From: Heptranchias perlo
Lineage: Eukaryota
Assembly: GCF_035084215.1 (NCBI RefSeq)
Contig: NC_090326.1
Location: forward strand, 24,862,001 to 24,926,000
Direction: 5' to 3'
DNA: 64,000 nucleotides
Positions 1 through 64,000 of the stretch are shown here, one piece after another. How positions within the stretch are numbered: the stretch's first letter is position 1; each line of letters starts with the position of its first letter. Made by a program: the position numbers and the translations under genes. The notes under the pieces are model-generated. The model had not been told where the DNA came from. It did not search any database and saw only the letters and a list, made by a program, of their open reading frames with translations.

Positions 1-753
1 AATACCGGTGGCCGTTTGTTCAGTGGATGCACTCCAACCTTCTGGAACTTACTGCCCACTTCTCTCCATCTTGCCACCTCCCTCCCTCTTTTCAAGAACA
101 TCCTCAAAGCCCTTTTCTTCAATTGTGGCCTGATTCTTCCCCAATTCTCTACATTTTTGCCCCTGCTCAGCATGCATTGTCTTGTCCTCTTCATAATTTA
201 GAAGACTTTGAGATATCCTTATGCACATTAGGAGCGCTTTGGAAATTCAAGTTGTTTGTTTATCAATGAAATGTGTCACTAGTGTTTCCGTGCAGTAGAT
301 GCAGTTTCACTAATAAGTAATATACGTGGCTGTATTACTCATTGTTAATTAGATATTTCTTATAGGTTTGCAGTGTTTATGCCACAATCCTTTAATCCTT
401 CAGGATTAAATGCTCAAAGAGTTAAATTACGATGACAGGATGGCATAGTACCCAGAAGTAATTTCAAAACTATAATCTTTGGGCTTAGATGACAACCATA
501 AAACCTTCAAAGTTTTGCTTTGTTAATTGTGTTGTTGTCTGAATCCCTTTGGTTGCATTGTTAAAGAAAGAACTGGCATTTCTATAGCTGCTTTCACAAC
601 CTCAGGACGTCTCAAATCACTTCACAGCCAATTAATTAACTTTGAATTGTAATGGCCATTGTTACGTATACATTGTTACCAGGTGATTACTCATTGTTAT
701 TCTAAACAATTTTACAACACCAAGTTATAGTCCAACAATTTTATTTTTAATCC

Positions 754-788
754 CACAAGCTTTCGGGGGCTTTCCCCTTCCTCAGGCG
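754..788 (-). ncRNA. Minimal hammerhead ribozyme motif (left PLE arm)
   Basis: Exact reverse complement of 4235-4269. Confidence 0.8.
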
Positions 789-1011
789 GTGTGGAAATGA
801 CATTTTCGAATCCTTCGCATTTTAAGATCACAGAACAATGCCTGGTGATTACTGCCCGTTGCCAAGGCAATCACAGTGAGCAGACAGAAAGGTGTCACCT
901 AAAAAGGCCACCGAATATACAAACCCCCCAAAAAAAGAGAGAGAGAGAGATAAGGAAGACAGTCAATGACCCGTTATATTAAAAACAGATAACATTTGTT
1001 CACTGGTGGGG

Positions 1012-2553
1012 TTACGTGTAGCGTGACATGAACCCAAGATCCCGGTTGAGGCCGTCCTCATGGGTGCGGAACTTGGCTATCAATTTCTGCTCGACGATTT
1101 TGCGTTGTCGTGTGTCTCGAAGGCCGCCTTGGAGTATGCTTACCCGAAGGTCGGTGGCTGAATGTCCATGACTGCTGAAGTGTTCCCCGACAGGGAGGGA
1201 ACCCTCCTGTTTGGCGATTGTTGCGCGGTGTCCGTTCATCCGTTGTCGCAGCGTCTGCATGGTCTCGCCAATGTACCATGCTCTGGGGCATCCTTTCCTG
1301 CAACGTATGAGGTAGACAACGTTGGCCGAGTCACAGGAGTATGAACCGTGCACCTGGTGGGTGGTGTCCTCTCGTGTGATGGTGGTATCTGTGTCGATGA
1401 TCTGGCATGTTTTGCAGAGGTTACCGTGGCAGGGTTGTGTGGTGTCGTGGACGCTGTTCTCCTGAAGGCTGGGTAATTTGCTGCGAACGATGGTTTGTTT
1501 GAGGTTGGGTGGCTGTTCAAAGGCGAGTAGTGGAGGTGTGGGGATGGCCATAGCGAGGTGTTCGTCATCATTGATGACATGTTGAAGGCTGCGGAGAACA
1601 TGGCGTAGTTTCTCCGCTCCGGGGAAGTACTGGACGACGAAGGGTACTCTGTTGGTTGCGTCCCGTGTTAGTCTTCTGAGGAGGTCTACGCGATTTTTCG
1701 CTGTGGCCCGTCGGAACTGTCGATCGATGAGTCGAGCATCATATCCCGTTCTTACTAGGGCGTCTTTCAGCGTCTGTAGGTGTCCATCGCGTTCCTCCTC
1801 GTCTGAGCAGACCCTGTGTATTCGCAGGGCCTGTCCATAGGGGATGGCCTCTTTGACGTGGTTAGGGTGGAAGCTGGAAAAGTGGAGCATCGTGAGATTG
1901 TCCGTGGGCTTGCGGTAGAGTGAGGTGCTGAGGTGCCCGTCTTTGATGGAGATTCGTGTGTCCAAGAAAGAAACTGATTCTGAGGAGTAGTCCATGGTGA
2001 GCTTGATGGTGGGATGGAACTTGTTGATGTTATCGTGTAGTCTCTTTAGTGATTCCTCACCATGGGTCCATAGAAAGAAAATGTCGTCGATGTATCTGGT
2101 GTATAGTGTTGGTTGGAGGTCCTGTGCAGTGAAGAAGTCCTGCTCGAACTTGTGCATGAAAATGTTGGCGTATTGGGGTGCGAATTTGGTCCCCATGGCT
2201 GTTCCGTGTGTTTGGGTAAAGAACTGGTTATTGATGGTGAAGACATTGTGATCCAGGATGAAGCGGATGAGTTGTAGGATGGCGTCTGGAGATTGGCTGT
2301 TGTTGGTGTTGAGTATTGATGCTGTCGCAGCGATGCCGTCATCGTGGGGGATACTTGTGTAGAGTGCCGAGACGTCCATCGTGGTGAGAAGTGTTCCTGG
2401 TTCAACTGGTCCGTGGGTACTGAGTTTTTGTAGAAAGTCTGTAGTGTCGCGACAGAAGCTGGGGGTTCCCTGTACGATGGGTTTCAGGATGCCCTCAACG
2501 TATCCAGAGAGGTTCTCACACAGGGTTCCATTGCCTGATACGATAGGACGTCC
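1012..2553 (-). CDS. PLE (Neptune-like) RT + Cys linker + GIY-YIG endonuclease ORF, 5'-truncated, uninterrupted (left arm)
   Basis: RT motifs GRPIVS, MDVSALYTSIP, QTHGTAMG and RYIDDIF; linker CHGNLCKTC; endonuclease NVVYLIRC..WYIGET..RMNGH. The Cys-rich linker is characteristic of Neptune-group PLEs. Confidence 0.9.
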   Translation of the reverse strand, partial: GRPIVSGNGTLCENLSGYVEGILKPIVQGTPSFCRDTTDFLQKLSTHGPVEPGTLLTTMDVSALYTSIPHDDGIAATASILNTNNSQSPDAILQLIRFILDHNVFTINNQFFTQTHGTAMGTKFAPQYANIFMHKFEQDFFTAQDLQPTLYTRYIDDIFFLWTHGEESLKRLHDNINKFHPTIKLTMDYSSESVSFLDTRISIKDGHLSTSLYRKPTDNLTMLHFSSFHPNHVKEAIPYGQALRIHRVCSDEEERDGHLQTLKDALVRTGYDARLIDRQFRRATAKNRVDLLRRLTRDATNRVPFVVQYFPGAEKLRHVLRSLQHVINDDEHLAMAIPTPPLLAFEQPPNLKQTIVRSKLPSLQENSVHDTTQPCHGNLCKTCQIIDTDTTITREDTTHQVHGSYSCDSANVVYLIRCRKGCPRAWYIGETMQTLRQRMNGHRATIAKQEGSLPVGEHFSSHGHSATDLRVSILQGGLRDTRQRKIVEQKLIAKFRTHEDGLNRDLGFMSRYT

Positions 2554-2569
2554 GGTTCCATTGCCTGAT

Positions 2570-4003
2570 ACTACAGACTTTCTACAAAAACTCAGTACCC
2601 ACGGACCTGTTGAACCAGGAACACTTCTCACCACGATGGACGTCTCGGCACTCTACACCAGTATCCCCCACGATGACGGCATCGCTGCGACAGCATCAAT
2701 ACTCAACACCAACAACAGCCAATCTCCAGACGCCATCCTACAACTCATCCGCTTCATCCTGGATCACAATGTCTTCACCTTCGATAACCAGTTCTTTACC
2801 CAAACACACGGAACAGCCATGGGGACCAAATTCGCACCCCAATACGCCAACATTTTCATGCACAAGTTCGAGCAGGACTTCTTCACTGCACAGGACCTCC
2901 AACCAACACTATACACCAGATACATCGACGACATTTTCTTTCTATGGACCCATGGTGAGGAATCACTAAAGAGACTACACGATAACATCAACAAGTTCCA
3001 TCCCACCATCAAGCTCACCATGGACTACTCCTCAGAATCAGTTTCTTTCTTGGACACACGAATCTCCATCAAAGACGGGCACCTCAGCACCTCACTCTAC
3101 CGCAAGCCCACGGACAATCTCACAATGCTCCACTTTTCCAGCTTCCACCCTAACCACGTCAAAGAGGCCATCCCCTATGGACAGGCCCTGCGAATACACA
3201 GGGTCTGCTCAGACGAGGAGGAACGTGATGGACACTTACAGACGCTGAAAGACGCCCTAGTAAGAACGGGATATGATGCTCGACTCATCGATCGACAGTT
3301 CCGACGGGCCACAGCGAAAAATCGCGTAGACCTCCTCAGAAGACTAACACGGGACGCAACCAACAGAGTACCCTTTGTCGTCCAGTACTTCCCCGGAGCG
3401 GAGAAACTACGCCATGTTCTCCGCAGCCTTCAACATGTCATCAATGATGACGAACACCTCGCTATGGCCATCCCCACACCTCCACTACTCGCCTTCAAAC
3501 AGCCACCCAACCTCAAACAAACCATCGTTCGCAGCAAATTACCCAGCCTTCAGGAGAACAGCGTCCACGACACCACACAACCCTGCCACGGTAACCTCTG
3601 CAAGACATGCCAGATCATCGACACAGATACCACCATCACACGAGAGGACACCACCCACCAGGTGCACGGTTCATACTCCTGTGACTCGGCCAACGTTGTC
3701 TACCTCATACGTTGCAGGAAAGGATGCCCCAGAGCATGGTACATTGGCGAGACCATGCAGACGCTGCGACAACGGATGAACGGACACCGCGCAACAATCG
3801 CCAAACAGGAGGGTTCTCTTCCTGTCGGGGAACACTTCAGCAGTCATGGACATTCAGCCACCGACCTTCGGGTAAGCATACTCCAAGGCGGCCTTCGAGA
3901 CACACGACAACGCAAAATCGTCGAGCAGAAATTGATAGCCAAGTTCCGCACCCATGAGGACGGCCTCAACCGGGATCTTGGGTTCATGTCACACTACACG
4001 TAA
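2570..4003 (+). CDS. PLE (Neptune-like) RT + GIY-YIG ORF, 5'-truncated, uninterrupted (right arm)
   Basis: Same motifs as the left arm. It differs at only 4 residues (FTFDN/FTINN, FKQ/FEQ, SHY/SRY). The genuine element frame begins near TTDFLQKL. Confidence 0.9.
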   Translation, partial: TTDFLQKLSTHGPVEPGTLLTTMDVSALYTSIPHDDGIAATASILNTNNSQSPDAILQLIRFILDHNVFTFDNQFFTQTHGTAMGTKFAPQYANIFMHKFEQDFFTAQDLQPTLYTRYIDDIFFLWTHGEESLKRLHDNINKFHPTIKLTMDYSSESVSFLDTRISIKDGHLSTSLYRKPTDNLTMLHFSSFHPNHVKEAIPYGQALRIHRVCSDEEERDGHLQTLKDALVRTGYDARLIDRQFRRATAKNRVDLLRRLTRDATNRVPFVVQYFPGAEKLRHVLRSLQHVINDDEHLAMAIPTPPLLAFKQPPNLKQTIVRSKLPSLQENSVHDTTQPCHGNLCKTCQIIDTDTTITREDTTHQVHGSYSCDSANVVYLIRCRKGCPRAWYIGETMQTLRQRMNGHRATIAKQEGSLPVGEHFSSHGHSATDLRVSILQGGLRDTRQRKIVEQKLIAKFRTHEDGLNRDLGFMSHYT

Positions 4004-4234
4004 CCCCACCAGTGAACAAATGTTATCTGTTTTTAATATAACGGGTCATTGACTGTCTTCCTTATCTCTCTCTCTCTCTCTCTCTCTTTTTTTGGGGGGT
4101 TTGTATATTCGGTGGCCTTTTTAGGTGACACCTTTCTGTCTGCTCACTGTGATTGCCTTGGCAACGGGCAGTAATCACCAGGCATTGTTCTGTGATCTTA
4201 AAATGCGAAGGATTCGAAAATGTCATTTCCACAC

Positions 4235-4269
4235 CGCCTGAGGAAGGGGAAAGCCCCCGAAAGCTTGTG
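4235..4269 (+). ncRNA. Minimal type I hammerhead ribozyme motif in PLE 3' region
   Basis: CGC-CUGAGGA-A-GGGG(AAAGC)CCCC-GAAA-GCUU-GUG: conserved core, stem II, short stem I, and a palindromic AAGCUU in place of stem III as in PLE minimal hammerheads. Confidence 0.8.
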
Positions 4270-4380
4270 GGATTAAAAATAAAATTGTTTACAATTGTCA
4301 ACCCCAGTCCATCACCGGCATCTCCACATCATTGTTATTCTAGTCATTCTTTCCCAGGACCTAAAGTTGTGAAACTACTC

Positions 4381-4765
4381 GGCCTAGAAATTTGACCACG
4401 CAGTGCCGTTTTTTTCAGGCACTAAACGGCCTCCTAAGCCGCCAATATGGCATGCAGGAAGCGCACGCTCATTACCAGCTGGAAGTGCATGCCCACCATA
4501 TTGGTGTAGGCAAAAAAAAATTGGCGTGCAGCGCCCACGCCTGAAACAGGTGTTAGGCCCTTTGCATATTCAAATAAGGGGCCTAACATTTGTTTGAAGC
4601 CCCCTCTGCAATGTTGGGTTGTCCTGAACGCAGCCAGCTCTGGGCTGGTTAGGTTCAGGAAAACCAGGTCTACATGCGGCCTAACAGGCAGTCCTGAAAG
4701 TGACTGTTGCAGGGCACAATCAACAAGGTAAGTGTTTAAAATATACTTACCTGAATATGGAGCCT
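4381..4765 (+). mobile_element. Probable Harbinger-like MITE fragment
   Basis: Starts GGCCTAGAAATT, resembling the other TIRs; GC-rich with internal inverted motifs; right end not found. Confidence 0.4.
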
Positions 4766-4767
4766 TT

Positions 4768-5254
4768 CAGGGGCTACAGTGCCGATTCACTAGGATGGTG
4801 CCGATCGTAAAAGGTTAAATTATAAGTACAGGGTGCATTAACTTGGTTTGTATTCCCTTGAGTTTAGAAGATTGAGAAGTGATGTGATTGAGGTGTTTAA
4901 GATGATAAAGGGATTAGGTAGAGTAGATATAGAGAAACTATTTCCTGTAATGGGGAATCAAGATCAAGGAGACATAATCTTAAAATTGGAACTAGGCCAT
5001 TTAGGAGGGAAATCAGAAAGCACTTTTTCACACATGGGGTAGTAGAAATCTGGAATTCTCTCCCCTCAAAAGTCTGTGGATGCTGGGGGACAATTGGCGC
5101 TTTCGATAGATTTGATAGGTTTTTGTTGGGTAAGGTTATCAAGGGATATGGAGCAAAGGCGAGTAAATGGTGTTGAGGTACAGATCAGTCATGATCAAAC
5201 TGAATGGCGGTACAGGCTCGAAAGGCTGAATGGCCTACTCCTCTTCCTGTGTTC
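4768..5254 (+). mobile_element. CR1 (HER1-like) LINE 3' fragment
   Basis: YSLEFRRLRSDVIEVFKMIKG; 3' tail ggctgaatggcctactcct..gttc. Confidence 0.85.
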
Positions 5255-7424
5255 AACCATAAAGTGTAGGTCTAGAGTCACATTTAGCCTGGACTGGGTA
5301 GAGGGTGACCGGTTGAGTTTCTACAACTATCCAGCAGCTTTCATTGTTATTTTCCTAATGCCAGTGTCTAAATTACCAGATTTAATGAATTTCATTTCAC
5401 AATGCCATGTTGGAATTTGTACTCATGAGCTCTTGGTTGCGAGGTCATTGCCATAACTGCTACACTCCCGCACCAGCCGTTCAAATTTCCTCATTTGATA
5501 TATGGTGATCGTTGGATCATAATGTATGAGTGACTTGCATTTATACAGCGCCTTTCATAACCTCAGGACGTCCCAAAGTGCTTTACAGCCAATGAATTAC
5601 TTTTGAAGTGTGGTCACTGTTGTAATGTAGGAAATGCAGATCATGCATTAAAGCCGTGGGCTGTCACCAGCGTCAGACCTGAGACTTGACAATTGGTTTT
5701 AGCTGGATTCTGTTGTTGTGCCACACAGCCTAAAATAAGATGAGTTAAGTGCTATAATTGATGTAGAGTGGAATTGTTGATAATAGCAGAGGCATACAGG
5801 GATAAGATGCAGTTTTGGGGCTGCTAAATACAGCTTGAAATTTGAACAGCAGGAGCGTCATAAATACTATGTGGTTCACCTGAACCAGGCACTGCAATTC
5901 GAATGGTGCCATGTGATGGCTTGAGTAGTGAATGAGTTAAAAGGAAATCACTTCACAATATATTTGCTGCTGTCGTTTTGCATTGATTCGTATACAACAA
6001 TTGGCAGCTGTGCTGTCCTGATCTGTAACATTTTTCATTGCTAATTTAAATATATATTGAATATTCTGATGCCCTTTGTTGCAGGCTCTCACAAACATGA
6101 CATGTGGTGGTTGATTAGAGCATAAATCGCTGTGCCTGGAATGGGAATGCATTGTGTACGGGCCAATTTAAAGTGCAAGGCTTGGAGGGGGGCGGGAGGG
6201 GGATGGGGGGGGAGTAGAAAGTGAATTTCAAAGTGAAATATTGCAGCGGCTTCCAGACATCAATCAACTCCTGCACTTGTCGTGTGCTGTGACCTTGTGG
6301 AAACCAGTCGTGGGACTGCCTGTGACAGCTAGGGGTGCTCTCTCTTCGGGGGGTCATGGTATCTATCGCTGTACATGAATGAGATTTGATGGTTCCAACT
6401 AAGCTTAAAGCAAGCCAGAATGGCAGTCAATGTATACCCCCTGGTTACATCTACATCTCATTCCGAGACTTGGAACTCATACCACTGACAACATTGTTGT
6501 TTTATGATTCGCTGTCCAAATGTGCACAGATTTGGTGCCAGGAATATATGTAACTGAGGAAATTTGATATCTGTTCAGCTGTAAGGTTAGAATGCAATGC
6601 TGTTGAGCTCTCTCGTACTGTGTTCGTACAGCGATACAGAGTTTTGAAATCTTAAATCTTCTGTGTGACTCTTTGAGAGATTGAAGGACTTTTTTAAAAA
6701 GCTTTCAACATAGGGTGAGAGGCTCTCTTCTTAAGATATTTACTTCTCTCGTCTCCTCTTACTTGCTGCATCCGCACATATCAGTGGGCCACTTTCTGCA
6801 ATGCTGCACTGAAAAAGGCTGTTAGGAGATGCACACTCATGGCTCAGGGTTGCACTCCGCACGATTGCGGTGCTGGTCTGTTCCTTTTCTCTGTCCCCCC
6901 TGCCTCCCTTCCCATTTGTGTGGAAGAACTTTACTTAGCGTTTTCTTAAAATAGCAAAGCTGTGTGATTGGGATCTTGATGTGTTCAGGTTCATGGGCAT
7001 GAAGTCACCTTAAAACAGCTCTGTAATTCTGGCCAGCAGGTGTTACCCAGTGAGTCTAGAACCCAAGCTGTAATACAAGAAGCCTTACATACGATAATCA
7101 TGTGCTCGGAACAGACAAGAGGGTTTACCTGCAGTGCAGGTGATGTCAACACATTGGTGTGGACCTATTCCACACCATTCCGTGGCACAGCAGGTTGGAT
7201 CTCTGATGTGTCATTGTGTAGTTTATCCACAATGTATTAACCATGCGCACTATCTCTGAAAAGGAATTGAACTGTGGTTTTTCCGAAGCAGGCACGAAGC
7301 AGGCCTGCAGTGTGTTGGTGCCGACTTCTCTTGCCTGCCATCAACCATTGCATACCCGTTCTAACTAAAGTAGTGGAGCATTTTGTAAGTGTCATTCTCA
7401 TTGCAAATAATAATACCAGTGGAA

Positions 7425-7735
7425 ACATTTTGTGGGGGAGTCCAAAACTAGGGGCCATAAATACAAGGTGGCCACCAATAAATCCAATAAGGAATTCAAG
7501 AGAAACTTCTTTACGCGGAGAGTGGTTAGAATGTGGAACTCGCTACCACATGATAGTTGAGGCGAATAAGATAGATGCCTTCAAGGGGAATCTCGATAAG
7601 TACATGAAGGAGAAGGGAACAGAAGGATATGTTGACTGGGCGAGATGAAGTAAGGTGGGAGGAGGCTCGAGTGGAGCATGAACACCTGTTGGACCAAATG
7701 GCCTGTTCCTGTGCTGTAAAATTCTATGTAATCTA
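7425..7735 (+). mobile_element. CR1 LINE 3' fragment
   Basis: TRGHKYK..MWNSLP-type C-terminus and ccaaatggcctgtt..ttctatg tail. Confidence 0.8.
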
Positions 7736-7749
7736 CGTAACCTTGCACT

Positions 7750-8240
7750 TTCCGTAAACTTGAGCTCATCCAAAACTCTGCTGCCCGTAACCAAGTCCTG
7801 TTCACCCATCAGTCCTGTGCTCGCTGACCTACATTGGCTCCTGGTTCTGCAATGCCTCGATTTTAAGATTCTCATCCTTGTTTTCTAATCCCTCGATGGC
7901 CTCGGCCCCTCCCTATCTCTGTAACTTCCTATATCCCTCCGAGATCTCTGCGCTCCTCCAATTCTGACCTCTTGAGCATTACCGATTTTAATTGCTTCAC
8001 CATTGGCGGCCATGCCTTCAGCTGCCTAGGCCCAAAGCCCTGGAAATCCCTCCCTAAACCCCTCTACCTCTCTCCTCCTTTAAGTTGCTCCGTGAAACCT
8101 ACCTCTCTGACCAAGCATTTGGTCACCTGCCATAATGTCTCCTTATGTGGCTCGGTGTCAAATTTTGTGTGTTCACTCCAGAAGCGCCTTGGGATGTTTT
8201 ACTACGTTAAAGGTGCTATATAAATGCAAGTTGTTGTTGT
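7750..8240 (+). mobile_element. L2 LINE 3' fragment
   Basis: LHWL..FKILIL..GGHAFSCLGPKPWKSLP; tail atataaatgcaagttgttgttg. Confidence 0.85.
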
Positions 8241-8314
8241 ATAAAGCCATTGGTGCTGATTGCGCGTGGTGCGATTGACCATAACTTTCTTACCTCTGTT
8301 GGGATTCTTCCTAG

Positions 8315-8423
8315 ATCGTACTGGAGAACAGCAGTCGAGAAGACAAGCATGAGTGTCCATTTGGTCGGAGCAGCATCGAGCTCACCAGGATGCTGTGCGA
8401 AATCCTCAAAGTGGGAGAACTTC
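8315..8423 (+). CDS. ELMO1: ELMO1 internal coding exon (109 bp): [36 protein letters not shown](P)
   Basis: Pyrimidine-rich acceptor ttcttcctag|ATC and donor C|gtaagt. The translation matches vertebrate ELMO1 ELMO-domain sequence as recalled ([28 protein letters not shown]). It ends in phase 1, compatible with the next exon. Confidence 0.95.
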
Positions 8424-9211
8424 GTAAGTTTTTGTCTTGCTACTTCAAATACAGTCGCATAGGTTTAGTTAAAATATTGTGCAATGGACGACCCTCTGTC
8501 AGTAACCATTCTGTTTTTAAATAAAAAAATTTAAAGGAAATATGAATAAGTTTAACATTGATTTTGGTATCTGTTTCTGTCAATTTAATTTTTTTGGGGA
8601 GGGGTGGGGTTTGAATGTGAGACTGTGGCCCATTCTTGGGTTTCTGTTGCGCTGCACCACTTCTGATGGAGAGGACGGTGGCGATTGGCTCCAGGCCTCT
8701 ACTAGTGCTGCTACTCGGAGGTGCACAAATGCATCCAAGAACGACTCCTCCAGATTTTCCAGAAGCATCTGGTCTCTGCTTGGCACCATCCAAAATGGCA
8801 GCAATAGAAACTCTGCACGGGAGGACTCTCTCTAGTTGACGCCACATCCCACAGCTCCACCGTGCGTATACACACGCATGTGTGATCGCATGTACGCACA
8901 GTGCTGACAACACTAGTGGACACCCCTCCCTTCAGAGGCCTACTAAGCACGATGCGGCGAGGCAGCTGAAATCTGTGTTGCTAAAAAGAATGATGGATAA
9001 CAGAAGGGCTGCAGGTGTTTTTAGCAAGTGAAATCTGTTCATTGCTGCCCCCAACCCCTTCCCAATACCGTTTAATCACACAGATAGTGTCCAACCCCTC
9101 TGAGAACCTGATTCAGCTACTCTGAGAGGAGAGAAGCCTTTTAAGGACATATCAGTGTTAAATTTGGTCTAATCCTGTGCGCATCTTAAAAGTGTAAAAC
9201 TGGGGCAAAAT

Positions 9212-9341
9212 GCAAAATACTGCAGATGCTGGAAATCTGAAATAAAAACAGAAAATGCTGGAAATACTCAGCAAGTCATGCAGCATCTGTGGAGAAAGAA
9301 ACCGAGTTAACGTTTCAGGTGAATGACCTTTCGTCAGAACT
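9212..9341 (-). mobile_element. PLE terminal-repeat fragment of a second family, with hammerhead motif at 9305-9341
   Basis: Minus strand reads AGUU-CUGACGA-A-AGGU(CAUUC)ACCU-GAAA-CGUU-AACU. Homologous to 23581-23712 and 29891-30024. Confidence 0.75.
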
Positions 9342-9579
9342 GGGAGTTAGGTTGTCAGTTGCCCAGTTTACTTAACCTATTCAGGCGGAGGAAAGGATGC
9401 AGGATTTGTTCTGTCTGCCGGTAACTGTTGCTTTCACTTAATTGCTAAGATTTTTGTAAGTCTTAATCATACTTACTGATGGTTGATGAACAGCATCTCT
9501 TGGCAACTTAGACTCTGAGGGCAGAGGTCAATTTATTATAGGCAGGTTGACAAAACGGCTGGGAATGACTGAAAAAAAA

Positions 9580-9836
9580 ACATAGTAAAATGTCGCGAGG
9601 CGCTTCACAGGAGCGATTATCAAACAAAAATTGACACCGAGCCATATTAGGAGATATTAGGACAGGTGACCAAAAGTTTGGTCAAAGAGGTAGGTTTTAA
9701 GGAGGGTCTTAAAGGAGGAGAGAGAGGTAGAGAGGCGGAGAGGTTGAGGGAGGGAATTCCAGAGTTTAGGGCCTAGGCAGCTGACGGCATGGCCACCAAT
9801 GGTGGAGTGATGAAAATCGGCAAGAGGCCAGAATTG
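9580..9836 (-). mobile_element. L2 3' fragment
   Basis: Reverse complement of the L2 tail. Confidence 0.8.
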
Positions 9837-10019
9837 TTAACACAAATAGAGGACAGCAACAGTATAATCTTTGCCTTTTTTTTTGTAAATAGGTTAATGA
9901 GGCACTGTCCAGGCCAGCTTATTTTAATGATGTACCAAACCCTGTTGATATACAAAGCAGGGCAAATGTTAGTAGTAAGGTTTGCGTTTATAGTGAGACT
10001 GATAGACCATGTAAACATA

Positions 10020-11705
10020 GGGGGAAAAATTGGATAGGGCCTGCTTTTGGGCGGGGGTAGCACGATCCGCTCTTACCCTGCGCCCAATGGCCCCTGCGCA
10101 GGCAGGACGAGACTTTCATCAGGCCTGAGGACTCACCTGCAATCTGCGTTGGAAATCAGCGTTGAATGATTTCGCACTTTTCACCAGCAGGGGAAGCTCC
10201 AATTTCTTAAAGGCAGGCTGTCATTTAGAAATCTCTTAAAGGTATCTGGTACCTGTTATTTGCTGAAAATAACAGTCTGCTGTCTGCACAGTGTCTGAAC
10301 GGAGATCAGACATCGCACAGATGCAGGTCCCATTCCTATGTTTACACACTGTTGAGTTATGTTAGAACATTGAATAATGGTTGCGCACCACTGAATTCCA
10401 CATCCCCCAATCTGCATGCCAGACCTCACCAATCTGCCGAAGTGAGCTTGTACCAGGCCTGTGAGAGTCCATGCACCAAGGTTCTCTGCTGATGCACCAG
10501 AGGCTTTGGTGCAAGAGGTGGACAGAAGGAGGGGACATCCTATATTCGCGGCGGGGAGGGGAGGGGAGGGGAGGGACAAGAGGCCCTCCAAACATATACC
10601 CAAAACGCAGTGGAAGGCAGTAGAGGCAAAGTCAATGCCAGGTGCACAGCAACATGAACATGGATGCAGTGCAGGAAGAAGTTCAATACTTTGACATGAG
10701 TGGTCAGGGTGAGTGAGGTCAACTGTCAAGTGGCATCTCCTACCAACTGCACCACTAGCCGCATCCACTGCTCCGCGCACTACACCCCCATCACCCACAT
10801 ACCAACAAACTCTTTCCATCAGTACTCAACTCTTCCAATCAGATGCTTCCTCTCACTCTTACACATTACCACTGTTGCAAGCCGTCCACCCACAACTCAC
10901 AGGCTACACACACTGGCAGCTATTCAACCACAACAGGCACATCACCCAGACACACGTCCTGCTTTCTTGCAGGAGAAGGTAGCACATATCGGGAGGCAGC
11001 AAGTGACAGTGGCATTCAGCCCCTTGAGCCCGTTCCGCCATTCATTGAGATCATGGTGGACCTGTGACCTAACTCCATATACCCGCCTTAGCCCCATATC
11101 CCTTAATACCCTTGGTTCACAGAAATCTATCAATCTCAGATTTAGAATTCACAATTGAGCTATAATCAACCGCCGTTTGCAGAAGAGCGTTCCAAACGTC
11201 TGCCACCCTTCGTGTATAGAAGCATTTCCTAACTTCACTCCTGCACGTCCTGGCTCTATATGTTAGGCTATGTCCCCTAGTCCTACTATTCAAGTCTAGG
11301 AGACTTCCAAAAACAGGTACATATGTCTTGGCAGCCAGAAGCAATAATCCAGCCACTAACCTGTAAATCCTGCATGGCCCCTTTAAATAGCACTGGTGGG
11401 GGTCCTCCAGGCACTCTAAGACACGTTCAGATGGTCGGGGTTAAGACTGTGCGTTGAGTTGAGTGTTAAGTCCCAAAATGGCATCTTTCACTTTAAATCA
11501 GCGTTGCACAGTGATTGTATCCAGTTTCTCCTTACTTTACATGCTTCCGGCGTTTGTTATCTGTGCCTGCGCTAACTCCTATACCAAGATAGCGTCCGGC
11601 GCACGGCATGTTGGAAACGTGCGTGCGCAACCAAGACGCCATCTCGGCCTTCCAGAGGCCGCGTAGCGCCGTAACAACAGGTGCTACACTGCACAATCCA
11701 GCGCC
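10020..11705 (+). mobile_element. Non-autonomous PIF/Harbinger-type element with decayed Myb/SANT-like gene and internal CR1 tail
   Basis: Remnant RVHAPRFSADAPEALVQEV...WMQCRKKFN followed by gtgagt. The terminus GGGGGAAAAATTGG has 3-bp flanks ATA/ACA. A second copy lies at 37350-38889. Confidence 0.75.
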
Positions 11706-11814
11706 ACAGAGTATTATTATTATAGAGTGAAATGTGCCAAAAATACAGATCAAAATTTTAAGATCAAAATGAATGAGCTGTGATAGAGAAGGGCGCATAA
11801 ACATTTGAAACAGG

Positions 11815-12925
11815 AGGGAGCAGGGCAGTGGGATTAATTTTGAATTGATACAGGGCTATGGGGAGAGAACAGGCCAATGGATTAGGTTTAGATTGATACA
11901 GGGCTATGGGGAGAGAGTGAGGCAGTATGATTCGTCTTGGATTGATACAAGGCCATGGGAAGAGAGCAGGGCATTGGGATTCATTTTGAATTGATACATG
12001 GTTATGGCCAGAGGCTGGGGCAATGGGATTAGTTTTGGACCAGTACAGGGCTATGAGGAGATAGTGGAGGAGTGGGATTAGTTTTGGACTGGTTCAAGGC
12101 TATGGGGAAAGAGCAGGGCAGTGGGATTAGTTTTGGATTGATACAGGGCTATGGGGAGAGAGAGGGCAGTGGGATTAGTTTTGGATTGATACAGGGCTAT
12201 GGGGAGAGAGTAGGGCAGTGGATTAGGTTTAGATTGATACAGGGCTATGGAGATAGAGAGAGTGGGGCAGCGGGATTAGTTTGGGATTGATACAGGGCTA
12301 TAGGGAGAGAGTGGGGCAGTGGGATTAGTTTGGGATTGATATAGGGCTATAGGGAGAGAGTGGGGCAGTGGGATAAGTTTGGGATTGATACAGGTCTATG
12401 GGGAGAGAGTGGGGCCGTGGGATTATTTTGGGATTGATACAGGGCTATAGGGAGAGAATGGGGCAGTGGGATACGTTTGGGATTGATACAGGGCTACGGG
12501 GAGAGAGTGGGGCAGTGGGATTAGTTTGGGATTGATACAGGGTTATAGGGAGAGAATGGGGCAGTGGGATTAGTTTGGGATTGATACAGGGCTACGGGGG
12601 AGAGAGTGGGGCAGTGGGATTAGTTTGGGATTGATACAGGGTTATAGGGAGAGAATGGGGCGGTGGGATTAGTTTGGGATTGATACAGGGCTACGGGGAG
12701 AGAGTGGGGCAGTGGGATTAGTTTGGGATTGATACAGGGTTATAGGGAGAGAATGGGGCGGTGGGATTAGTTTGGGATTGATATGGGGCAGTGGGATTAG
12801 TTTGGGATTGATACAGGGCTATAGGGAGAGAGTGGGGCAATGGGATTAGTTTGGGATTGCTCCAGCAAAGAGCCAGCTCAGATGCGATGGGCCAAATGGC
12901 CGTCTCATGTGCTGTGAACCTCTGG
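11815..12925 (+). repeat. 49-bp G-rich minisatellite (~21 units) ending in a CR1 3' tail
   Basis: Unit GGGATTAGTTTGGGATTGATACAGGGCTAT(A/G)GGGAGAGAGTGGGGCAGT with starts at 12272, 12321 and 12370. It runs into gctccagcaaagagccagc..gggccaaatggcc. Confidence 0.9.
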
Positions 12926-14042
12926 GGTTCTGTGTCTGCATTATGCAGGAAGCGAGCACCAGACCCACCTGATTGTCAGAGGCTGGAAAGAGGAGAAACA
13001 GTACCAGATTCGTTATGGTGCAGATAATTCACTGTTGTGTTCCAGGGAGTTAATTACCAATTTGCCACCTCCCATTGGGAATGTCAAACCTTTGATGGAT
13101 AGCGCCTGTGTCCTCACATGCACTGTCGGAAGTCACTAAGCAGCTGACAGATTCTGTGCAGCTGAAGAGTAGATGATGAAACGGTTCAATTCAAAGTGCC
13201 AATCAGTTCATTTGGAAGATACGTTAAATTACTATTTTGCTATAAATAAGCATTTGGTTTGAGATGTCAGCTTCGCAGACCTGCCCTGGTGCTTCTTGCA
13301 TTCATGCTGATGCATCAGTTGGCAATGACCTGAAGTAAAATGAATAAAGCACTCAGGAGATGTCAGGGATTTGAATATTGTTTGAAAAGGAAAGAGAAAA
13401 CTCATGCCCTAATCTCCTCTTACTAACGATTCAAAAGAAATTAAATACAGCATAAACCATACCATTCTATTCAATATGTACTCATCGATCTCCTGTGACA
13501 TTGTACACAGAGGAACGAGACAAAATTTAGACTGAAGCAGGGTTAGAGGCCAGAGATAATTTGACCAGGGTGGCGGATGTAATTCAGTCCCCACCTTAAA
13601 GGCAGACATTCCGTCCTTATTTATAGACATCAGCCTTAGCTCAGTGATGACACACTCAACAACAACAACAACGTGCCTTTATATTGCGCCTTTAACATGG
13701 TAAAACATCTCAAAGCGCTTCTCGAGAGCAATTATTAAACACAATTTGACACCGAGCCACATGAGATATTAGGACAGATGACCAAAAGCTTGGTCAAAGA
13801 GGTAGGTTTTAAGGAGCGTCTTCAAGGAGGAGAGGTTTAGGGAGTGAATTCCAGAGCTTGTGGCCTAGACAGCTGAAGGCACGGCCGCCAATGGTGAAGC
13901 GATTGAAATCGGAGATGTTCAAGAGACCAGAATTGGAGGAGCGCAGAGATCTCGGAGGGTTGTCGGGCTGGAGAAGGTTACAGAGATAGGGAGGGGTGAG
14001 ACCATAGAGGGATTTGAAAACAAGGAAGAAAATTTTAAAATC

Positions 14043-17000
14043 TCTAAACTGCACTCTGAAATGGCCTAGCAAGCCGCTCAGTTGTACAATCCCGCTACAA
14101 AAAGTCGTCATAAGAATAAAACCGGACGGACCTCCCGGCATCGGACACAACAAAGGCAAAGGCAAACCAAGCCCAGTCGACCCTGCAAAGTCCTCCTCGC
14201 TAACATCTGCGGACTTGTGCCAAAATTGGGAGAGCTGTCCCACAGACTAGTCAAGCAACAGCCTGACATAGCCATACTCACAGAATCATACCTTTCAGCC
14301 AAAGTCCCAGACTCCTCCATTACTGTCCCTGGGTATGTCCTGTCCCACCGGCAGGACAGACCGACCAGAGGTGGTGGTACAGTGATATACAGTCAGGAGG
14401 GAGTGGCTCTGGGAGTCCTCAACATTGACTTTGGACCCCATGAGGTCTCATGGCATCAGATCAAACATGGGCAAGGAAACCTCCTGCTGGTTGCCACCTA
14501 CCGTCCTCCCTCAGCTGATGACTCAGTCCTCCTCCATGTTGAGCACCACTTGGAGGAAGCACTGAGGGTAGCAAGGGCACAGAATGCACTCTGGGTGGGG
14601 GGACTTCAATGTCCATCACCAAGTGTGGCTCAGTAGCTCCACTACTGACCGAGCTGGACGAGTCCTGAAGGACATAGCTGCCAGACCAAGCCTGCGGCAG
14701 GTGGTGAGAGAACCAACATGAGGGAGAAACCTACTTCACCTCATCCTCACCAATCTACCTGTCACAGATGCATCTGTCCATGACAATATTGATAGGAGTG
14801 ACCACTGCACAGTCCTTGTGGAGTCGAAATCCTATCTTCACACTAAGGACACTGTCCATCGTGTTGTGTGACACTACCACCGTGCTAAATGGGATAGATT
14901 CAGAACGGATCTAGCAGCTCAAAACTGGGCGTCCATGAGGCACTGTGGGCCATCAGCAGCAGAATTGTATTCCAGCACGTTCTCTAACCTCGTAGTCCGG
15001 CATATTCCTCACTCTACCATTAACAACAAGCCAGGGGATCATCCCTGGTTCAATGAGGAGTGCAGAAGAGCCTGCCAGGAGCAGCACAGGCGTACCTAAA
15101 AATGAGGTGCCAACCCAGTGAAGCTACAACACAGGACTTGGAAATATATCGCCGTTCCTTCATCGTCCCTGGGTCAAAATCCTGGAACTCCCTTCCTAAC
15201 AGCACTGTGGGAGAACCTTCACCACACGGACTGCAGCGGTTCAAGAAGGCGGCTCATCATCACCTTCTCAAGGGCAATTAGGGATGGGCAATAAATGCTG
15301 GCCTCGCCAGCGACGGCCACATCCATGAACGAATAAAAAAAAGGACTACATGCATGCTAAACAGCGGAAGCAACATCCTATAGACAGAGCTAAGCGATTC
15401 CACAACCAACGGATCAAATCAAAGCTCTGAAGGCCTGACACATCCAGTCGTGAATGGTGGTGGACAATTAAACAACTAATGGGAGGAGGAGGCTCCGTAA
15501 ACATCCCCATCCTCAATGATGGCAAAGTCCAGCACGTGAGTGCATAAGACAAGACTGAAGCGTTTGCAACCATCTTCAGCCAGGAGTGTCGAGTGGATGA
15601 TCCATCTCGGCCTCCACCCGAGATCTCCATCACAGAAGCCAGTCTTCAGCCAATTCGATTCACTTAACGTGATATCAAGAAATAGCCGAGTGCTCTGGAT
15701 ACAGCACAGGCCATGGGCCCGATAACATCCCGGCTGTAGTGCTAAAGACTTGTGCTCCAGAATTAGCCGCACAGCTAGCCAGGCTGTTCCAGGTAACGAC
15801 ACTGGCATCTACCCGACAAAGTGGACAATTGCCCAGATATGTCCTGTCCACAAAAAGCAGGACAAATCCAATCCGCCCAATTATCGCCCCATCAGCCTAC
15901 TCTCAATCATCAGCAAAGTGATGGAAGGTGTCGTCGACAGTGCTATCAAGTGGCACTTATTCACCAATAACCTGCTCACCGTTGCTCAGTTTGGGTTCCA
16001 CCAGGACCACTCGGCTCCAGACCTCATTACAGCCATGGTCCAAACATGGACAAAAGAGCTGAATTCCAGAGGTGAGGTGAGAGTGACTGCCCTTGACATC
16101 AAGGCAGCATTTGACCGAGTGTGGCATCAAGGAGCCCTAGTAAAATTGAAGTCAGTGGAATCAGGGGGAAACTTTCCAATGGCTGGAGTTATGCCTAGCA
16201 CAGAGGAAGATGGTAGTGGTTGTTGGAGGCCAATCATCTCAACCTCAGGACATCACTGCAGGAGTTCCTCAGGGCAGTGTCTTAGGCCCAACCATCTTCA
16301 GCTGCTTCATCAATGACCTTCCCTCCATCATAAGTTCAGAAATGGGGATGTTCGCTGATGATTGCACAGTGTTCAGTTCCATTCGCAACCCCTCAGATAT
16401 TGAAGCAGTCCGTGCCCGCATGCAGCATGACCTGGACAACATCCAGGCTTTGGGCTGATAAGTGGCAAGTAACATTAGCGCCAGGCAATGACTATCTCCA
16501 ACAAGAGAGAGTCTAACCACCTCCCTTTGACATTCAATGGCATTACCATCGCCAAATCCCCCACCATCAACATCCTGGGGGTTACCATTGACCAGAAACT
16601 TAACTGGACCAGCCACATAAATACTATGGCTATAGGAGCAGGTCAGAGGCTGGGTATTCTGCAGTGAGTGACTCACCTCCTGACTCCCCAAAGCTTTCCC
16701 ACCATCTACAAGGCACAAGTCAGGAGTGTGATGGAATACTCTCCACTTGCCTGGATGAGTGCAGCTCCAACAACACTCAAGAAGCTTGACACCATCCAGG
16801 TCAAAGCAGCGTGCTTGATTGGCACCCCATCCGCCACCTTAAAAAACATTTGCTCCCTCCACCACCAGTGCACTGTGTACCGTCTACAAGATGCACAACA
16901 GCAACTCGCCAAGGCTTCTTCAACAGCACCTCCCAAACCCGCAACCTCTACTACCTAGAAGGACAAGGGCAGCAGGCACATGGGAACAACACCACCTGCA

Positions 17001-17232
17001 CGTTCCCCTCCAAGTCACACACCATCCTGACTTGGAAATATATCGCCGTTCCTTCATCGTCACTGGGTCAAAATCCTGGAACTCCCTACCTATCAGCACT
17101 GTGAGAGAACCTTCACCACACGGATTGCAGTGGTTCAAGAAGGCGGCTCACCACCACCTTCTCAAGAGCAATTAGGGATGGGCAATAAATGTTGGCTTTG
17201 CCAGCGACGCCCACATCCCATGAATGAATACA
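14043..17232 (+). mobile_element. Near full-length decayed LINE (APE endonuclease + RT; probably RTE-X clade)
   Basis: LANICGL..PDIAILTES..YRPP (EN); [34 protein letters not shown] (RT); 3' tail with AATAAA and tgaatgaat. Inserted in L2 with an approximate TTTTAAAATC duplication. Clade assignment is less certain. Confidence 0.85.
15139..15341 (+). mobile_element. 5'-truncated copy of the same LINE family nested inside it
   Basis: Matches the 3' end at 17030-17230; A-tail; TSD AGGACT at 15133-15138 and 15342-15347. Confidence 0.85.
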
Positions 17233-17560
17233 TTTTTAAAAATCGAGGCGTTGCCAGACTGGGAGCCGACGTAGGTCAGCGAGTACAATGTTGATGTGTG
17301 AACGGGAGTTCATGCGAGTTAGACTACGGGCAGCAGGGTTTTGGATGAGCTCAAGTTTACAGAGGGTACAATGTGGGATACCAGCGAGGAGAGCTTTGGA
17401 ATAGTCGAGTCTAGAGGTAATAAAGGCATGGATGAGGGTTTCAGCAGCAGATGAGCTGAGGTCGGGGTGGAGACGGACCATGTTACGGAGGTGGAAGTAG
17501 GTGGTCTTGATGATGGAGAGTATATGGGGTCAAAAGCTCAGCTCAGGGTTTAGATAGAAA

Positions 17561-18325
17561 GCCAACTTGCCTCTGAGTCAAAAGGTTGTGGGTTCAGGTC
17601 CTACTCCAGAGACTTGAGTACATAATTTAGGCTAACACTCCAGTGCAGTACTGAGGGAGTGCTGCACTGTTGGAGTGCAGTGGAGTGAATCAAATTGGCT
17701 GAAGACTGGCTTCTGTGATGGTGGGGATCTCGGGAGGAGGTGGAGATGGATCATGCACGCGGCACTTCTGGCTGAAGATGGTTGCAAATCCTTCAGCCTT
17801 CTCTTTTGCACTCACGTGCTGGGCTCTGCCATCGTTGAGGATGGGGATGTTCATGGAGCCTCCTCCTCCCGTTAGTTATTTAATTGTCCACCACCATTCA
17901 CGACAGGAAGTGGCAGGACTGCAGAGCTTTGATCTGATCCGTTGGCTGTGGGATTGTTTAGCTCTGTCTATAGAATGCTGCTTCCGCTGTTTAGCATGCA
18001 TGTCGTCCTGAGTTGTAGCACCATCTTTCGGATGAGACATTAAACCGAGGCCCCATCTGCCCCCTCAGGTGGACGTTAACGATCCCATGGCACTATTTTG
18101 AACAATAGCAGGGGAGCTCTCCTGGCCAATATTTATCCCTCGACCAACATCACTAAAGAAACAGATGATCTGGTCATTAGCTCATTGCTGTTTGTGGGAC
18201 CTTGCTGTGCACAAATTGGCAGCCATGTTTCCTACGTTACAACATTGACTACACTACAAAAAGAATTTCATTGGCTGTAAAGCACCTGACGTGTGAAAGG
18301 CTCTATATAAATGCAAGGCTTTCTT
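17561..18325 (+). mobile_element. tRNA-derived SINE (SacSINE1/DeuSINE-like), interrupted at 17679-18019
   Basis: B-box ggttcaggtcc head, conserved core, L2-like tail atataaatgcaag. Confidence 0.75.
17679..18019 (-). mobile_element. Internal fragment of the RTE-X-like LINE inserted within a SINE
   Basis: Reverse-complement homology to ~15123-15665 without the nested insert; no 3' tail. Confidence 0.8.
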
Positions 18326-19409
18326 TTCTCTCTTTAGAAGCGACTGACATGATCTCTCTGCAAGATGGTTTTTCTACAGCCTCCAAAGACAGTGTTATGG
18401 GAAAGAATCAATGAAAGTACTCTTGAGCACTGTAATAAATTTGGTTGATATGAGTGATTGCAGTGGCTGACATTTAATATCGACTCTAAGTGTTTTTTAA
18501 AAATATATATATACTTTTGTTTCTTTTTTTTTGGCGATGTTAATGGCAAGGCCCTGAAGGAATAGAGCGGTAATTGAAATCTGTGTGTGGCTTGAGGCAG
18601 TAATGCTAAAGATATTAAACACTGTAAACTGGAGTAACCAGTGGCAGTGCTGCATACCATTCTTATCAGATGATGAACTCGGTGCAATGCGGGAATGTAG
18701 CTAAAAGTACAGGGAGGAAAACTTGCCAGGGTTAATTCATTAGCCTTTCAGTCATAGGCTCACTGCGTCTTTGCAAAGAGCTTTTTTCCCCTTGCGCTGA
18801 GGTTTTAAATAAGTAATTTGAAAATGCTCTCCGAGTCCTGAGGGATGTATAAAAGTGCTGTGTAGGTGTAGAGGCGTTGGACAAGAAGCTTATTCTGTCA
18901 ACATGAGAAATGAACCATTTGACAGCTTTTAGGAATTTGTGCTAGAATGGATGTCCTTTGCTAACACCAGCTGCAGACATCCTCAGTGTGCGAGTCCATC
19001 GATAACAGTGAACATCGACCATTCTTCGGTGACGGTTGGGAGCAGCATTGACTGAGTTTTGCTATTACAGTCCCCACTGTTTATAACGGGCACGTTCATG
19101 CGAATGTGATTTCCTGGCTATACCCGATGGCCGGTGTAAATGGGTAGCGCTATTACAGTATTCGACTATATAACAAGAAGGTTCCTTCTGTGTAGTGACC
19201 ATTTACCCAGTTATTTCCAGATCCACTCTGACCAGCTTTATTTAACTAACCTGCATTCAATGATGAGTACAAACTGTAACCTCACACCACTTAGATTAGA
19301 AGGGTTTAAGTACAAAATAGGAAATTGAACATTAAAGAGGTGTTAATTACTTACTTATGTTTGTTCTTGCATTCAGTGCACCGTAACCAGGTGCAAACTA
19401 GTGAATAAG

Positions 19410-20010
19410 ACAACAACTTGCATTAATATAGCTCCTTTAACTTAGTAAAACGTCACTTGACGCTTCGCAGGGGCAATTATCAAACAAAATTTGATACCGA
19501 GCCGCATAAGGAGCTATTAGGACAGGTGACCAAAAGCTTGGTCAAAGAGGTAGGTTTTAAGGAGCGTCTTAAAGGAGGAGAGAGAGGTGGAGAGGTTTAG
19601 GGAGGGAATTCCAGAGCTTAGAGCCTAGGCAGCTGAAGGCACGGCCGCCAATGGAGCAGCGATTAAAATCGGGTCTGCGCAAGGGGCAAAAATGGGAGGA
19701 GCGCAGAGACCTTCGAGGGTTGTAGGGCTGGAAGAGGTTACAAAGAAAGGGAGGGTTGAGGCCATGGAGGGATTTGAAAACAAGGATGAGAATTTTAAAA
19801 TTGAGGCATTCCTGGACCGGGAGCCAATGTAGATCAGTGAGCACAGGGGTGATGGGTGAATGGGACTTGGTGCGAGTTAGGATACGGGCAGCAGAGTTTT
19901 GGATGAGCTCAAGTTTACGGAGGGTGGAAGATGGGAGGCCAGCCAGGAGAGCACTGGAATAGTCGAGTTTAAAGGTAACAAAGGCATGGATGAGGGTTTC
20001 AGCAGCAGAG
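19410..20010 (-). mobile_element. L2 3' fragment
   Basis: LHWLPVQECLNFKILILVFKSLHG..LWNSLP. Confidence 0.88.
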
Positions 20011-20439
20011 TAAGCACAGCTGTTTCTGCCTGAAATAAACAGAGCTCTTAAGATGCCAGTACCAGCAATTTTGAAATTGACATTAATGCAAATGACTAAT
20101 GGTTGTTGCTTTTTGGCCGATATAAGCGACTGCCCGTTTTAAACGTGGACCTTTTAAGTGGTGGGGACTGTAGTTAGCTTAGCGCCTCGATGAGGCTCAG
20201 GATGGGAACTATGCAGAGCAGACGTTGCACCCAAGTTTTTTCCTTCCTTCCAGGGTTCTGACTCTAAAGCTGAGTGCCATAGGCAACATTTGTAAATCAA
20301 CATCACTGACTGTTTATTGTAGTGAATATTAAACTAAAGCTGAACATAAAGCAACTGCAACATCTACTTGCCTTTGTATCGGGTTCCTCAAGTGGGTAAA
20401 GTTACAGAAACCCTTATTAAAGATTATCATGGAGCGTCC

Positions 20440-20660
20440 GAATAGAAATAAAATCATAAAAAATAACCAGCATGGGTTCCTGAATAAGGCCTTGCCAATC
20501 TAACTTGCTGGTTTTCTTTGAGGGTGTGACAAAGGTGTTTGATCGGGGTACGGCAGTGGATGTGGTGTACTTGGATTTCAGTAAGGCCTCTGATACAGTT
20601 CCTCTGGAAAGGCAGGTGCTGAAAATAAAGAAAGCGGGAATCAGTGGCAAGGGTCTACAA
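20440..20660 (+). mobile_element. Old CR1 RT fragment
   Basis: FFEGVTKVFDRGTAVDVVYLDFSKASDTVP. Confidence 0.75.
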
Positions 20661-20904
20661 TTCTTGGCTAAGCCTGAAATGGCAGCTGAGGAAGTTGGTG
20701 AAGCTGAGGCTGGGGCTCTGTGCCTGTCTGTGGGAACTTAAGATATTGGCTCTAGTTTTCCTGACATTTAACTGAAGAAATTTTTGGTTTATCTAGGGCT
20801 TAATGTCAGATAGACATTTGGAGAGATTGGCAACAGCCTTGGGGTGGTTGGAAGAAGCTGAGTGACATTAGCATACACGTGGAAGCTCATGGATGCTAAC
20901 TTGC

Positions 20905-21186
20905 TAACTCTCTGTTCCTCTGACTCCGGCCTCTTCTGCATCCCCCCGCCTATCCCCCCACCATTGTAATGCATCCAGCACCTACTCTGGAATTCCTTCC
21001 TTTAATCTCTCTGCCTCTCCACCTCTCCCTCTTCCATTAAAACACTTCTTAAAAACCCACCTCTTTGACGATGCCTTTGGTTGCCCTTCCTAATCCCTTC
21101 TCCTTTGACTCAGCATCCATTGTGTTTACCCTTCTGAAGCACCTTGGGATATTTTTCTACGTTAAGGGTGCTATATAAATGCAAGC
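20905..21186 (+). mobile_element. L2 3' tail, degenerate
   Basis: ctctggaattcc..ggtgctatataaatgcaag. Confidence 0.7.
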
Positions 21187-22214
21187 AGTCGAAGATAACT
21201 CTGTGCTTCCAGTGATGTTCCGAAGCGGTAATATGGAAATGAGGAGGCTAAGGATGAACCCATAGAGTTTACCAGAGGCCATGTTACAGGCACGGGAGGA
21301 GAAGCCACTGCATTCCAAATGGGATGCATTAGTGGTCAGCTAGGATTTAGCTATAAGTTTAAAGCCGATAGAAGAACTGAAAATATCTTCGAGGCATATC
21401 TTCAAACGAGTTGTCTAACTCCCTCCTGTACTGATATTTGATGACAGAAACTGTGGTCGCCAACTCTCCAGTATTGTCCTGGAGTCTCCAGGGATTTAAG
21501 ATTAATCTCCTGGACACTGCGGCAGAGAAAATCATAGGGGCTTTAAAAAAAAATTGTGGTTATTTTTCATTTTCTTTGAACTTTTTCTTTCATCAGTTAT
21601 AAAAATATTGGAGATGGGAATTGGCAACCCTCGCTGTAACTTGAACAAGGTTCTTTCTTGAATGCTGCTCTGAGTAATTGTTTCAAGGAATGTGTTGCCA
21701 ACAGTTTTAATTCTCATCTTTGAATTGAATGTTTTTAATCTTTTATTTTTAATGGCATGATGGAGCTTTAATTGCTTTGCTCTGCGGCTGTTAAATGAGC
21801 AGAGAGCTGCATATGGCTGATGACCAATTGCTATCTTAATAGCTTTAAAATCTCTCCTAAATCAAATTATTTTCTTCGTTAAGTGTGTTCTAATTGCCTG
21901 CTTGCTGCTTTGACAACAAACGACGGCAACCAGGCAGCTAATTGCATGATTATGTTAAAGCAGAGTTCACCAAGTTATTTACTTTTAGTTCTGAGTAGGT
22001 TACTGACAAACTCTTGGAATAATACAGCACAGAAGGAGGCCATTCAGCCTATCGTGCCTGGGCCGGCTCTTTTTCAGACTGTAACTTTTGTCAAGAGCTG
22101 TATTTTGTGCTCACCGTGGTTTTTTTTTTCATCAGAGGCCCCAAAATTCTTGGGGCCAGAGAGGGCAGACAGCATGATTTCAGGACAAGGGATGTGGGGG
22201 TGGGAGTGGGAATT

Positions 22215-22945
22215 TGCAGTTGAACACAGTGCAGGAACAGAGAGACCTGGGGGTGTATGTACACAAATCTTTGAAGTTGGCAGGACATGTTGAGAGGGCT
22301 GTTAAAGAAGCATATGGTATCCTCGGCTTTATAAACAGAGGCATAGGGTACAAAGGCAAGGAAGTTAAGCTAAATCTTTATGAAACACTGGTTAGGCCCC
22401 AGCTGGAGTATTGTGTTCAATTCTGGGCACCACACTTTAGGAAGGATGTTAAGGCCTTGGAGAGGGTGCAGAGGAGATTTACTAGAATGGTACCAGAGAT
22501 GAGGAACTTCAGTTATGTGGAGAGACTAGAGAAGCTGGGGTTGTTCTCCTGAGAATAGAGAAGGTTAAGGGGAGATTTAATAGAGGTATTCCAAATCATG
22601 AAGGGTTTTGATAGAGTAAATAAGGAGAAACTGTTTCCAGTGGCAGAAGGGTCGGTAAACATAGGGCAGAGATTTAAGGTAATTGGCAAAAGAACCTGAG
22701 GTGAAATGAGGAGAATTTTTCTTTCACACAACGAGTTATCATCATCTGGAATGCACTGCCTGAAAGGGTGGAGGAAGCAGATTCAGTAGTAACTTTCAGA
22801 AGGGAATTAGATAAATACTTGAAGGAGAAAAAGTTGCTGAGCAATGGGGAAAGAGCGGGGGAGTGTGATTAATTGGATAGCTCTTTCAAAGAGCCAGCGC
22901 GGTCATGATGGGCTGAATGGCCTCCATTGTGCTGCATGATTCTAT
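22215..22945 (+). mobile_element. CR1 LINE 3' fragment
   Basis: QRDLGVYVH..LVRPQLEYCVQFWAPH..LERVQRRFTRM; tail gggctgaatggcct..gattctatg. Confidence 0.9.
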
Positions 22946-22990
22946 GGTGGGAAGCTGTTTTAGCTTCACACCAGCACTAAATTTACGGCA

Positions 22991-23078
22991 GGTAATTTTG
23001 ACTGCCTGCGGGAGACATGTAAAACGGACTTTCCCGATTTACTATCACCTGTTTTACAAGATCGCAGTCAAAATTACC
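22991..23078. repeat. Short element with 15-bp perfect inverted ends (micro-MITE)
   Basis: GGTAATTTTGACTGC at 22991-23005 and GCAGTCAAAATTACC at 23064-23078. Confidence 0.6.
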
Positions 23079-23344
23079 CCCATAGAATGTCAATCAGATG
23101 TCAAGGCCCGAACCGATTCTGAAGCAAAGCAGAGTGAAACTAGCTCTTCCAGGTAGTCTTGCGCCAGTGTCGGGTTTGGTCATCTGACACTGGACTCAGG
23201 CTGTATTGACACCGTAACTTCGCTGTCAGTCTGAAGCAAAACCATTGTGCATCATGGCTGCAGTTACAGCGTGATTGCAGCCTAAGAAAACTGCAGTGCT
23301 ATCAGCCCATTGTTCAGACGTACTGAGCTTAGGAGCCCATGATC

Positions 23345-35410: not shown

Positions 35411-37349
35411 CTGGCGAGGGTGGTGGACCGAAATCCGCTTCTCCAGTCGGGCTCGGTGCGATAGGCGCCGGCAGCTCACTCCGATTATTTAGGTGAGGGT
35501 CGAGGACCAATTTCTGGCGCCCCTCGGGCCTCCATCTTCGGGTGCAGGGCACGAACCCTGCGCTCATTTGACTCCCAAAAACTAGGTCAGAGAATCTGAT
35601 ATGCCGTGCATAAGGATCCTGGTTATCGTAATGGAAGTATTATTAAGACTGAAGCAGTTTAGTGATTGAATTAGTGCTGGTGGACTGCTATGATATTAAA
35701 TCATTTGAATTTGTTTGAGTTGTCTTGTAATTGAAATCCATTAGAGATTTGTTGAAGTGAAAATGTCAAGTCATCAATCAGGCCGCTGGCTTCAGTCAGC
35801 TTGTTGGATCCTAAATGGAGGTTTGATTTTAGCAAATGTTTCCAAGGTTGTAGAAGTCAAAACCTTTACTGGGACGAGGAATCTCTGAGCAAATAATGAC
35901 AATGTGGAAGAGATCGCTTCCTGTAGTTCATTTGGAAATGCAATGATTAATACAATTTAACTGTGATTGACTGTTGCCGTTCATATGAATGAGAGACAGT
36001 TTCTTATAGCAGATTAGAAAGGTACGATTAGGAGTGAGGGGTTGTGAAATTGCGCAAAGGCGGACTACAAAAACAAGCAAATATTGACCTTATCAGGACT
36101 TGACACTAAGTGGATGGAGGGGGTAGATTCACATTCTGTTACGAGTCATTTTATTTAGATTTACTTGTCTGGATCTTACAGGAGTCAGCAGTAAAGTGCT
36201 TTGGGTCTCACAGCTGCTGAGGGTAGTACCTGAGTTGGCAATTATATCAGGTTCATTGAATGACTCTTTCAAATTTTCTCTTTCAAATATGCGTCAAGCG
36301 CACTAAGTATCACCAAAGCTGGCATATTATTTTATATGGGGGGAAAGATGTGCCGAATTTGAAAAATAAAGGAGGGCATTACAGATATCTAATCAATCTG
36401 ACACAACTGTCATTTCAGACACTGCTCACAGTAGCTGTCAGCCTGCTTTAATAGCACTGCAAGGTTGATTATTCCACCATCAGCTTCTTTCAGATCACAC
36501 ACCTTCTTGCAGTACAGTGGCTGAATTGCTATCGCGTGATTTCCTCTTCGCCCTTCGACGAAGTAATCTAAAGCTTGTTTCTCCTACCTTTGATATCTCC
36601 ACTTTAGTCCTCCTTCATCTAATGACATTCTCGATCCAATAACTTTGAGCTTGCGTGGCAATTCCCGCATCTGACACGTTACTAAAGCTGCCTCCAAGTA
36701 GGCCGGTTTCCTCTTTTATACTGAGTATTTCTTTTTCCCCTCAATAACTCTTGACAGTGTCACGCCCGACCGAGTTTTAAATACCACTCGCGTATCTGGG
36801 GAGGCTCTTCTAGCAGCTCTCTTGGACAGAATGCAAGAAAATAACTTAACATCTCAAACGGGAGTCAGGAGCATGAGGAAAGAAAGAGGTTAAAAGTTTT
36901 TTTAAAAATATAGAATTAAGATAGAGAAAAGATAGATCAAGTAGAAAGAAAAATTAAGACTTAAAACTTAAGCAACAGGAGAGAATGGGTAAAACGAAGG
37001 ACGAAATGCTGCCTTGGTCAACAATCAGATGAACTTTCCGCTCTCGTTCCTCCTAAGCTGCGAATATGCCTTTCTGTGTGATCTTCCTCCTTCCTACATC
37101 CTCTCCGGGGCTGTATTGGAGGGTATACCCACTTTATATTTTTGGAGACTAAGGCATGAATGAGGATTAAACAGGCCCAGATTTTGCTGGAGCAAGGCAT
37201 CGAACAGTGTTTGCCGTTAGTTAGACTCACCCTTGCGCGTTTAGGATTTTACATTTTTTGCAGGGCAAGTTGCTGATTATGTGAGCTGATAACGTTGCAG
37301 CAAGGGAAACGGGGCCTGTGGGACCCGAGTGAACAGGGCAAGGAACTGT

Positions 37350-38889
37350 GGGCGAGAAATTGGGCCACGTAGCGCCTGTTGTTTTGGCGCTACGCGGCCT
37401 CCCGAACATCCAAGATGACGTCTGGACTGTGCATGCACGTTTCCAGTGTGACGTGCGCCGGATGCCATCTTGGTATAGGAGTTAGCGCATGCGCAAATAC
37501 CGAAGTAAGGAGAAAATGGGGACAATCAGTGGGCAACGCTGATTTAAAGTGATAGACACCATTTTGGCACTTAACGCTCAACTCAACGCACAGTCTTAAC
37601 CACGACCATCTGAATATGTCTTAGAGTGCCTGGAGGGACCCCCCCCCCACCAAACTAGCACTATTTAAAGGGACCATGCAGGATTTACAGGTTAGTTGCT
37701 GGATCACTTCTGGCTGCTGATACATTTGTAACTGTTTTTGGAGGTCTCCTATACTTGAATACTAGGACGCGGGGACATAGGCTAAAAATTAGAGCCAGGA
37801 TGTGCAGGAGTAAAGTTAGGAAGCACTACTACATGCAAAGGGTAGTAGAAGTTTGGAATGTTGTCCTGCAAACAGCAGCTGATGCTAACTCAATTGTGAA
37901 TTCTAACTCTGAGATTGATAGGTTTCTGTGAACCAAGGGTATTAAGGGGTATGGGACTAAGGCGGGTATGTGGAGTTAGGTCACAGGTCCACCATGATCT
38001 CATTGAATGGCGGAACAGGCTCGTGGGGCTAAATGCCACTGCCACTTGCTGCCTCCTGATATGTGCCACCTCCTCCTGCAAGAAAGTGGGACATGTGTCT
38101 GGGTGATGTGCTTGTCGCGGTTGAATAGCTGCCAGTGTGAGTGGCCTGTGAGTTGTGGGTGGACGGCTGGCAAGTGTGAGAGGAAGCATCTGATTGGAAG
38201 AATTAAGTACGGATGGAAAGAGTTTGTTGGTATGTGGGTGATGGGGGGGTGTAGTGCGTGGAGCAGTGGAACATAGGAACATAAGACATAGGAACAGGAG
38301 TAGGCCATTCAGTGGATGTGGCTAGTTTTGCAGTTGGTAGGAGACGCCACTTGACAGTTGACCTCCTTCTATCCACCTCTTGCACCAAGTTCTCTAGTGC
38401 ATCAGCAGAGAACCTTCGTGCACGCACTCTCACAGGCCTGGTACAAACTCAGATCATCAGATTGGTGAGGTCTAGCGTGCAGATTGGAGGATGTGGGATT
38501 TAGTAGTGCACAACCTTTGTTCAGTGTTTTAACATAACTCATCAGTTTGTAAACATAGGGATGGGACCTGCATCTGTGTTTTACGTGTGCAATGCCTGAT
38601 CTCCGTTCAGACAGCAGACTGTTATTTTTAGCAATTAGCAAGTACTGGCTATCTTCAAGAGATTTTTGAGGGACACCCTCCCTTTAAGAGATTGAGACTC
38701 CCCCTGCTGGCGAAAAGTATGAATTGCATTGAATCCTCACGTCACTGCTGATTTCCAACGCTGCTTGCAGGTAAGTCCTCAGGCCCGACGAAAGTCTCGT
38801 CCTGCCTGCGCAGGGGCCATCGGGCGCAGGTTAATAGCGGATTGCGCTACCCGTGCCCGAAAATTGGCCTTATCCAATTTTTTTCCCTC
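37350..38889 (-). mobile_element. Second copy of the Harbinger/Myb derivative, nested in a MITE
   Basis: Collinear reverse complement of 10020-11705. Imperfect TIRs (GGGCGAGAAATTGG / CCAATTTTTTTCCCTC); 3-bp TSD TGT at 37347-37349 and 38890-38892; RARRFSADALENLVQEVDRR remnant. Confidence 0.8.
38271..38309 (-). mobile_element. 39-bp CR1 3'-tail micro-insertion
   Basis: TSD CAGTGGA at 38264-38270 and 38310-38316. The paralogous copy (~10763-10769) shows the empty site. Confidence 0.8.
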
Positions 38890-41800
38890 TGTGTGTCTCC
38901 TTAGCCCATCAGATTGAAGGATTGAGAAATAAACAGTGCAAGGACTGAGAAGGAAGTGTAAATTAGAGTGGGTGAATTCAATGTCAAATCAGGTACAGAC
39001 AGGAAAGAAAGATTAGATTGAGAGAGAGAGAGAAAAAAGAGATAGAAAGGAAGAGTAAAAAAAATTTAAAATTTGACATTTTTAAAATCTCCAACAACAA
39101 TTAATATCTGAAGGAATGAGACTCCACATTTGTAATAGTTAATTTTCAATGCCAGAGATGTTGATTGGCAGTAATTAACACTTATCATGTCGTTAAAAGG
39201 ATACTTACACTTGAAATGACAGATCTTAACTTTCTGTCACAAGTTTAGTTTGTACCTACAGTGCAAATACAGCAACTTCACGCCATTCAATGCATTTCAT
39301 TGGTGAGGCAGAGAGAGATGCCGTCTTTGTGAAGCTGTCGGCGGAGCACGCAACCCTGACAGCAACTTTTGGATATCCGCGTTTAACCGCGCCTCTGCTC
39401 CTCGCCTGAAGTTGCTGTAGCAATTTGTACATAAATAACGGCGAGCGCCATTAGCCTCATTGTTATTTTGACAGCAAATTCTGGCCCGTAGTGTTTTATT
39501 TTAGTCTGCACCTTCCACACACATATAGACATGTTTAATCCTCGTAACTGATCGATATTATTGTTATATATGATGTATAATCCACATTCATTTGCATTCT
39601 CCCTTAGCATTACGTTCTAATCTTAATCCTCCTTCATATATATTTCATAATTTCATGCTATAATTTTTTGCCTTTCATAAATATAATTATTATTAATATG
39701 GGCTTATAAGAAAATCCAAACCCAACCATTAAAAAGATCATTATCAATGGTTTGTGGCCCATATTAACAATTTGCATTTATATAGCATCATTAACATACA
39801 AAAACATCCCAAGGGACTTCACAGAGATGTAAGGGAAAAAATGATTTATCGTCACTTATTGCTCCAACCTGGCATCTGGTTAATGGTTTAGGAACATCTT
39901 GACTGTATCAGCCCTCCTATGAATGTAGAAGTTCTCCTGTGAGATATTTCCAAATGAAACTATATGGCGATACTGAACCTCAATTTTAAAGAGTTTACAT
40001 ATTAATAATAGGCAACATAATTTTGATGGATAAAGGGAAATGTCAATAGGACAGTATCTCTCGTCTCAAAACACAGCCAGTCTCAAGTTGTGAATCTGAA
40101 TGGACCTCCTCTTCCTTCTGAGGTCCTAAAAGGTACATCAGGTCCTGACTTCAAAAGCACAAGATGGCAAGTCACATAAGGCCAAGAAGATACAAGCAGA
40201 CATTTTCTGATTAAGGTCATGTGGCTCTGTGGTAGTTACAATAATGACTAGATATTTATTGCATTAAACAACAACAACAACAACTTGCATTTATATAGCA
40301 CCTTTTAACATAGTAAAACGTCTCAAGGCGTTTATCAAGCATTATCAAACAAAATTTGACACTGGGGAATGGGACTAATTGGATAGCTTTTTCAAAGAGC
40401 CAGCACAGGCATAATGGGCCAAATGGCCTCCTCCTGTGCTGTACCTACTATGATACTATAAAAGGGCTATCAAGACAGCAAACCCGAGTATACTTGCCAG
40501 ATTTACTGTAGTCAGCTGCTGGAAAACCCGATTTTAAAAAAAATAACAGAACTGTGATACAAAACCAATAAAAAACAATGAACAACTCTAGTTCAGTTCC
40601 TGGAATTAATGCTTGGACCAGGTGGTAGGCAGGAATATTGCCTCATACAAACATCTCAAGACATTTGGGAAAGATTGTTTTTTCTAAGTCTTGCAAATGA
40701 TTGAACTGTGTAAGGAACATGTTCTGAACATTTTAACCTCTTGTTAAAACATTATTGTTTTCTAAGTAATTGTATCATCATTAACTTGTTGCATCTTCGA
40801 GCCTCTTTGTAATTAAACTACTTGTAAATAAATCTGATGGAGTGGGACTTGAACCCTCAACCTTCTGACAGAGGCAAGAGTGCTACCACAAAGCCACAGC
40901 TGACTTTTCCGCTTGTAATCTAGGCTAAGACTTCAGTGCGGTACCGAGGGAATGCTGCGTTAATCAGAGGTGCCAACCTTAAACAAGGTAACTTCCGCCT
41001 ATTCAGGTAGATCCCATGTCCTATTCAAAGAGCAGAAACTCTCCTGGTATGCTGGTCAATATTTCTCCCTGGGAGTATCTTTGGCAGAGCATGAAACAAA
41101 ACTTCTGAGTAAAACCTGAAAACAGAAAAATCTTTAATACCTCATAAATGACAGTGCCTCTGAAATGCCCACGCTATGAGGACTAATCCCAAGTGCTAGT
41201 GTACCAATCAAATTACCATGTACACTGAATGTATTCCCATGTGATGTAGTAAGTAGAATAAGATAAGTTTGCCATTAATTTTTTTAAAATATCTTGTTAA
41301 TTATTTTTTTTATTTGTGAGCATCAGTTGGCAATTGTATAAGTAAAGTCACACACAGACGCTGGTGTGATTACACGTTTAAATAATGAGTGGCCCTATCT
41401 GTGTACCATACAGGCAGTAAAGTCGCAAGTCCATTCTGTGGTCAGGTCTGCACATGGTTTGAATGTGGTGTCACATGAAAACCTGGGTGATGTCCTCTCT
41501 ATGTAAAATGTTACTGGGCATACACGGTTTCTGTAATATGGATACATTTGAGATGCATTTCTCTGTAAAACCTACACATTAATATTAATATATTAAAAAT
41601 CTTACATCTGCATGCACTTTGTCAGCTTTTGCCTATGTAAATTTGTCCGCTATAATCACACACCCTCGCCTCCATGGAGGCACTGCAGCGCCACCAGTGC
41701 TGGGAGGGTGTAATTACAGTGTGACAAGTTCACATAGACAATTTCCATTATAAGTGTGGGCTGAGGAATTCATAATAGAACTATTGAAATGAGGACATAA

Positions 41801-43769
41801 AGTATGACTAAAATGGGAAATAAATTATGTCTGCACACCCTGGTCCAATTACCCTTCAGCTTCTAACCTCGCTGCACCTGAGAACTATACTCGGTCCTGG
41901 CTCCCCATGTGTAACACCAAAGGAGATCAACTGGTAGACACTTATTTTTCCTGTCTGGAAGTCTTAATTAATTTACTGTTTTAATTTGATTACACATGAT
42001 TATATGGTAATTCTCAATTCTATCTATCACTATCACACTGGTGATTTTGGTAAGTACGGGTAAGGTGTAATAAGTGCAGAGTGCATATGTTGTAAAACAA
42101 TTGAAGGAAAACACAGCAATTTGACAGTGTCTGCTGAGCACAGTGTAAATGGAGACTCGATCTATGACAAACTTGGTAAATATTCCACCTCGCTCTGTGC
42201 TGGCTGACAGTTCTAATTCCACCAATCGTCTGGAGAGTGCCGGTAGAGAGGACCTAGCCTGGAAAATGAGTTAACACTGGCCTTAGACAAATCCATTCTG
42301 CTTCTACCTACTAAACACAAACCTTTAAACCAAACTGCAGCCTTATTAAAAGGTTTGTTGCCAATCAGTCCAAATCAAAATGCATCTTTCATAACAGACA
42401 GCTGACAATGTCTCCTATTGAAGCTAACTCCACAGCACCCAGCATTCATTTTCTATTGTTACAGTAATAGTTTCAGTGGCTTGCTTCTGTTGGCACTGCA
42501 CAGTCTGATGTTATATAACAAGGGCTAAGTAATACCCTACATGTTGTTCCCATACAAATGTTAACATCATTACATGCTACATATGTGTTTGTCTGCTTCT
42601 GGTTCATCTGCCTTCCCTTTGCAAAACAGCCCTCAGTGAGTACTGAAAGGAACGGTGTAATGTTTCAAATCTATATAGAACAACTCAGTAGTGACAATGG
42701 AAGTAGCAATGTCTGCTGCTGTCATCAATAGTGGCAGCATCTTGTGTATATCAGTGTTAGTGAGTTGGCTAAGGCTTATAGACGAGAGAGAGCAGGGTCT
42801 GGGCACAGTAAATCAGAAAAAGAAAAACACACGATGGGGAGCATAATAATGAGGAAAAAATGAAACGGAGAGTGAGAATTAAGAGAATAAGGGAAGGAAA
42901 GAAAATGGGAGCCATTAAACAAGAAAAATAAACGTGATGCGTAGAAGAGAGTGACCATCATTGATGAATATGAAAGGAAAGAAATTGAGACAAACACAGC
43001 AACAGAATGAAAGAAAAACTAGAAACCTAAAAGCAGCAGATTTTTTTTAGAATTAAAGAGAGAACTAGCAAGCACGTCTTTCAACCTCATGGTGGAAGTA
43101 AGAGGAGTAACCTTTGATGTTCCTAGACCCTTTGATAGGGTGTGGCATTATTGAAAAGGTGACTTCATGTAGTATATCTGGTCAACTATTAAATTGTGGA
43201 TGTAAATATTAAGCCATGATAATTGGACATTTGACTTATGGAGATACCTCTATAGTAGTCCCACTGGGACGAGTGCTTGGCCACACTCTCTTTCTCGTCT
43301 TCAAAGATCTCATTATTCTCTTTGCTCCTGAACCATCTCATATGAAGTAGTTAAATCTCCATTTGAAAGATGTGCAGTGCATGCGGATGTAGAAAGAAGT
43401 GGACAAGCATTGAGAAGAACGAGTCACTACCTCTGCTGACAAACGTTGAGTATGGTGTTTCCCACTCAACCCTTTTTTACAAGGGTTGCAAGCCTCTTGC
43501 AGTACCAGCATTGAGCTCCTTGACTTGTTAAACGCATTGGGGCAAAAAGTGGGGAAAATGACTGGAAAAGTCAATAATCAAGAAAGGTCAACTTAATTGT
43601 CACCATCAGCAACTTCAGTGATCCACAAATCCTAGATCTGCCCAATGATAAAATCTTACAGTTCTTTTAGGCAGAGAAAACGCATCACTTACTCCTGGCT
43701 CCATGAACTCAGTAAGATTCAAAGCCAGTGATGATGGCTTACTGAATACCATAGTACACCCTCCCAACA

Positions 43770-44240
43770 ATAGCTCGTATTTATTTGTTACCTTTAACAT
43801 AGTAATCATTCCAACATGCTTTACAGAGGAGAAATGTATGCAGTAGTAAGAGAAATGTTCAGAGAGATGATTGAATGCGCAATTGAAGAGATGAGTTATG
43901 AGGAGGCTTTTGACGGTCAGGAGAGTGGCAGCAAGGCAGAGGGGTTTAAAGAGGGAATTCCAGAAAGAAATTGCTGAAGGCTCTGCCACTGATGGTGCAT
44001 CAGAGGGAGGGGATTAGCAGGAGGCCTGAGTCAGAACAATGGAGAGTACGTTAGGCCACAGGACTGGAGGAGCATGCGTTGATAGGGTGGGGCAGTTGAG
44101 GGATTAAAAAATGAGGATGAGAATTTTTAATCGGATACATTGGGGATCAGGAAACGAATGAAAGTTAACGAGCAGGGGTGATGGGCAAGCGGGACTTAGG
44201 GTGAGCTAGGTGTTGTGAGCAGTGGGATTTTGAACAAATT
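43770..44240 (-). mobile_element. Old L2 3' fragment
   Basis: gagggaattccaga and gaggatgagaattttta motifs. Confidence 0.6.
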
Positions 44241-45774
44241 GTTGCATGTAGTGTGCTTCTCTGAGAGAGGTAGCCAGAATGTCAATACTTGGAAGACCAT
44301 GATTGGATCAGCGCCATAAGTACTTAAATCATATTTATACCAGGAGCACAAGAACTACTGAATCTCTGCCTCAGCCTTCCCTATCAATCCAAGATGTCTC
44401 CATGGGAACATCAACAAAAAGCTGTCACATGGCTTGCCTGTAGAATTCTCCCCCACACAACAGTCATTTGCTGGAACTGTGACCCTTGGGAACAGAACTT
44501 TAAAGGTGGAGCTAATTATCACTTGTTGAATGAGAGTTACTGGTGTATGCAGTAGGTTATGGGCAGCTTGTGACTTGCCTGTTGATATCCTAGTATAATC
44601 TCTCCAAATTGTTCTACGTTCTCAGCAACCGGCAGGGTTAAATTTGTCAGACAGGAGTTCTCACAGTTGTCTTAGGCTGCACCCTGTTACTGCCTCATGT
44701 GTGAAGAAATTAAAAAGGGGCTTGGGGAAACACCCATCTCCACACAGTGATCCAGGTTGTTCCACCTTTCTTAAGAGCGTCAGTTTATTTTCCCCATTGA
44801 GGGTATGTTTTTTTTCCATGCCCCCGCCGTTAGGCCTCCATACATCATCCCTTGGCCAAGACAGAAGCCAATGATCCTTCTCCCAGGCCTCTGCTGTTGT
44901 TTTTTTCTATACAGCCACGTGCTAGCTTCCAGTTTACTCCTCCTGTGGGGATGGAGAAGATTCTGCAGAAGATTGGAGCTCATTATATAAATGACGGCAC
45001 TCGTGTCTAATCATTCCAGAGTGCAACGCATTACTACACCAATGTACTGCAACCCAGGATATCAAGTTTTATTGAAACCATAAGAGTTAATGTTGGTGGT
45101 GGTGGGGGTGGGGGGGGCACCAAAGGGAAGGAGGAAATGACTAATAAATCTCATTTTTGTGACGTATCGGAGAATGGAGAATTGTTTTTGTGGGGATATT
45201 GATTCAGCTGATGTTATGGGTGAAACAAGCTCTATCATGTGAAAATCCTGATGAATATTTTTTGCCAACTTTACTATTTACCATTAGCACCGCACAAAGA
45301 AAATTAATTTGAAAGCAGTGTTACACAGTAATGTTCCCAAACCCTTTCTGTTTAATTGTTTCCATTGTGTTGTGATTGGCAAACATTAATGTTCAGTCAT
45401 TTGTCTGTGTGTCTGGGGACCTAAAGTATTTTCATCATTACCAACGTTCCCCGATTGTTTTTGTCATAGTTAATTAGTAAATCTCTGCCTCTCAATCTGA
45501 ATTGAGCTAAATTAATTCATTAACACTGTACATCTCGCCACTGAACACTATGACATACACTGACCTGGCTGCACGAAATGACTTGTTTTGTACGTCCTTG
45601 AGCTGAGAGCAATTGTTGTAAACTGAAAATGCAACCGATGAGAGCAGATGGCACATTTGAGGGCCAGTTGATTACTGTTGGGCAAGTCATTTTTCACGGC
45701 CTCCAAGACGTTTTATGCAGAATTGTTGTACTTGAAAAACAAGTTGCACCACAGACAGTAAATGTAGTGATTTG

Positions 45775-46700
45775 CGTATGTGGGATCAGCTTCGATATAA
45801 ACACTGAAGGCATCCAGCTCTACCTCTCCACCATCTCTTTCAACTCCTCCACTGCCTCCGTGTTCTCAGAATGCTTCTCCGACATCCAGTCTTATGATGA
45901 GCTGTAATTTCCTCCAATTAAACATTGGAAAGACCAAATCCATCATCTTTGGCCCCCACTGCAAACTCTGTATCTGTGCCACTGATTCCACTCCGCTCCC
46001 TGGCCACTGTCTCAGGCTGAATCAGACTCTTTGCCGCCATGGCACCCTGTTCGACCCTGAGCTGAGTTTTGTACCCCATATTCTCTCCATCACAAAGACT
46101 GCATAACTCCATCTCCATAATATCACCCCCTCCACCCCTAGCTCATCCCATCTGTTGCTGAAACCCTCATTTATGCCTTTGTCATCTTCATGATGAATTC
46201 TCCAATGCTCTCCTGGCCGGCCTCCCATCTCCACCCTCCAAATCTTAGTTTATCCAAAACTCTGCTGCCCCCATCCTATATCGCATCAAGTCTCACGTAC
46301 TCATTATTCCTGTCCTTGCAGATCCAAATTGGCTCTTGTTTCTCCAATGCTTCAAATCAATCCCTCCAATCCTAGCCCCTCCCTTTCTCTGTAACCTCCT
46401 TCAGCCCTACCACTCCTCACCCCGAACTCTCCATTCTACTGACTCTTGTCCCACCTGCCCACCACCCCACCCCCGCAACCTTTCCCTTGGCCCCACCAAT
46501 GATGGCCAAAGTTTTCAGCACCATGCTCTGGAATTCCCTCCCTTAACCTCTCCAGCTCCCTCTCCTCCTTTAAGACTCTCATTAAAACTCATCTCTGAGC
46601 AATGTTTTGGTCGCCCTTCCTAATCTTCTTTGGCTTGGTATCCCATTTGTTTCCTCGCGCCTCTATGAAGCGCCTTAGGATGGTTTTCTATGTTAAAGTT
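45775..46700 (+). mobile_element. L2 fragment (RT C-terminus to tail)
   Basis: NFLQLNIGKTKSIIFG; L2 tail. Confidence 0.8.
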
Positions 46701-47652
46701 GTTAATTGCAGTGCACCAGATCATTTTCCCTGGTTACTGTGCATTCCGCCAATGAGCAGAGGGCAAATTGTTGAATTGCAGCAACCAGCTGGTCTTGAAC
46801 AATGCAACTCTCCTCTCACCGGCTGCAACCTTCAACTTACTTTGAATAACGTGCTCCCCAGAGGAATGTCTTCAGCGATGCGCTTGCCTCTCTTTGTGAG
46901 TGCTGGCTTTAATTTTAAACCCACGCGGGTTCTGAAAACATGGTCCGACCTGGTGATTTCCAACCCTGCTTTTCCAAGTTTGGGTAAACTCTATACAAAA
47001 GATGGTGCTGTGCACAGTTCAACTTCAGCATTGCTTAGCTTCGATGTCCAATAATTATTTTAAAATGTAATTTGAGATACAGTCAGGATACTTTTGTTGG
47101 GCTGGATTAAAGCTCTATTTTATTCATGTAGCTGAATATATCCATACATATATATATATATAGATCTATATATGGAGATCTAAAATGAATTGAAAGGGAT
47201 ATCAAAGATTCATTGCTTGCAGCAAGTTGTAGACACATCAGCTGCAACATATCACGGGGCGCTGAAGAATTTAGTTTGCAGGAGGTTTCCTTTATCTATA
47301 ATTTCATATAGTCAAAGCACATGAGGACCAAGTAACCTGAACGAATATCCTCGGGGTCTGCCAGAGAGCCTTAATGGGCTGTGAAGCTTGCAGATGATAT
47401 GGAAACGGGAATATTATGCAACCTCTGTTGGAGCTGTAACATTAAACTTTAATGCTGCCAACGATCACAACGCTGCAATATTACATTTAAGTGTTCATAG
47501 GCAGTTGGACGGCCAATTCCTTTATATCTTTCTGGATGATTGTCAGCGTTTCATCGGACGAACGATGGAATTGCAGTCTGTACTAAAGATCAACCATCTA
47601 TTTTTTCCTGTCGCATTTTCAGTTGTTAAGCAAAAAAAATAATTAAACACTT

Positions 47653-48340
47653 AACATCAACATCCTGGGGGTCACCATTGACCAGAAACTTAACTGGACC
47701 AGCCACATAAATACTGTGGCTACAAGAGCAGGTCAGAGGCTGGGTATTCTGCGGCCAGTGACTCACCTCCTGACTCCCCAAAGCCTTTCCACCATGTACA
47801 AGGCACAAGTCAGGAGTGTGATGGAATATTCTCCACTTGCCTGGATGAGAACAGCTCCAACAACATTCAAGAAGCTCGACACCATCTGGGACAAAGCAGC
47901 CCGCTTGATTGGCACCCTATCCACCACCCTAAACATTCACTCCCTTCATCACCGGCGCACCGTGGCTGCAGTGTGTACTATCTACAGGATGCACTGCAGC
48001 AACTCGCCAAGGCTTCTTCGACAGCACCTCCCAAACCCGCGACCTCTACCACCTAGAAGGACAAGGGCAGCAGGCCCATGGGAACAACACCAACTGCACG
48101 TTCCCCTCCAAGTCACACACCATCCCAGCTTGGAAATATTTCACCGTTCCTTCATCGTCACTGGGTCAAAATCCTGGAACTCCCTACCTAACAGCACTGT
48201 GGGAGTACCTTCACCACATGGACTGCAGCGGTTCAAGAAGGCGGCTCACCACCACCTTCTCAAGGGCAATTAGGGATGGGCAATAAAAATGCTGGCCTTG
48301 CCAGCGACGCCCACATCCCATGAATGAATTTTAAAAAAAT
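47653..48340 (+). mobile_element. RTE-X-like LINE 3' fragment
   Basis: Homologous to 16565-17230 (YKAQVRSVMEYSPLAW). Confidence 0.85.
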
Positions 48341-48419
48341 TATTCATTCTCTTTCTGGAACTTTCTCTGCCCCGACAATCTACAGACTTAAAAGCCATAT
48401 TTGATGTAGCCCAATCATT

Positions 48420-48670
48420 TTTTAAAAATTCATTCTTGGGATACGGGCGTCACTAGCAAGGCACCAATTATTGCCCATCCCTAGTTGCCCTTGAGAAAGT
48501 GGTGGTGGGCCATCTTCTTGAATTGCTGCAGTCCGTGTAGTGAAGGTGCTCCCACAATGCAATTAGATAGGGAGTTCCAGGATTTTGACTCAGCAACGAT
48601 GAAGGAACAGCGTTAAATGTCCAAGTCAGGATGGTGTGTGACTTGTTGGGGAACATGGTGATGGTGATGG
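48420..48670 (-). mobile_element. RTE-X-like LINE 3' fragment, tail-to-tail with the previous copy
   Basis: Reverse complement of the same 3' tail. Confidence 0.8.
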
Positions 48671-61980: not shown

Positions 61981-63826
61981 ATGGAGCAGCACAGGGGCAA
62001 GGCTGCTCCAAGATTCAGTGTCGCCTCACTTGAGGTGCTGCTGGCCGGAGTGAGGGGGAGGAGGGAACTATTTTACCCAGGAGGAAGTGCCCTGCCTCTT
62101 CCACTAAGAAGGCCTCGCTCAAGGTGGCAGAGGAGATCACCAGCAGCAGCAATATCTCCCGCACCTGGGTCCAGTGCAGGCAGCGATTCAATGACCTAAC
62201 TAGGTCAGTAAAAGTGAGTACACTTACTCATTCTCCTACATTCAGTGTTGCACATCACCAACTCCCCCAAACACTCATTCTGCACTGCCAAGACTACTCC
62301 ATCACATCACTCCTCACACCCACTTAAGGCTCATCCTCAACTTACCTGCACTTCCTCACCTCCCCATTAGTCACCCCACCACTACCACTCACCTGATCAA
62401 TGTGATGTCCCTGTCTCATACTCACCCTCTGATGCACCTCTTCCATGGTCAGCCTCACCCAAACCAATGCATTCATCGGCTGACCATTTCGCCATCACTC
62501 ACTCACATGTCTGTACTTTTTCCCCTTGTAGGAGAAGAAAGCGCAAAATGCTCACGAGAGGGCGAGAACTGGAGGGGGGTCTCCACAAATATTGGTCCTC
62601 ACAGAGGCAGAGGAGGAGGCCCTGGAGATCAGCCGCACCCTCGAGTGTCTGTCAGTTGGGGACGCCGAGACTGGCACCCCACAAACATCTGGTGACACAA
62701 CTTTAACATTCATCACACACAACATGAATTGATCACCGGCATCTCCACATCACCGGCATCTCCACATCTCAACATCACCGGCATCTCCACATCATAACAT
62801 GAATTGATGTTAAGATTGATTGGCATGTTGAACACCTCAGTATGCTCATCGCAACATGACACATCTGTGATGATGCTTAATATTGCCCTCTGTTCTTCTA
62901 CAGGCCCTTCAACGACTGCAGTGATGGGAGAGGGCGATTCCTCAGAGTACCTGCCGGCCTCTGAGAGCGCATGGTCATCCACCAGCGCAGATACTCACAC
63001 TCGGTGGGCCCTAGTAGTCAGTTAATTGGGTTGGCACCTGGTGAGCACAAGCAGACACTGGTGGCAGGGGCAACTGTGGAGAGTCCATGTCGGTGGGAGC
63101 ACTCTTCTCCAGGCTCTGCTCAGCTGGACACAGATGCTGAATCCTGGGGGCCATCCTTTTAAAGGAGAATGATCCAGGGACAGCAGTATATTTGAGAGGT
63201 ACTGGAACAGGTGCCATGTACACTCTCCACAATAGCGCAGAGGAGCCCACCTCCTACATTAGTGGAATAGTGGTCCAGGTAAGTGCGGGAATGTCTGTGA
63301 TGGAGGAAAGGCTAGCCTCCATTGAGCTTCAAGCACGGCTCACAAATGAGTCCATTCAGGCCCTGACAACGGCCGTTCGGGCTCAGGGTGAACAACATTA
63401 TGCCGCTGTAAACAGGCTGACAGAAACTTTACAACTAGGCTTCCAAGACTTCACACATGTCCTCCAAACTGTCGTCCAGCAGAGTGGTAGGAGTGATCTG
63501 GGCCTGGCCCAGGGGAGGGATGATGGCGAAAGGGGACATGGAAGTGGGGACACCACTCAAAGCCCTCCCATGTCTCACCCGTTGCCCCCCTCTCAACCAG
63601 TACCCGCAATGCTGCCTCCTCTACAGGTGGCTGAGTCTGCCCCTGCACAAGTGCAGGTGGAGCAGTCTTTGGAGGGGCCCTAACGGGCTCCAAAACCCAG
63701 AGGCGTAGGCCGAAAGCATCTAAGCAGTCAGGGCATGAACATGAGCAACCTGCCACTACCTCTGCTGCAGCCACAAGGGTTGCGCCACGTAAAAGTAGTA
63801 AGAAGAGAAAGGCTAAGGTTTTGTGA
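61981..63826 (+). pseudogene. Decayed 3-exon Harbinger Myb/SANT-like DNA-binding gene (exons ~61981-62213, 62532-62691, 62904-63826)
   Basis: MEQHRGKAAPRFSVASLEVLL..., RTWVQCRQRFNDLTR|gtgagt, ag|EKKAQNAHERARTGGG..LTEAEEEALEI, a coiled-coil-like segment and a basic C-terminus (KSSKKRKAKVL*). Contains frameshifts and stops. Confidence 0.8.
62734..62795 (+). mobile_element. Micro-insertion of tandem PLE 3'-terminal units
   Basis: (CACCGGCATCTCCACAT)x2 + CTCAACAT + CACCGGCATCTCCACATCAT. The unit is identical to the PLE terminus at 4313-4332. TSD AACATGAATTGAT at 62721-62733 and 62796-62808. Confidence 0.85.
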
Positions 63827-64000
63827 TCACGAAGGGTATGCACAAGGGTGTCTGACAGACTGTCATGTTTTTCATTTATATTTGTTTTTTGTTAAATTCA
63901 CATTAAATGTGATCATTCTCACCACCACTGCCACGTACGTCTTGCCCATTCATGACTGGCTTTTGTAATAGTGCCCCTTCATGTGCTTCATCGTGAACGG

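Follow-up and report, generated by a model that had tools for sequence, protein, structure and literature searches.

Head-to-head copies of an abundant, putatively Neptune-type Penelope-like element in Heptranchias perlo, probably primed from both nicked target strands at a tail-less and a tail start site

Background

In L1 twin priming, a further cDNA, in inverted orientation, is started at the other nick of the target inside a single target-site duplication (TSD), and the inverted and direct parts of the product do not overlap.

Among Penelope-like elements (PLEs), an inverted 5'-truncated partner and a one-sided, optional tail of 30-40 bp are given as typical in the parts of Craig et al. 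(2021, PMC8557442) on which we draw; there the tail is ascribed to endonuclease-mediated resolution, the formation of tandem and inverted structures is named as unexplained, the motifs DKG and GxKF are named for EN+ PLEs and a CX2-5CxxC linker defines the Neptune/Nematis clades. Self-priming is proposed for PLE structures in the relevant portion of Arkhipova et al. (2013, PMC3846280). Poseidon PAc of Anolis cleaves and extends both strands in vitro, with two adjacent RNA start sites that define the tail and a predicted dimer (Frangieh et al. 2024, PMC11167929); the main text of that paper draws no link from two-strand extension to head-to-head insertions.

Results and discussion

Architecture of the focal insertion

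The window analysed is a 64-kb stretch of Heptranchias perlo DNA. At 691-4342 it carries two head-to-head 5'-truncated arms encoding reverse transcriptase (RT) and a GIY-YIG endonuclease, inside one TSD. The parts are as follows.

691-704, plus strand: left TSD, 14 bp at most, its final 2 bases common to the element end
705-2555, minus strand: left arm, the longer, tail-less, 5'-truncated PLE copy, beginning at column 1133 of the 2,988-nt unit
760-785, minus strand: putative hammerhead-like core in the left 3' UTR
1012-2555, minus strand: truncated open ORF of the left arm, with RT core (YIDD), CX4CXXC linker and GIY-YIG endonuclease
2554-2571, plus strand: centre, where 2524-2541 recurs as an 18-nt direct copy that overlaps the two arms by GG and AC
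2570-4328, plus strand: right arm, the shorter, tailed, 5'-truncated PLE copy, from about column 1243 onward
2570-4003, plus strand: truncated ORF of the right arm, an open frame
4238-4263, plus strand: putative hammerhead-like core in the right 3' UTR
4281-4290, plus strand: position at which 29 bp between two AAAATTGTT repeats are deleted, as in only one other copy genome-wide
4296-4332 (about), plus strand: PLE tail, right arm only, ~37 nt, its last 4 bases overlapping the TSD
4329-4342, plus strand: right TSD, TCATTGTTATTCTA

An earlier note, made from the sequence alone, had described two inverted truncated copies within one TSD, with about 14 substitutions, (TC)7 against (TC)11 and open frames, and alignment and ORF analysis reproduced all of this. 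The arms align over ~1.7 kb (734-2448 with 2567-4289) with 14 substitutions and one 8-nt indel at the TC run, ~0.8% apart; a fifteenth listed substitution, at 2446/2569, was not counted, as it falls within the overlap at the junction and not in the right arm proper. The two open frames differ by 4 amino acids. Both arms do keep their 3' UTRs, as the note had said, but their ends are unlike, as the tail and the 29-bp deletion are found only in the right arm; the restriction of the tail to one arm had been overlooked. The tail runs up to the start codon of the ORF in the following unit. The insertion can be called young only in the relative sense of the divergence between its arms, as some copies of a sister subfamily are only 0-0.1% apart.

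Within the whole window, TCATTGTTATTCTA is found only at 691-704 and 4329-4342. Because TCAT of the right TSD and TA of the left TSD also match the element, the 14 bp first proposed is a maximum and the true duplication may be shorter, the family mode being 12-13 bp. At the centre, the 18-nt copy overlaps by 2 nt on each side and would have arisen by slippage or templated insertion followed by a microhomology join.

The element family

The 3' end of the family occurs 63,321 times in the genome. Five natural copies (L032, L036, L038, L044 and L059) carry a single 891-aa ORF with RT plus, at the C terminus, a GIY-YIG domain. In profile searches RVT_1 matched above its cut-off (E=2e-10), while the GIY-YIG match (E=2.4e-4, 21.8 bits) fell 0.8 bit below its cut-off of 22.6. 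The ORF of L032 has DKG at 296, GTKF at 499, YIDD at 532 and, ahead of the endonuclease, a zinc-finger-like linker, CHGNLCKTC, at 753 (CX4CXXC). Partial tandems form pseudo-LTRs in L032, L035, L036, L044, L059 and L107; the focal copy, which is truncated, has no such tandem. The RT/GIY-YIG ORF, DKG/GxKF motifs, pseudo-LTRs, one-sided tail and inverted partner, read from sequence, are those of an EN+ PLE, which by description would be Neptune-type, although the linker alone does not separate Neptune from Nematis. A comparison with solved structures gave no match at E 0.01.

The 3' UTR motif at 4238-4263 resembles the core of a hammerhead ribozyme, a feature of the pLTR in EN+ PLEs. An Rfam scan returned no match to it or to anything else, and its predicted folds were no better than those of shuffled sequences. 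A 93%-identical group was at first regarded as an older subfamily. This was rejected, as the group includes very young copies and is a sister subfamily; alleles therefore could not be polarised.

Census of two-armed insertions

The palindrome was originally presented as if rare, and a count of the architecture across the family was proposed. That count identified it as the standard form: 34 of 45 long-arm loci are two-armed and, besides the focal locus, 10 of the 45 have both arms at least 1.7 kb long, which agrees with its being typical in the cited part of PMC8557442. The inverted 5'-truncated partner is thus an already published architecture, and the focal locus is an ordinary structure that carries a useful mechanistic signal. 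The proposed origin in one event is supported, the TSD being single and of family-typical length and the layout being that of most long-arm loci.

Sixty of 61 two-armed insertions have one tailed and one tail-less end, with 3' ends facing outward; the sole exception, L049, is sited in a larger host inverted duplication. The TSD is 12 bp in 28 and 13 bp in 21 (49/61 at 12-13 bp), and family TSDs are 72% AT, with a short overlap or none between element end and target. Either end type may be on the longer arm: it is tail-less in 26 insertions and tailed in 17 (p=0.22), the arms being about equal in 17, and the corresponding split in the long-arm set is 20/12/1. The ratios of short to long arm are compatible with a uniform distribution (p=0.19). 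Some partners are little more than tail: at L034:3202 a 13-bp TSD encloses a 90-bp tail-less arm and, opposite it, about 13 nt that are tail alone, and the partners at L119 and L123 are mostly tail. Among clusters sampled by position, 27/58 have an inverted partner.

Similarity between arms

Across 33 arm pairs, partners are 0.87% apart, compared with 1.50% for 1,583 outsider pairs; minor alleles common to both arms number 3.9 per kb in pairs and 0.45 per kb in outsiders, and for 28 of 44 arms the nearest arm is the partner. The pairs are nevertheless mosaic, with shared-private and discordant alleles interspersed within the same pairs. A comparison of arm differences with source subfamilies, also suggested in the note, gave a mixed answer. 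Discordant alleles showed no clear preference for the tail arm (22/17) or the long arm (25/14). In the focal pair, 6 of the 14 differences are sister-subfamily alleles, different sets of which are carried by the two arms, and only two minor alleles, both CpG transitions, are shared; this pair accordingly looks more like the product of two templates than most. The 29-bp deletion was rejected as a source marker. Its only other carrier, L107, has two alleles in common with the left arm but none with the right, and the deletion is read as independent slippage.

Comparison with known systems

Compared with the canonical EN+ PLEs in the cited parts of PMC8557442 and PMC3846280, this family has the same single RT and GIY-YIG ORF, partial tandems, inverted partner, tail at one end and TSD around the whole unit. 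Its inverted partner can be 1.7 kb, whereas theirs is about a pLTR; its TSD is a tight 12-13 bp, whereas the rotifer examples have 8-10 bp; and the pairing of tail and tail-less ends, counted here, points to dual priming and not to self-priming. With Poseidon PAc it shares two adjacent start sites defining the tail, AT-rich targets and little or no element-target overlap, and cutting and extension of both strands in vitro agree with the priming favoured here (PMC11167929). It differs in having the CX4CXXC linker and in that its tail ends at the start codon, while the Poseidon start sites lie inside the ORF.

The likeness to L1 twin priming lies in a second, inverted cDNA within one TSD. L1-type twin priming itself was considered and rejected, because the starts of the two arms are no more than about 37 nt apart and the arms overlap throughout the 1.7 kb that they share.

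Mechanism and alternatives

We consider that the focal insertion was probably formed by priming from both nicked target strands, one at the tail-less and one at the tail start. The endonuclease would cut the two strands with a stagger of about 12-13 bp, and each 3' end would prime reverse transcription, one at the tail-less start and the other at the tail start ~37 nt downstream. The template would be a single RNA molecule, or else transcripts from one source locus, and a dimer probably held it. The two cDNAs would each have a stopping point of their own. The left arm would be the cDNA grown from the top-strand nick and the right arm that from the bottom-strand nick; after slipping back by 30 nt and copying 16-18 nt a second time, the former may have joined the latter via a 2-nt overlap, with gaps then filled. 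More tentatively, arm differences at family-polymorphic sites may reflect switching to other RNA templates, or else gene conversion at a later stage.

Of the two mechanisms offered originally, priming from both nicks is thus preferred, while plain fold-back is contradicted at this locus. In a fold-back, a cDNA or antisense template would turn back and copy itself, and resolution would then either trim the tail off one end or add it through a short second priming. Self-priming and endonuclease-mediated resolution have been proposed in the parts of PMC3846280 and PMC8557442 cited above, and the relatedness of the arms, the 1-5-nt overlaps at 15/34 centre junctions, the uniform-compatible length ratios and 17 pairs in which the tail-less arm nests within the tailed arm would all fit. 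However, in the focal pair, as in 26/43 unequal pairs, the long arm lacks the tail that the short arm has, which precludes plain copying of one arm from the other; tail-only partners have nothing in common with the facing arm, which also favours both-nick priming, and blunt or insertion-bearing junctions (19/34) are at least as common as overlaps. Fold-back survives only as a hybrid with second priming, or as a free hairpin trimmed at either end, and we regard it as quite improbable. The one-end-each pattern suggests that both cut strands likely start copying element RNA. Several observations count against that reading: overlaps at the centre fit fold-back as well as end-joining, the length ratios are also expected from fold-back, 31/58 position-sampled clusters have no aligned inverted partner, and for Poseidon PAc no strand difference in start site was seen in vitro, strict tail/tail-less pairing not being shown (PMC11167929).

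Arms that differ at birth-type sites count against a single RNA and raise the alternative that two independent RNAs in a dimer were used, both nicks priming, with the arms later partly homogenised as gene conversion acted between them in the palindrome. At family-polymorphic columns there are 36 non-CpG discordances where 1.3 are expected by chance, and discordance shows no scaling with private differences (rho 0.12, p=0.61, n=20); the intermixing of alleles within pairs, the different sister-subfamily sets on the focal arms and the B alleles of subfamily A arms (197/3,427 diagnostic cells) also speak for two RNAs. On the other side, concordance peaks beside the 3' start sites (at non-CpG polymorphic sites, 10 discordances against 80 expected there and, deeper in the arms, 18 against 47; p=0.005), a number of long pairs (L035, L051, L057, L061, L109) have no discordance at columns polymorphic in at least 2 other loci, and strict pairing would be easier with one RNA bearing both sites; we judge two RNAs unlikely. 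That the assembly is at fault here, or that the site was hit by two independent insertions, is hardly credible. None of the contigs from four runs of one sample bridged 2556-2564 at 99% likeness, although contigs drop rare branches, and some of the single-site sister-subfamily alleles might stem from polishing errors. Against this, 300-726 is matched without difference by contigs that come from one sample and two of its runs, reaching only 22 bases past the TSD; the arms are unlike in sequence, length and end type and have different flanks; there is one family-typical TSD and no inner one; and the one-tail rule holds at 60/61 loci. Among the 15 joints listed of 441, none skips the insertion, which says nothing for or against an empty allele.

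Conclusions

In a family with tens of thousands of copies, these counts bear on how the tandem and inverted structures of PLEs form. The one-tail rule, its independence from arm length, the tail-only partners and the fixed stagger tie two start sites known in vitro to two target strands in vivo, and yield predictions testable by an assay with two marked RNAs. With about 30,000 family insertions, a large share seed short or long inverted repeats in the genome (27/58 position-sampled clusters). It is possible, though we hold this only tentatively, that PLEs integrate by obligate asymmetric twin priming, in which a dimer with a 12-13 bp stagger would use two fixed start sites on one RNA and copy that RNA twice, frequent switches to co-bound RNAs making the family reticulate. 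If so, a single reaction would give the palindrome together with the one-sided tail as one outcome, and this would take the place of self-priming as the explanation in the literature.

Structure of the focal locus

The palindrome is as the earlier note described it: two inverted, 5'-truncated arms of a Penelope-like element (PLE) within a single target-site duplication (TSD), both with open frames, are all seen in the window. Its parts are as follows:

691-704 and 4329-4342: TSD, TCATTGTTATTCTA, found in the window at these two positions only
705-2555, minus strand: left arm, longer, tail-less
2570-4328, plus strand: right arm, shorter, tailed

The approximately 14 substitutions and (TC)7 versus (TC)11 reported between the arms were borne out by alignment of 734-2448 with 2567-4289; the count of 14 leaves out a fifteenth, which lies within the junction overlap. 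The RT domain was identified with an E-value of 2e-10 and the GIY-YIG domain with 2.4e-4, slightly below the Pfam cut-off. That first description missed three features. The end types are unequal: the left arm ends at the short 3' end, and the right arm continues through a ~37-nt tail as far as the next unit's start codon. A 29-bp deletion is present in the right arm. At the centre, 2524-2541 is repeated directly as an 18-nt stretch that shares 2 nt with each arm.

The top-strand cDNA probably slipped backward by 30 nt and recopied this stretch, with AC the likely point at which it annealed to the bottom-strand cDNA; RT slippage or host end-joining may have been the route. Among 34 centre junctions in the family, 15 have an overlap of 1-5 nt, three are blunt, ten have 1-9 extra bases and six have longer inserts, mostly nearby element sequence copied or a remnant of the pseudo-LTR. 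In two of the fetched genomic stretches (L111:6570-6711 and the 5' end in L121), 116-137 bp of templated, partly repeated filler from flank sequence separates the TSD from the 5' end where copies are single-armed.

Contigs of two runs from one sample match 300-726 with zero differences and extend 22 bases beyond the TSD, fewer than the 31 bases past the junction that bridging needs; no contig among the runs searched covered the centre (2556-2564). An assembly artefact is unlikely because the arms are asymmetric and the pattern of their ends is family-wide (see below). The locus is real and structurally ordinary.

The window also contains an imperfect palindrome (48085-48669, 585 bp, 77%) in which a repeat from outside the focal PLE family is present twice in inverted orientation; an inverted pair of repeat segments of ~200 bp (7979-8171 and 9621-9823; 84-86% complementary, ~1.5 kb apart); and a tandem array (11813-12865; period ~97 bp, 77-85% identity) with strong G skew nearby.

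The element and its subfamilies

Five fetched copies encode the full 891-aa ORF, with DKG, GTKF, YIDD, a CX4CXXC linker and YIG. The 3' UTR contains a putative hammerhead-like core; an Rfam scan of it found nothing, and its folds were not better than shuffles. According to PMC8557442, a CX4CXXC-type linker marks the Neptune and Nematis clades; by this motif, the element would be of Neptune or Nematis type.

On contig C1, at 3.12 Mb and 4.44-4.47 Mb (L097, L098, L120 and L121), a sister subfamily with 93% identity (B; focal-type copies are A) forms tandem and inverted arrays that are near full length. Array copies are spaced ~3,081 bp and are 0-0.1% apart, so this subfamily was very recently active. 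Patchworks of A and B alleles were observed at L054:6125-8172, a compound insertion of four segments within a single 13-bp TSD, and at L071:4970-6295.

Abundance of two-armed copies

A 31-mer from the element's 3' end has 63,321 exact matches in the 3.25 Gb genome, and a 34-mer that reaches into the tail matches 30,313 times, roughly half as often, with the caveat that the patterns are not the same. We fetched 96 stretches. Similarity to the focal arms gave 45 of them, the focal locus among these, in a set biased to long arms; the other 51 surround the first 100 pattern matches on contig C1, from which some matches within duplicated arrays, and a small number of further ones, were skipped. The rarity implied by the earlier note was not found. 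Two arms are present in 34 of the 45 long-arm clusters, and in 11, including the focal one, both are at least 1.7 kb. In the position-sampled set, 27 of 58 clusters with a recognised end have a minus-then-plus segment (both ends recognised in 24), and neighbour pairs among the first 63 matches listed were head-to-head in 17 cases and tail-to-tail in 2. Based on these counts, the head-to-head structure is the norm in this family; an inverted structure is stated to be usual for PLEs in general in PMC8557442.

One tailed and one tail-less end

Excluding clusters with just one recognised end, 60 of 61 have one tailed and one tail-less outer end. The sole exception, L049, is embedded in host DNA that itself forms a larger inverted duplication (L049:252-9655, ~4.6 kb per arm, flanks included, with the PLE junction at its centre). 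TSDs were 12 bp (28 clusters), 13 bp (21), 14 bp (4), 15 bp (3), 16 bp (2) and 11, 8 and 6 bp (one each); some have one mismatch, and the focal TSD was counted as 13 bp. The longer arm is tail-less in 26 clusters and tailed in 17, with arms about equal in 17; in this count, short arms of the sister subfamily come out shorter than they are. The corresponding long-arm figures are 20, 12 and 1. Where, as at the focal locus, the short arm is tailed and the long arm tail-less, each has sequence that the other lacks, and neither arm can therefore be a simple copy of its partner.

At L034:3202-3310, a 90-bp tail-less arm faces ~13 nt of tail alone within a 13-bp TSD, and L119:460-640 and L123:410-560 are similar, the second arm inside the TSD being tail-only or nearly so. 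Such second arms are a direct sign of second priming.

A tail-only insertion is also present at 62721-62808 of the window, where a 13-bp duplication, AACATGAATTGAT, surrounds 62 bp consisting of a short spacer and the last ~17 nt of the tail, the latter present three times in head-to-tail order. A single short stretch of RNA seems to have been copied again and again, probably by telomerase-like slippage on a CATCA repeat. Genome-wide, only three places have the doubled tail end.

One RNA or two

With the microsatellite masked, paired arms differ by 0.87% (33 pairs, 36,986 columns) versus 1.50% in 1,583 outsider pairs. They have 3.9 minor alleles per kb in common versus 0.45 for outsiders, and of 44 arms with at least 600 shared columns, 28 have their partner as the nearest arm. 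Two random, unaltered RNAs are therefore unlikely. Paired arms also show 36 non-CpG differences on family-polymorphic alleles versus 1.3 expected, often in short clusters. Sister-subfamily alleles account for many of the discordances (197 of 3,427 diagnostic cells; 11 third alleles), and that subfamily is itself young. Discordance is lowest by the start sites (10 versus 80 expected; further in, 18 versus 47; p=0.005, 32 pairs, L049 dropped). It tracked neither arm type nor private differences (rho 0.12, p=0.61, n=20 for the latter).

These data are best matched by a single RNA on which both arms began, followed by switches or conversion; two RNAs followed by arm-to-arm conversion may also have produced them, and polishing errors could add to the discordance. 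The earlier note's proposed test, whether arm-specific SNPs match different source subfamilies or are private, gave a mixed answer. The focal pair is among the more discordant, with six differences being sister-subfamily alleles, and its arms have two CpG alleles in common, one present in no other arm.

Probable priming from both nicks

The earlier note had offered either priming from both nicked target strands or fold-back of a cDNA. The family data favour both-nick priming. The simple form of fold-back is contradicted at this locus by a tail that the short arm has and the long arm lacks. Self-priming, as set out in PMC3846280, likewise does not fit in its simple form, which leaves pairs of tailed short and tail-less long arms, and tail-only partners, unexplained; it would work only with an extra step, either another round of priming or the trimming of one end or the other. 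In the in vitro work on the Poseidon element PAc (PMC11167929), cleavage and extension take place on both strands, the tail is bounded by two adjacent start sites and a dimer is predicted; the end rule and the tail-only partners agree with this two-strand, two-start-site reaction. Our literature searches covered result lists, abstracts and parts of the text of PMC8969392, PMC9977147 and bioRxiv 10.64898/2026.07.22.740005, and within that scope the end rule was stated nowhere. What the present analysis adds is family-level evidence for priming at both nicks from two different start sites.

Follow-up and report, generated by a model that had tools for sequence, protein, structure and literature searches.

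A micro-insertion made of the repeated end of a Penelope-like element behaves like TPRT slippage with joint patching rather than telomerase-type addition

How does a retroelement come to leave behind nothing but its own end, several times in a row? The question is raised by a 62-bp insert in the window (the whole stretch of 64,000 nucleotides that was analysed), which lies on the plus strand between two perfect 13-bp copies of its target. The 13-mer AACATGAATTGAT is identical at 62721-62733 and 62796-62808 and has no further copy within the window, and the insert parses as 17+17+8+17+3, in the order CACCGGCATCTCCACAT, CACCGGCATCTCCACAT, CTCAACAT, CACCGGCATCTCCACAT and CAT. The first two units (62734-62750 and 62751-62767) match exactly the 17-mer that closes a head-to-head insertion of a Penelope-like element (PLE) some distance away in the window; the 17-mer has four exact copies in all (4313, 62734, 62751 and 62776) and occurs in none of 100 shuffles. 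The 8-mer (62768-62775), one base off the element's CTCCACAT, fits a slip of 8 nt that links the second CATC of the element end with the third, one mismatch aside, and could alternatively be a short copy from the insert's right flank. The third unit with its CAT (62776-62795) ends at the family's usual end CATCAT and is the piece copied first, adjoining the primer. The last 23 nt (62773-62795) match perfectly the end of the head-to-head insertion at 4310-4332 (plus strand), which reads CATC-ACCGG-CATC-TCCA-CATC-AT, where CATC occurs three times at spacings of 9 and 8 nt, with CATCA at 4310-4314 and 4327-4331. All three joints of the insert (17, 17 and 8) connect CATC to CATC, the 8-mer again with its mismatch; the final AT of the left target copy also fits the element, giving a 2-nt microhomology at the 5' joint, and the insert itself has no inverted arm. 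The first-pass annotation had described a 62-bp insert of the repeated PLE end with a perfect 13-bp TSD and a pair of CATCA words bracketing the unit, and both descriptions hold. The insert is a PLE micro-insertion with a TSD typical of the family.

The insert sits in a multi-copy repeat of PIF/Harbinger type, apparently inside an intron (GT..AG, 62692-62903, plus strand) of a putative Myb/SANT-like gene, as judged from sequence and translations; matches of this gene to Myb_DNA-bind_4/5 are weak and below cut-off, and a DDE_Tnp_4 match (E=6.9e-21) lies directly past the window end. All 29 paralogues of this repeat that were fetched, from 40 scored out of 5,767 candidates, carry the 13-mer once and lack the 17-mer. 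A 30th (L237, G000:C2:25.717 Mb), 0.79 Mb away and with the same flank variant as the window, is also empty, and the 125 bp that surround the site are the same in it and in the window. The expectation that other host copies hold the 13-mer once is thus borne out in 30/30, which rules out that the host repeat carried the units beforehand. Given these empty paralogues and the family-typical TSD, we read the insert as one that arrived de novo at a cut of endonuclease type. Short-read contigs from runs X1-X3, which stem from a single sample (perhaps that used for the assembly), span the insert with zero differences and so speak against an assembly artefact. Run X5, under another organism label and of small share, shows no depth over the insert, an absence that carries no weight either way. 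We also considered whether the right flank had been edited through an inverted repeat, since it reads GTTAAGATTG and not the majority GTTAACAATG and so pairs better with the 8-mer; this is ruled out because the first change is present in 90 copies and one empty copy has both. Between window 62700-62889 and L237 there are many differences on either side of the 125-bp identical part, and one variant is found only in these two copies; the identity may possibly reflect a patch of gene conversion.

What kind of element supplied the end? The head-to-head insertion (705-4328) is a 5'-truncated PLE of the same family, with arms 98.7% alike and a 14-bp TSD at 691-704 and 4329-4342. It encodes an RT (profile match to RVT_1, E=5.1e-10) together with a C-terminal GIY-YIG domain (E=2e-4; 22.1 bits, slightly below the cut-off of 22.6) joined by a CX4CX2C linker. 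A motif in the pLTR at about 4237-4267, noticed by eye, we take to be hammerhead core-like; an Rfam search on L111 returned no hammerhead match and only a hairpin match below threshold. A PDB search with the truncated ORF produced no match to TERT and RT matches that were all weak (E at or above 0.2). The linker, CHGNLCKTC, has the CX2-5CxxC form that, in the accessible part of PMC8557442, defines Neptune/Nematis PLEs between RT and EN, and it would place the source family with them.

The repeated unit was first taken to be the extreme 3' sequence of the element. It is the usual genomic end of insertions: the sequence upstream is normal in 30/30 single copies that were sampled, of which 25 continue CA and 19 CAT. 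It is not the end of the RNA, in which the site is internal; copies L129, L213 and L222 run past it into the open frame MATIDTTNCRLT, so that a probable start codon overlaps with the usual end. None of the 30 sampled copies ends in tandem, and with 3 dimers among 50,358 copies this disposes of the concern that active elements natively carry repeated ends. Family ends show an inverted pLTR and a one-sided tail, and inverted arms begin about 35 nt further upstream than the usual end. In 20 of 30 short insertions of the family (L115-L142; compare window 691-4342) the arrangement is head-to-head, and each arm has its own fixed start, the two lying about 35 nt from one another. TSDs measure 10-15 bp in 23/30 short-arm insertions, and fixed two-site arms with TSDs of this size are as twin priming at both cut ends would give.

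The genome (G000, 3.25 Gb) holds 50,358 copies of the 17-mer, with three exact dimers among them and no 17-mer array of more than two units. The search for dimers and trimers that the first-pass annotation had proposed therefore went against a 17-nt ladder, and the 17 register accounts for only 3/16 reiterated loci and 3/50,358 ends. A gapped search gave 84 matches that reduce to 17 loci, 16 of them PLE-derived and one unrelated, with 11 matches on C284, C402 and C1392 counted as one event (4/11 fetched, with the same flanks). L153 and L154 were taken as one locus. A 37-mer array at C18:42.3 Mb and L229 share the motif, have no PLE context and were dropped before counting; calls of the automatic TSD finder at L114, L128, L129, L133, L136, L139, L163, L206, L207 and L210 were judged spurious and left uncounted. 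The periods of the end segment at reiterated loci are 8, 12, 14, 17, 19, 20, 22, 30, 35, 37, 38 and 40. A search for the 8 register returned seven matches (the window, four long-arm ends, the micro-insertion L228 and one unrelated), so that this slip is present at five PLE loci besides the window. Inserts as small as the window's have siblings: single units of 24 bp (L122) and 22 bp (L140), each with a 12-bp TSD, and inserts built solely of reiterated pieces at L098 (34 bp), L228 (21 bp), L217 and L212. A close analogue, L217, has three copies of an internal pLTR 12-mer (used below as a control) in a 61-bp insert with a 12-bp TSD.

Is the end, then, a preferred template? As a control we used an internal pLTR 12-mer about 50 nt upstream of the end, with 113,058 copies compared to 56,587 for the end 12-mer and with no CATCA-type bracket. 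The control has 221 near-tandem matches in the genome, with periods of 12-42. Over the span covered by the first 100 of these, at least 72 control loci compare with 10 end loci, so that per copy the control is reiterated 3.6-fold more (p=2e-5); for long arms alone the excess is an estimated 2.6-fold or so. The end is accordingly not a preferred template. Of the 72 listed control loci 35 were examined, and in 26 of these the duplicated stretch lies no more than about 35 nt away from the 5' truncation joint, compared with 6/41 single copies (p=1.4e-7; the 41-copy baseline was drawn from one stretch of one contig), and 25/35 have a clean TSD of 11-16 bp. In the window, at 4261-4300, the pLTR in the sense arm of the head-to-head insertion lacks about 30 bp that separate a pair of AAAATTG words, and the same pair gives a recurrent 29-bp duplication in the control set, which indicates that slips run in both directions.

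Our counts suggest that the repeats are made while the element inserts. Nine of the 16 reiterated PLE loci are short-arm insertions, yet very short sense arms make up only about 1,400 of 56,587 ends, a figure obtained by dividing 559 pattern matches by 0.40; since it includes some unrelated matches, the enrichment is understated. With the window left out, eight short-arm loci stand against seven others (odds ratio 45, p=8e-10), and when the three loci with repeated units including the TSD are left out as well, five against seven (odds ratio 28, p=6e-6). The exact 17-mer dimer behaves in the same way, occurring at 1/~49,700 long-arm ends with the full CATCA bracket and at 2/~620 short ones (p=5e-4, or p=0.025 without the window), where class sizes for short and long arms are estimates from pattern counts. 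With an enrichment of about 45-fold in abortive, very short insertions, the repeats were likely made during insertion, at the nick, the support being statistical. Random later slippage is disfavoured because the duplications follow the 5' joint. Perfect tandem joints mostly show microhomology of 1-8 nt, and the short microhomology together with the 28- to 45-fold enrichment is what template slippage in TPRT, where duplication occurs during insertion, would leave. Of the earlier proposal that a PLE RT reiterates its terminal template at a nick, the nick is likely and a dedicated terminal-template activity finds no support.

How could a row of ends arise at such a nick? We propose, with a probability of about one half, that the window insert is the end segment written three and a half times in a row by a stalled cDNA that re-primed on the RNA. 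The endonuclease of the element would have made a 13-bp staggered cut in AT-rich DNA, the TSD recording the stagger. Reverse transcription would then have been primed at the usual internal start CATCAT, at the pLTR/ORF junction where the genomic end lies, internal initiation being suggested by the read-through copies and by in vitro work on an anole PLE. Since the cDNA is presumably not processive, its end GATG would dissociate and pair again with CAUC at the start, and synthesis would jump by 8, 17 and 17 nt; such registers fit the three CATC copies and the coupling to abortive insertion is seen statistically, while the enzyme and the template are presumed. Re-annealing on microhomologies of 4-5 bases would take place while insertion is under way, after which the cDNA end may have been joined to the other target strand through the 2-nt AT match and filled in. 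Counting against re-priming on RNA, the 8-mer needs one extra mismatch, and the locus was read in one sample. On this reading the stutter is a mistake to which a promiscuous priming end is prone, and not a dedicated repeat-addition cycle.

The hops could also have been made during insertion on a DNA template, with one short cDNA whose top-strand end was repeatedly extended and slipped back, whether by host microhomology-mediated repair (polymerase theta, for example) or by the RT acting on DNA; we hold this as a tentative alternative. For the window insert the RNA and DNA routes yield the same letters, slip-back by a DNA polymerase on the cDNA being equivalent, and the enrichment in abortive insertions and at 5' joints is equally consistent with DNA-templated hops. 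Snap-back and template-jump joints are known in R2 and L2, according to the accessible parts of PMC11371274 and PMC2666801, and target-DNA units or patches occur in L208, L204, L100, L143 and L002/L112. In particular, units repeat target DNA at L094, L099, L102 and L208, L100 repeats part of its own joint, and at L002/L112 a snap-back copy of target plus end lies beside the 17-mer dimer. From these we conclude that DNA-templated steps take place at such joints, and for units with target DNA an RNA template is excluded because it cannot supply that sequence. On the other hand, L100 and L110 require RNA sequence that is absent from the rest of the insert. In each of them a piece of RNA-derived sequence, taken from 20-27 nt downstream of where insertions usually end, separates one end unit from the next. 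This suggests that priming took place a second time, either on RNA or on a distinct cDNA, and at these two loci (L110 being without a TSD) an RNA template and the element's RT seem favoured. Reiteration is also found at the primer-side end of long processive copies (seven loci, and four in the 8-register set), and the window units hold no certain target DNA, both of which speak against hops on DNA.

A quite different history, in which a single 20-bp micro-insertion was expanded later by replication slippage or unequal exchange, we consider unlikely. It draws on the single-unit micro-insertions, on the ATCA that brackets the unit, and on DNA-level expansion elsewhere, as in the arrays of insert plus TSD at L094 (four units), L099 and L102 and in an 80-unit array. 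It must explain, however, why some 49,700 long-arm ends with equal or better microhomology show the dimer once, and for the window it requires three separate slips (17, 8 and 17) with the TSD left unamplified. We give least credence of all to a dedicated telomerase-like addition, in which the RT of the PLE would use a bracketed template of 17 nt and translocate on it processively. It is true that in the direction of reverse transcription all three window jumps land on the same CAUC, and that two arrays have units ending at usual start sites (a 37-mer at L107 and a 36-mer at L163). Yet with three dimers in 50,358 copies, many registers, no 17-mer array above two units, a control reiterated 3.6-fold more per copy among the matches listed and no telomere addition found, the evidence lies heavily on the other side. 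The built-in CATCA realignment repeat on which the first-pass annotation had relied is not needed, and the telomerase-like template lacks support because the site is internal, registers are many, the bracket-free control is repeated more and some units contain target DNA. A weaker relation to telomerase can be imagined, although we think it improbable: the PLE enzyme would hold its RNA anchored and reset the primer end onto its own start site, a latent, weak form of the telomerase translocation step that surfaces on failed elongation and founds minisatellites whose units run up to the start sites (the 37-bp and 36-bp arrays). If this were so, PLEs would be a bench model for repeat addition arising from a common ancestor with telomerase.

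Returning to re-priming of a stalled cDNA, the behaviour is familiar from other retrotransposons. Slippage early in TPRT, explicitly likened to telomerase, is described for the L1 ORF2p on Alu RNA (PMC3415434, which also cites slippage by the I factor and R2) and for UnaL2 (PMC1636434), in the accessible parts of these papers. In those systems as here, a weakly paired nascent cDNA dissociates, re-anneals and duplicates template segments. The differences are that the element is a PLE, that the template is an internal, non-repetitive site of the RNA, and that repeats do not belong to every insertion: they are uncommon, vary widely in register and cluster in abortive insertions and at the 5' joint. 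For EN+ PLEs, what is accessible of PMC11167929, PMC8557442 and PMC3846280 describes insertions with a 30-40-bp tail and two internal start sites, and in vitro the anole PLE initiates internally at two sites (PMC11167929). Our family shares the end at the pLTR/ORF junction, a second start that lies on the inverted arm, about 35 nt upstream, the AT-rich target and the TSD, whereas reiterated insertions and micro-insertions are not described in the accessible parts of these papers; the element studied in vitro is moreover a Poseidon, while ours has the CX2-5CxxC linker of Neptune/Nematis. R2 and L2 form snap-back, extra-template and template-jump 5' junctions, as far as PMC11371274 and PMC2666801 are accessible, and there too, before the joint closes, a truncated cDNA end serves as primer for more synthesis, with itself, target DNA or a further template being copied; in the PLE, by contrast, what is added repeats the start segment in direct tandem, and the whole insert is built of it. 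Self-priming and template jumps have been proposed for PLEs in another context (PMC3846280, accessible part), and the accessible part of PMC6007223 holds nothing on slippage. No report of PLE slippage, of reiterated PLE ends or of such micro-insertions was found in a literature search that covered mainly papers outside subscription journals. The suggestion of novelty for this family is in keeping with that search; telomerase-like slippage at the start of reverse transcription has already been described for LINEs. The stutter is a known retrotransposon behaviour, rare, in a PLE family for which we found no earlier report.

The comparison with telomerase itself, and with the telomere-attached, EN-minus PLEs Athena and Coprina (PMC8557442, accessible part), rests on a related RT and on tandem copies that form when it realigns on a short repeated motif. 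Here, unlike there, an endonuclease is present, the end shows 12 periods instead of a fixed template boundary with one register, regular processive addition is absent (three dimers, no trimer, no ladder), and the sites are not chromosome-terminal. In a search that covered one orientation, in an assembly that may miss true telomeres, a single match lay beside telomeric repeats: L231 (G000:C14:57 kb), a twin-armed PLE in a short degenerate telomeric-type repeat near the contig start, which is an ordinary internal, TSD-flanked insertion. Tested in this way, the feature works like TPRT slippage with joint patching and fails as telomerase-type addition. PLE insertion is poorly known and has only lately become open to in vitro work, and these loci are its footprints in vivo: the priming end is unstable, re-primes on matches of 1-8 bases and can land as little as 21-24 bp. 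They also allow a direct test of whether telomerase's closest retroelement relative realigns on its template, and the genome-wide numbers make the stutter a rare error and not a function.

The earlier suggestion that such events seed micro-insertions and minisatellites has fared well, the micro-insertions having siblings and PLE ends being real seeds of minisatellites, although long expansion does not look like the work of an RT. At L107 (G000:C8:91.596-91.600 Mb) there are 80 units of the element's last 37 bp, a unit about as long as the distance from one start site to the other; its three variant positions occur in shuffled order, as would fit expansion as DNA after a founding duplication. 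L163 (G000:C3:15.055 Mb) has 13 units of an internal 36-bp pLTR segment whose end coincides with the second start site. L094 is made up of insert plus TSD four times over, and L099 and L102 also repeat a micro-insertion with its TSD (2-4 times overall); such repeats are a route from TSD-flanked stubs to minisatellites. The L107 array lies 0.86 Mb from the contig end. Two other repeats of the window, a 49-bp minisatellite of about 20 copies at 11823-12783 and a C/T-rich compound repeat at 32731-33277, are unrelated to the insert. At L153/L154 (C2:75.057 Mb) a 36-bp internal pLTR unit is repeated in both arms of one insertion. Finally, at L103-L106 (C284, C402 and C1392) a PLE insertion with an 8+12+12 stutter has been amplified with its flanks as part of a larger repeat of at least 11 copies, one of which has one unit fewer.
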